Shown here in pieces: positions 1 to 64,000 of a stretch of DNA of 64,000 nucleotides. A model generated the notes under the pieces. It made no database searches. It was not told where the DNA came from and saw only the letters and a program-made list of their open reading frames with translations. The stretch is taken from contig CBDCWI010000001.1 of NCBI GenBank assembly GCA_965223325.1, positions 1,984,001 through 2,048,000 on the forward strand, in the 5' to 3' direction. The position numbers were made by a program, and so were the translations under genes. The stretch is from Candidatus Multivoradales bacterium. Its GTDB lineage: Bacteria; Acidobacteriota; Thermoanaerobaculia; Multivoradales; Multivoraceae. Numbering within the stretch: position 1 is the stretch's first letter; each line of letters begins with the position of its first letter.

Positions 1-3000
1 TCGGGCCTTCCGATTTCGAACCCGCCGAACTTCGAGACCACTTGCGGAGGTCTTCTGACTTCGGAACTTCCCTCCCCAGACGCAACCCTGTTCCTCGCGG
101 AGTTCGAGGGGTCGGATGTGCCAGGCGAGGAGGTCCTCGCAGCTGGTGAGAAGTGCACGATCGCCATTGACGTCGTGGCGACGGCACTTGGTGAGTTCCT
201 CGCGTCGTCGGGGAATCTGGCAGTGAAGCAGGGCTCGGACCCAGCCCTCCTGCTTTCTGGCTTTGCCTCTTCCTTTCTCGAGGTCGTGCCCCACCCGCTC
301 GTTCTGAACGTGGCATTCCTTGATGACCCAATCCCTCCGGACTTCAACACAGTCCTCCTCGAGTATCAGCTCCTCAACCTCGACAGCGAGGTCGCCATCA
401 CCGACATCACTTTCTCGAACGACCTCTCGCAGATGGCAGACGGCTTTAGCTTCGATGAAGTCGTTAGCATCACCTGCGATGCCCCCATTCCAACCCTCGG
501 GGACTCAACGATCACCGTTCGGGTGGCGACCCTGGCACCCAACGAGGACTGTCGCATTCGCTTCCGGCTTGGCGTGCCGAACGGGCTCGAGCCCACTGAC
601 GTCCTCTTGAACACCACCAGCGGAGCCGATGGAACCCGGGAAGGCTCAGCAGTCCTCGCAAGCCCGGCACAAGATCGGCTAGGAATTGTCCCCGGGCCGC
701 GGATGACTAAAGAGTTCCTCGACGACCCTGTCGCTCCAGGGGGCACCACAGAACTCGAATGGACGATCACCAACACCGCGAGCGACGCCGCGATCGACTC
801 GCTTTCTTTCAGCGATTTTTTCCCGGCTCCCCTGTCTACCGCTTCGGCCGTACCCGGAAACGACTGTTGTGGGATCGGTTCCACCTGCTCTTTCACTGCC
901 GGTAGCGCCAGCGAGCCCGCCACGTTTGAACTCGAAGACGGCCTCTTGCCCGCCGCCGGAAGTTGCACGTTTTCGGTGACGTTCGACGTTGAGGCCACCG
1001 CTGCGGGGGGCATTTACCCTTCGGTTGCCGGATGGGTTCGGGGCAGGGTCAATGGCGAGCTCCAGATCGGCGGCAACGCGCTGGCCGAAGTCGAGATCGT
1101 AGCGGCACCGCTGCTACTGAAGTCCTTCTCACCAGAGACTGTAGGGCCGGGTGATACAGCGACGCTCGAGTTCACCCTGACGCATTCACCAACGGCAACG
1201 GCCGATGCCACGGCCATCTCATTCTCCGACGACCTCGACGCGATGTTGAGCGGACTGACCGCAACCCTTCCTGCCTCACCAGACCCCCCATGCGGCGCAG
1301 GGTCGATGGTCACCGGGAGCTCAGCCCTCTCCTTCTCGGGCGCCACCCTCGCTCCGGGTGACAGCTGTACCTGGAGTGTGACCGTGAACGTGCCAGCGGC
1401 AGCGCCCGCAGGGACCTACACCAACACCACAAGCGCAGTGAGCTCGACCGTAGGCGGTCTGTCTACCAACTCGGTCGCCGCCAGCGCCGAACTCGAGGTG
1501 ACTGGGTTGCAGATCACCCATGATGTCCTCAACCAGCCGTTGTTGCCTGGCGAAGTTGGGACACTGCGTTTCACCTTCGCGAATCTGACTCCGGCGCAGT
1601 CGGTCTCGAGCATCGCTTTTGTCTATGACCTCGCGGCGGTGTTGCCGGAGAATCCTGACCTGACCTTGTCTGGATCTCTCCCGTCGATGCCGTGCGGCTT
1701 GACCTCGGCCCTGGCGCCGGGCGGTGGCGGCACGACAGTCAACCTGACCGATGGGAGCCTCGCCGTTGGGCAAGAGTGCACCTTCGAGTTCGACGTCCTC
1801 GTGCCACCAACGGCGCTGCCAGGGGCCTACCAGAGTTCCACCGGCTCCGTCTCTGCAACGATCGGCGCGAGCGCGGAAACCTTGGACGCCGCCGTGTCGC
1901 CTTTCACCGTTGACTCAAGGCGGCTCGAGCTCCAGCACGAGTCTTCAAGCGGTCCGGTTGCACCGGGCGAAGTGGTGACGGTTGATTTCTACCTGCGCAA
2001 TCAGGATGACGAGCAGGCGGTCTCGATGCTCAACTTCACAGTCGATCTTGCCAGCGTGATCGATGGAATGTCGGCCACCGGTCTGCCGATGTCGGCCTGT
2101 GGCGGCACCGTTTCCGGCACCTCGACCATCGACCTTACGGGTGGAAGTCTCGCGGCTTCGGGTGAGTGCTCGTTTGCTATTGACGTGATGGTGCCCGCGG
2201 GCGCCCAGAACGGCCTCTACTCCGTGTGGAGCAGTCCTCTTGCAGGCTTGGCGGGTGCTTTGCCCGTTGCGGGCGACCCCAGCCTGGCGGTCCTTCACGT
2301 GCTCGAGGCACTCGGTTTCGAGAGGTCGTTCGCCGGACCCGCGGCTCCGGGCGGCAGTGCCATGCTCACCTATTCGTTGAGCAACCCACGCGACGCGTCG
2401 GTGGCCGAGTTGACCTTCAGTGACAACCTCTTCGACCTGACAGCCGGCGCCATGGCGACCAACCTGCCTCTGAGCGGTCCGTGTGGCACGCTCTCGTCGG
2501 TCCGCGGCACGGATCAGGTTGCCCTCGTGCAAGGGAGTCTCGAGGCTTTCGCGAGTTGTTCATTCGATGTCGAAATCGGCGTACCAGCCGAAACGGCTGT
2601 CGGTCTCTACGAAAGCACTTCGACGGATCTCCTCGAGGACGGACTGTTCGCTGCGCCCGGCCCGAACGCACAGCTCACTGTGGTCGCCGGCGGCCCCCCC
2701 GGTTTCTCGAAGGCCTTTGAACCATCGATCGTCGAGCTGGGTCAGACGACGACGATGGTCTACACGGTCGATCACACCGGTGGCGTCGAGACAGCGAACT
2801 CGCTCGCGTTTCTCGATGTCCTGCCTTTGAGCCTTCTGGTCGCGACCGTACCGAACGCCGTCAACACGTGTGGCGGGTCGCTCGCGGCGACGCCAGCTGG
2901 TGATCGCGTCGAACTCACCGGCGGCTCGATCGCTCCTGGAAGTCGGTGCACGATTCAAGTCGACCTGCAACCATTGCTGATGGAAAGTTTCACGAGCACC

Positions 3001-3132
3001 AGCGGAGACCTGACTTCGAGTCTAGGCAACAGTGGCAGCGCAGAGGATACGGTGACCGTTGTCGAAGATGTCTTGTTTGTAGACGGCTTCGAGCTCGGCT
3101 CAGCGAACGAGTGGTCGAAGGCTGTGCCTTAG
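1..3132 (+). CDS. Large secreted/surface protein with tandem Ig-like repeats (DUF11/DUF7933-like); 5' end lies outside the window
   Basis: Frame is open from base 1 (SGLPISNPPNFETTCGG...). About 7-8 repeats of 'K.F....V.PG....L.FT..N...F.D.L...CG...G.L..G..C...V.V'. Ends DVLFVDGFELGSANEWSKAVP. Confidence 0.85.
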   Translation, partial: SGLPISNPPNFETTCGGLLTSELPSPDATLFLAEFEGSDVPGEEVLAAGEKCTIAIDVVATALGEFLASSGNLAVKQGSDPALLLSGFASSFLEVVPHPLVLNVAFLDDPIPPDFNTVLLEYQLLNLDSEVAITDITFSNDLSQMADGFSFDEVVSITCDAPIPTLGDSTITVRVATLAPNEDCRIRFRLGVPNGLEPTDVLLNTTSGADGTREGSAVLASPAQDRLGIVPGPRMTKEFLDDPVAPGGTTELEWTITNTASDAAIDSLSFSDFFPAPLSTASAVPGNDCCGIGSTCSFTAGSASEPATFELEDGLLPAAGSCTFSVTFDVEATAAGGIYPSVAGWVRGRVNGELQIGGNALAEVEIVAAPLLLKSFSPETVGPGDTATLEFTLTHSPTATADATAISFSDDLDAMLSGLTATLPASPDPPCGAGSMVTGSSALSFSGATLAPGDSCTWSVTVNVPAAAPAGTYTNTTSAVSSTVGGLSTNSVAASAELEVTGLQITHDVLNQPLLPGEVGTLRFTFANLTPAQSVSSIAFVYDLAAVLPENPDLTLSGSLPSMPCGLTSALAPGGGGTTVNLTDGSLAVGQECTFEFDVLVPPTALPGAYQSSTGSVSATIGASAETLDAAVSPFTVDSRRLELQHESSSGPVAPGEVVTVDFYLRNQDDEQAVSMLNFTVDLASVIDGMSATGLPMSACGGTVSGTSTIDLTGGSLAASGECSFAIDVMVPAGAQNGLYSVWSSPLAGLAGALPVAGDPSLAVLHVLEALGFERSFAGPAAPGGSAMLTYSLSNPRDASVAELTFSDNLFDLTAGAMATNLPLSGPCGTLSSVRGTDQVALVQGSLEAFASCSFDVEIGVPAETAVGLYESTSTDLLEDGLFAAPGPNAQLTVVAGGPPGFSKAFEPSIVELGQTTTMVYTVDHTGGVETANSLAFLDVLPLSLLVATVPNAVNTCGGSLAATPAGDRVELTGGSIAPGSRCTIQVDLQPLLMESFTSTSGDLTSSLGNSGSAEDTVTVVEDVLFVDGFELGSANEWSKAVP

Positions 3133-3391
3133 GAGAGCCCCGGTCGCGCCAAGCGCGCACATCGCCACCGCCTTCATGAACACTACGGGCAACTTCCTGG
3201 ACGCCGGCGACCCGTAACTGCATCAAGTCTTCCAAGGGCATCCGTGATCACTTCGCGAGGGATCTTCTTTGCGGCGTATGCCACAAACCCGCAGGAGTGT
3301 GCCGACAGGATCTCCTGGGGCGCAGGGGCCCGGGGAGTTGACAGGGTGATGGAACTATAGTGACCGCACCGCTCCACTCAGGGGACACACC

Positions 3392-4603
3392 ATCTCGACC
3401 TATTCCTCTCCCTCGCCGACTCGCGATGAATTCCACCGGCGCTTCGACGCCATCGACGTAGCCGAAATGCGCCGCGCAAAGCGCATCAAGTGGAGTCGCG
3501 ATGAGGGCGACGTGCTGCCGGCCTGGGTTGCCGACATGGACTTTCCGGTCTCGCCGGCGATCCAGGCGGTGGTCTCCGAGTTCGTCGAGCGCTCCGACCT
3601 TGGATACCACCGGCTGCCGATTCCAAGACGACTGCGTGCCGCTTTCGTCGAGCGCATGAGCACACACTTCGACTGGCATATCGAGGGCGGGACCTGGCCA
3701 CTGGTCAATGTCGTCCAGGGTCTCGACGCGGCCATCCTTCTCCACAGCGAGAAGGGAGACGGCGCCGTTTTGCAAACGCCGATCTACGCGCCTTTCCAGC
3801 ACGCCGTCGACGGTACCGGCCGCGAACGCATCGACTGCCCGCTGGTGCGCTCGGCTGAAGGCTGGGAGATCGATTTCGACCACCTCGCCCACCGTCTCGA
3901 AACCGCCCGTTGCACTCCCCGGATCTTCATGTTGTGCAACCCGCACAACCCCACCGGCCGTGTCCTGACGCGCGTTGAACTCGAGGGCATCGCCGAGCTA
4001 GCGGCAAAACATGACCTGGTGGTGATCAGCGACGAGATCTGGCAAGACCTTCTCTTCGATGGCCGCAGGCATCAGGTGTTCGCCAATCTCGCTCCAGAGG
4101 TCCAGGAGCGCACGATCACACTGACTTCGCCGTCCAAGGGCTTCAACACCGCCGGGCTGCCCTTCGCGATGGCAGTCTTCGGCTCGGAGCGCCTGCGGGC
4201 GCCGTTTCGGACCATGGCGCCGCACCTCATGGGACACGGCGGGATTCTCGGCACCGAAGCGACGATCGCCGCCTGGACTGCCAGCGACGACTGGTTGGCA
4301 GCGGTGGTGTCGTATCTCGAGGGAAACCGTCGCTTCATCGGTGAGTTTCTGGCGGCCCACCTGCCCGGGGTCGATTGGCGCTCGCCAGACGCCACGTACG
4401 TCGCCTGGCTCGACCTCAACGCCTACGGCCTGGGCGAGAACCCCGCCGAATGGCTGCTCGAGAACGCCCGCATTGCCCTGTCACCCGGTCCTGACTTCGG
4501 ACCGCCCGGTGCCGGTTGCGCTCGGCTGAACTTCGCGACCTCGCGCGGAATTCTCGGCCAGATCCTCGAACGCATGGCCGAGGCACTCTCCGGGATCGGC
4601 TAA
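3392..4603 (+). CDS. MalY/PatB-family PLP-dependent cystathionine beta-lyase/aminotransferase (start uncertain: ATC 3392 or ATG 3467)
   Basis: Motifs KW..., WVADMDF, LCNPHNPTGRV, SDEIW, SPSKGFN, ARLNFAT. A conserved-looking 'FDAID' lies in frame upstream of the first ATG. Confidence 0.9.
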   Translation: MSTYSSPSPTRDEFHRRFDAIDVAEMRRAKRIKWSRDEGDVLPAWVADMDFPVSPAIQAVVSEFVERSDLGYHRLPIPRRLRAAFVERMSTHFDWHIEGGTWPLVNVVQGLDAAILLHSEKGDGAVLQTPIYAPFQHAVDGTGRERIDCPLVRSAEGWEIDFDHLAHRLETARCTPRIFMLCNPHNPTGRVLTRVELEGIAELAAKHDLVVISDEIWQDLLFDGRRHQVFANLAPEVQERTITLTSPSKGFNTAGLPFAMAVFGSERLRAPFRTMAPHLMGHGGILGTEATIAAWTASDDWLAAVVSYLEGNRRFIGEFLAAHLPGVDWRSPDATYVAWLDLNAYGLGENPAEWLLENARIALSPGPDFGPPGAGCARLNFATSRGILGQILERMAEALSGIG

Positions 4604-4692
4604 GCCCACGGTCTGGGACGAGCGTGGGGCGAGAGCCGCAACTCGCGCAGCCGGTACGAGTACCCTCAAGGCTTCCCTTCGGAGGATCTCTC

Positions 4693-7155
4693 ATGCAGCG
4701 AGTGACAGAACTCTTGACCGAAACACGTCTTGCGCTCCGTCGACTGAGGCGTAGCCCACTGTCGACGGCGGTTGTCCTGGCCGTCCTGGCGGTCGGCATT
4801 GGGACAAACGTTGCGATCTTTGCCGTCGTCGCTTCGGTGTGGGGGCACGTCCTACCCTACGACGATCCGGCGCGCATCGTGATGCTCTGGGAGGATCAAT
4901 CGGAACGCGGAGGAACCTCGCGCTCACCGGTTGCTGGTGCCAACTTCGTCGACTGGCGCGAAGCCAGTGGCGACCTGTTCGTCGAACTGGCGGCGTCGCG
5001 CAACGAGAGTCGCCGCCTCACCGGCCTCGAGCAACCGGTGGTGCCGCTCACCCACGCGGTGACCGACAACTACTTCGAGCTCCTCGGCGCGCGCCCGCAC
5101 CTCGGTCGCCTGCTCGAACCGGGCGAGAACGAGAGCGAAGGCTCACCGGTCGTCGTCAGCTACGGCCTCTGGCAGAGTGCTCTCGGCGGGCGTGCCGACG
5201 TCGTGGGCTCGGTCCTCCAGCTCGACGGGCAGCCTCACACGGTCGTCGGGGTCATGTCGCCCGACTTCTACAGCCGTCACCAGTTCGAGGTCCAGCCCGA
5301 CCTCTGGAGTCCCGCCACCGATGTCATCCAGGGGACAGAGCTCCGTCGCGACCGCCGCGACCTGACCGTCTTCGGCCGACTTGCACCGGGTGCCACCCTG
5401 GGAGCTGCCAAGGCACGAATGAAAGACATCGGCAGTCGCTTGGCCCGCACCTATCCCGACACCAACGAGGGCTGGAACATCGCCGTCGTTGGGTTGCGTG
5501 ACGACATCGTCGGCCCGATGCGCAGCACCTTCGTTCTGCTGCTCCTGGCGGCCGGAGCGGTTCTGCTGCTCGCCGCGGTCAACATCACCAACCTCATGTT
5601 GGCGCGCGCAGCGCAGCGCCAGCGCGAGCTGTCTCTAGAAAGCGCCCTCGGCGCCAGCCGCGCGCGCCTGGTGCGCAGCTCGGTAGTCGAGAGTCTGGTC
5701 CTCGCCTTCCTCGGGGGCGGCCTCGGCCTGGTTCTGGGTGCCGCGCTGACCCCGCTCCTCCGCGGCGCCATTCCCTTGAGCGCCGGAGTACCGTTTCTCG
5801 ACTCGATCAGCCTGGACGGGCGCGTGGTTGTAGCAGCGGCTGTCGCCACGTTGTTGACGGTCACGGTGTTCGGGCTGGTTCCCGCCCTGCGCGCGGCGTC
5901 TACCCAACCCGTAAGCCTGCTCGCCGGAGGGTCGACCCGAACCGGGCAGGACAGGGCCTCAACCCGGCGTGGCGGCCTGCTGATCGTTGCCGAGGTCGCA
6001 ATGGCGGTCGTGCTCATTTCAGCCGCTGGGCTCCTGTTGCAGAGCTTCCTCGCCCTGCGCGCCTTCGAGCCGGGAATCAACACCGTCAACACACTCACCA
6101 TCCGCAACTCGCTGCGCGGCCCAACCATGCTGGACGTCGACCGGCGCATCGACCACTTCCGAACGGTGGTTGATGACCTCGAAGCGCTTCCCGAGATCGA
6201 ATCGGCAGCAGCGGCGAGTTTCGCTCCACCTCTCGTAGGGGGCTTCTTCAATCGCTTCACCGCCACGGGTGTCGCAGAGGAGATCGGCGAGGAACCGCAA
6301 GCCTTGACCGTCTCGGTGACGGCTGGCTACTTCGAAACCCTCGAAGTCGAACTGCTCGCCGGCCGGTTCTTCGACACCCGGGATCGGGCAGACACCACCC
6401 CGGTGGCGATCGTCAGCGAAGCGCTCGCCCGGCGCTACTTCGACGGTCACGAGGCCATCGGGCAAAGCATCACTCTTGCCTCCGACGTACGGCCCGTCCT
6501 CGGCCCAGGCATCGAGAGACGCATCGTTGGCGTGGTCGGCGACGTGATGGGCGGCGGGCTCGACCCGCTTCCGCATCCAACGATCTACTTCGTGCACCCG
6601 CAGACACCATTCCCGATCATGACCTTCGTGATGAAGGCGGCCATCGACACCGATACTGCTGGGCAACGCGCCGAGGCTCTGATTTGGAGTCGCTCAGCAG
6701 AGGGCAACGTCTATGCCCGCAAGTCAATGGCCCAACGAATCGCCGACACACGCTGGCAGGCCGACCTCGCGACCCTGTTGCTCGGCTGCTTTGCAGTTCT
6801 CTCGTTGCTGCTCGGAACTGCCGGGATCTTCGCCGTCGTTTCCTACTCGGTGGCCACTCGGGTTCGCGAAATGGGAATTCGCAAGGCCTTCGGTGCGAGC
6901 GCCGGTGGCCTGCGTCAGCTGGTTCTCGGTCGCATCGCGACCTGGGCACTTCTGGGCATCGCCCTCGGCATCCTGTTTGCCCTGGCTAGCGGACACCTAC
7001 TCGAGGGGCTGTTGTTCGGCGTCCACTCGCGTGATCCCAGGACCTTCGCCCTGGTTGGGGTGCTGATGCTCCTGGCAGCCGTGGTCGCGGCCTGGCTTCC
7101 GGCAGAGCGCGCGGCGCGCATCGAACCCGCCACAGCTTTGCGACGTGACGACTGA
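4693..7155 (+). CDS. ADOP-type duplicated ABC permease (MacB-PCD/FtsX x2)
   Basis: LAVGIGTNVAIF, NLMLARAAQRQRE..ALGASRARL, LIVAEVAMAVVL, SYSVATRVREMGIRKAFGA, PAERAARIEPATALR. GGAGG SD before ATG 4693. Confidence 0.9.
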   Translation: MQRVTELLTETRLALRRLRRSPLSTAVVLAVLAVGIGTNVAIFAVVASVWGHVLPYDDPARIVMLWEDQSERGGTSRSPVAGANFVDWREASGDLFVELAASRNESRRLTGLEQPVVPLTHAVTDNYFELLGARPHLGRLLEPGENESEGSPVVVSYGLWQSALGGRADVVGSVLQLDGQPHTVVGVMSPDFYSRHQFEVQPDLWSPATDVIQGTELRRDRRDLTVFGRLAPGATLGAAKARMKDIGSRLARTYPDTNEGWNIAVVGLRDDIVGPMRSTFVLLLLAAGAVLLLAAVNITNLMLARAAQRQRELSLESALGASRARLVRSSVVESLVLAFLGGGLGLVLGAALTPLLRGAIPLSAGVPFLDSISLDGRVVVAAAVATLLTVTVFGLVPALRAASTQPVSLLAGGSTRTGQDRASTRRGGLLIVAEVAMAVVLISAAGLLLQSFLALRAFEPGINTVNTLTIRNSLRGPTMLDVDRRIDHFRTVVDDLEALPEIESAAAASFAPPLVGGFFNRFTATGVAEEIGEEPQALTVSVTAGYFETLEVELLAGRFFDTRDRADTTPVAIVSEALARRYFDGHEAIGQSITLASDVRPVLGPGIERRIVGVVGDVMGGGLDPLPHPTIYFVHPQTPFPIMTFVMKAAIDTDTAGQRAEALIWSRSAEGNVYARKSMAQRIADTRWQADLATLLLGCFAVLSLLLGTAGIFAVVSYSVATRVREMGIRKAFGASAGGLRQLVLGRIATWALLGIALGILFALASGHLLEGLLFGVHSRDPRTFALVGVLMLLAAVVAAWLPAERAARIEPATALRRDD

Positions 7156-7170
7156 CTGTTTCTGGGTGCC

Positions 7171-7326
7171 CACGCCAGGGCCTCGCTAGATGTCTAGAAC
7201 CCTGAGTCTCGTGCGGACGTAATCAAATCTCCCGGTGGAAGGTTCTAGGCATCGAGGCGCAGCGCGAAGCGCTGCTTGCCGGGAGGCACCTGGCCGAGGA
7301 GCACTAAAACACGCGGCCCTCGCTAG
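7171..7326. repeat. Intergenic CTAG-rich palindromic (REP/MITE-like) cluster
   Basis: GATGTCTAGAACC (7189-7201) pairs with GGTTCTAGGCATC (7241-7253). GCAGCGC-GAA-GCGCTGC hairpin. Two copies of CCTCGCTAG, a motif also found in the 22.5-kb array. Confidence 0.55.
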
Positions 7327-7364
7327 CGGTAGTCTGTCGCCATCCACAAAAAGAACCTCCGAGG

Positions 7365-8198
7365 ATGGCAACCATGTCTGACTGGCTCGCAACGGGCACC
7401 GATCACCTTCTCGCAACCCTCCAGAACGGCGTTGCGACCCTGACCCTCAACCGACCCGAGGCGCGCAACGCGATGTCGGGTGAGATGAACGCCGCCCTGG
7501 CGACAACCCTGGCTGCTGTCGAACTCGATCCAGAGGTCAAGTGTGTCGTTCTAACCGGCGCCGGCAAGGGCTTCTGTGCCGGCGGCGACGTCAAAGGCAT
7601 GGCTGCCAAGGGTGACGGCACAGTGGGTGAACAAACCATCGACGAAGCGATCGCCCGTCAGCGTGTCAACCAACGGGCAACGGCCGGCAAGCTCTGGACG
7701 ATGCCCAAGCCCACCATCGCGGCGCTGCCGGGCGCAGCTGCCGGCGCCGGTCTCGCGCTGGCTCTGGCCTGCGATCTGCGCATCATGTCGAGCACGGCGT
7801 TTCTGACCACCGCCTTCGCACGTGTTGGCTTCTCGGGCGACTACGGTGGCAGCTACTTCATGACCCAGCTGGTCGGTTCGGCAAAAGCGAAAGAGCTCTA
7901 CTTCCTCTCCGAGCGCATCAAAGCCAAGAAGGCACTGCGACTTGGGCTCACGAACTGGGTCTGTGAACCCGAAGACCTGGCTGGGCGCACTACCGAAATC
8001 GCCGAGCGCATCGCCAGTGGCCCCACCGTCGCCCTCCGCTACATGAAAGAGAACCTGAACCGGGCCGCTTCCGGTGATGTCTTCGAGTGCCTCGATCTCG
8101 AGGCCACCCACCACATTCACTGTGGACAGACCGATGATCACCGCCAGGCCGTGCAAGCCTTCGTCGAGAAAAGAGAACCCACCTTCGCGGGCCGCTGA
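7365..8198 (+). CDS. Enoyl-CoA hydratase/isomerase (crotonase family, PaaG-like)
   Basis: LTLNRPEARNA, FCAGGDV, AAGAGLALALACD, AFARVGFSGDYG, AFVEKREPTF. Confidence 0.92.
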   Translation: MATMSDWLATGTDHLLATLQNGVATLTLNRPEARNAMSGEMNAALATTLAAVELDPEVKCVVLTGAGKGFCAGGDVKGMAAKGDGTVGEQTIDEAIARQRVNQRATAGKLWTMPKPTIAALPGAAAGAGLALALACDLRIMSSTAFLTTAFARVGFSGDYGGSYFMTQLVGSAKAKELYFLSERIKAKKALRLGLTNWVCEPEDLAGRTTEIAERIASGPTVALRYMKENLNRAASGDVFECLDLEATHHIHCGQTDDHRQAVQAFVEKREPTFAGR

Positions 8199-8248
8199 CC
8201 GGCGCACCCGGCGACCACTTTCCTTCAACTCGAATCCTGGAGAACTTC

Positions 8249-9862
8249 ATGCCTGCTTCGATCGAAACCAACCCAACCGCCGACACAGAGGCTCTCAGCT
8301 CGCGCCGCACCTTCTTGCAGAGCGGCACGGCCCTCGCCACTCTCTCGGCGACCGGCCTGCTCACCCCAGCCTGCCGCAAGCGCAGCGATCCAGAAGCTGG
8401 ACCAGGCGCAGACGAGGCCGCGACCAGCAGCGGCTCAGAGCTCGCCGGCCTTGACGGCACCGCCCTTGCCGACATGCTGCGCACCAAGGAGATCTCGGCC
8501 ACCGAGTTGCTCGAGGACGTGCTGGCACGCGTCGAGCGCGTCAACCCCGAGATCAACGCGGTCCTTCTCGATCTCTTCGATCCCGAGGTCGCAGTCGCGC
8601 ACGCTGCAGCCTTCGATCGCGGCGAAGGAGGAACCGGTCATCTCGCCGGCGTTCCGGTCATGCTCAAGAACCTGACAGCGTACAAAGACGCCCGCATCGA
8701 CCACGGCTCGCGCTTGATCTCGAGAGCGATCGCTGAGCACGGGCCGCAGGTGACTGAGAACTCCCCGCTGGTCGACGCGATGGAACGATCGGGGATGATC
8801 ATCGCCGGCATCACCAGCTCGCCCGAGTTCGGGCTCATCGACACCACCGAACCCGTCCTGCACGGCCCGACACGCAACCCCTGGAACCTGAACCGCACTG
8901 CGGGCGGTTCGAGTGGCGGATCCGGCGCTGCTGTCGCCGCTGGGATCGTCCCGTTGGGCCATGGTGACGACGGCGGCGGCTCGATTCGCCTACCTGCCTC
9001 TCAGTGCGGAGTCTTCGGTCTCAAGCCGACCCGCGGCCGCGAGCTGGGTAGCCAGACTGGGGTGCTGGCCATTGCGAACGCCCTTTGTTTGAGCCGCTCC
9101 GTGCGCGACACTGCTGCTTTCCTCGATCACGTCGAGGTCAAAGACCGCTCCGAGCTGCCACCGGTAGGTTTCGTAGCCCGTAGCGAGCAGCCCGCGCTGC
9201 GGATCGGGCTCATGAAGGAGGCTCTGCATGGCCGGCCCGCCCACAGGGAAGTCCAGAACGCAATGACCCACACCGCCGCCTTGTGCGAACAGCTTGGGCA
9301 CACGGTCACCGAAATCGCCCTGCCGATCGACGGAACCGAGTTCATAGATGCCTTCATTGGTCTGTGGGCTGCAAGCACGGTCCCGTTCGCCCAACTCGCA
9401 GAAGAAATGCTCGGACCGGAGATCCAACTCGAAGATGTCCTGGAACCCTGGACGCTCGGTCTGATGGCGATGGGCAACGAACGTGGGCCGGAGGCGTGCA
9501 GTGAACGCGCCACCTCGGTCTTCATCAAGGCGCGCGTCGCCTTCGACGCATTGTTTTCAGAGTACGACGTCATCCTCCAGCCTGTCCTCCTCGAACCGCC
9601 CTACGAGATCGGCTGGCACGACCCGGCAGGCGACTTCGAGGTCATCTACGAGCGGGTGCTGAACGATGTCTCCTTCACTCCTCTACACAACGCACTCGGC
9701 ACACCGGCAATGTCGGTGCCGATTCACTGGACTGCCGATGGTCTGCCCGTCGGCAGCCAGTTCGCGGCACAGCGGGGTGGCGAAGCAACCCTGCTCCAAC
9801 TCGCCTACGCCCTCGAAGAGGCAACCGAGTGGGCAAAGCGTCGGCCGCCGGTCTTTGCCTGA
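8249..9862 (+). CDS. Amidase-signature enzyme with Tat signal, possible lipoprotein
   Basis: SRRTFL Tat motif, LTPAC lipobox-like site, [34 protein letters not shown]. Confidence 0.92.
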
Positions 9863-9869
9863 GGATCGC

Positions 9870-10035
9870 CTAGTACCCCGTACCCTTGAAACGGATAGTG
9901 GCTGAGCGGATGATCGTGCTCGAGATCAAGGCGTCACGACGCAGGCATATTGGTGATCTGTCGAGGAGTGACAACACAGAGATCGAGCGCGAGGACCGCG
10001 CAGACGCTGTGAGTTTCAATGGTACGGGGTACTAG
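9870..10035. mobile_element. 166-bp non-autonomous MITE-like element bounded by CTAG
   Basis: CTAGTACCCCGTACCCTTGAAAC (9870-9892) and GTTTCAATGGTACGGGGTACTAG (10013-10035) are 23-nt inverted repeats with 1 mismatch. No credible ORF inside. Lies between convergent genes. Confidence 0.75.
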
Positions 10036-12053
10036 CGACCGCCTGAGGCGGTAGCCCCCCCGACCTCCTCGCCGAGCAGGAACTTCTTGACGAACAGGAT
10101 CGTCGAGTAGAACTGGTAGTCGGCGTTTCGGCGCTTCCTGAAACCATGGCCCTCGTCCTCGGCGACCAGATACCAGGCGGGCACTCCGCGCTCGTGGACC
10201 ATGTCGATGATCTGGTCGGACTCCGAGACCGGCACCCGTGGGTCGTTGCGACCATGGACCAGGAAGATCGGCTTCTCGATGTCCGCCACGTGGTTGAGCG
10301 GTGCGATCTTCTCGAGAAAGGCGTACATCTCAGGGTCGCGCTCGTCACCGTACTCGACCCGCCGCAGGTCGCGACGGTAGCCCTGGGTGTTCTCGAGGAA
10401 GGTGCGCAGGTTCGAGATGCCAACCACCGCGATCGAGCAACAGATGCGATCGTTGTAGCGCGTCGCGGTGGCGAAGGTCATGTGGCCACCGTAGGAGCCG
10501 CCGGTAACCAGAATGCGACTCGCATCGAGCCCTGGGTCCTTCTCGATCCAGTCGAAAAGCGCGTCGATGTCTTCATAGGATCCCTCGCGCTTGAACCCAT
10601 TGTCGCGCATGACGAAGGTCTTGCCAAAACCCGACGAGCCGCGCACGTTGGGATAGATCACTGCGATTCCGAGCTCTTCGATGTAGTAGTTCGAACGCCC
10701 CTTGAACGTCGGCCGACTCTGCCCCTCAGGGCCACCGTGAATGTTGACGATCACCGGCCGCGGGCCCGTGAAGCGTGCCGGAGGCCGATAGAGAAAGCCC
10801 GAGATCGAAAGGCCATCGTGGGCGGGCCAGCGCACCAGTTCGGGCTCACTGAAACGTGATGGGTCGAGACCTCCGGTCTCAGACCTGGTCCAGCGGGTGA
10901 CTTCCTGGGTTTTGGCGTCGACCGAATAGACGTCGCCCGAGGAGCGCGCCGAGGAGAGCACAAAAGCGAGGTCGCGCCCGTTGTCGTGCCACGACACCCC
11001 GCCGAAGACACCGTTCGGGATCGTGGAGACCGCGGTCCGTTCCCCGTTGGCTACGTCGTAGAGAAAGAGCCTGGCGTAGCCTTCCTCATTGACGGTGAAG
11101 GCGAGGGTCTTCCCGTCTGGTGAGAGCGAAATCGAGCTCACATCCCACGGGATGTCACCGGTCAGGACCTCGAGCGACCGGGTGGCAACGTCGAGTTCGA
11201 CCAGCTGACGGAACTCCGATCCGGCGTCGGTCGTCGCCCAGATCGTCTTGCCGTCTTTCGAGATCTCGCCACCCCTCCACGCCACCGCCTCGCCCGCGGC
11301 GGGGTCGGGCGAGACCGGCGAGACCTCACCCGAAGCAGCATCGACGCGCCAGAGAGAACTCTGGTTGATCGAGCGGTAGCGCGACAAGAGGACGTCTTCA
11401 TCTCCTGGGAACCAGTCGACGACTCCCCAGCCGCCGCCTTCGAGCGTCGTGACTTCGCGACCGCCCTCGAAATCGAACGGGCGCACGACGAACAACTTGG
11501 TGAAGGCCCCGTCTGGATCAGCGTCGACCCGACTGTAGGCATAGCGACTGCCATCCTGAGACCACTCGCCCGGAGCGTTGCGCTTCTCACCATCCGAGAG
11601 CAGCTGCCACGAGCCGTCTCTGAGATCGAAGCGATAGATCTGGTAGAACTCATCGCCGCCTGTGTCTTTGGCAAAGATGAACGACTCGCCGCTTCGCTTG
11701 TCGTAGTCGGCACCGCGCACCGGCTCACGAAAGAAGGTCACCTGCTCGCGTGCGCCACCGGGCACCCTGACGCGGTGGATCTGACTGGCGTCGGCGAAAC
11801 GGGTCGAGATCAGCATCTCGCGGCGCGTCGGATGCCAGCTTGCGAACCCGGCAGAGCGGATCTCGGAGTAGCGGCGCGCGGATTCGGCCAATTCGAGTGG
11901 GATCGGCGGCACCCGCCGAATGTCGAGATTGTCGCCGGGGGCGAGAATCGCGGCTTCATCGGCCGCTGCCGGCACGACGGCGACCACCAAGGCCAGAAGG
12001 GAAACCGTCAGTACCGAGGCCAGGAAGGGGACTGTCGCACGCTCGAAGGTCAT
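10032..12053 (-). CDS. S9 family (prolyl oligopeptidase/acylaminoacyl) peptidase, secreted
   Basis: Signal peptide, beta-propeller region, HGGPE, NVRGSSGFG, GGSYGG, GRNDPRVP, EGHGF. AGGAGG SD before ATG 12053. Confidence 0.93.
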   Translation of the reverse strand: MTFERATVPFLASVLTVSLLALVVAVVPAAADEAAILAPGDNLDIRRVPPIPLELAESARRYSEIRSAGFASWHPTRREMLISTRFADASQIHRVRVPGGAREQVTFFREPVRGADYDKRSGESFIFAKDTGGDEFYQIYRFDLRDGSWQLLSDGEKRNAPGEWSQDGSRYAYSRVDADPDGAFTKLFVVRPFDFEGGREVTTLEGGGWGVVDWFPGDEDVLLSRYRSINQSSLWRVDAASGEVSPVSPDPAAGEAVAWRGGEISKDGKTIWATTDAGSEFRQLVELDVATRSLEVLTGDIPWDVSSISLSPDGKTLAFTVNEEGYARLFLYDVANGERTAVSTIPNGVFGGVSWHDNGRDLAFVLSSARSSGDVYSVDAKTQEVTRWTRSETGGLDPSRFSEPELVRWPAHDGLSISGFLYRPPARFTGPRPVIVNIHGGPEGQSRPTFKGRSNYYIEELGIAVIYPNVRGSSGFGKTFVMRDNGFKREGSYEDIDALFDWIEKDPGLDASRILVTGGSYGGHMTFATATRYNDRICCSIAVVGISNLRTFLENTQGYRRDLRRVEYGDERDPEMYAFLEKIAPLNHVADIEKPIFLVHGRNDPRVPVSESDQIIDMVHERGVPAWYLVAEDEGHGFRKRRNADYQFYSTILFVKKFLLGEEVGGATASGGR

Positions 12054-12249
12054 GGGCGCCTCCTGTCGGGGTCGATGGGTGTCTGAAGGGAGCGGGAGAC
12101 ACTCAAGATACCGCGAAGCCGCCTGAGGTCGAATCGAGAATGGTGGCAACGATCAGCCGGGCATTGGCCCAGTTCACTTTGCGACGCACAAATCGCCTGG
12201 CGTCCACTAACCTGTCCAGGCACTGCCCTCCTGCCCACTGGAGAACCCC

Positions 12250-13164
12250 ATGAAACTCACCTTTCTCCTCGCCTCCTCTCTGGCGATCATTCTCGCCTGT
12301 GGGCCGCTCCATGCAGCTGAGGTCACCGTCAAGACCGTTGCCACCATCGACGCGGGTTCGGGCGGGATCTCGGTCGGGCCCGATGGCCGCATCTACAGTG
12401 CCGACTTCGGGTCCAAGCTGGGCGGCGGCGGAGTCGGTGGCACCCAGGTGTGGGCGATCACCACCGGTGGCGAGACCGAGGTCTTCGCCAAAGGCCTCGA
12501 AGGCGCGTCGGGCCACGCCTGGGACGCAGAAGGCCACCTCTACCAGTCGAACATTCGCGGCAACAAGATCAGCCGCATCGCACCCGATGGCACAGTCACC
12601 GACGTGGTGAGCGAAGGCATCGTCAACCCCGTCGGCATTGTCATCACCGCCGACGGCAGCTTGCGCGTCGCGAACTGCGGCAACGGCACGATCCGCCGAG
12701 TCACACCCACTGGCGAATCGACCGAGTTCGTAAGCAGTCCGCTACTCAAGTGCCCCAACGGCCTGGCCCTGGATGAGGACGGCAATCTCTATGCCGCGAA
12801 CTTCTACGATGGTTCAGTGATCAAGATCACGCCCGCCGGCGAAGCAGAGCTCTTGGCGACTCTCCCCGGCAACAACAACGGCCACATCCACTACGCCAAC
12901 GGCGAGCTCCTGGTGGTTGCACGCACTGCTCACCAGATCTACCGCGTCTCGCTCGACGGCAAAGTCGAGCTGTTGGCGGGTTCCGGTGAGAAGGGCGGTG
13001 CCGACGGTCCGGCAAACGAGGCGAGCTTCTGTTTCCCCAACGACATCACCACCAGCCATGACGGGCGAACGGTGTGGGTCAATGACATCGGCAACGAAGA
13101 GACGAACGGCATGAACGCTCTTGGCCCCACCCGCATACGTCGTATCGATCTCGGCGAAGACTGA
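12250..13164 (+). CDS. Secreted NHL/SMP-30-like beta-propeller protein
   Basis: Signal peptide (LHA-A) and repeated 'P.GI.....G.LYVAN' blades. Confidence 0.85.
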   Translation: MKLTFLLASSLAIILACGPLHAAEVTVKTVATIDAGSGGISVGPDGRIYSADFGSKLGGGGVGGTQVWAITTGGETEVFAKGLEGASGHAWDAEGHLYQSNIRGNKISRIAPDGTVTDVVSEGIVNPVGIVITADGSLRVANCGNGTIRRVTPTGESTEFVSSPLLKCPNGLALDEDGNLYAANFYDGSVIKITPAGEAELLATLPGNNNGHIHYANGELLVVARTAHQIYRVSLDGKVELLAGSGEKGGADGPANEASFCFPNDITTSHDGRTVWVNDIGNEETNGMNALGPTRIRRIDLGED

Positions 13165-13216
13165 GCAGAAGGTCGCCCCTGATGCATCTCTTCGAGCGGT
13201 AGTAGTCTGGAGCCCA

Positions 13217-14728
13217 ATGTCCGAACAGCAACCGCAGTTGGTGCGGTCGCTGGGCCTTCTCGGCCTGGTGGCCACGGGGATCTGCGCCATGATGGGCGCG
13301 GCGATCAACATCATTCCGATCGCCGTGCAACGAACGGTTCCCGAGATCGGTCCGTGGGTGCTGTTGGCCTATGCCGCCGCCGCCGTCCCCGCTCTCCTGG
13401 CGGCCCTGGCGTTTGCGATTCTCGGTTCGGCGATGCCCCGCGCCGGCGGCAGTTACCTCTACGCCAGCCGCGCTCTTCACCCCTACCTCGGCTTCGTCGC
13501 CAGTTTCTCGCAGTGGTTCGGTCTATCGACGGCAATTGGCGTTGTGTCGTGGATGCTGGTTCCCTTTCTGCGCGATGTCGCGGCCGGCCTCGGCCAGGAG
13601 GGCCTTGCTCACGGCCTCGAGCAGTCCCCGATTCGGCTAGCGATCGCTCTGGGTTTCCTGTGGCTCTTCGTCGCTGTCAACATCCTCGGACTCGAGCTCT
13701 ATGAGCGCACACTCGTGCCGCTCATGTTCGTGATGTTCGCTGCGGCAGCAGTGGTAATCGTGACGGCGTTCCTCTACGACCAGAGCGACTTTCTAGCGGC
13801 CGTTCTGGCCCAGGAAGGTGTTTCGCACATCGTCCCGGAGGCACCGCCGTTTTCGTGGAGCGCTCTCATCGCCACCTCGGTCATTCTGTTCTCGAGTTTC
13901 ATCGGCTTCGACTCGATCGCCCAGGCAGGCGGCGAGGCGCAGAACCCGAGGCGTTCTCTGCCGCTGGCGATTTTCCTGGCGGTCACCATCGTGGGCTCCT
14001 TCTACCTCGCCTTCACCGCTGCGATGTATTACCTGGTGCCGTGGTCTTTCATGGCTGAGAGAAGCCTCGAGACCGACCTCACGGCGCCCGGCCTGCTCAG
14101 CTACCTGCTGCCAGCGAAACTCACCGTACTGATCACCGCCGGAGCCGCGATCGCACTCATCAACGACTTGCCGGCCATGCTCCTGGCCGTCTCACGGCTG
14201 GTCTTTGCATGGTCCGAAGACCGAATCTTCCCGCGCTTTCTGGCACGCATCCATCCACGCTTTCACACTCCCCATCGCGCCATCATCGCCAGCGGCGCCG
14301 TTGCGACCCTTTCGATTCTCGGCTGTGCTCTCGCCGGCGACTTCTTCCTGGGCGTCGACATCCTGGTAACGGCTCTGATCGTCACCTTTCTCTTGATGTG
14401 CCTCTCCGTCATCGCCCTACCCCATCGCAATCCGCAGCTGGCGAAGGAAATCCGACTCCTCAGGAGCCGACCGCTCCAGCTTCTTCTGTGCGGTGGCGGT
14501 GCATTGATTCTCACGCTCTATCTCGCGGTTCACGTACAACGCGATCTCGCCGCCACCCACCCCTACTGGTTCTTCCACTCCACCTGGTCCTGGCTCGCGG
14601 TCATGGGCCTGGCGAGTGTGGTGTTTTTCTTCTACTGGCAACGCCTGGGAGCGACCGATCCCGAGCGGGACGAGCGGTTTCGCAACCTGCCGGCCGACGC
14701 ACTGGACGTCGAATCTCCGGCTCGATGA
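13217..14728 (+). CDS. APC-family amino acid permease
   Basis: LVRSLGL, SAMPRAGGSYLY, FIGFD...GGEAQNPRRSLP, SRLVFAWSED..FP, about 12 TM segments. Confidence 0.92.
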   Translation: MSEQQPQLVRSLGLLGLVATGICAMMGAAINIIPIAVQRTVPEIGPWVLLAYAAAAVPALLAALAFAILGSAMPRAGGSYLYASRALHPYLGFVASFSQWFGLSTAIGVVSWMLVPFLRDVAAGLGQEGLAHGLEQSPIRLAIALGFLWLFVAVNILGLELYERTLVPLMFVMFAAAAVVIVTAFLYDQSDFLAAVLAQEGVSHIVPEAPPFSWSALIATSVILFSSFIGFDSIAQAGGEAQNPRRSLPLAIFLAVTIVGSFYLAFTAAMYYLVPWSFMAERSLETDLTAPGLLSYLLPAKLTVLITAGAAIALINDLPAMLLAVSRLVFAWSEDRIFPRFLARIHPRFHTPHRAIIASGAVATLSILGCALAGDFFLGVDILVTALIVTFLLMCLSVIALPHRNPQLAKEIRLLRSRPLQLLLCGGGALILTLYLAVHVQRDLAATHPYWFFHSTWSWLAVMGLASVVFFFYWQRLGATDPERDERFRNLPADALDVESPAR

Positions 14729-15612
14729 ACCCCTACACCGAACAAGAAGCCCTGCCTTCGACGGACGGGGTTCGGTTGGTCGTGCTCGAACGTCCATCGC
14801 CGAACGGGGCGGGCGGACCCGTCTTGCTGATCGCTCACGCGACGGGCTTTCACGCGCGGGTCTACGACCCAATGCTCGCGACCTGGGATCGCGCCCACCT
14901 CATAGCGGCCGATCTGCGTGGCCACGGCGACGCGCTTGTCCCCGCCGGACTCGATTTCGCCTGGCAGAGTTTCGTCGACGACCTCGAAGCCATCAAGAAG
15001 GCCAAGAGCGGCGACCAACAGCTTCTGGGCTTCGGTCACTCGATGGGCGGGGCATGCCTTCTGATGCTCGAGCTCAGGTGCCCGGGGACCTTCGCCGGGC
15101 TCTACTGCTACGAACCAGTCGTCTATCCCCCAGCCGCCGCTACCAGTGAGCGACGGGCCTCGACCTGGATCGAACGCACTCTGCGCCGGCGCGCTGAGTT
15201 TCCCTCACGAGAAAGCGCCATCCTCAACTACGCTGGCAAGCCGCCTTACCAGTCGTGGGACCGGCGCGCCCTCGAGTGCTTCGTCGACCATGGCTTTCAC
15301 CGCGAGAGCGATGGATCGCTCCACATCAAATGCCGCCCTGAAACCGAAGCCGCCTGCTACCGCATGGGGCCGAACCACGACACCTGGGAGCACCTGGCCG
15401 AGCTCGATTGCCCGGTGACGATCGGCCGCGGCGGACGCGGTGAACCCGGGCCATCCGCCTGGGCAGAGGACATCTCTCGGCGCATTCCCGGCGCAACCTT
15501 TGAAGAGTTCGACGGACTCGGTCATCTGGGCCCGATGGAAGACCCCGAACGCGTCGCAGGGGCCGTGGCCCTGCGTCTTGCCGGAGTGAGTTCCGGTATG
15601 GGTGGGCAGTAG
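14725..15612 (+). CDS. Alpha/beta hydrolase
   Basis: HATGF, DLRGHG, GHSMGG, GHLGPMEDP. ATGA overlap with the permease stop codon. Confidence 0.9.
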   Translation: MNPYTEQEALPSTDGVRLVVLERPSPNGAGGPVLLIAHATGFHARVYDPMLATWDRAHLIAADLRGHGDALVPAGLDFAWQSFVDDLEAIKKAKSGDQQLLGFGHSMGGACLLMLELRCPGTFAGLYCYEPVVYPPAAATSERRASTWIERTLRRRAEFPSRESAILNYAGKPPYQSWDRRALECFVDHGFHRESDGSLHIKCRPETEAACYRMGPNHDTWEHLAELDCPVTIGRGGRGEPGPSAWAEDISRRIPGATFEEFDGLGHLGPMEDPERVAGAVALRLAGVSSGMGGQ

Positions 15613-15617
15613 ACAGT

Positions 15618-15636
15618 GGCGTAAAAAAGGCGTAAA
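15618..15636 (+). promoter_or_regulatory. Candidate operator: GGCGTAAA direct repeat with 11-bp period
   Basis: GGCGTAAA at 15618-15625 and 15629-15636, about 45 nt upstream of the next start codon. Confidence 0.3.
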
Positions 15637-15681
15637 CTCCCTTTCTCACCTTCGCAACACCCTTCGAGAGAGGAGCACCTC

Positions 15682-16044
15682 ATGGCCGGACCCGCCCTGC
15701 ACACGTTCAACGTTCACTGTCTGGGGTCACCAACACTGGCGGCAGCTGAAACCCATGCGGAGCTGCCGGAGGACCCGGCGTCGCTCGGCCTTGCGGCTCT
15801 GGCAGAGTCACGACTCTCGATCGAAGTGTTCTCGGAGGTGCTCGGCGAGACCATTCTTCTGGTTGGCAACGGGGTCGAATACCCGGCCGACGAGCAGCGG
15901 GTCGTCTACCGCTCTGACGAGCTCGAGATGCTGCTGGAACTCGATCGGCCACAGGTCGTGCGCCTTCATCAACTCAAGAAGCTCTTCCGGGGCACTCTCT
16001 TCGCCGGTTCAGCGTTCGGAGAAACCGTCACTGTGCAGGGCTAA
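15682..16044 (+). CDS. Hypothetical protein (120 aa)
   Basis: Strong GAGAGGAG SD, genome-typical codon usage, fills an intergenic gap. Confidence 0.7.
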   Translation: MAGPALHTFNVHCLGSPTLAAAETHAELPEDPASLGLAALAESRLSIEVFSEVLGETILLVGNGVEYPADEQRVVYRSDELEMLLELDRPQVVRLHQLKKLFRGTLFAGSAFGETVTVQG

Positions 16045-16154
16045 GTGCTGCCAACGCTTCGGTTTAGCACCAATCGTCGATACAGTTCCCGGGTCAGGAG
16101 TGGCATGGCCTGGTGGCCGGTGCCCCTATCTTCCGAGCCCGCAAGGGGACAGAG

Positions 16155-16454
16155 ATGATCGTCGTATCCGGAACCATCGCCATCGACCCGATCGACAGTG
16201 AGGTGGCGCAGGCGGCCGCCCGCGCCATTGCCGAGGCTACCCGGCAAGAAGAAGGCTGCCTGAGCTACGCCTTCTACTCTGATCTAGAGCGGCCGGGCGT
16301 CTATCGGGTGTTCGAGGAGTGGGAAAGCCTGGCGGCCCTCCAGAACCACTTCGAAACCGAACACATGAAGGCGTTTCGAGAAGTCCTCGCTGCAGTCAAG
16401 GTGCTCAGCCGCGACATCAAGCGCTATGAGGTCACCGAGATCGCACCGCTCTAG
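16155..16454 (+). CDS. Antibiotic biosynthesis monooxygenase / putative quinol monooxygenase
   Basis: TRQEEGCLSY, VFEEWES.AALQNHFETEHM. AAGGGG SD. Confidence 0.9.
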   Translation: MIVVSGTIAIDPIDSEVAQAAARAIAEATRQEEGCLSYAFYSDLERPGVYRVFEEWESLAALQNHFETEHMKAFREVLAAVKVLSRDIKRYEVTEIAPL

Positions 16455-16472
16455 ACATGCCTCTAGACATGC
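16449..16472. repeat. 12-bp tandem duplication CTCTAGACATGC x2
   Basis: Exact copies at 16449-16460 and 16461-16472, overlapping the TAG stop codon. Confidence 0.7.
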
Positions 16473-16545
16473 CCACTACGTTTCGCGGCCCTTCTGGACC
16501 GCCGCGTCGGGAGCTGGGCCCGCCGCCGCTGGAAACGAGTGAGGC

Positions 16546-16971
16546 CTATTCGCCGTCGGCGGGCGGCGGACGCTTGAGGATGAAGGTCCACTGACCGGTC
16601 TGGGTCTCGTCGCCATCGGTGATCGACCAGGTGGCGGTGTACTCGCCGTCCGGCATGGTGCCCACGACGCGTCCCATCAGGTCGTCCTCACCCATGGTGT
16701 GAATGCCGGTCACTTCGAGGCTTCCATTCGGCCCCTCGAGCAGAAACTCAGAGGCCGCAGGGTCAGGGGCCTTGTCGAACCACACCCGGAGCGCACGGAC
16801 CGGGCGCTCGACGGTGGTGCCGTCGGCGGGCTCGAGCTGCTCGACCTCGACCTTGTCGGCAGCGAGGGAGCCCGCGGCCATCAGCGCGAGGCTGACCAGA
16901 AGGACAGCAACCGACGCTAAACGGCGCGCAGGATGAAAGGTGTTTGAGGGTGAGTACTCGGTGATCTTCAT
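16546..16971 (-). CDS. CopC-fold periplasmic protein (degenerate copper ligands)
   Basis: Signal peptide, PADGTTV..P...RVWF, GEYTATW...DG....G.WTF pattern. The canonical His ligands are absent. Confidence 0.7.
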   Translation of the reverse strand: MKITEYSPSNTFHPARRLASVAVLLVSLALMAAGSLAADKVEVEQLEPADGTTVERPVRALRVWFDKAPDPAASEFLLEGPNGSLEVTGIHTMGEDDLMGRVVGTMPDGEYTATWSITDGDETQTGQWTFILKRPPPADGE

Positions 16972-17204
16972 GGGTGGGTCTCCAACAAGTCAGGGGATCA
17001 GGTGGGCAGAGAGCGGCTCGGCGAGGCGCTCGCCGTACCTGGAATGATATCGCTCGAACCGCCAATCCCTGCAACCGACGGCGAGCGCGCAACATTCCAA
17101 TGTACGCTGTCTGGCCCGTGACCCAACCCCTACGTCGATGCGCCAGAACCGGCTCTCGATCTCTCTCGAAAGCAGCAGTTGGCGGCCCGAAGGAGGACTG
17201 ACCC

Positions 17205-17480
17205 ATGTGCAGGAACATCCGGACGCTTCACAATTTCGCCCCTCCGGCGACCCCCGAAGAGGTGCGCTCGGCCGCTCTCCAGTACGTTCGCAAGATCAGC
17301 GGCTACCGAAAGCCGTCGATCGCCAACAGCGCCGCCTTCGAAGCCGCCATTCAAGAGGTCACCCAGGCCACCGAGCGCCTGCTTGCTGGCCTGACGGCCA
17401 CGACCCCGCCCAAGAACCGCGAAGAGGAAATCGAGAAGGCGCGGGCACGGTTTCGCAGGCGTCAACAGGCCGGGCGCTGA
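17205..17480 (+). CDS. DUF2277 family protein
   Basis: MCRNIRTLHNFAPPATPEEV..AALQYVRKISG. AAGGAGG SD. Confidence 0.9.
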   Translation: MCRNIRTLHNFAPPATPEEVRSAALQYVRKISGYRKPSIANSAAFEAAIQEVTQATERLLAGLTATTPPKNREEEIEKARARFRRRQQAGR

Positions 17481-17500
17481 CCGCGGCCTTCCCCTTGAGG

Positions 17501-20500
17501 ATGAAACGCCTCCTGGTCGCCAACCGTGGCGAAATCGCGATCCGCATTCTGCGCTCCGCGCGCGAACGAGGGCTCGAGACCTGCACGGTCTACACCTCGG
17601 ACGAGGGCCACGCGGCTCACGTCGACTTCGCCAACGAAGCGATCGAACTCACACAGGCGGGACCGCAAGGCTTCCTCGACATCGAGCAGCTGATCGAGGT
17701 GGCGCGCACGACGGACTGCGATGCTCTTCACCCAGGGTACGGGTTTGCGAGTGAAGACCCAGAGCTGGCAGAGGCCTGTCGGAAGGCGGGAATCGTGTTC
17801 GTGGGCCCCTCCCCGCAAACCCTGGAACAGCTCGGGGACAAACTCGCGGCGCGCACCATCGCTGACCGCCTCGAGATTCCACCCATCCCGGGCGCTCCCA
17901 CCCGAAGCGCCAAAGAGGCCGAGGCGTTCCTGGCCGAGCTACCGGCGGGGAGTGCCGTCGTGATCAAGGCGGTCGCCGGCGGCGGTGGACGAGGAATGAG
18001 GCGGGTCGAAGACCCTCGAACGGTCGAGACCACCTGGGAACGATGCCGCTCCGAGAGCACGTCGGCTTTTGGCCGCGGCGACGTCTACGTCGAGCGCTAT
18101 CTCGAAGGCATGCGCCACATTGAGGTGCAGATCGCGGGCGACCTTCGAGAAGCTGTTTCTCTGGGGACTCGCGATTGCAGCGTGCAACGACGTCACCAGA
18201 AAGTTCTCGAGATCGCTCCCGCGCTCGGCCTGGCGCCGGATCTCGTGGCACGCCTCGAGCACTGGGCCTGTGAGCTGGCCTCTGAGCTCGGCTATCAGAA
18301 CCTCGGCACAGTCGAGTTTCTCGTCGATGGCAGCCGGAACCCAGGAGACGAAGCCTTCTTTCTCGAGGTCAATCCGCGCCTGCAAGTCGAACACACGGTC
18401 ACCGAAGAGGCGACCGGTCTCGACCTGGTCGGTCTGCAGCTGGCGCTCGCTGATGGACAGTCTCTCGAACAGTGCGGCCTTCGTCCTGGCTCGTCGCCAC
18501 CAGTGATCGCCACCGCCCTCCAACTGCGCATCAACGCCGAACGCTACGAACAGAGCGGCGAGGTACGACCGACCGGTGGTCGAATCGACGGGCTGCGTTT
18601 TCCCACCGGACCAGGCATTCGCATTGACACCTACGCAAGACAAGGGGTGTCGACCAGCCCGGCCTTTGACTCGCTGCTCGCGAAACTCGTGGTCTCGCTA
18701 GAGGGCGATGGCCGCGTCGACCCTGAGGTGTGGTCCCGGCTTCTCGAACGAGCACGCGGCGCGCTCGAAGAGACCGAGATCGAAGGCCTGCTGACCAACC
18801 TGCCTGTGCTCGCCAGCATCCTTCGAGAGGCCGACGTGGCAACGCTTCGGTTTCACACCCGCTGGCTCGAAGAGCGCCTGCCGGATCTCCCCCTTGGAAG
18901 CGAGCCGATCGGCCATGCGATCAGGAACCCAGGCAGCGCTGGAGCGGCGGTCGACCCGCGCGATCCACTCGCGGTGTTGGCCTTCGGCAAAGGTGCCATA
19001 GCAGGCGCTCTGCCCGCGACCTCGACGAGGTCCGCGCCCTCCTCGAACGCCGAGGCCGGACCCGACATCGTTCCGGCACCATTGCAGGGAACCATCGTTT
19101 CTCTCGAGGTCGGCCTCGAGGACTCCGTACAAGAGGGTCAGGCAATCCTGGTGCTCGAGTCGATGAAGATGGAACATCTGGTTGCGGCACCCCACGCGGG
19201 GATTGTGCGCGAGTTCCTGGTCGCACCAGGCGACACCATCTACGAAGGACACCCCCTGGCTCGGGTCGAGCCCGCAGACGTTGTGGACACTCTCTCCACT
19301 GCTGACGACGGAGGAGAGGACCCGGGGTTCATTCGTCCCGACCTCGCTGACGCCCTCGCACGCCAGGCCAAGCGCCTCGACGCCGAGCGACCAGAGGCGG
19401 TGGCGCGGCGTCGTAAGACAGGCCAACGCACGGCGCGCGAGAACGTCGAGGATCTGTGCGATCCCGACAGCTTCTTCGAGTACGGCTCCCTGGTGATCGC
19501 CGCCCGTCGCCGGCGGCAGCCCCTTCAGGAACTGATCGACCGCACCCCGGCCGACGGTCTGATCACCGGAGTCGGCACAGTCAACGGCAACCTCTTCGGT
19601 AACGAGAAGGCACGGTGTGCGGTGCTCTCCTACGACTACACAGTGCTTGCCGGTACCCAGGGCAAGAAGAACCACGACAAGAAGGACCGTCTCTTCGAGC
19701 TCGCCGAACGCGAGAGGTTGCCGGTCGTCTTCTTCACCGAGGGCGGCGGCGGGCGCCCAGGAGACACCGACGTCATCGGAGTCGCAGGTCTCGACTGCAT
19801 GGCGTTTCACATCTTTGGCCGATTGAGCGGCCTGGTGCCACTGGTCGGCATCAACTCGGGCCGCTGTTTCGCTGGCAACGCGGCACTACTCGGCTGTTGC
19901 GACGTTGTCATCGCCACTTTGAACTCGAACATCGGCATGGGGGGGCCGGCGATGATCGAAGGTGGCGGGCTGGGTGTCTTTCGCCCCGAAGACATCGGCC
20001 CGATCGACGTCCAGGCCGACAACGGCGTGGTGGACATCGTCGCGCGTGACGAGGCGGAAGCGGTCGCTTTCGCCAAGCAGTACCTGTCGTACTTCCAGGG
20101 ATCGGTCTCGGAGTGGACTGCCCGCGACCAGCGCCTGCTACGGCACGTCATTCCGGAGAACCGTTTGCGCATCTACGAGGTGCGCCGCGTCGTCGAGGGG
20201 CTGGCAGACGAAGGCTCGGTTCTCGAGCTGCGTCAGCGCTTCGGGAAGGGCATGGTCACCGCACTCGCGCGTATCGAAAGCCGACCGATAGGAATCGTCG
20301 CCAACGACCCGGCCCACCTCGCCGGCGCGATCACCTCCGACGGCGCGGACAAGGCGGCTCGTTTTCTCCAACTCTGCGACGCGCACGACCTGCCGGTGCT
20401 GTTTCTGTGTGACACCCCCGGCATCATGGTGGGTCCAGAGGCAGAAAAGACAGCGCTCGTTCGTCACGCGGCGCGCATGTTCGTTGTCGGTGCGAGCATC

Positions 20501-20887
20501 ACCGTGCCCTTCTTTACCGTCGTCTTGCGCAAGAGCTACGGCCTCGGTGCACAGGCGATGGGAGGAGGCAGTTTCAAAGCACCCTTCTTCACCGTTTCCT
20601 GGCCCACCGGTGAGTTCGGCGGCATGGGCCTCGAGGGAGCGGTCAAGCTCGGCTTTCGCAAAGAGCTCGAGGCCATCGAAGACCCCGAAGAACGTCGGGT
20701 CGCCTACGAGCGCATGGTCGCCGAGGCCTACGAACGCGGCTCTGCGATCAACACCGCCAGTCACTTTGAGATCGACGACGTGATCGACCCCGCCGAGACG
20801 CGCTCGCTTCTGGCTCGTGCTCTGCGCGCGACCCCGCCGCCCGCGCCACGCGCCGGTAAGAAGCGCCCTGCCGTCGACACCTGGTGA
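17501..20887 (+). CDS. Single-chain multidomain biotin-dependent acyl-CoA carboxylase (BC-BCCP-CT)
   Basis: LLVANRGEIA, HPGYGF, GGGGRGMR, QRRHQK, EVNPRLQVEH; ESMKM biotin site; YDYTVLAGTQG, DTPGIMVG carboxyltransferase motifs. Confidence 0.95.
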   Translation: MKRLLVANRGEIAIRILRSARERGLETCTVYTSDEGHAAHVDFANEAIELTQAGPQGFLDIEQLIEVARTTDCDALHPGYGFASEDPELAEACRKAGIVFVGPSPQTLEQLGDKLAARTIADRLEIPPIPGAPTRSAKEAEAFLAELPAGSAVVIKAVAGGGGRGMRRVEDPRTVETTWERCRSESTSAFGRGDVYVERYLEGMRHIEVQIAGDLREAVSLGTRDCSVQRRHQKVLEIAPALGLAPDLVARLEHWACELASELGYQNLGTVEFLVDGSRNPGDEAFFLEVNPRLQVEHTVTEEATGLDLVGLQLALADGQSLEQCGLRPGSSPPVIATALQLRINAERYEQSGEVRPTGGRIDGLRFPTGPGIRIDTYARQGVSTSPAFDSLLAKLVVSLEGDGRVDPEVWSRLLERARGALEETEIEGLLTNLPVLASILREADVATLRFHTRWLEERLPDLPLGSEPIGHAIRNPGSAGAAVDPRDPLAVLAFGKGAIAGALPATSTRSAPSSNAEAGPDIVPAPLQGTIVSLEVGLEDSVQEGQAILVLESMKMEHLVAAPHAGIVREFLVAPGDTIYEGHPLARVEPADVVDTLSTADDGGEDPGFIRPDLADALARQAKRLDAERPEAVARRRKTGQRTARENVEDLCDPDSFFEYGSLVIAARRRRQPLQELIDRTPADGLITGVGTVNGNLFGNEKARCAVLSYDYTVLAGTQGKKNHDKKDRLFELAERERLPVVFFTEGGGGRPGDTDVIGVAGLDCMAFHIFGRLSGLVPLVGINSGRCFAGNAALLGCCDVVIATLNSNIGMGGPAMIEGGGLGVFRPEDIGPIDVQADNGVVDIVARDEAEAVAFAKQYLSYFQGSVSEWTARDQRLLRHVIPENRLRIYEVRRVVEGLADEGSVLELRQRFGKGMVTALARIESRPIGIVANDPAHLAGAITSDGADKAARFLQLCDAHDLPVLFLCDTPGIMVGPEAEKTALVRHAARMFVVGASITVPFFTVVLRKSYGLGAQAMGGGSFKAPFFTVSWPTGEFGGMGLEGAVKLGFRKELEAIEDPEERRVAYERMVAEAYERGSAINTASHFEIDDVIDPAETRSLLARALRATPPPAPRAGKKRPAVDTW

Positions 20888-22140
20888 CCGAACCCGAGTC
20901 AGCACCGGTGACCACACCGGAACTGCGTGGCGAGTCGCGCAACCCTTTTCGGGCACCTGACTTCTTGTCCTGGTGGCTCGCATCGATCGTTGCTGGCACC
21001 GGCATTGGTATTCAGGCCGTAACGGTACCGATCTTCATTCGTGACCGTGTCGATCTCGAAACGCGGGCGTTGGCGATTGCGGGCGCACTGGTCGCGCAGA
21101 CCCTGCCCGGGGCTTTCCTGGCTTTGGTCGGCGGCGCGGTCGCCGATCGAGTGGAACGGCGGCGGATTCTGGTGCGCACCTTCTCGGCCGCAGCGTTGGT
21201 GTCCGTTGGCTATGTGGTGTTGTCGGGCCTCGAGCTGCCCTTTGTATGGCCGGTGTTTGTTCTCGCCGTGATCGTGGGCGCGGCCGGTGCGTTCACCAAT
21301 CCTGCTCGCCACAGCATGCTGCCGCAGGTGGTCAGCAAAGCGCAGCTGCAGAACGGAATCATTCTCGGGACGATGGGCTACATGGCGACTCTGCAGTTCC
21401 TGGGACCAGCGGCCGGCGGGTTGATCACCGATGGTGCCGGGCTCACCTGGGCCTTCACCGTCGAGGTCGTGCTACTTCTCGCCGCTGCAATCCTCTTTGG
21501 CCGCATCCAGACCGATACACCAACGCCCAGCGGCCGCAACGTCCTGGGTGACCTGGTCGACGGCCTCGACTACGTCCGCCGACAACCGGCTCTCGCGGGC
21601 CTCCTGGCTCTCGGAGCGATTCCTGGCATCTTCTTCATCGGGCCGTTCGCGGTCACCGTTCCGATCATCGTGCCCGACGTTTTCGAGGCCAGCGACAAGT
21701 GGGTCGGGCTTCTGTGGGGCGCCTTCGGCGGCGGTGTGTTCATCGGCTCGACCCTCTTGTCGATCCGCCCCATGCCACGCCGTGGTCTCGCGGTGTGCCT
21801 CTCGACGATAGGCGGCGGCATCATGCTGTCGATCTATTCCTTCACTCAGACCCTGCCGATGGCCCTCTTCGTACTCACGCTCTGGGGATTGAACGCCGCT
21901 GTGTTCATCAACTTCGTCGTCGCCCTTCTCCAGGAAAACACGAAAGATCGCATGATGGGACGCGTGATGAGTATGTACTCACTGGTGTTCTTCATCTCGA
22001 TGCCCATCGGCTACGGACTCGCCGGTGTGCTCACCACGCGCTTTGGAATCCAGACGACCCTGCTGGCCAGCGGATGTGCGGCTGGGGTCTGTGGCCTGAT
22101 CGCGGTCACCACATTGCGTACTGTTCGAGCCCTGCGCTAG
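20884..22140 (+). CDS. MFS transporter (DHA3/EntS-like)
   Basis: GGAVADRVERRRIL, AFTNPAR.SMLP, MMGRVMS, 12 TM segments. GTGA overlap with the carboxylase stop. Confidence 0.92.
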   Translation: MTEPESAPVTTPELRGESRNPFRAPDFLSWWLASIVAGTGIGIQAVTVPIFIRDRVDLETRALAIAGALVAQTLPGAFLALVGGAVADRVERRRILVRTFSAAALVSVGYVVLSGLELPFVWPVFVLAVIVGAAGAFTNPARHSMLPQVVSKAQLQNGIILGTMGYMATLQFLGPAAGGLITDGAGLTWAFTVEVVLLLAAAILFGRIQTDTPTPSGRNVLGDLVDGLDYVRRQPALAGLLALGAIPGIFFIGPFAVTVPIIVPDVFEASDKWVGLLWGAFGGGVFIGSTLLSIRPMPRRGLAVCLSTIGGGIMLSIYSFTQTLPMALFVLTLWGLNAAVFINFVVALLQENTKDRMMGRVMSMYSLVFFISMPIGYGLAGVLTTRFGIQTTLLASGCAAGVCGLIAVTTLRTVRALR

Positions 22141-22168
22141 ATTCGAACGACCCTTCCTGGAGCCGAGA

Positions 22169-22498
22169 ATGAAAGTCGACTGGTACTACCACCGCAACGG
22201 TTGAACAGGTTGCGAGAGAGCGGCCAAGTTCATGGCTGCACGCAACATTGAGATCACTGAGCAGGTTCCGGCGAGCAGAAAACTGGGCGAGAAAGAAGCG
22301 CGCGAACTCATCAAAGGCGCTCGAGCGATCCTGGTCTCGAAAGGCCGCAAGCAGGAGAGCTGGAAAGGCGGGCGTGCCACGAGAGACGTCGTTGCCGCCT
22401 TCCTCGGTTCAACCGGCAACCTGCGCGCTCCAACCGTGAAGTCTGGCAGCACGGTCCTCGTTGGCTGGAACGAAGACGTCTGGAAAAAAGTCTTCTAG
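22169..22498 (+). CDS. ArsC-family (seleno)protein, 109 aa, Sec at residue 12 (UxxC)
   Basis: GGAG SD then ATG 22169. Reads MKVDWYYHRNG-TGA(22202-22204)-TGCERAAKF, in frame with the ORF-track 22232..22498 ORF, which contains LGSTGNLRAPT...VLVGWN. SECIS-like hairpin downstream of the TGA. Confidence 0.85.
22209..22246 (+). promoter_or_regulatory. Putative bacterial SECIS element
   Basis: GTTGCG/CGCAAC lower stem, GCGGCCA/TGGCTGC upper stem, loop AGTTCA. 22 nt separate the UGA from the loop, and G is at loop position 2. Confidence 0.7.
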
Positions 22499-22529
22499 CG
22501 AGGGGCGTGGTTGTCTCCGCTTTCTCCTG

Positions 22530-23105
22530 CTAGGAGCGTGCCTCTGGGTTGAGGTGATCTCGGGCGTTCATACCACGCCCCTCGCTAGAGTCACATCTGC
22601 GGCGCAAGCGCTCAGGCGAGCGACCCTCGGTCCACCGCGCTCGCCCTGCACACGCAACCACGGACTGCCAAGGCAGGGCGCGCGCCGCGGATTCCGGGCT
22701 TCGATGGAGCTTCGTCCTGAAGCGTGCTCCTCCTTCTAGGAGCGTGCCTCTGGGTTGAGGTGATCTCGGGCGTTCATACCACGCCCCTCGCTAGAGTCAC
22801 ATCTGCGGCGCAAGCGCTCAGGCGAGCGACCCTCGGTCCACCGCGCTCGCCCTGCACACGCAACCACGGACTGCCAAGGCAGGGCGCGCGCCGCGGATTC
22901 CGGGCTTCGATGGAGCTTCGTCCTGAAGCGTGTTCCTCCTGCTAGGAGCGTGCCTCTGGGTTGAGGTGATCTCGGGCGTTCATACCACGCCCCTCGCTAG
23001 AGTCACATCTGCGGCGCAAGCGCTCAGGCGAGCGACCCTCGGTCCACCGCGCTCGCCCTGCACACGCAACCACGGACTGCCAAGGCAGGGCGCGCGCCGC
23101 GGATT
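22530..23105. repeat. Tandem array of a 206-bp non-coding unit (2 full copies + 164-bp partial)
   Basis: Units start with CTAGGAGCGTGCC at 22530, 22736 and 22942. Copies 1 and 2 differ at 2 positions near their ends. A 17-bp perfect inverted repeat links 22495-22511 with 22572-22588. Confidence 0.95.
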
Positions 23106-23128
23106 GGTGCTGCTATCAAAGGATCGTT

Positions 23129-23158
23129 TCCGGGTCGGGACTGCCTCCTCGACCCGGA
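23129..23158. terminator. GC-rich hairpin between convergent transcripts (possible terminator)
   Basis: TCCGGGTCGG...TCGACCCGGA stem. No clear U-tract. Confidence 0.35.
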
Positions 23159-23202
23159 CTTGAAGTGTGGCTCGAGAAACCAGACCTTCCAGGTCCGGGC
23201 AT

Positions 23203-23613
23203 TCAACGGCGGCGAGCGGGCGAGACGCTCCCGTCCGCGCCGACGCTGAAGACCATGGCTCCGAGGCCGCGACCGGACACCACCAGGGTGTAGCTCTTGC
23301 CGGTTTCGAGCGGCTCGGGCGCATCGACGTCGATAAACCCCTCTGGGGCGTGACCGTAGCGAATCGGTTCGCGCACAACGGGTAGACCGAAGGGCTCGGC
23401 GCGGGCGTGCCAGACGAGTTCTTCAGCCTCGTTGAACAGCTCGATGGTGTGGAAACGCGGCGCGTCGGGGTGCTTCTTCTCGACCACCGCGAAGCTCGGC
23501 GATGGCAAGGCCTCGCTGGCGGTTGCCAACGAGACATCGAGGCGCGGGCGGCACGCCGGCAGGGCAACGGCGATTACAACGATCGCGAGGAGAACCAGGC
23601 GACGTAGATTCAA
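23203..23613 (-). CDS. Small lipoprotein, hypothetical (candidate immunity/partner protein)
   Basis: MNLRRLVLLAIVVIAVALPA-C lipoprotein signal. TTG start overlaps the upstream stop by 4 nt. Confidence 0.75.
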   Translation of the reverse strand: MNLRRLVLLAIVVIAVALPACRPRLDVSLATASEALPSPSFAVVEKKHPDAPRFHTIELFNEAEELVWHARAEPFGLPVVREPIRYGHAPEGFIDVDAPEPLETGKSYTLVVSGRGLGAMVFSVGADGSVSPARRR

Positions 23614-24596
23614 GGAGCGCCCTCGCCTGCACGCACCGCCGCGACCACGCTGGTTGCGTAGGCGTTGAGGTTGCGACCGTTGAAACTGAAGGTCCCGTGG
23701 GTGGAGCTGTTCGGGTCGAAGTAGCCGGACTGGAAGAGATCCTCCATGAACTCTGCCTGCTGCTCAGGCTCCAGGTCCGCCCAGGGCGTCGTCGGAACAC
23801 TCTGCTCCCAATCGTATCCCTTACCCCAGTTCTGTGACACCAGGGCTTCGCGCATGTAGTCGGTACCGCCGTTTTGATGCTGCCAAACGTGCGCCATCTC
23901 ATGAACCAGCAGGCCATCTGATGGGTTGTCGTTGATCAGGTAGATGGTGTCGCCCATCGCGAAGTTCGACTTGCCGAGACCGAAGATACCGGCGCGGCCT
24001 TCTTTGATGCGCACTTTGTCGTAGTCGATGCTGTCGCCATAGACAGAGCGCAGCATCGCAACCTCATCGGCTGCGAGTTCGCGCCCCGCAGTCTCGATAC
24101 CAAACAGCGTCTGGATCGCTGAGACCCCCTTGCCGGTAGACACGAGAATCGCATCGGCAGCGGTTCCCAAAGTTGCGTCGAGAAAACCCAGGGCGATGTC
24201 TTTTGCACCGGCACCGAACTCACCGCGGAACATGCGAGCGAAGCCACGGCCCATACGCTTCGTGCCTTCGGCGATGTTCTTCCAGGCGCCGGTGAGGGTG
24301 TTCTCCACTGCCTGGTAGGCGCTGCGCGCGGCACCGCCGATCGCACGGCCGATTCGCTTCCAAAGGCCGCCCTTGGGCTTTCCGGCTGCCTTTGTCTGGC
24401 CAGGCGGGGCGACGGGCATCGACGGGCCACCGCGCGTGCCAGCGGCCAAGTCAGAAAGACTGCGTTTGGTCTCGGTACGAACGACCTCGTCTCCGGAGCT
24501 GGTGCCGGTTGGGGTGGTCGACGGTGCCACCCCCGCCGATGGCTGGCTGGGGGTGAACTGCGGCGAGCTGGTTGGGCGATAGGAGACTGTGGTCAT
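23610..24596 (-). CDS. DUF4157-like zincin metallopeptidase with low-complexity N-terminus
   Basis: L...E...LRSVYGDSIDYDKVRI, GDTIY, LLVHEMAHVWQ, EQQAE. The N-terminal half is S/T/P-rich, then an amphipathic Gly/Ala-rich region. Confidence 0.8.
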   Translation of the reverse strand: MTTVSYRPTSSPQFTPSQPSAGVAPSTTPTGTSSGDEVVRTETKRSLSDLAAGTRGGPSMPVAPPGQTKAAGKPKGGLWKRIGRAIGGAARSAYQAVENTLTGAWKNIAEGTKRMGRGFARMFRGEFGAGAKDIALGFLDATLGTAADAILVSTGKGVSAIQTLFGIETAGRELAADEVAMLRSVYGDSIDYDKVRIKEGRAGIFGLGKSNFAMGDTIYLINDNPSDGLLVHEMAHVWQHQNGGTDYMREALVSQNWGKGYDWEQSVPTTPWADLEPEQQAEFMEDLFQSGYFDPNSSTHGTFSFNGRNLNAYATSVVAAVRAGEGAP

Positions 24597-24752
24597 GGGC
24601 TTTGAGGATCCCTCGAGAAGATGGTAGAGCCACCGCGGGGTGAGCGGCGGTAGAGAATCGCGTCTCTTTCTGAGGAGTCCACGCAGCACTCGTTTTCACC
24701 TGCGGCGACCCCACCCTCCCTGAAACCTCGCAAACGCCTCTAGTGCCTGGGC

Positions 24753-25004
24753 CTATTCCGGAGGTCGCCCCTCCAGCTGCGGTTCGTTTTCTGCGGCCCT
24801 AAGACGTCGATCCCAGAGCCTCTTCCCGATCGCCAAGAGCAAAACGGCAGTAAAGAGGAGCGACGGGAGCCGCATGTCGGGCACGTTCGACCCCAGCGCC
24901 TGCTGCATGGTCTTGTGCGCCGGATGCGACTGGATCGAAGGGTGTAGCGGATCACTCGGCTCGGCCGGCTCCTTCGATCCTCCAGACTGGGCGACGAACA
25001 CCAT
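24753..25004 (-). CDS. Small single-pass membrane protein, hypothetical
   Basis: One hydrophobic helix (LPSLLFTAVLLLAIG) followed by KR. Starts 10 nt after the upstream stop. No clear SD. Confidence 0.45.
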   Translation of the reverse strand: MVFVAQSGGSKEPAEPSDPLHPSIQSHPAHKTMQQALGSNVPDMRLPSLLFTAVLLLAIGKRLWDRRLRAAENEPQLEGRPPE

Positions 25005-25013
25005 CGCCTGAGC

Positions 25014-25970
25014 CTACTCTTCCTCGGGCAGATACGCCGCTGCCAGGAGACCGAGCACCTCTTCGAACTCGCGCACCATATCGTTGACAATGTGGCGCAC
25101 CGGCATGACTTTGTCGATGCGGCCCGCCACCTGCCCGGTGAGCGCTACACCGTTGTCTAGCTTGCCGTGGAAGTAGACGTCTTCCATCCCCTCGCGCAGC
25201 GCGGCCAACGGGTCACTCCGCTCCCGTTCCACCCGTTCCGTGGTTGCGGTTCGAAGAGCCCGAAGCGCCGGGCCACGCCCTCCGCGCAGAAACACCGTGT
25301 CGGTCTCTTCGGCGGCCACGATGCCGTCCTTCCAACCCTGGTGGATTGGCGACTCAGCCGCTGAGACCATGCGCGTTCCGAGTTGCACGCCTTCCGCACC
25401 CAGGGCAAACGCCGCCGCCATCGACGGGCCATCGCAAATCCCACCGGCAGCAATGATCGGCACGTCGACCTTCGAGCGCACCAGGGGCAAGAGCACCATC
25501 GTCGAGACTTCACGCGGGTTCTTGAAACCCCCACCTTCTCCGCCCTCGACGACCAAGCCGTCGACACCCGCCTCGACGGCTCGCACCGCAGCCCGGAGGC
25601 TCGGCACCACGTGAAACACGGTGAGGCCGGCGGCCTTCAGTGTCTCGGTGTACTTGCGCGGATCGCCCGCCGAGGTGGTCACGAAGCGCACTCCCTGTTC
25701 GATCACGAAGTCGATGATGCCGGGACCCTGAATGAAGGCCTGCGCAATGTTGACTCCGAACGGCTTGTCGGTGAGCTCACGCATCTTGCGGATCTCGCCC
25801 TGAATCTCCTCGAGCTGTCCGGAAGAAGTCTCGATGATTCCGAACGCTCCGGTCTCACTCACGGCCGACGCCAACTGAGCGCGCGCGATGAAACCCATCG
25901 GCGCCTGGACGATCGGAATATCGACTCCCAACATCTCGGTCACGCGATTGTCGAACTGCATCAACCACAC
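25014..25970 (-). CDS. Nitronate monooxygenase / FabK-like flavin oxidoreductase
   Basis: PIVQAPMG, TDKPFGVN, VEGGEGGG, PIIAAGGICDG, ALGAEGVQLGTR, GQVAGRI. Confidence 0.92.
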   Translation of the reverse strand: MWLMQFDNRVTEMLGVDIPIVQAPMGFIARAQLASAVSETGAFGIIETSSGQLEEIQGEIRKMRELTDKPFGVNIAQAFIQGPGIIDFVIEQGVRFVTTSAGDPRKYTETLKAAGLTVFHVVPSLRAAVRAVEAGVDGLVVEGGEGGGFKNPREVSTMVLLPLVRSKVDVPIIAAGGICDGPSMAAAFALGAEGVQLGTRMVSAAESPIHQGWKDGIVAAEETDTVFLRGGRGPALRALRTATTERVERERSDPLAALREGMEDVYFHGKLDNGVALTGQVAGRIDKVMPVRHIVNDMVREFEEVLGLLAAAYLPEEE

Positions 25971-26007
25971 CTCCCCTTTCAGTTTCTCGAGCCGTTGTCT
26001 GCTGTGC

Positions 26008-27801
26008 TCAGAACGCTACTGCGGCGCTGTTGTTGCGGTTGTGCGAGGCCGCCTTCAACCTGCCGGTCACCGGATCACGGCTGATTCCGACCCATAGCCC
26101 TTCGCCAGCCAGGCGAGCTTCGGAGGGATCGATCTCTCGATACCCCAAGCCCATGGCGTCTAAAACGTGGCGCTCGAACTTCCCTTGCGGCACAACGACG
26201 GTGAGGGCGAAGGTCCCGGGGTCGGTCGAGGGCATGAAGAAGTCGGGCGTGTCGATTGCTTCCCGGACGTCCATGCCGTGGACAGTGATGTTGAGGAGTG
26301 CCTGGAAGGTGCGCTGATGCAACCCGGACCCCATCGACGCGAAGCCGAGGACAGGCTTTCCGTCCTCGAACAGAATCCCGGTCTCGGTTGGTGATGGCAG
26401 GCGAGAGCCGGGATCGACTTCTTCAATCTGCGCCTGCTGAAACGACGCGGCATCGGCGATCGAAACGCCGTCGACGACGATCGCCGTTTTTCCCCAGTAG
26501 ACCGTGTTGATGCTGTGCGTGATCGCTGCGATGTTGCCGGCGGCATCGATTGCAACCACGTCGTCCGAGTGGCGAGGCTTCTCTGGCGGCGCGAACTGAA
26601 AGGGTGTCTTCTCCTGCATCAACTCCCACAGTTTCTCCGCATGCTTCCTGGTGGCGCGCGCTGCGGGCGCCATGTCGAGCCCGGGATAGATCGCTCTGAC
26701 CATCTCGGGCGGTAGATAGTTGAGAAACATCATCTGCGAGATCAAAACGGCGTCGCGCAGGCTGTCGCCCGACTCCGTCCAGTGTGGACGCTCGCTCAGA
26801 CCGGCGGCGCGCGCCAGGTTCTGCGCCTCGATGAGACCCACGCCACCCAGGTTCGGGTACGGGTTGGTATAGACGGTGTACTCGCCGATCTCGCCCACCA
26901 GCGGCTCGTCCCAGATGACCTCGTACTCCGAGAGCTCTTCCAGGGTCATGCGACCACCGTCGGCAGACAAGAGTGCGATCAGCTTCTTTCCCCACGGCCC
27001 GCCGTACATGTAGTCGGCGCCATGCTCGGCGACCTTTCGCAGGGTGTCCGCGAGAGCGGGCTGCCTGAAGACCTCGCCCACCTGGTAGGTCGAACCGTCG
27101 GGTTTGAGGAACGTGGCCCTGGTTTCCGGTAGGCGGGCCAGGTCCACGGCTCTGAACTCGAACTGGACCGCGAGCGTCTCGTGAACCGGAAAGCCCCGCT
27201 CTGCGATATAGATCGACGGCTTGAAGAGCTCCGCGAAGGGCAAGCGGCCGAAGCGCTCGTGCGCTGCCTCGACACCTTTCATGAACCCACCGACCAACGC
27301 GGTGCGACCACTGGGAGGCCCGAGGCCACCCAGCGCCTCCTCGGACGAGAAGTTGATGCCGCCTGGGATCGTCCCCGGTTCGGTCTCGGCGCGGACAGTG
27401 TTCCACTCGGCGTTCATGGTGTAGACGCGGTTCGTCTCGGCGTCGTAGTAGACCAGCGACATGATCCCGAAGTAGCTCACCGGTGAGCCGGCGGTGAGCG
27501 CGACCTGGGCCATCGCTGAAGTCAATGCTGCGTCGGCTGCGTTGCCGCCCTGGCGCAGTGCCTCCAGCCCGGCGCGCGCGGCAAGGCCGTTGTAGGCGAC
27601 GGTCACGGCGCCGCCAGAGCCCTCGGCGTAGCCCGCCTGCGACCGTTTCGACGATTGCGCCTCGAGGAACCGGTCGTAGTCTTCTTGCCAGGTAGCAGGA
27701 TCGAGATCGATTGCCGGCGCGGCTGGCTTCTCTTCCCGGCCGGCTCCCAGCAGCAGGACCAGCGCCAGAGCGAGGACGAAAACCACTCTTGATCGCGCCA
27801 C
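26008..27801 (-). CDS. Gamma-glutamyltransferase-family Ntn hydrolase (variant active site), secreted
   Basis: AGLEALRQGGNAADAA, AHERFGRLPFAELFKPSI.IAERGF, FRQPALADTL, VAIDAAGNIAAITHSIN. GTG start at 27801 is inferred. Confidence 0.85.
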   Translation of the reverse strand: MARSRVVFVLALALVLLLGAGREEKPAAPAIDLDPATWQEDYDRFLEAQSSKRSQAGYAEGSGGAVTVAYNGLAARAGLEALRQGGNAADAALTSAMAQVALTAGSPVSYFGIMSLVYYDAETNRVYTMNAEWNTVRAETEPGTIPGGINFSSEEALGGLGPPSGRTALVGGFMKGVEAAHERFGRLPFAELFKPSIYIAERGFPVHETLAVQFEFRAVDLARLPETRATFLKPDGSTYQVGEVFRQPALADTLRKVAEHGADYMYGGPWGKKLIALLSADGGRMTLEELSEYEVIWDEPLVGEIGEYTVYTNPYPNLGGVGLIEAQNLARAAGLSERPHWTESGDSLRDAVLISQMMFLNYLPPEMVRAIYPGLDMAPAARATRKHAEKLWELMQEKTPFQFAPPEKPRHSDDVVAIDAAGNIAAITHSINTVYWGKTAIVVDGVSIADAASFQQAQIEEVDPGSRLPSPTETGILFEDGKPVLGFASMGSGLHQRTFQALLNITVHGMDVREAIDTPDFFMPSTDPGTFALTVVVPQGKFERHVLDAMGLGYREIDPSEARLAGEGLWVGISRDPVTGRLKAASHNRNNSAAVAF

Positions 27802-27814
27802 CTTCGGAAGCCCT

Positions 27815-29230
27815 CTAGCGCTCGGCGGCCACCGCTGCCTCACGCATGTCGAGGCTCTTCTTGAAGTAGCCCATGCACAAGAACAGCAGAATCGTGGCGA
27901 CGATGTGGGCGATGACGGTTGACGACAACAAGGAGTAGCGAATGCCTGCCAGGCCGTACTCGGCCTCGGTAAACAGGTAGTCGGTCAAGAGAGCGAGCAC
28001 CAGGGGACCGACGGCGAGGCCAATCAGATTGACGATGAACAGGTAGATCGCCGACGCCTGGCCGCGGAGGTTGTTCGGCATCATTTCCTGAATCGCGGCT
28101 GGGGCGACGCCGAACGGCATGGCGGCGAGGAAGACCGTGGGAACGACGAACGCCATCGACAACACGTCGTTCGAGATCAGCGGGTAGATGATTCCGGTGG
28201 GGAACCAGATCCAGGCGGCGAGGAACCCCACCCGCACCTTGGCATCGCGATAGCCGCGCGCGGCGAGCTGGTCGGCCAGGAGACCGCCGGTGAAGACCCC
28301 CGCGGCAGCCGCAATGAAAACGATGATGCCGTAGATGGTTCCGAACTTGGCGGCATCCCACCCATGGACGCGCTTGAACATCTCGGGAAGCCAGGCGCCG
28401 GTGCCGTAGCTCGAGAACGACAGCAATGCGAAACCAACGTTGTGGGTCACCACCGTCTTCCAGTTCTTGCCGATGTAGTCGACGACCTCGTTGAACGGCA
28501 CCGCCTTCGCCTGACCGCCGAGCAGGCCGCGACGTTTGGGTTCGCGCACTGTAAAAAGAAGCAGAGGCACAACGAGAAGCCCGGGCAAGCCAACCAGGAG
28601 GAAGACCTTCTGCCAGGGTGCCATGACGCCGAAGAACGGAACTGTCCACGGCTCGGTCTCACGGACCCAAACGATCGCTCGCCCGCCAATCAAGTACGCC
28701 ATGCCGGCACCGAAGTAGATCCCCATGCCGTAGAAGCCAATCGCGCGTGCCAACTTTTCCTTGCGAAAGTAATCGGTGATGATCGAATACGCCGACGGCG
28801 ACAACGACGCTTCGCCTATGCCAACCCCGACCCGCATGAGCGCCATCGTCAGGAAGTTCTTCGCCAGCGAACAGCCCGCCGTCATCAAGCTCCAGACGGT
28901 CAGACCGAAAGCGATCAACTTCGTGCGGTTGCCGCTGTCGGCGAGACGCCCGAACGGAATGCCGAAGATGGTGTAGAAGATCGCAAACGCCGGGCCCATC
29001 AGGAAGCCCACCTGCCAGTCCTTGTCGAGATTGAGACCGGTCTTGAGGTCACTGACCATCATGCTCAGGATCTGCCGGTCAACGAACGAGAAGACGTAAA
29101 CCAGAGTCAGGATCGCCACGACGTACCAGGCGTAGCCCTCGCTCGGATAGGGCTCTTCGTTCTGCGCAGGCGGACTCGAAGCGGGATCCGTGGGGGCATC
29201 GGCGGGTTCGCCGTCATGGGTCGACGTCAT
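27815..29230 (-). CDS. Spinster-family MFS transporter
   Basis: YVFSFVDRQIL, GIPFGRLAD..NR, RVGVGIGEASLSP.AYSIITDYF, VREPKR. Confidence 0.92.
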   Translation of the reverse strand: MTSTHDGEPADAPTDPASSPPAQNEEPYPSEGYAWYVVAILTLVYVFSFVDRQILSMMVSDLKTGLNLDKDWQVGFLMGPAFAIFYTIFGIPFGRLADSGNRTKLIAFGLTVWSLMTAGCSLAKNFLTMALMRVGVGIGEASLSPSAYSIITDYFRKEKLARAIGFYGMGIYFGAGMAYLIGGRAIVWVRETEPWTVPFFGVMAPWQKVFLLVGLPGLLVVPLLLFTVREPKRRGLLGGQAKAVPFNEVVDYIGKNWKTVVTHNVGFALLSFSSYGTGAWLPEMFKRVHGWDAAKFGTIYGIIVFIAAAAGVFTGGLLADQLAARGYRDAKVRVGFLAAWIWFPTGIIYPLISNDVLSMAFVVPTVFLAAMPFGVAPAAIQEMMPNNLRGQASAIYLFIVNLIGLAVGPLVLALLTDYLFTEAEYGLAGIRYSLLSSTVIAHIVATILLFLCMGYFKKSLDMREAAVAAER

Positions 29231-29381
29231 GGAAGAGACCTCGCGAGCTGAAGTGTCGGGACATGGAGAAGGCCTGCGATTGTTCCATGAAGTCCCGACC
29301 CGCCCGTGATTAGCTCGGATTCCTCCGACGGGCGCCTCGCGTGGGTGCCGAGACCCGCCGGCCATGTGCTGAAATGCGGCG

Positions 29382-29630
29382 ATGCCGAATTGGAACATCA
29401 CCAGAGGCGACCGCGTCCTCCTGCGCCAGCTGCCGCCGGACTACGCCGACCTGCCGACCCCCACCCAGGATCTCCTCGACCTGTGCCTGGGGCGGGAGTT
29501 CGGCGTGCTCGGGCTCGACGATCACGGAAACGTCGAGCTGGACGTGCGGCGCGTCGTCGACCGCGAAGTCGTCTACCTTCCGCGGACCCTGCGGGTCGAC
29601 GCAGACTGTCTGACGATCTTCGGCGCCTAG
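29382..29630 (+). CDS. Hypothetical protein (82 aa)
   Basis: Very high GC3 codon bias. Sequence (GDRVLL...GREFGVLGLDDHGNVEL) suggests a small beta-barrel. Confidence 0.65.
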   Translation: MPNWNITRGDRVLLRQLPPDYADLPTPTQDLLDLCLGREFGVLGLDDHGNVELDVRRVVDREVVYLPRTLRVDADCLTIFGA

Positions 29631-29788
29631 CCAGCCCGTGGCGCCCCGCTGCTTCGTGTTTGTGTGCACATGAAGCAAATTGGCTACAATTCAGCTTCTG
29701 GCACTGGCCGCTGGACGTCCAATCGTCCGGCAGGTGCCGCGCTTCCCGCCGCCCGCCCACGCCTTCCCTCCGCCCCACTCACATTCCT

Positions 29789-30361
29789 ATGTCAAACACA
29801 CCCACCAAAGAAGACGACTGGACTGCCAATCCCTGGGGTTCGGTTCGCGACCGCATGGTTCGAAGCAACGGTGAGACCGCCAACGGCTCGCTGCGCGACC
29901 GCCAGTTCCTGCGCATCCTGGCCAGCATGAGCCGCGACGACGCAGCCGGCGCCCTGCGCGCACAGTGCATCGACGAGAACATCGAACTGTTGATCGAAGA
30001 AGGTCACGTCGTTCTGGCCAGTGGCTCGAAGCCCGAGCTCTGGCTGGGAACAATTCTCCTCGAGGAGGGTGTCTTGACGGCAGCCGAGCTCGAAGCGGTG
30101 CTCGACCTGCAGCGCAATAGTCGAACGCGCTGGTCTCTCGGCAGCCACTTGATCGAAGAGGGCGCCACCGACCGCCAGGTTCTCTGCCAATGCCTGACCC
30201 GACAGGCGACGAGAGTCGTCCAGGAGTTGGTCTCCTGGACCGGCCGTCCCGGCATCTTCACACTCGATCGCACGGTGCCGGCACCGCCACCGGCGACCCT
30301 CGAGCGGCCAGACGCGCCGCTCGAGGTGCTGCTCGCGCGCGCTGTCGGCCGCGAGCTCTGA
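29789..30361 (+). CDS. DUF4388/PATAN-like domain protein
   Basis: GSL.D..F..IL......GAL, EEGHVVLA, LGTILLEEGVLT.AEL, LG..LIEEG, ELVSW..G.F. Confidence 0.75.
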   Translation: MSNTPTKEDDWTANPWGSVRDRMVRSNGETANGSLRDRQFLRILASMSRDDAAGALRAQCIDENIELLIEEGHVVLASGSKPELWLGTILLEEGVLTAAELEAVLDLQRNSRTRWSLGSHLIEEGATDRQVLCQCLTRQATRVVQELVSWTGRPGIFTLDRTVPAPPPATLERPDAPLEVLLARAVGREL

Positions 30362-30413
30362 CGAGCGCCCTCGAGGCCGGTCGAGACCTTCTGGGCGCGC
30401 TATTGTCGCGTTC

Positions 30414-31130
30414 ATGAACACTCCGCCGCTCGCCACGGTCGTCCCATCTCCGCCAGCCGTCCTTCTCGACGTCACGGGCAAGGAGAGAAAGTTCCCGGCC
30501 CGCAGGGTCTACTGCGTCGGGCGCAACTATGCCGCGCACGCGCGCGAAATGGGGAGCGATCCAGAGCGCGAGCCACCGTTCTTCTTCTCCAAGCCGGCCG
30601 ACGCCCTGATACAGAACGGCCCAGTGCACTACCCCCCGCGAACCGCGAATCTCCACCACGAGATCGAACTGGTGGCTGCTATCGGTCGCGCTGGCTCCGA
30701 CATTGCGCCGGGTGAAGCCGGCGATCACGTCTACGGCTACGCCATCGGCATCGACCTCACGCGCCGTGACCTGCAGAGCCAGGCCAAGAACAGCGGCCGC
30801 CCGTGGGTCACTGCCAAGGGCTTCGACGAGTCGGCCCCGATCGGCTCGCTCCACCCGGTTGAGACTCACGGTCACCCCACCAACGGCACCATTCGACTCG
30901 AGCTGAACGGTGAGACGCGCCAGGAGGGAGATCTCGCCGATCTCATCTGGACCGTGCCCGAAGTCGTCGCCGAACTATCGACCCTCTTTCGGCTGGAAGC
31001 GGGAGACTTGATCTTCACCGGGACCCCGGCCGGGGTCGGCCCTGTCGAGGTAGGTGACGTTCTGTTGGGCCAGATCGAGGGCCTCGGCACGCTCGAAACC
31101 AGGATTCTGCCTGCGCGCACGACCCCATAG
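30414..31130 (+). CDS. Fumarylacetoacetate hydrolase family protein (fumarylpyruvate hydrolase-like)
   Basis: RRVYCVGRNYAAHAREMG, PFFFSKP, HHEIEL, DLTRRDLQ, GDLIFTGTPAGVG. Confidence 0.95.
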   Translation: MNTPPLATVVPSPPAVLLDVTGKERKFPARRVYCVGRNYAAHAREMGSDPEREPPFFFSKPADALIQNGPVHYPPRTANLHHEIELVAAIGRAGSDIAPGEAGDHVYGYAIGIDLTRRDLQSQAKNSGRPWVTAKGFDESAPIGSLHPVETHGHPTNGTIRLELNGETRQEGDLADLIWTVPEVVAELSTLFRLEAGDLIFTGTPAGVGPVEVGDVLLGQIEGLGTLETRILPARTTP

Positions 31131-31172
31131 GGCCGTTCGCCATCCCGGCCCGACACCACAAGGAGCCCCGTC

Positions 31173-31370
31173 ATGAAGATCTGCGTCGATCCCGACAAAT
31201 GTCAAGGCCACAACCGCTGCTAATTCCTGGCCTCTGAGCTCTTCGAATTCAACGACTACGGCTACGCAACCGCCACGAACAACGGCGAGCTGCCGGCCGA
31301 GCTCGAGGAGAAAGCGCGGCTGGTGATCGACAACTGCCCTGAGTACGCCATCGAGGTCGTCGATGAGTAG
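31173..31370 (+). pseudogene. Small ferredoxin (CxxHxxC...CP) interrupted by in-frame TAA
   Basis: AAGGAG SD. Reads MKICVDPDKCQGHNRC-TAA(31221-31223)-FLASELFEFNDYGYA...IDNCPEYAIEVVDE-TAG. Confidence 0.85.
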
Positions 31371-31481
31371 CAGAAACCCCGGCGCCCCGGGATCACTCTC
31401 CGACATCCCTGTAACAACCAGCCACTCCCTGTCGTAGTCTGAGGTGATACCCACTCAGGTCTGCCGTAGGAGTGCTGCTCG

Positions 31482-32393
31482 ATGCTCGAAATCCGTGACC
31501 TCGTCAAGGTCTACCCGGGACCGGTCGCTGCGCTGCACGGAATCAACCTCGACATTCCAGAAGGCATGTTCGGTCTCCTGGGGCCCAACGGCGCTGGCAA
31601 GACGACGCTCATGCGCATCCTCGCCGGGCTCCTCGAGCCCACCTCGGGCAAGGTCTTCTTCGACGGCGACGACATCGGCGAGCGGCCCGAGCTCATCTGG
31701 CCGCGGCTTGGATACCTGCCGCAGGCGTTCGGCTTCTACCCCAATCTCACCGGCGAGCAGATGCTGATCCACCTCTTGAAGCTCAAGGGAGTGGAGTCGC
31801 CCAAAGGCCTCAAACAACTGACCGGCGAGCTGCTCGAGCGCGTCAATCTCGGCTTTGCGGCGCGGCGCAAGGTCAAGGCCTACTCGGGCGGCATGAAGCA
31901 GCGCCTCGGCATTGCGCAGGCGGTCGCCGGCAACCCGCGACTGATCATCGTCGATGAGCCCACCGCCGGCCTCGACCCCGAAGAACGTCTACGCTTCTAC
32001 CGCATCCTCGCCGAGTTGGCTGCCGACCGTACCGTTCTCCTCTCGACTCACATCGTCGAAGACGTTGCGGTCTTGTGCCCGCATTTCGCGGTGATCAGGC
32101 ACGGCAAGTTGGTTGCGCGCACGACCCCGTCTGAGGCAAGGCGACAACTCGAAGGCCAGATCTACGAAGGCCTCGCGACCAGCGCCGAGCTGGTGGACCT
32201 GCGCCGCAACCGTCGCGTCACCCAGGCCTACCTGGTCGAGGGGCGCAACCTGGTGCGCCTCTTCGAACCCGGGGGCGAACCGCCACCGGGTTTCAGCGCT
32301 GTACTACCGACGCTCGAAGACGCCTACCTGGTGATGATGCAAGACCACGACGAGGTCGTACCCCAGGGCGTGGCTTCTGACTCCCCGGCATGA
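31482..32393 (+). CDS. ABC transporter ATP-binding protein
   Basis: GPNGAGKTT, YSGGMKQR, DEPTAGLDP, LSTH. Confidence 0.96.
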   Translation: MLEIRDLVKVYPGPVAALHGINLDIPEGMFGLLGPNGAGKTTLMRILAGLLEPTSGKVFFDGDDIGERPELIWPRLGYLPQAFGFYPNLTGEQMLIHLLKLKGVESPKGLKQLTGELLERVNLGFAARRKVKAYSGGMKQRLGIAQAVAGNPRLIIVDEPTAGLDPEERLRFYRILAELAADRTVLLSTHIVEDVAVLCPHFAVIRHGKLVARTTPSEARRQLEGQIYEGLATSAELVDLRRNRRVTQAYLVEGRNLVRLFEPGGEPPPGFSAVLPTLEDAYLVMMQDHDEVVPQGVASDSPA

Positions 32394-35300
32394 GTGGCAC
32401 AACCGCCGCCAGCGTGCACACAGCAGCCCGCCTCGCCCCAGCCAGCGGCTTTTCTTTCCGCCGCCTGGCCGCCGTTTTGTGGCTCGAGCTGCAGAGCTAC
32501 TTCAGGCGCCCAGCGCTGTGGATCCTGACGCTACTCCTGGTCCTGGTCAGCTGGGGCTTGACCAGCGGCAGCCTCACCATCAGCACCGGCGACTCCTCGG
32601 TGGGTGGCACCAAGGCCTGGTTGAACGCCGAGTTCAATCTGGCGTTGATCCTGGTGCTGGTGAGCTCGTTGACCTACGCCTTCTTCGTCTCGGTGGGTGC
32701 TGGCCTGAGTGTCCTCGGCGACGACGAGAACCGGGTCAGCGAGGTGATCCACACCACACCGCTACGACCGGCAGAGTATGTCTGGGGCAAGTTCGGCGGC
32801 GTCCTTGCGGCGTTCTTGCTTGTCGCACTGCTTCACTTTCTGGCCTCGATCTTCTTCTACCAGCTCTGGCCGATCGAGAACCCCGAAGAGCTTCGCGGAC
32901 CGTTCGAGCTCTCGAACTATCTGCGCCCCTTCGCGCTGTTCGTGGTTCCACTGATTCTCTTCTACGCCGGCATTGCCTTCGCCGTCGGCGAGCGCTTCCG
33001 GCGCCCGATCGTCGTCTTCATCGCGCCGACTGTGATCTTCCTGGCGTCGGGCTTCTTCCTGTGGAGCTGGTCGCCAAGCTGGCTCGACCCGAAGATCGAC
33101 CGGCTGCTCATGCTGATCGAACCGAGCGCCTATCGTTGGCTCAACAACACATGGCTCCAGCTCGACCGGGGAGTCGACTTCTACAACACCGCAGCCCTCG
33201 GCACCGATCTCACGTTCTGGCTCAACAGACTCTGGGTCCTGGCGGTTCCACTACTCGCCGTTTCCTCTTCGGTTCGACACCTGCGGACCGCAATCGCCGG
33301 TGACCAGCCGTCAGGCACCCGGCTGGGGCGTGCCTGGGCGCGCTTTCGCAAGAAGGACAACGCGGTTGAAGCGAAGCCCCCCACCGAGACGCACGGCGCC
33401 CTGACCCACGCCGCGAGTCCACTCGCGACCCTTCGCATGACCAGCACGCCGGTCAGTCTTGTGCGCACGCTCCTCGAGGTCGCCCGCGCCGAACTGCGCG
33501 AGCTGCGCGGCCAGCCGGGCCTCTACCTCTTCGTACCGCTGATCGTTCTGCAGATCGTTGGATCGTCGCTCGCACTGATCGGAGCGTTCGACACCCCACT
33601 CCTTCTGACCTCGGGCCGCACCGCCGTTTCGAGTTTCAACACCATCTCGCTTCTGGTGTGCCTGCTGCTCTTGTTCTACACCGTCGAGTCGTTGGTGCGC
33701 GAGTTGCGCACCGGGGTCTCGCCATTGGTCTACTCAGCCCCCATGCGCACCGCAGCGTTCCTGTTCGGCAAAGCGCTCGCGAACTCCTTCGTTGGCGTGG
33801 TGGTGGTTCTGGGGGCATTGGTTGGAGCCGTGATTGCGATTCTCGTGCAGGGCAAGGTACCGCTCGAGGGCTGGCCGTTCGTGCTGGTGTGGGGGATCCT
33901 GCTGCTGCCGACGTTTCTCCTCTGGAGCTCATTCGTGATCGTCCTGTTCGCCCTCTTGCGCGAGCGCTACACGACCTACGCCCTCGGCATCGCGGCTCTG
34001 GCAGCAACCGGATACTTCCAGCTCACCGGCAAGATGACCTGGGTCTACAACTGGAATCTGTGGGGAGCCCTGCGCTGGAGCGATATGGGCGCCTTCGAGC
34101 TCGGGCGCGGGGCGCTGGTGCTCAACCGCGTCATCGCGGTGACGCTCGCGGTTGGCTTTACCGCGCTGGCGATGCGCCTCTTCAGGCGTCGCGATCTCGA
34201 CGCCGGCCGCATTGCAGAGCGACTGCGCCCGATGAAGCTCCTGCGCACCGGCCTACGGCTGGCGCCCTGGTTCCTCATTCCCCTCGTCGCCGGCGTCATC
34301 CTGGCCTCGCAGGTTCGCAACGGCTTCCAGAGCGAGGCAGCCGAAAAGGCCGACAAGGACTACTGGCGAAAGAACCTCGCGACCTACCGCGACTTCGAGC
34401 TTCCCCGGGTGACCCATCTCGAGCTCGACATGAAGCTCGAGCCCAACGAGCGAAGTTTCGAGGTCGCGGGTACGTTCGGCTTTCACAACCACCTCGACGA
34501 AGAAATCCGTCTGATTCCCTTTACGGCGTCGCAAGGGCTCGAGGCCATCGCGTGGAAGATCAACGGCCACCCCGTCGAGCCCGAAGAACGGTCGCTACTC
34601 TTTGAGCTCCGCCCGCCCGAGCCTCTCCTGCCCGATGAGACCCTCACCGTGTCCTTCGAGACCGCCGGGGTCGTCAACAGGGGGACCACCAAGAACGGTG
34701 GCGGGGCATCGGTGTTCGCCCTACCCTCGGGCGTCGTCGTGCACGTCCTTGGGCCGAGCTTCATGCCTCTACCCGGCTTCATCGAAAGCATCGGAGTCGA
34801 CGACGAGAACGAATACGAGCCGCGCGAGTACGAGGACGACTTCTGGGAGAGCGAGCTCACGCCAGCGCTCGGCAACCCAACACCCTTCAGCACCCGTGCG
34901 ACCATCACCGCACCGGCTGAGTACACCGTCAACTCGGTTGGCGAGCTGGTGAGCGAAAGTGAGAGCAACGGCCAGCGCACGGTGGTCTGGCAGAGCGACT
35001 ACCCGGTCAAGATCTTCAACATCGTCGCCGGTCGCTGGGACGTCGCGCGCGGCGACGGCGTTGCGGTGTTCTACCACCCGGAGCACCACTACAACGTCGA
35101 CGAGATGGTCGCCGGCCTGGAGGCAGCCCGCGAGCACTACTCCGAGTGGTTCTATCCCTACCCATGGAAGGAGCTGAAGCTCAGCGAGTTCCCGGGTCTG
35201 GCGAGCTACGCACAGGGCTTCCCCACCAATATCACCTTCTCCGAAGACATCGGCTTCCTGACCGATAGTGACCCCAAAACCAACCTCGCCTTCATGGTTA

Positions 35301-36094
35301 CCGCCCACGAAGCGGCCCATCAGTGGTGGGGCAACCTGGTCACCCCAGGTGAGGGTCCCGGCGGCAACGTGATCTCGGAGGGAATGTCGCACTATTCAAC
35401 CCTCTTGCTGCAGGAAGAAGAATACGGCCTCGCCGGTCGCATCGAGCTCGCTAAACGTTTTGAAGAGCGCTACGGCGAGAACCGCAGCGTCGACTCAGAA
35501 CGGCCGCTGGTAAAGATCGACGGCTCGCGGACTGGCGACAACACAGTCACCTACGACAAGGGCGGTTGGGTGATGTGGATGCTCCACGACCTCATGGGGA
35601 GCGAAGCCGCCCTCGCGGGCCTGCAGGAACTCGTCCGCAAGGCGATTCCGGGTCCCGACCACCCGGTGCTACAGGATCTGGTCGAAACTCTCAGACCGCA
35701 CGCACCCGAGCCTGAGGCCTTTGCTGACTTCGTCGACCAGTGGTACTTCGATGTAGTGCTACCTGAATACCGGGTCTCTGATGCGCAATCCACCAAGAGC
35801 GGCGCGCAGTGGGTGACCACCGCCACCGTAGAGAACCGTGGCACCGGCCGGATGCCGGTCGAAGTTGCGGTAACCCGTGGGGAACGCTTCCCCGAGCAAG
35901 GCGAAGACGAAGACACCGACACCGGGAGCGGTGACGCCGAACCCTGGGAAGAGGCACGCACGACGATCACTCTCGGCGCCGGCGAACTCCAGGCCATCAC
36001 CATCACCTCATCCTTCGAGCCCCAGCAGGTCATCGTTGATCCCGACGTGAGAGTCCTGCAGCTCGATCGGAAGCGTGCCCTGGCCGAGCTCTGA
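32390..36094 (+). CDS. ABC-2 permease (duplicated) fused to an M1/gluzincin aminopeptidase domain
   Basis: Two permease halves (TPLRPAEYVWGKF; SAPMRTAAFLFGK), then HEAAHQWWGN...SEGMSHY and YDKGG. ATGA overlap with the ATPase gene. Confidence 0.9.
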   Translation: MSGTTAASVHTAARLAPASGFSFRRLAAVLWLELQSYFRRPALWILTLLLVLVSWGLTSGSLTISTGDSSVGGTKAWLNAEFNLALILVLVSSLTYAFFVSVGAGLSVLGDDENRVSEVIHTTPLRPAEYVWGKFGGVLAAFLLVALLHFLASIFFYQLWPIENPEELRGPFELSNYLRPFALFVVPLILFYAGIAFAVGERFRRPIVVFIAPTVIFLASGFFLWSWSPSWLDPKIDRLLMLIEPSAYRWLNNTWLQLDRGVDFYNTAALGTDLTFWLNRLWVLAVPLLAVSSSVRHLRTAIAGDQPSGTRLGRAWARFRKKDNAVEAKPPTETHGALTHAASPLATLRMTSTPVSLVRTLLEVARAELRELRGQPGLYLFVPLIVLQIVGSSLALIGAFDTPLLLTSGRTAVSSFNTISLLVCLLLLFYTVESLVRELRTGVSPLVYSAPMRTAAFLFGKALANSFVGVVVVLGALVGAVIAILVQGKVPLEGWPFVLVWGILLLPTFLLWSSFVIVLFALLRERYTTYALGIAALAATGYFQLTGKMTWVYNWNLWGALRWSDMGAFELGRGALVLNRVIAVTLAVGFTALAMRLFRRRDLDAGRIAERLRPMKLLRTGLRLAPWFLIPLVAGVILASQVRNGFQSEAAEKADKDYWRKNLATYRDFELPRVTHLELDMKLEPNERSFEVAGTFGFHNHLDEEIRLIPFTASQGLEAIAWKINGHPVEPEERSLLFELRPPEPLLPDETLTVSFETAGVVNRGTTKNGGGASVFALPSGVVVHVLGPSFMPLPGFIESIGVDDENEYEPREYEDDFWESELTPALGNPTPFSTRATITAPAEYTVNSVGELVSESESNGQRTVVWQSDYPVKIFNIVAGRWDVARGDGVAVFYHPEHHYNVDEMVAGLEAAREHYSEWFYPYPWKELKLSEFPGLASYAQGFPTNITFSEDIGFLTDSDPKTNLAFMVTAHEAAHQWWGNLVTPGEGPGGNVISEGMSHYSTLLLQEEEYGLAGRIELAKRFEERYGENRSVDSERPLVKIDGSRTGDNTVTYDKGGWVMWMLHDLMGSEAALAGLQELVRKAIPGPDHPVLQDLVETLRPHAPEPEAFADFVDQWYFDVVLPEYRVSDAQSTKSGAQWVTTATVENRGTGRMPVEVAVTRGERFPEQGEDEDTDTGSGDAEPWEEARTTITLGAGELQAITITSSFEPQQVIVDPDVRVLQLDRKRALAEL

Positions 36095-36197
36095 GGAACC
36101 GTAGCTCGGAAGCTCCTCGCTGTAGAGTGCTGTCAGAACCAAGAAGCCGTTTCTCGACCGGCGCTCCCTCGGCGCCCGGTACCACCTGGAGAATCTC

Positions 36198-38078
36198 ATG
36201 CTGAAACTGCGAACTCACCGCTCATGCAGAAGCCTCACCTCGACTGATTTCCGTCTCTCCCTGGCGCTTGCGATTCTCTTCCTGGTCGCTGCCGCCTCGC
36301 ACGCCTCCGCCGCAGCCGACGCCGGCTCTCTGCTCGACGGCTTCGACGAGCAGGTCGAAGGGTGGATGAAGGAGTGGAAAGTCCCCGGGCTCGGAGTCGC
36401 GATCGTCAAAGACGGTGAAGTCGTTCTCGCCCGCGGCTACGGCTACCGCAATCTCGAAGATCGGGTCCCAGCAGACGAAAACACCCTCTTCGCAATCGGC
36501 TCGAACAGCAAATCGTTCACCGTCACCTTGCTTGGCGCTCTCGCCGAGGAGGGCAAAGTCGACTGGGATACCCCCATCCAGCAGTACCTGCCCGACTTTC
36601 GCATGCACGACCCTTTTGCAACCGCCGAGATGACGGCACGTGATCTGGTCACCCACCGCTCCGGGCTGCCCCGGCACGACCTCACCTGGTACGCCACCGG
36701 GCGTTCGCGGGACGAGCTCTTCGAGCTCCTCGAACACCTCGAACCAACCAAGCCCTTCCGCTCCACCTACCAGTATCAAAACCTGATGTTCATGACCGCC
36801 GGGTACTTGGCCGAACGGCTCACCAACCGCAGCTGGGAAGAGCTCGTCAACGAGAAACTCTTCGACCCAATCGGCATGGAACGCTCGAACTTTTCGGTCG
36901 ACGCCATGCAGAAGGACGCAAACTTCTCCTACGCCTACAGCCACCGACCCGAGCAGGAGATCGAGCGCATCCCGTTCCGCAACATCGACGCGATCGGCCC
37001 CGCCGGCTCGATCAACTCCTCGGCCGCTGAGATGGCCAAGTACATCCAGTTCCATCTCGACTACGGCCGCGTGGGTGACAAGCAGGTGATTTCAGAGAAC
37101 ACCGCCCGCCAGATGCAAAGCCCACAAATGCCGATCACCGGCCCGCAACTCGCCGCCCTGTTCAGCGGCGCCGACGAGGGCGTCTTCGGCGACCCGTCGT
37201 ATGGCATGGGGTTGATGGTCAGCAGCTACCGCGGTCACAAGCACGTCAGCCACGGCGGCGGAATCGACGGTTTCATCTCGGCGATGAACTGGCTGCCGCA
37301 CGACGACATTGGCATCGTCGTGCTTTCGAACACCAACGGCAGCGGTGTGGTGCCAACGCTGGTCGTGAGGAACGCCTTCGATCGCCTACTCGGCCTCGAG
37401 CCCATCGACTTCGCCGCCACGCAGCGAGAGCGCGAAGCCAAGGCGAAGACCGACTCCGACGAGAAGAAGGCGAAAGACGACGCAGATCGCAAAAAGGACA
37501 CCAGGCCGTCGCACGCCCTCTTTGACTACAGCGGCACCTACGCACACCCTGCCTACGGCGCCGCGACAGTCACTTCCCGCGACGATCAACTGCAAATCGC
37601 AGTCGTCGGGTTCGAGGTACCCCTCGAGCACTACCACTACGACGTGTTCGAGGTGCCCGAGGGGCTAGAAGGCGACGCCGCGTCACTCGAAGGGACCAAG
37701 GTCCAGTTCCTCTACGACAAGCGCGGCACCGTCGACCGCGTCACCGTGCCACTCGAGCCGAACCTTCCCGACATGATCTTCGAACGCCAACCGAACGAGG
37801 AGATGTCCGACCCCGACTTCCTGGCGAAGTTTGTGGGCACCTACGAGCTGGAAGGGCAAACCGGCGAGATCGCGTTGCGCACCGACAACACTCTGACTCT
37901 TTCCTTGCCGGGCCAGCCCACCTGGACGCTCTCACCCGAGCAAGGCACCAGCTTCACCATCGACACGCTACCGGGTTTCCACGTCGAGTTCGGCCTCGAA
38001 GAGGGCGCGGAGCACGCCGAGACGGTGACCTTCATCCAGCCCAACGGAACGTTCGTCGCCACCCGCAAGCAACCATAG
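36198..38078 (+). CDS. Serine hydrolase (beta-lactamase/PBP-like, S12) with C-terminal DUF3471-like domains
   Basis: Signal peptide, IGSNSKSF (SxxK), YQN, HGGGIDGF, YSGTYAHPAYG. Confidence 0.92.
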   Translation: MLKLRTHRSCRSLTSTDFRLSLALAILFLVAAASHASAAADAGSLLDGFDEQVEGWMKEWKVPGLGVAIVKDGEVVLARGYGYRNLEDRVPADENTLFAIGSNSKSFTVTLLGALAEEGKVDWDTPIQQYLPDFRMHDPFATAEMTARDLVTHRSGLPRHDLTWYATGRSRDELFELLEHLEPTKPFRSTYQYQNLMFMTAGYLAERLTNRSWEELVNEKLFDPIGMERSNFSVDAMQKDANFSYAYSHRPEQEIERIPFRNIDAIGPAGSINSSAAEMAKYIQFHLDYGRVGDKQVISENTARQMQSPQMPITGPQLAALFSGADEGVFGDPSYGMGLMVSSYRGHKHVSHGGGIDGFISAMNWLPHDDIGIVVLSNTNGSGVVPTLVVRNAFDRLLGLEPIDFAATQREREAKAKTDSDEKKAKDDADRKKDTRPSHALFDYSGTYAHPAYGAATVTSRDDQLQIAVVGFEVPLEHYHYDVFEVPEGLEGDAASLEGTKVQFLYDKRGTVDRVTVPLEPNLPDMIFERQPNEEMSDPDFLAKFVGTYELEGQTGEIALRTDNTLTLSLPGQPTWTLSPEQGTSFTIDTLPGFHVEFGLEEGAEHAETVTFIQPNGTFVATRKQP

Positions 38079-38089
38079 AGGCCAGCGAC

Positions 38090-38431
38090 TCAGGTCAGCT
38101 CGAGGAGGTCTTCGACCGGTCTCCCGAGGACGGCCCGGTCGTCGAGAACGGCGATCGGCCGTTGCAGGAGAGTCGGGTGCTGAGCCATGGCGGCGATGAT
38201 CTCGCTTTCCGGCTCGTCGCCGGTCAGCCCGAGGCCGCGATTGGCCGCATCGCGCTTTCGAAGAACCGCCGCAGCAGGGCTGCCGAGCTTGCCGAGGACC
38301 GATTCGATCTCGGCCTCGGAGAGCGGCTCATCGCGGTACTCGCGGTACCGGTAGCTGGCGCCCGCGTCGTCGAGCAAGGCGACCGCCTTGCGACAGGTGC
38401 TTCAAGTGCGGGTACAGATGAGCTCGATCAT
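38090..38431 (-). CDS. ArsC/Spx/MgsR-family selenoprotein, 113 aa, Sec at residue 10
   Basis: GGAGG SD. ATG 38431 overlaps the kinase TGA. Reads MIELICTRT-TGA(38404-38402)-STCRKAVALLDDAG...HPTLLQRPI..GRP. SECIS-like hairpin follows the TGA. Confidence 0.88.
38369..38394 (-). promoter_or_regulatory. Putative bacterial SECIS element
   Basis: GTC-GCAAGGC-[GGTC]-GCCTTGC-TC-GAC. 17 nt separate the UGA from the loop, and the loop starts with G. Confidence 0.72.
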
Positions 38432-40320
38432 TCGTAGTCCTCCATCTCAGGATCGATGTCGCACTTTTTCTTTTCAGCCTCGGGATCCATGAACGCCAGG
38501 ACCCAGATGGTCGGGTACTTGGGATGGGTGATCATGACCTCGTAGCGACCTGGCTCGGGCCGGTATTCATCCCCGCCGCCTGACCCATCCCAGTCGTCGG
38601 CCTCACCGAGCAGGGTTCCGTTGACGGTGATCAGCGCTTCCTCGGGATCGACATGAAACTCCATATAGCTGCGGCAGGCGTACTCTTCGACGAACTCGAC
38701 GTCGGGCGGGGCAACGATGCGATCGGTGGTTGGCGTGGCGTCCGACGGGGTCGTCGCCGGCGCCGGTGGAATCAGCGCTGGAGTCGCGAGTCGCGCAGCG
38801 CGATCGCTTGACTCCTCGGCCGACTCTTCGGTTGCTGGAGCCAGCGAGCTCACTGGACCGGGTGATGCGGCTGTCGCACTTCGGAGGACCGGAGGCTGAG
38901 GCTTCGAAGCGGTGGGCTCGGCGCGCTGGGCGGGCGGTGATGCGGCGACGATCGACGGTTGCCTCTCAGGCTCGCGGTCATGGTCTCGCGACTGCACCGC
39001 GGTCTCACTCGGAACATCAGCCGACCTCGGCGCCACGGGTTCTGGCTCGACATCGTCAAGCGCCGCGGTCACCCGAACCGGTTCTTCAGGAGTGTTGGCG
39101 GCGTCGTCTGCGACCGGTTCCACATTCGTCGCCTCGAGGGCCGACTCGTCAGGCGTTGCGACCGGCGTATCACCGGGCCCGCCCATCGCCGCGACCAGTC
39201 CAACGCCCAGGCTCGCCAGCAGGCCAACGATCGAAAGCAGACCGGCACCGCGCCGGGCCCAGACACCGCGCACGGACTCTGGACTGCGCTTCGAGAGCCA
39301 GCCTCGCAGGTTCTCGTCAAAGCGAACGAACGTACTGGTGAGAGCAGCCACCGTGGTGACTCGAGGCCCTGTGGCTGATGACGTTTCGCCGCCAGCGCGG
39401 GTCGTGCCAGACGTCACCATCGTCTTCAGCGAACCCTCGCTCGGCCGATTGGTCGAGCTTCGGGAGGCGAAGCGAATGTCTGCACCCAGCCCGGCATCGT
39501 ACGCAGCCTCGATGAGCGCCGTCTCGAAGGCAGCGCTGTCCTCGAAGCGATCTTCGGGATCTTTCGCGAGAGCTCGCAGGACAACACCCTCGAGCTCGGC
39601 TGGAACCGAAGACTCGAGATCGGAAAGCGGCCGCGGCTCCTCGTTGACGTGCTTGAACGCGACCGACATCGCATCGTGACCGTCGAAGACCGGCTCTCCG
39701 GTCAAGCACTCGTAGAGCAGGACCCCCAAGGAGTAGAAGTCGGACTGCGGCGAGACCCGGGCCTCCTGCAACTGCTCCGGCGCCATGGCGTAGGGAGTTC
39801 CGAGCACCATTCCGGTTTGGGTCTGGAAAGTGGCACCACTGACCTGGGCGACTCCGAAGTCCATCAACTTCACCGTGCCAGCCCGGTTGATCATCACGTT
39901 CGCCGGCTTGACGTCACGATGAATGACTCCGTGCTGATGCGCCATCCCGAGCGCCCGCGCCACCGAGATCCCAATATCGATCGCATGCGCAACGGCGAGC
40001 GGACCGTGCGCCAGGACATCTCGCACCGACGGGCCGTCGATGTACTCCATGATGAGAAAGAGCGTTCCGTCGGCTTCTTCGATGTCGTAGACGTGAACGA
40101 TGTTCTCGTGCGTGAGCCGAGCGATCGCCAGTGCCTCCTGGCGGAAGCGCTGCATCATCTCGCTACCCTCTGCCAGATGAGTGGGCAGCATCTTGATCGC
40201 CACCGAGCGTTCGAGCGACTCCTGGGTTCCGCGATAGACGACACCCATACCGCCTTTGCCTACCGCTTCATCGATGCGGTAGCGACCAATCGTCGTCCCG
40301 ATGCGTGGGTCCGTCGCCAT
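38428..40320 (-). CDS. Hanks-type Ser/Thr protein kinase with TM helix, Pro/Ala/Ser linker and PEGA-like C-terminal domain
   Basis: GKGGMGVVY, VAIK, HRDVKPAN, DFG, APE; one TM segment; VDPEEALITVNG..LG. Confidence 0.93.
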   Translation of the reverse strand: MATDPRIGTTIGRYRIDEAVGKGGMGVVYRGTQESLERSVAIKMLPTHLAEGSEMMQRFRQEALAIARLTHENIVHVYDIEEADGTLFLIMEYIDGPSVRDVLAHGPLAVAHAIDIGISVARALGMAHQHGVIHRDVKPANVMINRAGTVKLMDFGVAQVSGATFQTQTGMVLGTPYAMAPEQLQEARVSPQSDFYSLGVLLYECLTGEPVFDGHDAMSVAFKHVNEEPRPLSDLESSVPAELEGVVLRALAKDPEDRFEDSAAFETALIEAAYDAGLGADIRFASRSSTNRPSEGSLKTMVTSGTTRAGGETSSATGPRVTTVAALTSTFVRFDENLRGWLSKRSPESVRGVWARRGAGLLSIVGLLASLGVGLVAAMGGPGDTPVATPDESALEATNVEPVADDAANTPEEPVRVTAALDDVEPEPVAPRSADVPSETAVQSRDHDREPERQPSIVAASPPAQRAEPTASKPQPPVLRSATAASPGPVSSLAPATEESAEESSDRAARLATPALIPPAPATTPSDATPTTDRIVAPPDVEFVEEYACRSYMEFHVDPEEALITVNGTLLGEADDWDGSGGGDEYRPEPGRYEVMITHPKYPTIWVLAFMDPEAEKKKCDIDPEMEDYE

Positions 40321-40497
40321 TCCTCTACTCTTCGTTTCCGGCGTCCAGGATGCAGGAATACTGCGAACACCGCCCAGGAATACTACTTTGGATCACCCTC
40401 CGAGACGAAGCGCGACGGCACCTGGGGCACACCTGAGCCCTTGTTTTCGGCGTCCATCACCCCACCTGTGGCGAGCTGCGGAAGGCGGCGGCGCCGT

Positions 40498-41802
40498 CTA
40501 CTCTTCGATCGCCGCGTAGACCAGGGCGCGAACCTTGCCGTGATCATCGATGTCGCCAGCCGGAATGATCTGCGTCAAGTAGACGACCACCAGCTCCTCT
40601 CGCGGGTCGACCCAGTACGAAGAGTGATAGGCACCTCCCCAGGCGAATTCACCCACGGAACCGGGAGTCCCCCGTGCCCCCAGGTCGGTCAGGACCGAGA
40701 AGCCGAGGCCGAAGCCGGTTCCGGCTCCCCAGACGAACTTGTCGCCAATGTGGTTGGTGGTCATCAGCCGGACGGTCGAAGGTGCCAGGAGGCGATGCCC
40801 GTCGAGCGTTCCGCCGTTGGCCATCGCCTGCAGGAACCGCGCGTAGTCCGAAGCGGTCGATAGGAGACCCGCGCCGCCGGAAAAGCTCTTGCGCGGGCCG
40901 ACGACATAGTGACCCTGACTGAGCATCGTGCCTTCGTCAGGCGAGCGACCGATCTTTCCCTCGTCGGCGTAGTAGACCGTCGCCAGGCGATCGCGCTTCG
41001 CCTCCGGCACGTAGAAGAAGGTGTCGGTCATGCCGAGGGGCTCGAAGATTCGCTCGCGCAGAAAGTCGTCGAGTGGCATGCCCGATGCCACTTCGACCAC
41101 CGCACCCAGAACGTCGGTCGAGTAGCCATAGACGAACTTCTCACCGGGGTGAGACTCGAGGGGCAGCTCGGCCATTCGATTCACCGTTTCGACAACGCCT
41201 TCGTCGCGGTGAGCGAAGTACCAGCCCTGCATCTCGGCAGCGCCCCAACGGTCGGCGGCAACGCCACCACCGTAGCTCAGACCCGAAGTGTGAGTGAGCA
41301 GGTCACGGAGAGTGATCGCCCGCTTCGCTGGCACCAGGTCATAGCCGCCACCGGCACGCCCAACGGCGACCTGCATGTCGGCGAACGCCGGCAGGTATTT
41401 GTGCAGCGGATCACCGATGAGCACCTCGCCGTCTTCCTGGAGAATCAGAATCGCAGTACTCACCAGGGCCTTGCTCTGCGAGGCAATGCGAAAGATATCG
41501 CCGCGCTCCATGGGGTCGTCCGCCTCCACATCCCGATGACCAAAGGCGTGGTGTAAGACCACCTCCCCTCGCCGCGCGACCAGAACCACACCGCCGGCGA
41601 GCCGCCCCTCCTCGGCGTAGCCATCGAGAGCCTCCGCCAGCCGAGCCAGTCGTTCTGAAGACATGCCCACCGCCTCGGCCTTCGCACGCGGCAACTCCTT
41701 GGCAAGGAGGGGCGATTGCAAGGAAAAGGAAAACGCTGCCAGAACCACGGCCCCAGCGACGTAGTGGAGAAACCGACCAGCAGAAAGACGAGACGCGTTC
41801 AT
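40498..41802 (-). CDS. Serine hydrolase (beta-lactamase-like family VIII esterase/peptidase), secreted
   Basis: [42 protein letters not shown]...WVDP. Confidence 0.92.
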
Positions 41803-41889
41803 GCCAAGACCTCACCGAAAGTTGGAAGGGGAACCGCCATGCTACCCCCAGCAGCGAAACCCCTGGACCACCGTAGCGATGCGGGCACG

Positions 41890-42254
41890 GGAAAGGCGCG
41901 CGACGAACGTCGGAAGTCCAAGACCGCAACTGCAGGGCGACCTCCAAACGCCGGCGACCGCCCAACGGACCGCTTGCGCCTTTGCTCCTCTGAAAGCTCA
42001 AGTGACGGAGGCCGTGGTAACGACATCGCAATACACCATGGATTCAACAACGACCACCGACCAACGTGGCGCTACGGCATTGGAAAGGCGCGCGACGAAC
42101 GTCGGAAGTCCAAGACCGCAACTGCAGGGCGACCTCCAAACGCCGGCGACCGCCCAACGGACCGCTTGCGCCTTTGCTCCTCTGAAAGCTCAAGTGACGG
42201 AGGCCGTGGTAACGACATCGCAATACACCATGGATTCAACAACGACCACCGACC
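41890..42254. repeat. Direct duplication of a 173-bp non-coding unit
   Basis: 41890-42062 and 42082-42254 read as identical, with a 19-nt spacer (period 192). Confidence 0.93.
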
Positions 42255-42255
42255 G

Positions 42256-42350
42256 TCCCACACCACGAACCCCCAGCAACAGCGACAAACCACGGCCATG
42301 GATCCCACACCACGAACCCCCAGCAACAGCGACAAACCACGGCCATGGAT
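42256..42350. repeat. 47-bp tandem repeat x2 immediately 3' of ychF
   Basis: TCCCACACCACGAACCCCCAGCAACAGCGACAAACCACGGCCATGGA at 42256 and 42303. Confidence 0.93.
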
Positions 42351-42354
42351 TCCG

Positions 42355-43455
42355 TCACACATTGAAGCGGAAGAGCAAGACATCGCCATCGGCAACCACG
42401 TACTCCTTGCCCTCGCTGCGCATCACACCTGCCTCGCGCGCTGCGGTCTCAGAACCGAGGCGCTCATAGTCCACGAACTTGATGGTCTCGGCACGAATGA
42501 AGCCGCGCTCGAAGTCGGTATGGATCACTCCCGCGGCCTGCGGAGCTTTGGTTCCCTTGCGAATCGTCCACGCACGGGACTCTTTCGGGCCGGCCGTGAA
42601 ATAGGTGATCAAGCCCAGCAGCTCGAAGGCCGCCCGGATCAAACGATGGAGTCCCGGTTCGAGGACTCCAGCCTCCTCGAGGAACAAGGCGCGCTCGTCG
42701 GGCTCGAGCTCGACGAGCTGGGCCTCGAACTCGGCCGACACTACGACCACTCCGGCTTCTTCCTCGGCGGCGATCGCACGCACGGCCTCGACATCGTCGT
42801 TGCCGTCAGCCACATCGCCCTCGGCAACGTTGGCGACGTAGAGAACCGGTTTGCCGGTGAGCAGGTGTGCCTGGCGCAGCCAGCTGCCCTCCTGGTCGTT
42901 CTTGGCGCCGAACAGGCGTGCAGGCTTGCCGTCACCGAGCCAGTCACGGAGAGCTTCGGCGTAGGCCAGTTCGGCCTTGGCTTCGGGGGCTGCAGTCTTT
43001 GCGGCGCGCTGCGCACGATCGACCCACTTCTCAGCCGTTTCAAGGTCCTTGAGCAACAACTCGGTCTCAATGATCTCGATGTCGCGCGCCGGGTCGACCG
43101 AACCTTCGACGTGCGTCACGTTTCCATCTTCGAAGCAACGCACGACGTGCGCTAAGGCATCGGTCTCGCGAACGTGTGACAGGAACTTGTTCCCCAGCCC
43201 TTCACCCTTTGAGGCACCGGCGACCAGACCAGCGATATCAACGAACTCGAAGACTGCCGGCAAGGCCTTTGCTGAACCCGCCAACTCCGCCAGGCGCGTC
43301 AGGCGTCTGTCGGGCACGGCCACTACACCGACATTCGGCTCGATGGTGCAAAACGGGTAGTTCGCGGCCTCGGCGTTACCCGACTCGCTGAGAGCATTGA
43401 AGAGGGTGCTTTTGCCGACATTGGGAAGGCCGACGATTCCGACACGCAGAGACAT
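42355..43455 (-). CDS. ychF: Redox-regulated ribosome-binding ATPase YchF
   Basis: GIVGLPNVGKSTLFNAL, ANYPFCTIEPN, DIAGLV.GASKGEGLGNKFL, HTDFERGFIRAE, FRFNV. Confidence 0.99.
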   Translation of the reverse strand: MSLRVGIVGLPNVGKSTLFNALSESGNAEAANYPFCTIEPNVGVVAVPDRRLTRLAELAGSAKALPAVFEFVDIAGLVAGASKGEGLGNKFLSHVRETDALAHVVRCFEDGNVTHVEGSVDPARDIEIIETELLLKDLETAEKWVDRAQRAAKTAAPEAKAELAYAEALRDWLGDGKPARLFGAKNDQEGSWLRQAHLLTGKPVLYVANVAEGDVADGNDDVEAVRAIAAEEEAGVVVVSAEFEAQLVELEPDERALFLEEAGVLEPGLHRLIRAAFELLGLITYFTAGPKESRAWTIRKGTKAPQAAGVIHTDFERGFIRAETIKFVDYERLGSETAAREAGVMRSEGKEYVVADGDVLLFRFNV

Positions 43456-43608
43456 GGTTCTGGCCTCGAGAGAAAGAAAATGGGCACCGGGTCCAGCTGG
43501 CCAAAAGGGGAATCGAGAGGCGGCGGCCCAGAGTTGCGGGCCGGACTCTATAAGAGGGCGCGGCCCCCCGCGCGTTCGATCTATCTCGGATCGATCTCGA
43601 CTGGCCGT

Positions 43609-45189
43609 CTACCGTCCCGAACCGGGCCGGTCGTAACGCGCCGGCACACCTTCACCCGGCATCGAGCCCTCGATGAACTCGCGGATGTGCTGGTTCGACG
43701 GCCCGAGATCCTCGGCGCGCAGGTACATCATGTGCCCACTCTTGTAGCCCTCGAAGCGCATGCGGTCGCGTAGACGTCCGCTCTTATCCAGGTTCCACAA
43801 GACGTACTTGGCAGTGAAGTAGTCGGTCGCGCCATCGTAGTAGCCCGACTGCACCATCACCTGCAGGTACGGGTTCTGCGCCATCGCCTGGCGAAGCTCC
43901 TCGGCGACATTGGTATCGCGCCCTTCCCAGGGGTGGACGGGGCCGAAGAGGTAGTACTGCAGGTCGGTCTCGAAGCCCAGCTCGTCTCGCAGGTAGTGAT
44001 TGATCGCCGGCGCAAATGCATGGTTCCAGGCCGTGAGCTCCGCCGGGTAGTCGTACTGCTCGCCGGCGTTCTTGCTGTCGACACCGAGATAGCGCGAGTC
44101 GAGCCGACCGATGGTGAAGCCCTCTTCACGCAAGAGCTCTTTCCAGAAGGCCTGGACCGGCACCGCCAGGTTGTGATCGAGGACATACGACGTCTCGAGC
44201 CCTGCGAACCGCGCCACCTCACCGGCAATGCGCTGGCGCTCACCCTCGTCGAGAAAACCGCCGCGCGCGAGCGCCGGCAGGTACTGCTCGATGGTGAACT
44301 TCTCGGCCAGGTCGAGCGCATCGGTGAGCTCCATCTGCTGGAGCTCGGTCCCGAGTTGACCGTGGTAGTGCGCCGCAGCGGTGTAGTACGGCAGCTTGAG
44401 GAGCGGCGAACGCGGCGCCGGGCCTTCAGCCTCTAGACCCAGACCGGTAGGCGAAACCAGCACCACCCCGTTCAAATACATCCAATGACGGTCCTGCAAG
44501 GTGGCCGCGAGGCCCGAGACACGTGTTGTGCCGTAACTCTCACCGATCAGGTACTTCGGCGAGCGCCAGCGGTCATGGCGCGACACAAAGACATCGAGCC
44601 AATCGGCAAGGTAGGTCACGTCAGCCTCGACGCCGAAGAACATCTCGCGGTCGACTTCCTCGTCGAGAATGCGAGAGAAGCCGGTGTTCACAGGGTTCAC
44701 ATAGACGATGTCAGCAACATCGAGGATCGAGTGTGGGTTGTCGCGTACGCCGTAGGGCTGCACCGGATGCCCTTCGTCGTCGATCATGAGTTGCTTGGGG
44801 CTGGTGTAGCCGAGATGCATCCACAGCGATCCAGAGCCCGGGCCACCATTGAACGAGATCACCAGCGGGCGTCGGGCCCGGTCGTCGATGCCGGAACGTT
44901 CGTAGAAGGTGTAGTGAAGCGACGCGACGGCGACGCCCTTCTCGCCGTAGACCGGCTGCGTTCCCAGAGTGACGCGATAGGGAACACGCTCGCCACCGAT
45001 CGCGACCTCGGCCTCGTGAGTGATCGCCATGTCGGCTGGCAGCTTGCGTTCGGGAAGACCCGCATCGCTCGTTTCTTCGGCGGCTAGCGAGCCCGCGGTT
45101 GCACAGAGCATCGCAGCGACGACCAGGGGCAGTGCCAGAAGTGGGGTTCTCGTTCGGGCGCGCGCCCACTCGGGTCTCGTTGTGTCCAT
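43609..45189 (-). CDS. S10 serine carboxypeptidase, secreted
   Basis: FNGGPGS, TGFSR, GESYG, GYYDGAT, GHMMY. Confidence 0.93.
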   Translation of the reverse strand: MDTTRPEWARARTRTPLLALPLVVAAMLCATAGSLAAEETSDAGLPERKLPADMAITHEAEVAIGGERVPYRVTLGTQPVYGEKGVAVASLHYTFYERSGIDDRARRPLVISFNGGPGSGSLWMHLGYTSPKQLMIDDEGHPVQPYGVRDNPHSILDVADIVYVNPVNTGFSRILDEEVDREMFFGVEADVTYLADWLDVFVSRHDRWRSPKYLIGESYGTTRVSGLAATLQDRHWMYLNGVVLVSPTGLGLEAEGPAPRSPLLKLPYYTAAAHYHGQLGTELQQMELTDALDLAEKFTIEQYLPALARGGFLDEGERQRIAGEVARFAGLETSYVLDHNLAVPVQAFWKELLREEGFTIGRLDSRYLGVDSKNAGEQYDYPAELTAWNHAFAPAINHYLRDELGFETDLQYYLFGPVHPWEGRDTNVAEELRQAMAQNPYLQVMVQSGYYDGATDYFTAKYVLWNLDKSGRLRDRMRFEGYKSGHMMYLRAEDLGPSNQHIREFIEGSMPGEGVPARYDRPGSGR

Positions 45190-45342
45190 CGGGTCGATTC
45201 CTCTCTGTTCTCTGAAGTCAACAGTCTCGACTCCGCGCAGGGGCCCTGGGGGTTCGCGGGAGTTCAAGCTGCAGGATACCCGGGCACCGAAACGCCGCGG
45301 AGGCGCCACGTGAGCGACACAAAAAGGGTTCACAGTTCCGTC

Positions 45343-46416
45343 ATGGATCTACTCTGGAACGGCCTCTTCTGCGGCGCCCTGATCGCCTCCAGCCTCGCCC
45401 TCCCCCACACGAGGAAGCAGGGTCCAATGACCCTGATCGTTGTCGTGAGTCGGCTGGCACCGGTAGCCGGCGCCTGGCTTCTCGCGCCGTTCATTGCCCG
45501 AGATCCCTTTGCGCTGCTCCGCCTGCTGTCGTGGACGCTGTTCGTACACCTTCCGATTCTCCTTCTCCTGATTGCGGCCCTCTACCGCCGACGCCGCGCT
45601 ACCGCGGGTGCCCTCACCGTGGCTGCATTCACACTTGTCGCGATCGGCTACTGGGCGTTCCGCGTTGAGCCCGAGAGGCTCGAGATCACTCGCATTGACG
45701 TCGAGGCCCGAGAGATCGGAAAACCCATCACGGTAACGGTCCTCGCGGACTTTCAGACTGACCGAATCGGCGCCTATGAGCGCCGGGTCCTCACGTCGTT
45801 GGCGGCCACCCGGGCCGACATCGTCCTCCTGACTGGCGACGTTCTCCAGGTCGAAGCGCGTCGGCGCGCGTCACTGCGCGAGAGTTTTCAAAGCGCCTGG
45901 CGCGAAGCCGGCATCGACCCGCCCCTCGGAGCCTTCGCGGTGCAGGGCAACACCGACCCCTCCACATGGCACCGCCTGTACGAAGGTCTCCCGGTGACAC
46001 CGCTCGAAGACGAAGCGGCTATCTCAGCCGCGCTCGCCGCCCAGGGACTCGAGCTGCACGGCCTCAGCCTGGCGGAGAGCTTCAAGACCAGGTCACGCCT
46101 CTTGCCCTCACCCTCGGCCAGGTCGCCGTTTCGGATCGTCTTCGGTCATGGCCCTGACTTCGCATTGGGGCTTGGTGGCGCCGACCTTCTGATCGCCGGC
46201 CACACCCACGGCGGGCAGGTCCAATTGCCTTGGATCGGACCCTTGATCACCTTCTCGAGGGTGCCAAGGTCCTGGGCCAGTGGAGTGACGGAGATCCCCT
46301 ATGGTGGAACTCTCGTCGTCTCTCGGGGCACTGGTCTCGAGCGCGGCAACGCTCCTCGACTTCGCTTCCTGTGTCGTCCAGAGATCGTGGTGATCGACCT
46401 CTTGCCCTCATCTTGA
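45343..46416 (+). CDS. Membrane-anchored metallophosphoesterase (YkuE-like)
   Basis: N-terminal TM segments; ADFQ, LTGD, VQGNTD, GHTHGGQV, VSRG.G. Start is 45310 or 45343. Confidence 0.88.
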   Translation: MDLLWNGLFCGALIASSLALPHTRKQGPMTLIVVVSRLAPVAGAWLLAPFIARDPFALLRLLSWTLFVHLPILLLLIAALYRRRRATAGALTVAAFTLVAIGYWAFRVEPERLEITRIDVEAREIGKPITVTVLADFQTDRIGAYERRVLTSLAATRADIVLLTGDVLQVEARRRASLRESFQSAWREAGIDPPLGAFAVQGNTDPSTWHRLYEGLPVTPLEDEAAISAALAAQGLELHGLSLAESFKTRSRLLPSPSARSPFRIVFGHGPDFALGLGGADLLIAGHTHGGQVQLPWIGPLITFSRVPRSWASGVTEIPYGGTLVVSRGTGLERGNAPRLRFLCRPEIVVIDLLPSS

Positions 46417-46520
46417 CCCTGGGGTCGAGGCCACGCGTCCGTGCGAGGACTGCCGGGCAGACGCGGTAACCTGACGACTCCCCCACTGCTAGCTCATTCC
46501 ATTCCTCGGAGGTACAGCTC

Positions 46521-47369
46521 ATGAGCCGCATCAACCCTCTCTCAGCCGGCTACGCGATCGCGGTCCTGGTTCTCGCCGCCCTCGCCTTGATCGGCGCCCG
46601 CTTCGCCGCGACCGGTATTCCGGTGAACCCGACAAAGGGCGACGCCTTGCCGCCGGCGATTATCGGCGAGGCCGCGCCGCTGGCGGGCGAGGCCGTTGCC
46701 TACTTCGCCGACAACGCCAAAGCCCAGGGCTACCTGGCGGTTCCCGAAGGCGACGGCCCGTTTCCGTCGGTGATCTTGATTCACGAGTGGAACGGTCTGG
46801 TCGACCGGGTGCGCGAGACCGCCGACTCGTTCGCCGCGGAGGGCTACGTCGCACTGGCTGCTGACCTCTACAGCGGCCGCACCGGGAGCAACCCGAAGGA
46901 GAACATGGAGCTGGTTCAGGAAACGCTCGCCAACCAGGGCATGATCATCAAGAACCTCGACGCGGCGGTGAAGTTCCTCCGTGACCGCCCCGACACGACG
47001 GACAAGGTCGGCACGATCGGGTGGTGCTACGGCGGCGGGGTGGCGTTCTCCTACGCGCTCGGCGGTGAACATCACGACGCAACCGCGATCTTCTACGGTC
47101 GCCTGCTAGGAGACCCGGAAGCGATGGCCAAGATCGATCACCCGGTCTATGGAACGTTCGTCGAGAACGACCGCGGCATTCCGGTCGAGTCGGTCAATCG
47201 GTTCGTTGAAACGATGCGAGCGGCGGGAATCGAAAACGACGTCCACATCTACGACGAGGTCAACCACGGGTTCTGGCTGCACGTCGATCGTGACGCCGAG
47301 GCCAACACGCCGGCGGCCAAAGATGCGTGGAAGCGGCTCAAGGCCTACCTCCAGTCGACGCTCGGTTAG
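46521..47369 (+). CDS. Dienelactone hydrolase family protein
   Basis: IHEWNGL, GYVALAADLY, GWCYGG, HGF. GGAGG SD. Confidence 0.93.
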   Translation: MSRINPLSAGYAIAVLVLAALALIGARFAATGIPVNPTKGDALPPAIIGEAAPLAGEAVAYFADNAKAQGYLAVPEGDGPFPSVILIHEWNGLVDRVRETADSFAAEGYVALAADLYSGRTGSNPKENMELVQETLANQGMIIKNLDAAVKFLRDRPDTTDKVGTIGWCYGGGVAFSYALGGEHHDATAIFYGRLLGDPEAMAKIDHPVYGTFVENDRGIPVESVNRFVETMRAAGIENDVHIYDEVNHGFWLHVDRDAEANTPAAKDAWKRLKAYLQSTLG

Positions 47370-47389
47370 GAGCCCACCGGGGGCAGGGG

Positions 47390-48607
47390 CTAGTTGGCGA
47401 TAAAGGAGATGCCGGCGCGCTCGAGCCGTGGTTTGAGCGCCATGCCGATGGCGGTGGCGGGGGTGAGCACTCCGCCGGCCGTCTCGGGCAGGTCATCATC
47501 GAAGGCCAACGCCAGCGCCGACTCAGCGAGGCACTTGATGGTGATGCGATTGCCCGGGTCGCCCACTCCCTCCAGGCGACCGCGAAGCTTCGCGCCGTCT
47601 GTGGCGGTGGCGATCAGGTCGCATGAGAAAAAGCCACCGTCCATTGCCTTCTCCGAAGGGCCGCTGCCCGGCTCAGGCGCCACGCGTTCGAACACGCCGG
47701 CGAGACGCGGGACCTTCGTCAGCACTCCGGTCACCGCCTGAACGGTCGCCAGCGAACCGGTTTCGAGCCAGCCGAGGAGCCCGCCCGACTGCCAGTACTC
47801 CTGGTAGGCGAACTCGGGGCCGTAGCCGCTGCCTTCGAGCTGCCGCAGCGCATGGCTGCGACGGACGACGCGGGTGTTGATCGCGCCCATGAAGAAGGGC
47901 GCCGTCCAGGCACCGAACTCGCTATCCCACGATGGGAGGACCGGATCTCGGTGTGGCGCTACACGCTCCGGGCGCGTGCCGGCGGGGTTGAGCAGGAAGG
48001 GGTCCTCGAGCTGCTTGGTGAGCCCGTCGCGCTGGATCGCAACCAGGGACGCGACCGTACCGCCGTTGACTCCGCCCTTGCCGCGATGAAAGGCCCGCAC
48101 CGATGTGCAAGCCTGGCTAGTTTCCTGTCGCAGGCGCTCGACCATCCAGAGCGTGCCGAGATCGGAAGGGACCGAGTCGTAGCCACAGAAGGGCACCACC
48201 CGCGCACCGTTCCCGCTGGCGGTGTCGTGAAAGCGGTCGATCACCGAGCGTATCCAGGGTGTCTCGCCAGTGATGTCGGCGTAGTGAACCCCCGCTTCGG
48301 CACACGCACGCACCAGCTCGTCGCCGTACTTGGCGAACGGACCCGCCGTCGTCATGACGACGCGCGCCTGCGCCACCAGGGCTTCGATCGCCGCCCCGTC
48401 TTTCCCGTCCGCCACGATCAGACCGTCGGCAGCCGTCTCCGACGCGATCTTCTCGAGGCGCTCCTTGGAACGCCCGGCTACCGCGAACCGAAACGAACGG
48501 CGATCGGGATGCTCGGCCAGGTAGTGGGCCGCCTGCCGTCCGGTGAACCCGGTGGCACCCTGTAGGACGATGTCGAAGTTCTTTCGAAGAGCTGGCGAGT
48601 TGGTCAT
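47390..48607 (-). CDS. Saccharopine dehydrogenase-like oxidoreductase / trans-acting enoyl reductase family
   Basis: GATGFTG, AVAGR, TAGPF..YG, YADITGE, CGYDSVPSD, GGVLTPA. Confidence 0.92.
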   Translation of the reverse strand: MTNSPALRKNFDIVLQGATGFTGRQAAHYLAEHPDRRSFRFAVAGRSKERLEKIASETAADGLIVADGKDGAAIEALVAQARVVMTTAGPFAKYGDELVRACAEAGVHYADITGETPWIRSVIDRFHDTASGNGARVVPFCGYDSVPSDLGTLWMVERLRQETSQACTSVRAFHRGKGGVNGGTVASLVAIQRDGLTKQLEDPFLLNPAGTRPERVAPHRDPVLPSWDSEFGAWTAPFFMGAINTRVVRRSHALRQLEGSGYGPEFAYQEYWQSGGLLGWLETGSLATVQAVTGVLTKVPRLAGVFERVAPEPGSGPSEKAMDGGFFSCDLIATATDGAKLRGRLEGVGDPGNRITIKCLAESALALAFDDDLPETAGGVLTPATAIGMALKPRLERAGISFIAN

Positions 48608-48680
48608 GGCGCCACTCTACGGCAGAGTACGATGGCGAGAACGATCAACGATGAGAGAGCCATTCACGGAGGGCACTACG

Positions 48681-49820
48681 ATGAGTGAAGAAGTTCGGCC
48701 GCACGAAATCCGTGTCAGCGAGGCCGCGATCGCCGACCTTCGTCGTCGTCTCGAGGCAACACGCTGGCCCGAGAAGGAGACCGTCGACGATTGGACACAG
48801 GGCACACCGCTCGCCTACCTGCAGGAAGTCTGCACCTACTGGGCGAACGGGTACGACATGCAGCGACTGGCGAAACGCTTTGCGCCGTACGAGTCCTTCG
48901 TGACCGAGATCGACGGCATCGACGTGCAGTTCTTCCACATCCGTTCGAACACCGATGGCGCCCGCCCGCTCGTCATCACCCACGGTTGGCCGGGTTCACA
49001 GGTCGAGTTCTTGAACGTCGTCGAACCGCTGATTGATCCGGTCGAGCACGGCGGTACCGACATTGACGCCTTCCATCTCGTTCTACCGTCGATGGTGGGC
49101 TACGGCTGGTCCGGCAAACCGACGACCAACGGGTGGTCGGTCGAGAAGATGGGCGATGCCTGGGCCATCTTGATGAAACGCCTGGGCTACACCGACTACT
49201 TCGCCCAGGGCGGAGACTGGGGCTCCGTGGTCACAACCGCGATCGGCATTCAGGACCCTGAGAACTGCGCCGGCATACACCTCAACATGGCACCCGTTCG
49301 CCCCGACCCCAGCACCATGGACAGCCTTACCGAGGCCGAGAAGAGTGCGCTGGCTGGTCTCCAGTACTACCAGGAGCACGATTCTGGCTATTCGAAGCAG
49401 CAGAGCACCAGACCACAGAGTGTTGGCTACGGCCTGGTCGACTCCCCGGCGGGCCTGGCTGGGTGGATCCTCGAGAAGTTCTGGGCGTGGACCGACTGCA
49501 ACGGCCATCCCGAAAACGTGCTCACCCGCGACGAGATGCTCGACAACCTGATGGTGTATTGGCTCAACGCTACCGGCGCGTCTTCCGCCCGCCTCTACTG
49601 GGAAAGCTTCGGTGGTGATCTGGCGGCCAAGGTGGAAACCCCGACCGGCGTCAGCGTGTTTCCGAAAGAGATCTTCAGAGCGTCACGGCGATGGCTCGAG
49701 CAGCGCTATACCAACTTGCACTACTTCAACGCGCTCGACTCGGGAGGCCACTTCGCAGCGATGGAGAAACCAGACGTGTTCATTGACGAGGTGCGTGCCG
49801 CTTTTCGCGGGCTCCGGTGA
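48681..49820 (+). CDS. Epoxide hydrolase (microsomal-type, EHN domain)
   Basis: DLRRRLEATRWP, HGWPGS, QGGDWGS, DSPAGL.GWI.EK, GGHFAAME. Confidence 0.95.
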   Translation: MSEEVRPHEIRVSEAAIADLRRRLEATRWPEKETVDDWTQGTPLAYLQEVCTYWANGYDMQRLAKRFAPYESFVTEIDGIDVQFFHIRSNTDGARPLVITHGWPGSQVEFLNVVEPLIDPVEHGGTDIDAFHLVLPSMVGYGWSGKPTTNGWSVEKMGDAWAILMKRLGYTDYFAQGGDWGSVVTTAIGIQDPENCAGIHLNMAPVRPDPSTMDSLTEAEKSALAGLQYYQEHDSGYSKQQSTRPQSVGYGLVDSPAGLAGWILEKFWAWTDCNGHPENVLTRDEMLDNLMVYWLNATGASSARLYWESFGGDLAAKVETPTGVSVFPKEIFRASRRWLEQRYTNLHYFNALDSGGHFAAMEKPDVFIDEVRAAFRGLR

Positions 49821-49890
49821 GTCATCCTGCGGGCTCCAACACTCACCAGCAGGACGCCCTTGGTGCTTCAAAACAGAGGAGGAGATCTCA

Positions 49891-50973
49891 ATGGAGATTC
49901 GGGAGAGACACCATTCAGCCATCGCAGTGGTCGCAACGGCCTTTCTACTGAACCTTCCCGCCGCATCGGCTCAGCAGCCGGTGACGGCCGGCGCTCTTCC
50001 TGCGCAGCCGGCCGCAGACCTTCGTAGCCCGCTCCCGAAACCCGAGGCCCCGATCATCGTCACGTTCCAGGGCACGGCCAGCGGAATGCTGGACGGGGCA
50101 GCCTTCTCCCCGACTGAGTTCGTCATCACCGCCACTGGCCGGTTGTCGTCGCGCTCGCAGCAGGAGCTCTCCTGGCTCATGGCGAACGACTCGGCGAGTG
50201 TGACTCTCGGAGGCATCGGCTCCTATGACTTCGTCACGCCCTCTGAGATCTGGATCACCGGTGGGGCGACCGGATTCCGACCGGCAGGTGCTTTTGACAG
50301 GACCAACTTCTCGGGAGCGGGGATTTCCGAGTGGCACGGAACGACTCCGATCGGGCCGCTGACGGGCGAGATCATGAATACACAGTGGGGGAACACGAGC
50401 TTCGAGACGACGGGAGGAACACTCTTCTTGGACGCGGCGCTCGGAAGCGGCACGTTCGAAGCGCGAATTCCGCAAGCGATTGTCTACTTCTACTCCGGCG
50501 AGGCATCCGGTGTGCTCGACGGCTCGCCGTTTTCGACCACACCGATCTTGATCACCGCGACGAGCGTCGCTCCGGAACGCCTCTATGAACCCGGTCTCTG
50601 GACCAGCGAGAACTCCGCTACGCTCGTCGAGCTCGACGGGCTTGGCGTGTTCGAGATCATCGACGGGACGTCGAGCTTCGTGAACAACACCGTCCAACTT
50701 GGGGGCATTTCCACCGCAGGAGGTCTCGATCTCCTCGGCGGACCGACGAACGCGGCCCTCGAGTCCTGGTATATGACCTCCTCGATAGGCCCGCTCACCG
50801 GCGGCGGAGGCTACATTCAAACCGTCGGCGTCAACACCACCGGTGGCTCGCTCCAACTGGACGCGGCGGACGGCCTCGCGAACCTCCTATTCTCGGCCGT
50901 GATCCCCGATGTCCTCTTCGCGGACGAGTTCGAGACCGAGAACCTGAGCGCCTGGTCGACCTCAAAACCCTGA
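49891..50973 (+). CDS. Secreted protein with two tandem ~140-aa beta domains and conserved C-terminal tail
   Basis: Signal peptide; repeat 'G.ASG.LDG..FS.T...ITAT...IGPLTG...TTGG.L.LD' x2; ends DVLFADEFETENLSAWSTSKP. GAGGAGG SD. Confidence 0.8.
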   Translation: MEIRERHHSAIAVVATAFLLNLPAASAQQPVTAGALPAQPAADLRSPLPKPEAPIIVTFQGTASGMLDGAAFSPTEFVITATGRLSSRSQQELSWLMANDSASVTLGGIGSYDFVTPSEIWITGGATGFRPAGAFDRTNFSGAGISEWHGTTPIGPLTGEIMNTQWGNTSFETTGGTLFLDAALGSGTFEARIPQAIVYFYSGEASGVLDGSPFSTTPILITATSVAPERLYEPGLWTSENSATLVELDGLGVFEIIDGTSSFVNNTVQLGGISTAGGLDLLGGPTNAALESWYMTSSIGPLTGGGGYIQTVGVNTTGGSLQLDAADGLANLLFSAVIPDVLFADEFETENLSAWSTSKP

Positions 50974-51108
50974 ACGCCCAACCGCGACCCGGGTGAGGAC
51001 CCCGGGTAACGTACCGAAGAGGGCCGAGGCAGCGGCGCGAAGACGCCTCGAACCCCACCAACAAGGCTCAACTCAAGAACCCGAGTCGCGGGGCTCGAGC
51101 CGTCTCAA

Positions 51109-53125
51109 TCAGCCACCGTCCTCGCGGGTCGCCTCAATAGCGGCACTGTCCTCGAAGTTATTGTCGATACTGCCGGGATCACCCGACTGCGCCTCACCGA
51201 ACCATACGAAAGGCGTACTGCCGGCATCCCCTCGGAAGACCACCCTGGCGAGCAAGATCTCTGAGGGCGCGGCACCGCCGCTGAATGGCAAGCTGATACG
51301 CGCAATGCCTTCGAAGACGCCATCGACGAAAGCGGTCAGCGGAATGCTGACCGTGATCCACTCGCTTGGCTGACCTTCGATGTAGTCGCCGAGGGCGACC
51401 GCCCCGGAGGTATCTCCAGAGGGAGCGATCAGCAGTTGATCCCAGTCGGCGTTACCCGAGACGTCGCGCAGCGTGAGCTCAAGGCGCGTTGCGCCGCCCG
51501 CCGTCGGATCGATGTTCGGCCCCCACAGGTTGGTCGGGTTGTGGCCGAGTTTGAAGTGCCCCCAGCCGCCGTGCACCCGCAACCGGAAGTACTGTCCTAG
51601 TACAGGCCCGCCACCACTGTCGCTCCACGCGGTATACGTCACCGAGGTGAAGTTGTACGTCGCAACGTCGTCGCCGTTGCCCGCGCCAACCCTGACGAAC
51701 ACGGTCGAGCCGTCGGTTGGAAGACCCGTGACGTGAGCAGTCGTCGTCGAGGTGAACCCGGAGAACAGATCACTGCCGCCGAGCGACGACCCGACCTCGA
51801 CACGGTAGCGCGGCCCGGTCGCCGTCCAGCTGAGCGTCATGGCATCGCCGTCGAGCACACTTCCCGGCACCGGTCCGGTGATCTCGGGCGCCGGGAAGCC
51901 CCCGCCGGTCCAAGCTGTGTACTGGTAGTCGCGCACGACCCAGTCGCTGGCCGTCAACTGCGTGCGTAGCCGCACCCAGAGCTGGCGCCCGTCCACCGGC
52001 AGTCCGGTCACGTGCAGACTGGTCTGACCCGCTGGCACTGTGGCCGGCAGAAAGACGTCGATCGCACCCTGCGAAGACCCGATCGAGAGCTCGACCTGGA
52101 GTCCGTCATGTGCCGTCCAGACGAAGGTCGCAGCGTCCGAACCAAGCTCCGAGCCCGGCGCCGGCTGCACCAGTTCGGCAGGCTGGCCACCGGTCCCCCC
52201 CTTCCGTCATCAGCCCGGCGAGCAGCTCGCCGGGGCCGCCGCCGGCAATGAAGGCATTGTCGGTCTTTTCGGGCGCTCCGAACCAGACGAACGGCGCACC
52301 CGAGCCGAGGGTGAACTCGAAGCGCTCGAGATCGAGCACGAAGGGCGCGGCGTCGGCGCTCCGGAGGCTCCAGTGGGTGACGTTGTTCCACGCCCCGCTC
52401 GGGAACGCCGACAGCGGGATCTCGACCGAGAACCAGCCCACGGGGTCCGAGCCGATCCAATCGCCCAGCCGCACACCACCACTCGGGTCCGAGCTCGGCA
52501 GGATCTCGAGCTTCGAATACTCGGGGGCCACCTCCGAAGCGTTACGCCTGCCGCGTAGCTGCAGGACGAGGCTCGACTGGCCGGCGGCCGGGCTGACCTG
52601 GGGGGCCCAGATGTGCTCGTTGCCGTATCCCAACTTGAAGTGGCGCCACCCGGACATCGGGTTCTCGATGCGGAAGAAGACCACGTCTCCCACGGCGCCG
52701 CCGGCCGCGGTATAGGCGTACTGCCGCGTTTCGGAACCGACGTCAAAACGGGTCTCGAGCGAGACCAGGAGGGCCTGTCCGTCTTCGGGCAGACCGAGAA
52801 CCGTCACGCCATTCGTGCCGACCGGCAAAGTCTGCTGGAAGTAGGTGACGGTGGGCGGCGAGTCGCTGACACGCAGGGTGTAGCTGGTCGCACCGAGACC
52901 GTCGTTCCAGGCGAAGTCGACCGGACCACTGATCAGCTTGCTACCCGGGGACGGCGTCGTGATCTCGGCGGCGACGTTTTGCGCCACCGAAGTGGCCGTG
53001 TAGGTGGTCGCCCACGACAGCGTCTCGTCCGAGAAATCGCTGAACAGCGTGACGTGCAGGGTCGAGCCGTCGCTGGGCAGGTTGGTCACCTGTTTCTCGG
53101 TCGCAACGTGGCCGCGTTCGATCAA
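51109..53125 (-). pseudogene. Repeat-rich extracellular protein, frameshifted at a G7 run and apparently 5'-degenerate
   Basis: ORFs 52106..53125 and 51109..52170 share the same modules (P.PGS.L...W..., GLP.DG; GW.HFKLG...PFVWFG). Removing one G from the C7 run at 52195-52201 fuses them (EGGTGGQPAELVQPAPGS). There is no signal peptide, and the ORF begins mid-module. Confidence 0.75.
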
Positions 53126-53562
53126 CCCGAGCGGCGAGACCCTCGGTGCCTCAACTCACCACGGCCGACCATCTCGAGAGGCCTTGCTGGAGGTGTCGTT
53201 GAAGAGGTCCCTCGGAGTCGTATCGATCGGCAGGTCGGCACTCTCCACGAATCCCACGGCTGATAGCCCGTAGCCCGGGAACAATTTTCGATCCTCGCCC
53301 TGATGGTTGGCGAGGGGCGCTACTCGGGATCCGGCTTGCGGCGCTGGAAGCGCTCTCTCGAGCGCCCTCGAATCTCGATTACTCGCTTGAAGAACAACGC
53401 CAGCAGGCCATGGCGCGCGTCACGAAGCTCTCGATTCAGGGAGTGCAACCCCAACTCAGCGCTCGCCTCTCACCCTGCTTCGGGAAGTTCGTTCTCGTTC
53501 GACAAGAGCAGCACCCTCATCCCCAAGCCGGCCCGGCTCAGGTCCCTGGTGGGGGCACGGGT

Positions 53563-53613
53563 ATTGGTTCTGGGACATTGGTGCCAATTGGATCTTGAGA
53601 GTCCTATTGGATC
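53563..53613. promoter_or_regulatory. Candidate operator: four ATTGG boxes including the palindrome ATTGG-TG-CCAAT
   Basis: ATTGG at 53563, 53577, 53587 and 53606, ATTGGATC repeated twice, directly upstream of ATG 53631. Confidence 0.4.
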
Positions 53614-53630
53614 CTGACACTCTCGGAAGC

Positions 53631-54032
53631 ATGCAAGGTACCCGTCGACTGCTGCTCGTACTGGTTGGCGCGCTGGGAGTGCTGGCGCTTCTTGTGGGCC
53701 TGTGGGCACTTTCGAGCTGGCAGCACTTTCATGCCTCGGTAGCTAGCCATACGGGGCCGGCCAACCACCACTACATCCGCGATGTCGGTGCCGCCTACAC
53801 GACGGCTGGCATGGCGCTTCTGGTGGCTGTTGCCCGCCCCCGCTGGCGCGCTCCTTTGGTGGGTTCGGCAGCGGTCTTTCTCTCACTTCATGCGGCCGTG
53901 CATGTCTACGAGACGGCGATCGGTGAGGCCACGATGGCGCACCTGGCCGTCGACACTCCAGGCGTACTCGTCCCGGCCCTGATCACAGCTGTCTTGTTCG
54001 TGATCTTCGCGCGCCAGGAGACCGCCAGCTGA
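53631..54032 (+). CDS. Small 4-TM membrane protein, His-rich
   Basis: GLWAL...F, NHHYIRDVGA, LHAAVH; four hydrophobic helices. Confidence 0.75.
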   Translation: MQGTRRLLLVLVGALGVLALLVGLWALSSWQHFHASVASHTGPANHHYIRDVGAAYTTAGMALLVAVARPRWRAPLVGSAAVFLSLHAAVHVYETAIGEATMAHLAVDTPGVLVPALITAVLFVIFARQETAS

Positions 54033-54079
54033 CGCCCTCTCCACAGAATCGTAAAACCAACGAACTAAGGACCTATCTC

Positions 54080-54661
54080 ATGCGCCTCGAGCCTCTTCCT
54101 GCTGCACCGTCGACTAGAACCCGCCTTCTCGAGTGGGTCGCCGAGCGCGCGCTGGGCAAGACGACAACACCGACCCGAGTGGTCTACAGGCGGCTGCCTC
54201 GCATGTGGAACGTGTCCCTGGCTTTCATGAAGCTCACTCGTTCGATGACGATTGGCGCCGAGCTTTCCTTCCTTCTCCAGGCGAGAGTGGCCAACCTTCG
54301 TCGCTGTTTCTTCTGCGAGGATATTGCGCGCGCTCAGGCCGCTGCCAAGCGCCTAGGTATGGAGCGCTTCAATGCCCTCGCGGCCTGGCAAGACAGCAGC
54401 CTGTTCACCGAAGCCGAGCGGGCGGCCCTCCAACTCGTTGACGAAGCCAGCGATCTCAGCGGCGTGCGCGACGCAACGTGGCAGAAGGCGGCCGAACACT
54501 GGAACGACCGTCAACTGCTCGAGATCACCAGCCTGGTGGCGATCGAGAGCTTCTACAATGCCATCAATCTGACCATCGAAATGCCTGCCGATGGTTTGGA
54601 GCAACTTGCCAGTCGCAACGCGAGAACTTCCCCGATCGAACGCTCGGCGGCCGCCAGCTGA
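54080..54661 (+). CDS. Carboxymuconolactone decarboxylase/AhpD-like protein with CxxC
   Basis: RVANLRRCFFC, W.DSSLFTEAERAAL, QLLEIT...FYN. AAGGA SD. Confidence 0.85.
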   Translation: MRLEPLPAAPSTRTRLLEWVAERALGKTTTPTRVVYRRLPRMWNVSLAFMKLTRSMTIGAELSFLLQARVANLRRCFFCEDIARAQAAAKRLGMERFNALAAWQDSSLFTEAERAALQLVDEASDLSGVRDATWQKAAEHWNDRQLLEITSLVAIESFYNAINLTIEMPADGLEQLASRNARTSPIERSAAAS

Positions 54662-54678
54662 CGCCGCCAGTCACTCCG

Positions 54679-56040
54679 CTACTCGCCCGAATCCTTGAGG
54701 GCGTAGAGCGCGTGTCGGCCGCGCACGTACATCATCGGCCCGACAATCGCCGGCGTGGCGTCGATGCCGTCGTCGAGGGTGTTTTCCGCCAGCACTTCGA
54801 GGGACTTGCCGGCCTTTAGAACCAGAGCCTCTCCACCGCGCCCGAAGATGTAGATGCGACCGGCGGCGGCCAGCGGAGATGCGTAGACGTTGCGGATCGT
54901 CGGTAGGCGTTCTGTAAACAAGGGCTCACCTGTGGCAGCGTCGAGACTGGTGAAGATGTTGCGGAAGTGCTTGACGAAGTACAACTGGCCGTCATGGAGC
55001 AAGACCGAGGCGACGTACGGAGTGTCGCGCTCGTACTGCCAACGCACCGCCGCGGAACCTTCGAGGTCACCCTTGGCGAGACTGAGATCGACTGCCTGCA
55101 ACATGTTGCCGCGATACCCGCTGGCGAGATAAACGGTGCCGTCGTGATGAACCGGGGTGGGGATGGCGTTGACCGTCATGCCGCTGAGCCGCCAGATCTC
55201 CTCACCGGTGGCGAAGTCGTAGCCGCGGCTGAAGCCGGTCGACGAAACGATGATCTGCGTCCGGCCGTCGTGTTCGACGACGAGGGGCGTCGACCACGAC
55301 GTCACCTCGCCTGGCCGTTCGGTACGCCACTTCTCATGACCGGTTTTCTTGTCGAGGGCGGTGATGAAGGATTCACCCTCGTGATCCCAGTTGATGACCA
55401 GTGAGTCACCGTGCAACGCCGGCGAACTTCCCTCGCCGAACCCACGTCGCGTCGTCATGTCGCCGAGATCCGTTTCCCACAGCAGCTCGCCGTCGAGGTC
55501 ATAGGCGTAGGTGCCGTTGGAGCCGAAGTGCACATACAGTCGCTCTCCATCGACCACCGGCGAACCGCAAGCCCACGACGAGTCGAGATAGTGACTCTCG
55601 TGCGGCACCGCCTCGCGTGCAATGCGCTCCCAGAGCAACGAACCGTCGCGAGTCGAGAGAGCCTGCACAAGAAAGCGCTGCTTGACCGGAGCCACATCCG
55701 GTGGCCATTCGCCATCGTCCATGACCTTCTGCGCTGCCTTCTGCGCTTCGCTATACGCCGCGTCGTCGAGCGACACTGCCGACACGACAAAGATCTTCTC
55801 GCCCCAAACCACTGGCGACGCCAGGCTCTCGCCGGGGATGTCGACTTTCCAGAGCACGTTCTTGTCTTCGCTCCATTCGACCGGCGGCCTAGCGTCGGGA
55901 CTCACACCGGTGGCGAGCGGCCCGCGCCAGCTCGACCAACCCGTAGGGTCGGTCTGGGAGTGCGCAAGGCCCGCAGTCATGACGAGACAACTCAACACCG
56001 TGGCAAAACGGACGGCTTCCTCTACTCGGATGTTCGACAT
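54679..56040 (-). CDS. PQQ-binding-like beta-propeller protein, secreted (start uncertain)
   Basis: WSSWRGP..TG, WSEDKNVLWK, SPVVWG, repeated ALD..TG...W blades. Confidence 0.9.
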   Translation of the reverse strand: MSNIRVEEAVRFATVLSCLVMTAGLAHSQTDPTGWSSWRGPLATGVSPDARPPVEWSEDKNVLWKVDIPGESLASPVVWGEKIFVVSAVSLDDAAYSEAQKAAQKVMDDGEWPPDVAPVKQRFLVQALSTRDGSLLWERIAREAVPHESHYLDSSWACGSPVVDGERLYVHFGSNGTYAYDLDGELLWETDLGDMTTRRGFGEGSSPALHGDSLVINWDHEGESFITALDKKTGHEKWRTERPGEVTSWSTPLVVEHDGRTQIIVSSTGFSRGYDFATGEEIWRLSGMTVNAIPTPVHHDGTVYLASGYRGNMLQAVDLSLAKGDLEGSAAVRWQYERDTPYVASVLLHDGQLYFVKHFRNIFTSLDAATGEPLFTERLPTIRNVYASPLAAAGRIYIFGRGGEALVLKAGKSLEVLAENTLDDGIDATPAIVGPMMYVRGRHALYALKDSGE

Positions 56041-56053
56041 AACGTAGAAGATC

Positions 56054-57220
56054 ATGACACCTCGCACCCGTTGGCCGCTCGACTCGGCGCTGTTCATCCT
56101 CGCTTTCCTGGCTGCCTGGAGTCTGGCCGTAGCGCCGCGAGCGGCGGCACAGCCAGACCCAGAGTTCAGGATCAGACACGTGACCTCGATCGGCATCGAG
56201 GCCGAGCGGACCGCTTCAGTTTCACTGGGAGACATCGACGGCGACGGCGACCTCGACGTGGTATTCGCCAACGGTCGCCACTGGCCGAGCCAGAACCGCG
56301 TGTTCATCAACAACGGCGAAGGCAGGTTGACCTCGAGTCGCCCGCTCGGCGAAGAACTCGAGACGACCTACGCCGCACCTCTCGCTGACCTGGACGGTGA
56401 CGGCGATCTCGATGTTGCCGTCGGAAACGACCGGGCGCCCAACCGCATCTTGTGGAACGACGGCAGCGGGCGCTTCATCGCTGGGCCGACGTTCGGCGGC
56501 ATCGAGAGTACCCGCGGCGCCTTCATCGCCGATCTCGATGGCAACGGCCTGGACGACGTCGTGCTGACCAATCGAGGCGATCTCAACTCGATCTTCTGGA
56601 ACGATGAAGCCCACAGGGGAACTCTCGAGAGGCGGGGCTCCTTTGGTACATCGACCGATTCCACCATCTCGATCGGAATCGGCGACCTCGATGGCGACGG
56701 CGATCTCGACCTGGCACTCGCCAATCGCGACGGCCAGCCCAACCAGGTGCAGTGGAACGACGGCCAAGGCAACTTTTCGGACGGCCCACAGTTCGGAACC
56801 GGCAGCGACGAAACGCGCGGCGTTGCGATTGCCGATCTCGATGGCGACGGACACCTGGACATCGCCACCGCCAATATCGGCGAACCCAACGCCGTCTACT
56901 ACTCCGATGGGCGCGGCGACTTCCGGTCTTCGATGGCTTTCGGCGCGAAAGACGGCCGGTCCTACGCCGTCGCCATCGCAGATCTCAACAACGACGACCA
57001 ACCCGACCTGTTGGTCGCAAACGCCCGCCAGCGCAACCAGATCTACCTGCTCGATCCCAACGACCCAACCCACCGTCGCGTCATGCAGGCAGTGCCCTTC
57101 GGCCATCCCGAAAGCGACACCTATGGTCTCGGAGTGGGTGACCTCGACCGTGACGGCCAACTCGACATCGTCACCGCGAACTCCGACGCCATGAACCACC
57201 TCTACACCAGAGACCGATGA
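56054..57220 (+). CDS. FG-GAP/VCBS-repeat beta-propeller, secreted
   Basis: Signal peptide and 7 copies of '[AG]DLDGDGDLD...AN'. Confidence 0.92.
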   Translation: MTPRTRWPLDSALFILAFLAAWSLAVAPRAAAQPDPEFRIRHVTSIGIEAERTASVSLGDIDGDGDLDVVFANGRHWPSQNRVFINNGEGRLTSSRPLGEELETTYAAPLADLDGDGDLDVAVGNDRAPNRILWNDGSGRFIAGPTFGGIESTRGAFIADLDGNGLDDVVLTNRGDLNSIFWNDEAHRGTLERRGSFGTSTDSTISIGIGDLDGDGDLDLALANRDGQPNQVQWNDGQGNFSDGPQFGTGSDETRGVAIADLDGDGHLDIATANIGEPNAVYYSDGRGDFRSSMAFGAKDGRSYAVAIADLNNDDQPDLLVANARQRNQIYLLDPNDPTHRRVMQAVPFGHPESDTYGLGVGDLDRDGQLDIVTANSDAMNHLYTRDR

Positions 57221-57251
57221 GTCGAGCGATCACCAACGACACGTCGCCGAC

Positions 57252-58160
57252 CTATTGCTCGAGCGCCACCCTGACGTGCCCGCCAGCCGCTCGCAGAGCA
57301 GCGCGCGCCGCAACAGCGGTCTTTCCCGTGCGGGCCATGACGATCGCGGTCTTCACCTCGCGGTCCGCCTCTCTATAGAGCCTTTTCGCCTCGGCAGTCG
57401 AGACCTCACCGGCTGCCTCGACGATACGTGCCGACCGGTCGCGCAGCTTGGCCGAGCCAGGTCTCAGGTCGACCATCAGATTGTCGTAGACCTTGCCGAG
57501 GCGCACCATCGCCGCCGTGGTCACCCCATTGAGCGCGGCCTTGGTGGCCGAACCGGCCTTGAGGCGGGTCGAGCCAGTGAGGACCTCGGGGCCCGTTCCG
57601 AGTGCAATCACATGGTCGACCGAAAGCCCGAGCGCCTCAACCTGGTCGGCTGGCGCGCAGGTCAACAGGACCGTGTGGGCACCCCGGTCTTTCGCCGCCT
57701 CGAGGACACCGCGCACCCAGCGCGTCACCGAGCTGGCCGAGATTCCGATCACAACGTCTCCTTCATTGACGGCACGGCCCACCGCTGCACCGGCCTCGGG
57801 GTCATCTTCGACGCCTTCCTGGGCGCGAAACACCGCCTCTTCCCCACCGGCGATCACCGCCCGAATACGACCGGGGTCGCTACCGAACGTCGGCGGACAC
57901 TCGGCGGCTTCGATAACACCCAGTCGGCCGCTGGTGCCCGCACCGGCGAACACCAGGTCCCTACCGGCCTCGAGCGCCAGCGCCACCCGGTCGGCGACTT
58001 CGGCGATCGCGGCGCTTCGAGCGATGACGGCATCGAGACCACGCCGATCCTCGGCGGCCAGGAGCTCAACGATCTCAACGGTCGAGCGCCTATCGAGCCC
58101 TCGGCTGTCGTCGTTCTGTGACTCGGTGGCGAGATGACGCCAGTCTGGTGGTCTGGTCAC
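57252..58160 (-). CDS. murQ: N-acetylmuramic acid 6-phosphate etherase
   Basis: GAGTSGRLGV..AAECPPTF, IAGG, GPEVLTGSTRLKAG, GKVYDNLMVD. Confidence 0.96.
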   Translation of the reverse strand: MTRPPDWRHLATESQNDDSRGLDRRSTVEIVELLAAEDRRGLDAVIARSAAIAEVADRVALALEAGRDLVFAGAGTSGRLGVIEAAECPPTFGSDPGRIRAVIAGGEEAVFRAQEGVEDDPEAGAAVGRAVNEGDVVIGISASSVTRWVRGVLEAAKDRGAHTVLLTCAPADQVEALGLSVDHVIALGTGPEVLTGSTRLKAGSATKAALNGVTTAAMVRLGKVYDNLMVDLRPGSAKLRDRSARIVEAAGEVSTAEAKRLYREADREVKTAIVMARTGKTAVAARAALRAAGGHVRVALEQ

Positions 58161-58254
58161 ATCTTGGTTCCTTCTGGTGGGCTGCGCATCCTCATGCGAC
58201 CCGGTGAAGTTCGGATTGTAGGGGACGCTCGACCTCGCTATGGTCCCTAGGACG

Positions 58255-59478
58255 ATGAGTGATGCCACCCCATCGCCCCCGGCCACGCTGCTCGATGGCC
58301 CGGCCTGCCTCCGGGCTGCGCGCGACATCTTGCCCTGGATGTCGGAGATTCGGCGTGACTTTCACCAACATCCCGAGCTCGGCCTCGAAGAGCATCGCAC
58401 CAGCGCCCGCATCAGAGAGCACCTCGACGACCTCGGAATCCCGTTTCGTGCCGGCGTGGCACAAACCGGAGTGCTGGGAACCATCGGCCAGGCATCACCC
58501 GGTGCGCGCGTCGTGGCGTTGCGCGGCGACATCGATGCGCTACCACTCCACGACGCCAAAGACACGCCCTACCGCTCGACGATCGACGGCCGCATGCACG
58601 CCTGTGGTCACGACGTCCACACCACGATCGTGCTCGGTGCGGCCCGGGTCCTCCTGGATCTCGGCGGCCAGCTGCCCGGGGTCGTCAAGCTGATCTTCCA
58701 GCCCGCCGAAGAAACCGTCGGTGGTGCGCAGATGATGATCGACGACGGTGTGCTCGAGGACCCGGCGGTGGATGCGATCTTCGGACTGCACGTCGACCCT
58801 GATCTCGAGGTCGGCACGTTCGGCTTTCACTACCAGCAGCGCAACGCCTCGTCTGACGCCGTGCAACTGATCATTCACGGTCGCTCCCACCATGCCGCCT
58901 ATCCGGCTGGGGGCGTCGACGCGATCGTCATTGCGGCGCAAGTCATCAGCGCCCTCCAGACCATCATCAGCCGCAACGTCGACGCGCGCGACGCCGCGGT
59001 GTTGTCGCTCGGAACCATCGAAGGTGGCGCCATCGCCAATGTGATGGCCAACCGGGTCGAGCTCACCGGCACCGTGCGCTGCCTCGAGGCAGCCGTGCGC
59101 GAGCGCGTTCTCGAGCGGCTGCGCGAAACCGCCGAGGGCGTTGCCGCGGGTCTCGGAGGACGGGCCGAGGTCAACATCGAACCGGGCTACGAACCGCTCA
59201 TCAACGACGACGCCATGGTCGAGATCGCACGCCAGAACGCCATCGCCCTGGTAGGGGAAGAGAACACGACGGTCTTTCCGCGCTCCAACATGGGGGTTGA
59301 AGACTTCGCCTACTTCACCCAGAAGGTGCCCGGAGCCTTTTACTCACTGGGCGTTCGCAACGAAGAGCGCGGCATCGTGCACCCGGTCCACCACGAAGGG
59401 TTCGACATCGACGAGGAGGCGCTCGCCTACGGCGTGGCGCTGCAGGTGCAGAACGTCTTGAGCGTGCTCCAGTCTTGA
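58255..59478 (+). CDS. M20D amidohydrolase
   Basis: RRDFHQHPELGLEE, LRGDIDAL, MHACGHD, FQPAEE, EDF, HH..FDIDE. Confidence 0.95.
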   Translation: MSDATPSPPATLLDGPACLRAARDILPWMSEIRRDFHQHPELGLEEHRTSARIREHLDDLGIPFRAGVAQTGVLGTIGQASPGARVVALRGDIDALPLHDAKDTPYRSTIDGRMHACGHDVHTTIVLGAARVLLDLGGQLPGVVKLIFQPAEETVGGAQMMIDDGVLEDPAVDAIFGLHVDPDLEVGTFGFHYQQRNASSDAVQLIIHGRSHHAAYPAGGVDAIVIAAQVISALQTIISRNVDARDAAVLSLGTIEGGAIANVMANRVELTGTVRCLEAAVRERVLERLRETAEGVAAGLGGRAEVNIEPGYEPLINDDAMVEIARQNAIALVGEENTTVFPRSNMGVEDFAYFTQKVPGAFYSLGVRNEERGIVHPVHHEGFDIDEEALAYGVALQVQNVLSVLQS

Positions 59479-60707
59479 ACCGCATCTGGGGCAGCTTCTT
59501 TCTGATTGCCTTCACAGCCGGCGTGCTGCGTTCGCTGGCCTACGGCGAGCACGAGGTCTGGGCGGCGATGACCGGTGCGGCCTTCGACATGGCGAAAACC
59601 GGTTTCGAGATTTCACTCGGCCTGACCGGTGTCATGTGCCTGTGGCTCGGCGTCATGCGCCTCGGCGAAGTCGGCGGCGCGGTCGACTGGCTGGCGCGCG
59701 CCTTTGCACCGCTTCTCCATCGGCTCTTTCCGTCGGTTCCCGAGGGGCATCCCGCCATCGGTGCGGTGGTGATGAACATGACCGCCAACATGCTGGGGCT
59801 CGACAACGCCGCCACGCCACTCGGCCTCAAGGCGATGGGCGAACTGCAGACCCTCAACCCCGAGCCCGATCGCGCTACCGACGCACAGATTCTCTTCCTG
59901 GTGCTCAACACTTCGGCGGTGACCCTGATCCCGGCGACGATCTTCGTCTACCGCAAGCAGCTCGGAGCGGTCGACCCGACCGACATCTTCATCCCGATTC
60001 TCGTTGCGACGTACTGCAGCACCATGGTCGGCCTTCTGACGGTGGCCTTCGTACAGAAACTCAAGCTCTGGGATCCGGTCGTCTTGACCTATCTCGGCGG
60101 CCTCACCGCGCTGGTCGCCGGCATCGTGGCCTACTTCTCGCGCCTGCCGCAGGAGGTCATGGAAGCACAGTCGGCAATCATCTCGAACTTCGTCATCTTC
60201 ACGATCATCGTGGTGTTTCTAATGCTCGCCTTGTGGAAGCGACAGCCGGTCTATGAGACCTTTGTCGAGGGGGCCAAGGACGGCTTCAAGGTCGCCATCG
60301 GCATCATTCCCTACCTGGTGGCAATGCTGGTTGGAATCGGCGTGTTCCGCGCCAGCGGCGCACTCGACTGGCTGCTCGATGGTGTGCGCGTTGCCGCCAC
60401 CACCGCCGGGCTCGACACCCGTTGGGTCGACGGCGTGCCGACGGCACTGATGAAACCGCTGTCGGGCAGCGGCGCCCGCGGCATGATGATCGAGGCGATG
60501 GAGACCTACGGCGCCGATTCCTTTGCCGGTCGCTTGTCGAGCATCATTCAGGGAAGTACCGAAACCACCTTCTATGTGCTGGCGGTGTACTTTGGTTCGG
60601 TCGGCGTCAAACGCACCCGCCACGCTCTGGCCTGCGGCCTGGCGGCCGACCTGGCTGGCGTCGTCGCGGCGATTCTGGTTTGCTACCTGTTCTTTGGCCG
60701 CGCCTAG
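59475..60707 (+). CDS. Fused SpmA/SpmB nucleoside-recognition (Gate) membrane protein
   Basis: ANMLGLDNAATPLGLKAM.ELQ, YETFVEGAKDG, KPLSGSGA, GSTETTFYVLAVYFG. Confidence 0.93.
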   Translation: MNRIWGSFFLIAFTAGVLRSLAYGEHEVWAAMTGAAFDMAKTGFEISLGLTGVMCLWLGVMRLGEVGGAVDWLARAFAPLLHRLFPSVPEGHPAIGAVVMNMTANMLGLDNAATPLGLKAMGELQTLNPEPDRATDAQILFLVLNTSAVTLIPATIFVYRKQLGAVDPTDIFIPILVATYCSTMVGLLTVAFVQKLKLWDPVVLTYLGGLTALVAGIVAYFSRLPQEVMEAQSAIISNFVIFTIIVVFLMLALWKRQPVYETFVEGAKDGFKVAIGIIPYLVAMLVGIGVFRASGALDWLLDGVRVAATTAGLDTRWVDGVPTALMKPLSGSGARGMMIEAMETYGADSFAGRLSSIIQGSTETTFYVLAVYFGSVGVKRTRHALACGLAADLAGVVAAILVCYLFFGRA

Positions 60708-60728
60708 CGACCGTCAACCGGAGACGTC

Positions 60729-61337
60729 ATGTTGCGGAAACAGAAAGCACGATACCGAGCCTTCCTTGTTGCCCTCTGTGCTCTCCTCTGTGCTCTCCTC
60801 GCTGCCAGCCTGGTGGCTGCCCAGAACGGCGAAGAACCAGCAACCGTCATCTTCCTCTCCCGGCATGCCGAAGCGCTCTATCCGCCGCCAGACGATGCGC
60901 CGCGCAACCCACCCCTCAACGTCATGGGGCAAGACCGTGCCAATGCTCTCGTGCGGCTCCTCGAACCGGCCGGCATCGAACATATCCACAGCACCGACTA
61001 TCACCGCACCCAGGAGACCGCCGCACCGCTCGCTCGGCGGCTCGGCCTCGACGTGGGGTCCTATGACCCGTCGGATCTCGCCGCGGTGGCGAAAAAGCTT
61101 CTCAGAACGCCGGGTCGTCACCTGGTTCTGGGCCACAGCAATACAACGCCCGAGCTCGTCGGCCACCTCGGTGGCGAACCTGGGCCACCGATCGATGAGC
61201 GAACGGAATACGACCGGTTGTACATGTTGGTGATCCCGGCGAATGGCCCCGTTACAACGACCGTGCTTCGCTACGGTGCACCTCTCGCTCTGGACTGGCA
61301 GGAACGAGCGGGAGAGCGCCGCGCTCCAGAACACTGA
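60729..61337 (+). CDS. Histidine phosphatase (SixA/PGM-like), secreted
   Basis: Signal peptide, RHAE, G..RA, ST...RTQETA.P, GHSNT. Confidence 0.85.
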   Translation: MLRKQKARYRAFLVALCALLCALLAASLVAAQNGEEPATVIFLSRHAEALYPPPDDAPRNPPLNVMGQDRANALVRLLEPAGIEHIHSTDYHRTQETAAPLARRLGLDVGSYDPSDLAAVAKKLLRTPGRHLVLGHSNTTPELVGHLGGEPGPPIDERTEYDRLYMLVIPANGPVTTTVLRYGAPLALDWQERAGERRAPEH

Positions 61338-61402
61338 GCCCCTGGCTCTAGAGCAGCCATTCCGAAGACATTCACCAGACAGGCACCAGATAGGGAGACA
61401 CC

Positions 61403-62215
61403 ATGCGACCGAACGTCAAACTCGAAAAGCTGCCCGTACCCTTCATCGCCAGCGCCATCTTCATCACCGCAACCCTCTGTCTGAGCGCCGCCGTCTTCGC
61501 CGACGTCGAAATCAAGGGGCAAACTCATACTTCAGGGGTGGGCCTGAATGCCGACGGGGAGTCCGTGACCTACATCGACGGCATGCGAATGCGCACCGAC
61601 TCGACGATGAAGGGCAAGCGCTTCTCGACAATCCTGGACGTCGAAGCCCAGAAGATGATCAGTCTCAACCATCAGAAGAAGCGCGCCGAGGTCTACGACC
61701 TTCGCGAGCTCGCAGCCGAGCTTCGCGCCGTGACCTCGGAGGGCATCGAAGTGAAACTCGATCCAGCCGGCGAGCGCAAGACGATCGCCGGCCTCGACTG
61801 CGAGCGCTACAACATGGAGATCAAGGTGTCGGTCGAAGCCGAAGCCGGTATGGCAATGGACGTCGTCCTCTCGGGCCCAGCCTGGATCGCCAAAGACGCC
61901 CCCGGCCGCGACGACTACAAGGCCTTCTACTTCGCCGCCGCTGAAAAAGGCCTGTTCTTCGGCCCGCCAGCAGCTGCCGAGAGCACACCGGGACAGACCA
62001 GGGCACAAACCGAGATGTACCGGAAGTTCGCCGAAGCCGGCATGTCATGCGCCTCGGACATGGAAATCGCCATCGAAGGTGAGGGGCCAATGGCAGCGAT
62101 CATGAAACGGGTCGGCAAGATGTCCACCAGCTTCGAGCTCACCGGCGTCGAGGCCGGGGACGTGCCCGACGATCTGTTTACGGTTCCCGCCGGCTACAAG
62201 GTCAAGGAACGCTAG
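61403..62215 (+). CDS. Secreted DUF4412-like protein
   Basis: Signal peptide, YIDG.RMR.D, GERKTIAGLDC..Y, LFTVPAGYK. Confidence 0.75.
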   Translation: MRPNVKLEKLPVPFIASAIFITATLCLSAAVFADVEIKGQTHTSGVGLNADGESVTYIDGMRMRTDSTMKGKRFSTILDVEAQKMISLNHQKKRAEVYDLRELAAELRAVTSEGIEVKLDPAGERKTIAGLDCERYNMEIKVSVEAEAGMAMDVVLSGPAWIAKDAPGRDDYKAFYFAAAEKGLFFGPPAAAESTPGQTRAQTEMYRKFAEAGMSCASDMEIAIEGEGPMAAIMKRVGKMSTSFELTGVEAGDVPDDLFTVPAGYKVKER

Positions 62216-62231
62216 AGCGAGCTCGCGAGCG

Positions 62232-64000
62232 TCAGAAGACGAAGCGCACGCCGAGCTGCATCTGCCGGGCCGAGGTGGTGGTCCCGCGAATCCGCCCGAA
62301 CGAAGCCAGCGGCGCTTCGCCTTCGCGGGTCCCGGTAAGGGCGATCAACGACGGGGTGCCGAAGTTGGTGCGATTGAACACGTTGAACACTTCGATGCGC
62401 ACCTCGAGACGACCGGCATCGCCGAGTGCCTGCCAGCGGGTGTTCTTGACCAGCGCCAGATCGACGGTCTCGAGGTCGGGGCCGAGGAGCGACCCCCGAC
62501 CGACGTTCCCAGGAGTACCTGCCGGCTGCAGCACGAAGGCAGTCGGGTCGAACCACTGGTCGGGATCGCCGAGGACCGCGTCGCCGGCGCTTCGACCCGG
62601 CGCAAAACTCGGCCGGTCGCGGCCCACCCCTGGAGCCAGCGCCGGCGCCCACTGCGAGCGTGACCAGTTGTTCTGGACGAAGACGGTGAGCGGGTTACCG
62701 CTGCGATAGCGGCCGATCCCGGCAAGCTGCCACCCGTCGAGCAGCCGACCGAGCTTGCCCGTCCGGTTGCGAAAGAACGGCAGGTCCCAGGTCACACTCA
62801 CCACCGCACGGTCTTTGGCGTGGAAGTCGGAGAGGCCCCGGTTGTAGTCCTCGCCGAGGCTTTCCGGGAAAGCCGAAGTCGTGCCGTTGGTGGCATCCGA
62901 GAAGAACGTTGACGCCTGCGTCGTGTCTTCCGCGGTCGACCGGGTGTACGAAGCGTCGAAACGCAACCCACGGTCGAAGCGCTTGCGGACATCAACGAAC
63001 ACCGCGCGGTACCAACTGTTGCCATCGCTGCTCTTCTGTTCGATGGTCGAGAAGCTCGGATTCGGGCGCCGGGTCCCCACCGGGAAGAACGGAGTGCCGT
63101 CGGCGAGGGTCTCTGGGACAGGCACGTTGACGTCGCTATTGCGCAGCAGGTGGCGGCCAAGCGACCCGGCGTAGCCGGCGGCAACGACGATGCCCCGCCA
63201 CACCTCACGCTCGACCTTGAGGTTCCACATCTGCAGCTCTGGACTCTCGAGGTCGTACTGGATGGGACGGATCGAGATGCTGCCACGGTTGAAAGGAGGC
63301 TGAGGAAAGGTGGGTCCCGGAATCACCGGACGTGGCGTAAAAGGCGGGTTGGTGATCGTGACGATCAGGTTCTGCTGGTTGTTGGTGTTGTAGTAGATGC
63401 CATAGCCACCACGCACCGACGTCTTGCCATCGCCCAACGGATCCCAGGCGAAGTTGAGGCGCGGCGACCAGTTGCCGCGCGTCGGGTTCTGGTAGAGCTT
63501 GCCGATCGTGGGCTCTCTGTCGGCGCGCGACAACAGAGCAATATCGCGGCCGCGCGCCTCCTCGGGAACCGAAGCGGTCTCGTAACGCAGGCCAAGGTTG
63601 AGGGTGAACCTCGAACCCAGGCGCAGCTGGTCTTGCAGGTAGATGGCCCACAGATCGAAGTCCCACTGGCGTTCGAGGTCCCCATCGGGGGTGAGCCCTA
63701 TGAACAGTGCCGGGCGGTTGGTCAGGAAACGCTCGAGACTCGGGAAGCGAAACAGCCCGCGCGAGAACGTCGGGTTGAACATCGTGTCCTCGTAGCGCTC
63801 GTAGAGCGCCCCCGCCTCGATGAGGTGATTGCGCCAGATGCGCGAGAAGTCATAGGCAAGGCTCGCCACCTCCTGGTCAAGTGCCACGTCGGCCGAGATC
63901 TGCGGACCAAACCGAGGGATGCCGCCGATGTCGATGTTGCCCAGGGTCTCGCGGCCCGCAACGAACGGCTCGACAGGAGCGTCGAGGTTCGCCTCGACGT
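62232..64000 (-). CDS. TonB-dependent receptor (Oar-like), C-terminal part; 5' end lies outside the window
   Basis: Frame is open to the window end. YLQDQ...TLNLGLRYE, SPRLNFAWD..GDGKTSVRGGYG, FNVFNRTNF, RQMQLGVRFVF. Confidence 0.93.
   Translation of the reverse strand, partial: VEANLDAPVEPFVAGRETLGNIDIGGIPRFGPQISADVALDQEVASLAYDFSRIWRNHLIEAGALYERYEDTMFNPTFSRGLFRFPSLERFLTNRPALFIGLTPDGDLERQWDFDLWAIYLQDQLRLGSRFTLNLGLRYETASVPEEARGRDIALLSRADREPTIGKLYQNPTRGNWSPRLNFAWDPLGDGKTSVRGGYGIYYNTNNQQNLIVTITNPPFTPRPVIPGPTFPQPPFNRGSISIRPIQYDLESPELQMWNLKVEREVWRGIVVAAGYAGSLGRHLLRNSDVNVPVPETLADGTPFFPVGTRRPNPSFSTIEQKSSDGNSWYRAVFVDVRKRFDRGLRFDASYTRSTAEDTTQASTFFSDATNGTTSAFPESLGEDYNRGLSDFHAKDRAVVSVTWDLPFFRNRTGKLGRLLDGWQLAGIGRYRSGNPLTVFVQNNWSRSQWAPALAPGVGRDRPSFAPGRSAGDAVLGDPDQWFDPTAFVLQPAGTPGNVGRGSLLGPDLETVDLALVKNTRWQALGDAGRLEVRIEVFNVFNRTNFGTPSLIALTGTREGEAPLASFGRIRGTTTSARQMQLGVRFVF

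Follow-up and report, generated by a model that had tools for sequence, protein, structure and literature searches.

A Probable Selenocysteine UGA Codon in an ArsC/Spx-Like Gene of the NF041106 Family from a Candidatus Multivoradales Bacterium

The question raised by the locus at positions 22169..22498 (+ strand) of the stretch analysed here (64,000 nucleotides of a Candidatus Multivoradales bacterium, GCA_965223325.1 CBDCWI010000001.1:1984001-2048000, hereafter the window) is whether an in-frame TGA near the start of a small gene ends translation or is read as selenocysteine (Sec). The initial annotation had favored the latter, describing a Shine-Dalgarno sequence and an ATG at 22169, followed by MKVDWYYHRNG-TGA-TGCERA in frame with an ORF of 88 aa, and all of this was found as described. 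A Shine-Dalgarno-like GGAG, read from the sequence at 22159-22162 (+), lies 6 nt ahead of the ATG start codon (22169-22171), and the full gene consists of 109 codons and a stop codon, TAG, also read from the sequence (22496-22498, +). The TGA, at 22202-22204 (+), is codon 12 and the putative Sec codon (U12), while the TGC at 22211-22213 (+) encodes Cys15, the second residue of a UxxC redox motif, and is invariant in 70/70 aligned sequences (see below). When TGA is translated as U, a 109-aa product is obtained that begins MKVDWYYHRNGUTGCERA and carries the motif U12-T-G-C15. In the frame of this gene, the table-11 ORF list contains only a truncated 88-aa ORF, 22232-22498 (+), which shares the frame of the full gene and lacks the redox motif. 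Taken as a whole, the results make it very probable that 22169-22498 encodes a 109-residue member of the NF041106 family of the ArsC/Spx superfamily, with the UGA at codon 12 read as Sec; what we infer is that selenium is actually inserted, which redox chemistry follows, and with which physiological partner.

The NCBIfam model NF041106 (ArsC_rel_Se_1, "ArsC family (seleno)protein") matched the ArsC-like product at 99.1 bits (E 1.9e-28), its curated cutoff being 85 bits. The alignment paired protein residues 3-104 with model positions 1-106 of 107, and the product has, in U12-T-G-C15, the UxxC of NF041106. Judged by this match, the gene at 22169-22498 is a further member of a known, curated family, and its biology is not new. 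Pfam assigned no family to the 109-aa protein (P0001); the sole match, DUF3173 at E 0.17, was dismissed as chance. Neither PF03960, in the Pfam search, nor TIGR00014, among the NCBIfam matches, was matched by the protein at E <= 1, and TIGR01617 (Spx/MgsR) scored 16.5 bits, below its cutoff of 75.05.

A scan of species genomes (one genome per species) returned at least 598 matching stretches, of which the best 80 loci were kept. The closest of these best 80 (of at least 598), L001, was 63% identical to the window protein. TGA was present at the aligned codon in 80/80 of the best loci (of at least 598), and therefore in 81/81 sequences when the window is included; the context of the UGA in the 80 best loci was G-U-T/M-S/G/T-C. 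The record titles of the best 80 named Acidobacteriota, Myxococcota, Deltaproteobacteria, and many Gammaproteobacteria/Pseudomonadales, as well as two Eisenbacteria, Krumholzibacteriota, Binatia, Opitutales, Limisphaerales, a Spirochaetales bin, and an Actinomycetota bin. An in-frame start codon was located 11-18 codons upstream of the TGA in 79 of the 80 best loci (ATG in 72, GTG in 6, and TTG in 1); 11 codons precede U in the window, versus 13 in 63 of these 79 loci. In L025 (Gammaproteobacteria; 9935-10030), no in-frame ATG, GTG, or TTG was found between the previous stop and the UGA, and an ATT, a possible start, is present at the usual start position.

Full-length translations of the window gene, of P0004 (a homologue from a protein collection, described below), and of 68 loci were aligned (n = 70). 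Twelve loci (L017, L018, L025, L046, L054, L059, L061, L062, L066, L067, L079, and L080) were excluded by hand from this alignment as duplicates, because of odd ends, or because of the size limit. Residues W5, Y7, R9, G11, U12, and C15 were invariant in the 70-sequence alignment, and so were the C-terminal block L-G-x-T-G-N-L-R-A-P and the basic residues R9, K38, and R86. The invariance of W5, Y7, R9, G11, U12, and C15 implies that the stretch of 11 codons ahead of the UGA is coding. Coding conservation is thus seen on both sides of the TGA, as is expected of a bacterial selenoprotein gene.

A two-part hairpin at 22209-22246, with the loop AGUUCA 22 nt past the UGA, had been proposed in the initial annotation, and folding reproduced it. 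The whole hairpin (22209..22246, + strand) consists of a lower stem, 22209-22214 paired with 22241-22246, and an upper stem-loop (22220..22239), which was defined by the fold and by an alignment of 81 sequences, is conserved, and is the candidate SECIS. The upper stem has 7 bp (22220-22226 with 22233-22239) and begins 15 nt past the UGA; the apical loop, AGUUCA, occupies 22227-22232, which gives a UGA-to-loop spacing of 22 nt. A 49-nt fold had an MFE of -18.7 kcal/mol (z = -3.57), and 0/200 shuffles were as stable; the fold of a 76-nt context was not unusual (z = -1.20, with 22/200 shuffles as good). According to a recent review, the bacterial SECIS consensus allows 3-9 nt in the loop and 4-16 bp in the stem, at a spacing of 16-37 nt from the UGA; it also calls for a G at loop position 1 or 2, with G/U after it, and for an MFE <= -7.5 kcal/mol (PMC13188914). 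The window hairpin falls within each of these limits, with a loop of 6 nt, a stem of 7 bp, G at loop position 2 followed by U, a spacing of 22 nt, and -18.7 kcal/mol. In a whole-window Rfam search, nothing reached the gathering score for the hairpin. A search of 22150-22320 at E <= 10 gave one match, to a miRNA (E 9.5), which was dismissed as chance.

For the SECIS alignment, the 60 nt from the UGA onward were taken from 81 sequences (the window and the best 80 of at least 598 loci), and no gaps were needed. In the upper stem (columns 19-25 with 32-38), 93.3% of cells were paired, as opposed to 27-39% when the partner strand was slid by 1-3 columns. Changes on both sides were found in 4 of the 7 upper-stem pairs (28 cells), and the covariation score was reached by 0/500 shuffles, a control that for related sequences does not amount to a probability. 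Pair 21-36, scored in the 79 distinct sequences, was GC in 31, CG in 14, GU in 5, UG in 3, AU in 2, UA in 1, and unpaired in 23. The base at column 21 occupies a synonymous third position in an Ala codon, and the one at column 36 sets Asp or Glu. Pair 22-35 was U-A in most sequences, where it encodes Ser and Asp, and G-C in the window and in L008, where it encodes Ala and Ala. The loop was A-G-U-U-y-n nearly throughout the 81 sequences. The lower stem was partly conserved, with 56.5% of cells paired across the relatives, and its pair 12-41 swaps between CG (29) and UA (20). Since the stem is written in the conserved codons A-S/A-K-F-L/M-D/E/A-A, its conservation is partly due to protein constraint. 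The earlier view of the product as a divergent ArsC-like UxxC selenoprotein is borne out by, among other results, the 99.1-bit match to NF041106, the TGA in 81/81 sequences together with the conserved N-terminal extension, and a hairpin that covaries. The 81-sequence alignment describes a clean, covarying, family-specific element, a 7-bp stem with an AGUU loop, and could serve in the search for further members of the family.

An AlphaFold2 model built on the 70-sequence alignment had a mean pLDDT of 95.4 and a pTM of 0.86. Its elements are a strand at residues 5-8, a helix at 13-24, a strand at 32-34, a helix at 41-50, strands at 53-58 and 61-66, a helix at 72-78, strands at 89-92 and 95-98, and a helix at 102-108. 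When the model was compared with the PDB using Foldseek, the top matches were Spx (6ghb, 1z3e, and 3gfk) and ArsC-family proteins (3gkx, 2m46, and 3rdw), with TM scores of 0.55-0.62, and glutaredoxins and NrdH ranked below them. For the family profile, the E-value was 5.8e-8 with 2m46 (annotated as "arsenate reductase, putative") and approximately 3e-6 with Spx. In the profile search, U12-x-x-C15 was aligned to the CxxC of Spx, with U12 on the first Cys, and N-L-R-A-P-T was aligned to (K)RP(L/I). In the model, an ArsC/Spx-type thioredoxin fold is seen, with U12 in the nucleophile position before helix 13-24; the 88-aa form would be devoid of strand 1 and of the redox motif. The predicted fold is ArsC/Spx-like, and the model describes a thioredoxin-fold protein of the ArsC/Spx superfamily. 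In the model, Sec12 is located just before helix 1 and Cys15 within its first turn, where the two residues of a classical CxxC redox pair would be expected. A selenol/thiol-disulfide oxidoreductase is therefore the most likely identity of the protein. Such an enzyme would alternate between a selenenylsulfide and the reduced selenolate/thiol state, to which a system of the thioredoxin or glutaredoxin type would presumably return it.

A more specific function, in which the protein would be a true ArsC, i.e., an arsenate reductase coupled to glutaredoxin, and Sec its nucleophile, is suggested by the placement of the protein in the ArsC/Spx superfamily by both profile and fold, by the source names of some matches ("arsenate reductase-like glutaredoxin family protein"), and by the invariance of R9, K38, and R86. 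An arginine triad surrounds the catalytic Cys of R773 ArsC; ArsC of the R773 type, however, works with a single Cys, not with a CxxC pair. In addition, neither PF03960 nor TIGR00014 was matched at E <= 1, no ars operon genes are present near the ArsC-like gene, and no conserved neighbors were found. We consider this function unlikely: on the profile and gene-context results, arsenate reduction by the window protein is possible but unsupported.

The gene neighborhood offered no further clue to function. The initial annotation had placed the gene at the end of a DUF2277-carboxylase-MFS run, and in the window the genes are indeed on the same strand and closely spaced. A DUF2277 gene (17205..17480, +; PF10041, E 5.8e-36) begins the run and lies directly upstream of a gene for a fused biotin carboxylase/BCCP/carboxyltransferase of approximately 1130 aa (17501..20887, +), recognized by its Pfam and NCBIfam domains, for which ATG 17501 is the probable start. 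The carboxylase gene is overlapped by 4 nt by an MFS transporter gene (20884..22140, +; PF05977 and PF07690), which ends 28 nt before the start codon of the ArsC-like gene. The ArsC-like gene could be co-transcribed with this run. The arrangement is, however, not conserved among the 80 loci. When 12 window neighbors were compared by tblastn with the 80 loci (the best of at least 598), DUF2277 was found near the ArsC-like gene in 0/80, the carboxylase in 1/80 only (L030, 60% identical, opposite strand), and the MFS gene in 1/80 only (L015, 27% identity, opposite strand). The ORFs flanking the gene in 79 loci, 669 in all, were also clustered (L025, which has no start codon, was omitted); the commonest neighbor cluster occurred in just 8/79 loci, and no operon-based function could be derived. 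By these comparisons, the adjacency to DUF2277, the carboxylase, and MFS appears to be local, not a conserved association. On the other side of the gene, 26 nt past its stop codon, a 206-bp tandem repeat (22524-23105; 2.8 copies, 99% matches) was observed. Each unit contains an inverted repeat of approximately 15 nt, one arm of which overlaps the stop codon region of the ArsC-like gene; the array might represent a repeat element or a series of terminators, or might have arisen as an artefact of assembly.

The relatives present in protein collections bear on the identity of residue 12. A collection of 5.8 billion proteins yielded 35 matches, one of which is the window's own 88-aa ORF. As many as 33 of the 35 matches are 79-93 aa long, cover just 71-81% of the query, and begin after the UGA. 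The only full-length match among the 35, P0004 (115 aa, 52% identical), has G-C-T-G-C opposite G-U-T-G-C of the window protein. When 1.84 billion cluster representatives were searched exhaustively, 267 relatives were recovered at E <= 1e-3; 45 of these had E <= 1e-10, and none had E <= 1e-30. Full-length homologues (n = 49: P0004 and 48 picked from 150 listed) were aligned at the Sec column, which was found to hold Cys in 39, Trp in 9, and Ser in 1; 8 more cluster representatives begin right after this column. Cys homologues, another mark of a bacterial selenoprotein gene, are thus at hand in P0004 and altogether in 39/49 full-length homologues. The check proposed at the outset, on whether homologues possess the N-terminal extension and a Cys at position 12, accordingly came out in favor of a selenoprotein, since the extension is conserved and the Cys is present in P0004 and in 39/49 full-length homologues. 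The nine Trp entries (P0038, P0045, P0061, P0066, P0071, P0078, P0081, P0086, and P0087) have Trp exactly at the Sec column. They would most simply be explained by TGA having been translated by gene callers under table 4; if so, such translation is a second type of mis-annotation in the NF041106-type family, beside truncation.

The same nine Trp entries, among 49 full-length homologues, are a reason to consider that the UGA might be read as some other amino acid, i.e., as Trp or Gly by reassignment, or as Cys by a mischarged tRNA-Sec, and the insertion of selenium at U12 is itself something that we infer. TGA, however, is the stop codon of 19 of the 37 Pfam-supported genes in the window, which indicates that the recoding is local and that there is no genome-wide reassignment; the Trp forms, as just discussed, are most simply table-4 translations; and the position is that of the catalytic Cys of the fold, followed by a hairpin that fits the SECIS model. 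Decoding as another amino acid therefore appears improbable. As for the Sec machinery, ARAGORN found 0 tRNAs in the window, hence no tRNA-Sec, and selA, selB, and selD were absent among the ORFs scanned in the 64-kb window (47 against Pfam and 13 against NCBIfam, partly overlapping). tRNA-Sec was also looked up beside the homologues by running ARAGORN on 60 of the 80 loci. A 97-nt "tRNA-Thr(agt)" reported just past the gene in L010 (10358-10454) was rejected as a false positive, as Rfam detected no tRNA there and the segment is a GC-rich repeat.

The view that the TGA is an ordinary stop, that the true gene is the 88-aa ORF starting from ATG 22232, and that the upstream 11 codons are an untranslated leader is even less probable. 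It has on its side the outcome of standard ORF calling, which gives the 88-aa form here and likewise for 33 relatives in the collections, and the fact that no Sec machinery was seen within the 64-kb window. Yet the 11-13 codons ahead of the TGA show conservation at the protein level, since none of the 70 sequences, which come from many phyla, departs from W5, Y7, R9, or G11; the fold modelled at a pLDDT of 95 would lose both its redox motif and its strand 1 in the 88-aa form; full-length Cys forms exist; and ATG 22232, the start codon of the 88-aa ORF, falls within the hairpin. What the ORF calls illustrate, instead, is the prediction made at the outset that standard callers truncate such genes: the entry in the protein collection for the window DNA, P0003 (88 aa; 100% identical, 81% query coverage), is the truncated call, and 33/35 of the relatives in the collection begin after the UGA. 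Least probable of all is a pseudogene in which a Cys codon (TGC or TGT) was mutated by chance to TGA in the window genome, for while one substitution suffices to turn TGC into TGA and the window represents one genome only, the TGA stands at the same codon in 80/80 of the best loci (of at least 598) from different phyla, the hairpin is co-conserved, and the downstream frame is intact and conserved, so that the initial judgment of a chance nonsense mutation as unlikely was well founded.

Another ArsC-family selenoprotein gene is present in the window at 38090..38431 (- strand), with a distance of 16 kb between the two UGA-bearing genes. Its 113-aa product begins MIELICTRTUSTC and contains U10-S-T-C13, the in-frame TGA being at 38402-38404 (-), at the Sec column U10. 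A hairpin of 7 bp with the loop GGUC (38374-38391, -) begins 10 nt past the UGA. The 38-kb protein matches Pfam ArsC (PF03960) at E 1.7e-13 and TIGR00014 at 80.5 bits, under the cutoff of 106. Among its aligned homologues, Cys is at the Sec column in 13/13 of the full-length ones, and 6/6 of the short ones begin after this column; the stored form of the gene (P0188) is an N-terminally truncated ORF without the catalytic motif. The C-terminal motifs had been taken to place the two window proteins in separate subfamilies, GNLRAPT being regarded as different from LQRPI. The separation is upheld, because the two proteins are not significantly similar in BLASTP (E 0.68) and only the 38-kb protein matches Pfam ArsC. 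The contrast between the motifs is not upheld: profiles align GNLRAPT with (K/Q)RP(I/L), and U12 with the first Cys of the Spx/ArsC CxxC, and a profile comparison of the two proteins was in register but weak (probability 10%, E 0.003); the two motifs are homologous rather than unrelated. A motif scan and an inspection of read-through ORFs in gaps of the gene map revealed no credible TGA-containing genes in the window beyond the two of the ArsC family; the other read-through candidates were rejected as wrong-frame translations rich in Arg, Ser, or Pro. With two such genes in the 64 kb covered, the "selenoprotein-rich genome" of the initial annotation is at most a possibility. Elsewhere in the window, a 193-aa ORF (54080-54661, +) gave a weak match to NF053654, "YciW-related (seleno)protein" (63 bits, cutoff 310); it contains no in-frame TGA and is presumably a Cys form or a distant AhpD/CMD-like relative. 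In the approximately 4 kb before it (49821-54079), the long ORFs 49612-50973 (+), 51109-52170 (-), and 52106-53125 (-) had no Pfam or NCBIfam match.

In bacteria, Sec is inserted when SelB-GTP, together with Sec-tRNA(Sec), binds the SECIS apical loop and delivers Sec at the UGA. If, as we propose, codon 12 is read as Sec, the hairpin with its AGUUCA loop 22 nt past the UGA and its 7-bp stem would act as an in-coding bacterial SECIS; SelB-GTP and Sec-tRNA(Sec) on the apical loop would deliver Sec at the UGA at 22202-22204, and the other TGA codons of the genome would remain stops. A more far-reaching proposal, to which we attach only limited credence, combines several of the above results. Because the Sec codon is present in 80/80 of the best loci (of at least 598), among them Acidobacteriota, Myxococcota, Gammaproteobacteria, Eisenbacteria, and Verrucomicrobiota-type lineages, the close subfamily might be obligately Se-dependent; its family-specific SECIS would be embedded in the codons of helix 1 (A-S-K-F-L-D-A), and a selenium-specific or unrecognised housekeeping substrate would be possible. 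RNA pairing would then dictate residues: at pair 21-36, whether Asp or Glu is used would follow the synonymous choice of Ala codon, and at pair 22-35 of the window, Ser and Asp would have given way jointly to Ala and Ala. If this proposal is true, the family would represent a stand-alone, context-free, nearly always Sec-containing redox protein distributed across aerobic soil and marine phyla, and the ArsC-like protein would be more than a generic, Cys-replaceable reductase.

The practical value of the analysis lies in annotation. The window gene and its 38-kb neighbor are both stored in truncated form, without the catalytic motif; correcting the truncated calls is predicted to restore a redox-active protein, and the NF041106-type family is widespread.

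Surveys dating back to 2005-2008 already catalogued ArsC-like selenoproteins, and for NF041106 a curated model exists. The Sargasso Sea survey reported an "arsenate reductase" selenoprotein with a UxxS motif, represented by 14 sequences (PMC1088965). "ArsC-like" and "distant ArsC homolog" selenoproteins appear in a bacterial survey of 2006 (PMC1794560), and the GOS survey of 2008 includes both "Arsenate reductase (ArsC) 1, UxxS" and "Arsenate reductase 2, cd03032, UxxC" (PMC2398784). Table 1 of a 2026 review gives NF041106 as "Arsenate reductase-like protein, UxxC" and credits it to the GOS survey (PMC13188914); going by this citation, the GOS row "Arsenate reductase 2, cd03032, UxxC" would be the NF041106 family. 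An arsenate reductase-like protein is also the worked example of BSepDB (PMC13326102).

Compared with the classical ArsC selenoproteins (UxxS of the Sargasso Sea, ArsC 1 of the GOS survey, and the 38-kb gene), the window protein belongs to the same superfamily; in all of them Sec takes the place of the catalytic Cys near the N-terminus, and the coding sequence that follows contains a SECIS hairpin. They differ in that the 38-kb protein matches Pfam ArsC and TIGR00014, whereas the 109-aa protein matches neither; in the SECIS loops, which are AGUUCA 22 nt past the UGA in the window gene and GGUC 17 nt past the UGA in the 38-kb gene; and, according to the model, in the insert between the halves of the thioredoxin fold, which in the window protein is predicted to hold a beta-hairpin (residues 53-66). 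The Spx/MgsR redox-sensing, RNA-polymerase-binding regulators (TIGR01617; 1z3e and 6ghb) resemble the model with TM scores of 0.56-0.59, and their CxxC aligns with UxxC. The window protein is, however, shorter, and with 16.5 bits it falls under the TIGR01617 cutoff, a score by which we judge that it is not an Spx. The window hairpin is similar to the E. coli fdhF-type SECIS in being located within the coding sequence, immediately 3' of the UGA, and in having a small apical loop with G followed by U; its sequence, a putative SelB site, is family-specific and matches no Rfam model. Finally, relative to other members of NF041106, the window protein has a shorter N-terminus, and its gene has G-C in place of U-A at one stem pair (Ala/Ala for Ser/Asp); in its UxxC motif, in its length of approximately 110 aa, and in the occurrence of both Sec and Cys forms, the window protein is like NF041106, and nothing defining differs.

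Follow-up and report, generated by a model that had tools for sequence, protein, structure and literature searches.

A putative ArsC-family selenoprotein concealed by a truncated gene call in a Candidatus Multivoradales genome

ArsC of E. coli plasmid R773 (R773 ArsC; TIGR00014; PDB ID 1i9d), a glutaredoxin-coupled arsenate reductase, carries a catalytic cysteine, C12, and three arginines, R60, R94 and R107, and C12S and R60A/K mutants of ArsC figure among the PDB titles. Spx proteins belong to the same superfamily, and their CxxC motif is a redox switch. The pI258-type ArsC is a thioredoxin-coupled enzyme of the low-molecular-weight-phosphatase type that operates through a three-cysteine relay. 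Members of the ArsC family containing selenocysteine (Sec, U) have also been described: in the sections of PMC1088965, PMC2398784, PMC9312934 and PMC13188914 devoted to them, they appear as “Arsenate reductase” (UxxS; pfam03960/TIGR00014) and as “Arsenate reductase-like protein” (UxxC; NF041106), and the GOS selenoproteins include a set “Arsenate reductase 2” (cd03032, UxxC). The remark in a preliminary description of the present locus that Sec-containing ArsC-like proteins had been reported is borne out by the relevant pages of PMC1088965 and PMC2398784. The predicted protein presented below resembles these forms, as those sections depict them, by a Sec as the N-terminal redox residue of a thioredoxin-fold protein and by the combination of a UGA, a bacterial SECIS (bSECIS) and Cys homologues. 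It differs from them by its motif, C-x3-U-x2-C and not UxxS, and by the failure of NF041106 (ArsC_rel_Se_1, “ArsC family (seleno)protein”, cut-off 85 bits) to match it even at E <= 10.

Comparison of related sequences supports the presence in the window, i.e., the whole stretch of 64,000 nucleotides that was analysed, of a concealed ArsC-family gene that encodes a Sec residue and contains a bacterial SECIS (Table 1). The mechanical ORF list begins this gene at the TTG 38377, leaving the product devoid of a catalytic cysteine, as the preliminary description had observed. That description had proposed an ATG at 38431 with a GGAGG 7 nt upstream and an ATGA overlap with the kinase stop, and had read the frame through a TGA; all of this was recovered base for base, with the TGA at 38404-38402. 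Database entries 93-99 aa in length have their first residue at the same point as the TTG call. Among ten such truncated public proteins, the one that came with an accession and a name is recorded as “arsenate reductase (glutaredoxin)”, and none could be linked to an example accession of the published reviews. Judged on the AlphaFold model of the full protein, the 95-aa version is deprived of strand 1 and of the entire active-site motif. Of the 70 TGA loci, 66 have a start codon (ATG, GTG or TTG) at the equivalent position, and the L-I-C-x-x-T segment preceding the UGA is kept in all 76 related loci that were parsed. The true start is predicted to be ATG 38431, upstream of the annotated TTG.

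Table 1. Features of the putative selenoprotein locus, in window coordinates.
Feature	Coordinates	Strand	Remarks
Full predicted selenoprotein gene	38090..38431	minus	113 codons plus stop TGA 38092-38090; motif C6-x3-U10-x2-C13
Predicted start codon ATG	38429..38431	minus	Overlaps kinase stop TGA 38430-38428 as ATGA (4 nt)
Shine-Dalgarno-like GGAGG	38439..38443	minus	7 nt 5' of ATG; letters read directly, function putative
In-frame UGA, codon 10 (U10)	38402..38404	minus	Frame MIELICTRT-TGA-STCRKA
TTG, Leu19 codon	38375..38377	minus	In the hairpin 3' arm; start picked by ORF callers, giving 95 aa
95-aa ORF of the mechanical list	38090..38377	minus	Starts at TTG 38377
Putative SECIS hairpin	38374..38391	minus	Within the coding sequence; 7-bp stem GCAAGGC/GCCUUGC (arms 38391-38385 and 38380-38374), GGUC loop 38384-38381; conserved, covarying
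Hanks-type Ser/Thr kinase, 630 aa	38428..40320	minus	Pfam Pkinase 175 bits

The comparison is based on the 80 loci most like the query, 76 of which were parsed; L048, L050, L079 and L101 were left out since the motif pattern did not find them. The loci compared bear the labels Acidobacteriota, Gemmatimonadota, Myxococcota and Calditrichota. At the U10 codon, 70 of the 76 parsed loci carry TGA and the other 6 carry TGC, and this 70:6 ratio is no population estimate because the sample holds the loci most like the query and four were dropped by the motif pattern. In close homologues from relatives of this genome, TGA occupies the U10 codon in six cases out of six. The homologue alignment, advocated in the preliminary description as a check on the UGA, places a Cys in the U10 column of the full-length homologues. 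The proposal that the TGA falls on the N-terminal redox Cys of ArsC/Spx proteins is corroborated likewise, as it aligns with the Cys of homologues and with Cys12 of R773 ArsC. The extra cysteine at position 6 is real and conserved in every one of the 76 parsed loci. In a set of 46 sequences, C6, column 10 and C13 are invariant or nearly so.

The UGA is followed by a perfect hairpin. A 10-nt spacer leads from the UGA to the stem, whose first arm is 7 nt long, so that the loop begins 17 nt downstream of the UGA, exactly as first described. This distance is inside the range of 16-37 nt between UGA and bSECIS apical loop given in the pertinent passage of PMC10778597. With this spacing and the G of its GGUC loop, the hairpin agrees with the description of a bSECIS as a stem-loop just downstream with a G in the loop, found in that passage and in the Figure 3 legend of PMC1088965. 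All seven pairs are formed in each of the 70 TGA loci, the loop being GGTC in 69 of them and AGTT in one, while five of the six Cys-form loci have a broken stem with only 4-6 of the 7 pairs. A formal count over 67 distinct sequences found 469 of 469 cells paired, with compensatory (both-side) changes in two of the seven pairs; this covariation amounts to 6 cells, and four of the seven pairs are invariant. None of 500 shuffles matched the observed paired-cell share, both-side cells or covariation score, and 12 of 500 matched the observed count of pairs, in a test where kinship alone can let sequences beat shuffles without any structure. Codon usage points the same way: TTG encodes Leu19 in 66 of the 70 Sec loci but makes up 9% of the other Leu codons of the same genes, and CGC encodes Arg14 in all 70, its background share being 44%. 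The synonymous sites of the stem are frozen and the spacer codons are free to vary.

The RNA folding proposed in the preliminary description came out divided, as the hairpin is conserved between loci but its stability in a single sequence does not rise above that of shuffles. Folding of 66 nt gave z = 0.20 with a different structure as the minimum-energy fold, and folding of 45 nt gave z = -0.89, which is not significant; reliance is therefore placed on the comparison between loci, which provides strong evidence. At E <= 10, nothing in 38300-38460 matched Rfam except a snoRNA with 9 bits, attributable to chance.

The genome, 98.2% complete, holds the four components of the Sec machinery that had been suggested for a search, each above its curated cut-off (Rfam for tRNA-Sec, NCBIfam for the others). 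The tRNA-Sec scores 71.9 bits and is called tRNA-SeC with anticodon tca by ARAGORN, selA scores 449 bits, selD 223 bits, and selB 297 bits, or 327 bits together with its C-terminal piece. SelB was also found in 39 of 41 relatives.

As for its family, the selenoprotein is a PF03960 member (Pfam ArsC, 51.1 bits for a cut-off of 24) with a predicted thioredoxin-like ArsC fold. The AlphaFold model of the 113-residue protein has a pLDDT of 95.7, and Foldseek returned TM-scores of 0.92 to 3rdw, 3f0i and 1i9d. U10, R58, R91 and R104 align with C12, R60, R94 and R107 of R773 ArsC (PDB ID 1i9d), and the three arginines are invariant in the 46 sequences. The best matches in both sequence and fold are 3rdw from Yersinia pestis (E 3e-10) and 3f0i from Vibrio cholerae (E 5e-11), both entitled “putative arsenate reductases”. 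Their length of 119-121 aa and their arginine positions are like those of the selenoprotein, but they share only ~29-30% identity with it and carry a Cys in a C-S-K-S (CxxS) motif. We know of no established function for either of these two proteins. The selenoprotein passes no curated NCBIfam cut-off. Elsewhere in the window, a second gene (22169-22498) is a member of NF041106, with 99.1 bits, and is the sole match to that model in its genome.

That the protein is a classical arsenate reductase serving arsenic resistance, with Sec in place of Cys12, glutathione/glutaredoxin as its partners and export of arsenite as the next step, is a doubtful reading of these data. It draws on the fold and on the presence and conservation of all the residues matching C12, R60, R94 and R107, on the fact that the best curated model for the selenoprotein is TIGR00014 (arsC equivalog, 80.5 bits), and on the Sec-containing arsenate reductases published in the parts of PMC1088965 and PMC2398784 concerned. 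However, 80.5 bits is below the equivalog cut-off of 106.05. Compared to R773 ArsC, the protein has Sec for Cys, Cys for Ser at +3 and an extra conserved Cys at -4, making UxxC plus a further conserved Cys and not the UxxS/CxxS of the glutathione-dependent enzymes. Nor does the genomic context resemble that of an ars system. The preliminary description had seen no ars operon at this place, and rightly so: no ACR3/ArsB was found in the 98.2% complete genome and no conserved ars neighbour in 77 loci. ACR3 exceeds its cut-off in three of the seven genomes holding the selenoprotein gene, always on another contig, and is unmatched in the other four. The same count in the remaining relatives is 4 of 34 (41 genomes in all), a comparison that small numbers, related genomes and unlinked genes make uninformative. 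Neighbour clustering over the 77 loci yielded no partner gene, no neighbour being common to more than 5 of them; the only large clusters are those of the gene and of frames that overlap it on the opposite strand (61 and 10 loci). The gene is stand-alone, without a conserved partner or an ars operon. Arsenate is a possible but rather unlikely substrate, and one candidate only.

In the upstream kinase, the kinase domain (residues 14-260) is followed by a single hydrophobic stretch, then by a region rich in Pro and Ala, and lastly by a C-terminal part of ~90 aa. It had been credited with a two-Cys PEGA-like domain; the two cysteines are indeed seen in the translation, after the hydrophobic stretch, but the PEGA-like label is unsupported because Pfam returned no family at E <= 10 for the C-terminal 95 residues. 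The kinase and selenoprotein genes are probably co-transcribed and co-translated here, because they share a strand and the ATGA overlap. These 4 nt suggest co-translation in one genome, a statement on expression and not on function.

The preliminary description went further and suggested a possible kinase/selenium-redox signalling module. Such a module would be dedicated to phosphorylation or control between the two proteins, or to a redox relay with the two-Cys outer domain of the kinase. The arrangement on one strand and the lack of ars genes around the pair would fit such a module, but the comparison makes it very unlikely. A Hanks kinase lies within 4 kb of the gene in 3 of 76 related loci, respectively 2 kb upstream on the opposite strand, 3 kb downstream, and directly downstream of a Cys form. 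In none of the 76, of which 66 extend 2 kb or more upstream, is it directly upstream on the same strand. Among loci from close relatives, one of six has a kinase near the gene, downstream beyond another frame, and L038 and L040 share the downstream convergent gene of the window but not the kinase. In five relatives, the same genus included, no match at E <= 1e-20 extends into the C-terminal part of the kinase (residues 540-630), and the best kinase matches are restricted to the kinase domain, with 41-45% identity. Furthermore, a genome of the same genus has no selenoprotein homologue at E <= 1e-8. Kinases are abundant in these genomes, with 49 Pkinase matches in this one and 30 to 119 in each of the five relatives. 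The kinase looks like a lineage-specific neighbour whose adjacency is apparently a local accident. The kinase-arsC pairing, which it had been proposed to search for in related genomes, does not recur, and the partnership, the would-be surprising part of the locus, is unsupported.

U-x-x-C-R-K-A lies where Spx has its CxxC switch and, as helix 1 begins, shows the dithiol-type x-x spacing with R-K-A after it, which recalls a Spx/MgsR-like regulator that would bind RNA polymerase and be redox-switched by a UxxC in place of the CxxC. This is a most improbable function for the protein. The matches to TIGR01617 (Spx/MgsR subfamily, 44.3 bits) and to the Spx equivalog models (28.8-38 bits) are weak and remain far below the cut-offs of 75 and 123-159 bits, respectively. 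The Spx structures superimpose with TM-scores of 0.78-0.83, and both sequence and fold are nearer to ArsC-type enzymes. The protein is also shorter, at 113 aa, the alignments ending around residue 104 of Spx chains of 131-132 residues, and its third arginine, R104 of the G-R-P sequence, does not vary, a trait of the ArsC enzymes as well. A last idea takes the TGA for a genuine stop codon, or else for the result of a sequencing error or of a pseudogene lesion, the product being the 95 aa from TTG 38377. It agrees with the mechanical ORF list and the public annotations but is refuted in practice by the comparative data, since 70 independent loci of several phyla show the same TGA, upstream residues and hairpin and the 95-aa product would have neither strand 1 nor the active-site motif.

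The reading retained here, which the sequence evidence makes highly probable as a whole, is that of a 113-residue ArsC-family selenoprotein with SECIS-dependent Sec at codon 10, acting as a redox enzyme outside any kinase module. Translation would start at ATG 38431, and the ATGA overlap makes it probable that this start is coupled to the end of the kinase gene. The hairpin 38391-38374 would recruit SelB with Sec-tRNA(Sec), leading to Sec insertion at the UGA, as the comparison between loci suggests. In the model, helix 1 opens with U10, which takes the place of the catalytic Cys of glutaredoxin-coupled ArsC, and the arginines of the ArsC oxyanion pocket, R58, R91 and R104, are all present. 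The selenolate may attack a bound oxyanion or a disulfide-type substrate, and C13, one helical turn away, would then resolve the adduct through formation of a selenenylsulfide. C6, which is conserved, may serve as a further relay residue, and the enzyme would be recycled by thioredoxin or glutaredoxin. Its physiological role would be that of a housekeeping or stress redox enzyme.

The three conserved redox residues would allow a relay ending in a thioredoxin-reducible bond, as in the pI258-type ArsC. The parallel would be one of working principle, fold and family being unrelated; the sole match to the pI258-type family in the genome is elsewhere, a 311-aa frame with 108 bits for a cut-off of 174. 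It can be speculated that the C-x3-U-x2-C proteins form a distinct ArsC-family clade of non-arsenic, thioredoxin-recycled Cys-Sec-Cys relay reductases acting on another oxyanion or disulfide, and that in this lineage a receptor kinase has come to control translation of the protein, a proposal that is unlikely in this complete form.

The ArsC-family selenoprotein favoured here is a real but ordinary one, of a kind already known. Current annotation reduces its gene, together with no fewer than 70 relatives from species-representative genomes, to fragments of 93-99 aa that have lost the active site. The miscalled TTG start is itself held by the SECIS stem, an indication that a recoding signal can mislead ORF callers. 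Most C-x3-U-x2-C members in the present sample are in the Sec form and no curated NCBIfam model captures the clade; a dedicated model would correct the truncated annotations. That a Sec-containing ArsC-like enzyme with a putative resolving Cys of its own occurs in genomes devoid of arsenite pumps points to a function other than arsenic resistance.

Read with its internal TGA as selenocysteine, the gene that follows the kinase encodes 113 residues and starts with M-I-E-L-I-C-T-R-T-U-S-T-C-R-K-A, which places the predicted Sec (U10) in a C6-x3-U10-x2-C13 motif. Direct reading of the strand bears out the bases reported in the preliminary description, namely the ATG, its ATGA overlap, the GGAGG, the TGA and the hairpin.

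Features of the selenoprotein locus, its flanks and the putative second selenoprotein gene (window positions)
Feature	Position	Strand	Remarks
Mechanical ORF-list call	38090..38377	-	95 aa, TTG start
ATG start of selenoprotein	38431-38429	-	overlaps stop of 630-aa frame (ATGA)
GGAGG	38443-38439	-	7 nt 5' of ATG 38431
Internal TGA	38404-38402	-	read as U10 (predicted)
Hairpin	38391-38385/38380-38374	-	7-bp perfect stem, GGUC loop; 10 bases past TGA
Selenoprotein stop (TGA)	38092-38090	-	end of 113-residue frame
Kinase frame (ORF list)	38428..40320	-	630 aa
Flanking frame 1	36198-38078	+	beside kinase/selenoprotein pair; convergent to Sec gene
Flanking frame 2	40498-41802	-	beside kinase/selenoprotein pair
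Second gene, ATG	22169	+	
Second gene, in-frame TGA	22202-22204	+	codon 12; motif U-T-G-C

Judged by sequence comparison, the UGA is very probably a Sec codon and the selenoprotein call right. In a six-frame search of 40 relatives and the own genome, six other genomes gave close homologues (E <= 1e-29), each with one TGA at the same codon; two weaker matches (35-36% identity) had no stop. Full-length database homologues (~110-125 aa) carry Cys at the U10 column, while a second database set of 93-99 aa starts just past the hairpin, as it should if gene callers had cut Sec genes short. Species-representative genomes, when scanned, yielded 147 relatives; the best 80 were kept, and the motif pattern parsed 76 of these loci, L048, L050, L079 and L101 being dropped. 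Among the 76, the U10 codon is TGA in 70 and TGC in six, so that Cys does occupy the UGA position in homologues. All 76 conserve the residues L-I/V/L-C-x-x-T ahead of the stop, and 66 of the 70 TGA loci have an ATG, GTG or TTG in the position that corresponds to the start. At 98.2% completeness (6.69 Mb, 2 contigs), the genome possesses the complete Sec machinery, with selA (449 bits), selB (297 bits, 327 with its C-terminal piece), selD (223 bits) and tRNA-Sec (Rfam RF01852, 71.9 bits; ARAGORN calls it tRNA-SeC with anticodon tca) all above curated cut-offs. SelB is detected in 39 of the 41 genomes of the relatives sample.

Two further observations concern the family. One public member, P0057 (169 aa), has a long N-terminal extension that is unrelated, and its residue at the Sec column is Trp, probably a TGA read under code 4. 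Two Sec-form copies (L065 and L071), each with TGA and full hairpin, lie ~6.6 kb apart on one contig of a single MAG.

Comparison between loci argues for the hairpin being a SECIS. The RNA-folding check proposed earlier gave nothing from the single sequence: set against shuffles, a 66-nt stretch adopts another fold (z = 0.20) and a 45-nt stretch forms the hairpin (z = -0.89), thermodynamics alone thus not being indicative of a SECIS; an Rfam scan of the region returned no match. Between loci, the stem keeps 7/7 pairs in 70/70 TGA loci, with a GGTC loop in 69 and AGTT in one. Aligned, the window and the 70 TGA loci yield 67 distinct rows in which 469/469 paired cells hold, and both sides change in two of the seven stem pairs (A-U to G-C in four rows, G-C to A-U in two), to be read with four pairs invariant, the sequences related and the 80 loci the most query-like. 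At the codon level, Lys AAG to Arg AGG is compensated by Leu TTG to CTG, and Lys AAG to AAA by Ala GCC to GCT. The observed paired-cell share, both-side cells and covariation score were matched by 0/500 shuffles, the count of pairs by 12/500, and sliding the partner by 1-3 columns lowers pairing to 29-57%. Codon use in the stem is frozen: Leu19 is TTG in 66/70 TGA loci, whereas TTG makes up 9% of the 996 remaining Leu codons of these genes, and Arg14 is CGC in 70/70 against 44% elsewhere. Spacer codons vary, both at Cys13 (TGT 43, TGC 27) and just before it. Of the Cys-form loci, five out of six retain only 4-6 of the 7 pairs, with variable loops. The UGA-to-loop distance, 17 nt here, falls inside the 16-37 nt given for bacterial SECIS elements (PMC10778597), in which an apical-loop G is the conserved feature (PMC1088965, Figure 3 legend). 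To note, the Cys-form locus L067 (TGC) retains a perfect 7-bp stem and GGTC loop and may be a recent Sec-to-Cys switch.

In Pfam, the protein matches ArsC (PF03960; 51.1 bits, cut-off 24) and, weakly, glutaredoxin. No NCBIfam model reaches its cut-off, the best being arsC TIGR00014 (80.5 bits, cut-off 106), with the Spx/MgsR subfamily model at 44.3 bits (cut-off 75). The closest solved structures are the short "arsenate reductases" 3f0i and 3rdw, then R773 ArsC. Alignment to 1i9d places U10, R58, R91 and R104 on residues 12, 60, 94 and 107, the catalytic Cys and Arg triad; that those positions were studied agrees with PDB entries titled as C12S and R60A/K mutants. Across 46 full-length sequences no change occurs at R58, R91, R104 or C13, and C6 and the Cys/Sec column are nearly invariant. 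An AlphaFold model built on this 46-sequence alignment (pLDDT 95.7) sets U10 immediately ahead of helix 11-22 and C6 where strand 2-6 ends, with Foldseek TM values of 0.92 to 3rdw, 3f0i and 1i9d, 0.84 to YffB and 0.78-0.83 to Spx.

The enzyme would be a selenol-based reductase using the ArsC oxyanion pocket, in which C13 would act as internal resolving residue to give a selenenylsulfide, C6 might be a further relay, and thioredoxin or glutaredoxin would recycle the enzyme. Arsenate is a candidate substrate, a rather doubtful one. The genome yielded no PF03960 gene besides the selenoprotein gene, and neither ACR3 nor ArsB; the phosphatase-type ArsC family has one match there, in a 311-aa frame elsewhere (108 bits, cut-off 174). 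ACR3 exceeds its cut-off in 7 genomes of the 41-genome sample, three of them among the seven holding the Sec gene, and there always on another contig. When all frames of 100 aa or longer within 4 kb were clustered across 77 loci, the large clusters comprised only the selenoprotein gene (77 loci) and frames that overlap it on the opposite strand (61 and 10 loci); every other cluster is confined to 5 loci or fewer. With no pumps or ars genes found and no recurrent neighbour, the gene stands alone; its position outside any ars operon agrees with the preliminary description.

The kinase/selenium-redox signalling module proposed earlier is very unlikely. The upstream gene is indeed a Hanks-type kinase (Pkinase, 175 bits, residues 14-260), continued by one hydrophobic stretch, a Pro/Ala-rich region and a C-terminal part with two Cys, for which Pfam gives nothing even at E <= 10. 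A kinase-like match lies within 4 kb in 3/76 parsed loci (in 66 of the 76 the upstream sequence extends 2 kb or more): in L107 on the opposite strand, 2 kb upstream; in L045, 3 kb downstream; and in L109, a Cys form, directly downstream. A same-strand kinase directly upstream occurs in 0/76, the arrangement hence not recurring in related genomes. Of the six relatives' loci, only L026 has a kinase, which lies downstream, and L022 lacks upstream sequence; L038 and L040 have the convergent downstream gene and no kinase. The best matches to the kinase in five relatives cover the catalytic domain only (41-45% identity), none of those listed extending to residues 540-630. These relatives hold 30 to 119 kinase matches each at E <= 1e-20, and the own genome 49 Pkinase matches. 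Since adjacency seldom recurs and the genome is kinase-rich, it looks like a local arrangement; the ATGA overlap supports co-expression in this genome, nothing more. A same-genus genome has no selenoprotein homologue at E <= 1e-8.

Both flanking frames are presumably of serine-hydrolase or beta-lactamase type, from S-x-x-K-type sequence. At 41716-42470, overlapping frames between the putative hydrolase gene and the next gene carry an almost exact direct repeat of ~80 residues, suggesting a tandem intergenic DNA repeat. Outside the window, a Pkinase match at G000:C2:2394564-2395366 (-) is split into two adjacent pieces, one with an in-frame TGA, and may reflect a disrupted gene or a further site of recoding.

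A putative second selenoprotein gene, likewise hidden (22169-22498, 109 aa), lies ~16 kb away. Its product scores 99.1 bits (cut-off 85) with NCBIfam NF041106, "ArsC family (seleno)protein"; the ORF list has only an 88-aa frame from 22232, and BLASTP finds no likeness between the two products.

ArsC-family selenoproteins have been published since 2005, among them a UxxS "Arsenate reductase" (PMC1088965); "ArsC-like" entries have been tabulated (PMC1794560), and two reviews list TIGR00014/UxxS and NF041106/UxxC (PMC9312934, PMC13188914). The C-x3-U-x2-C motif differs from the UxxS form, and NF041106 does not match the protein even at E <= 10. The passages reached by a literature search hold no description of a C-x3-U-x2-C ArsC form, which is no claim that it is unpublished. 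The protein is a further example of the already known ArsC-family selenoproteins, possibly in a distinct clade, and the finding is of value for gene annotation and because the enzyme can be tested biochemically at little cost.
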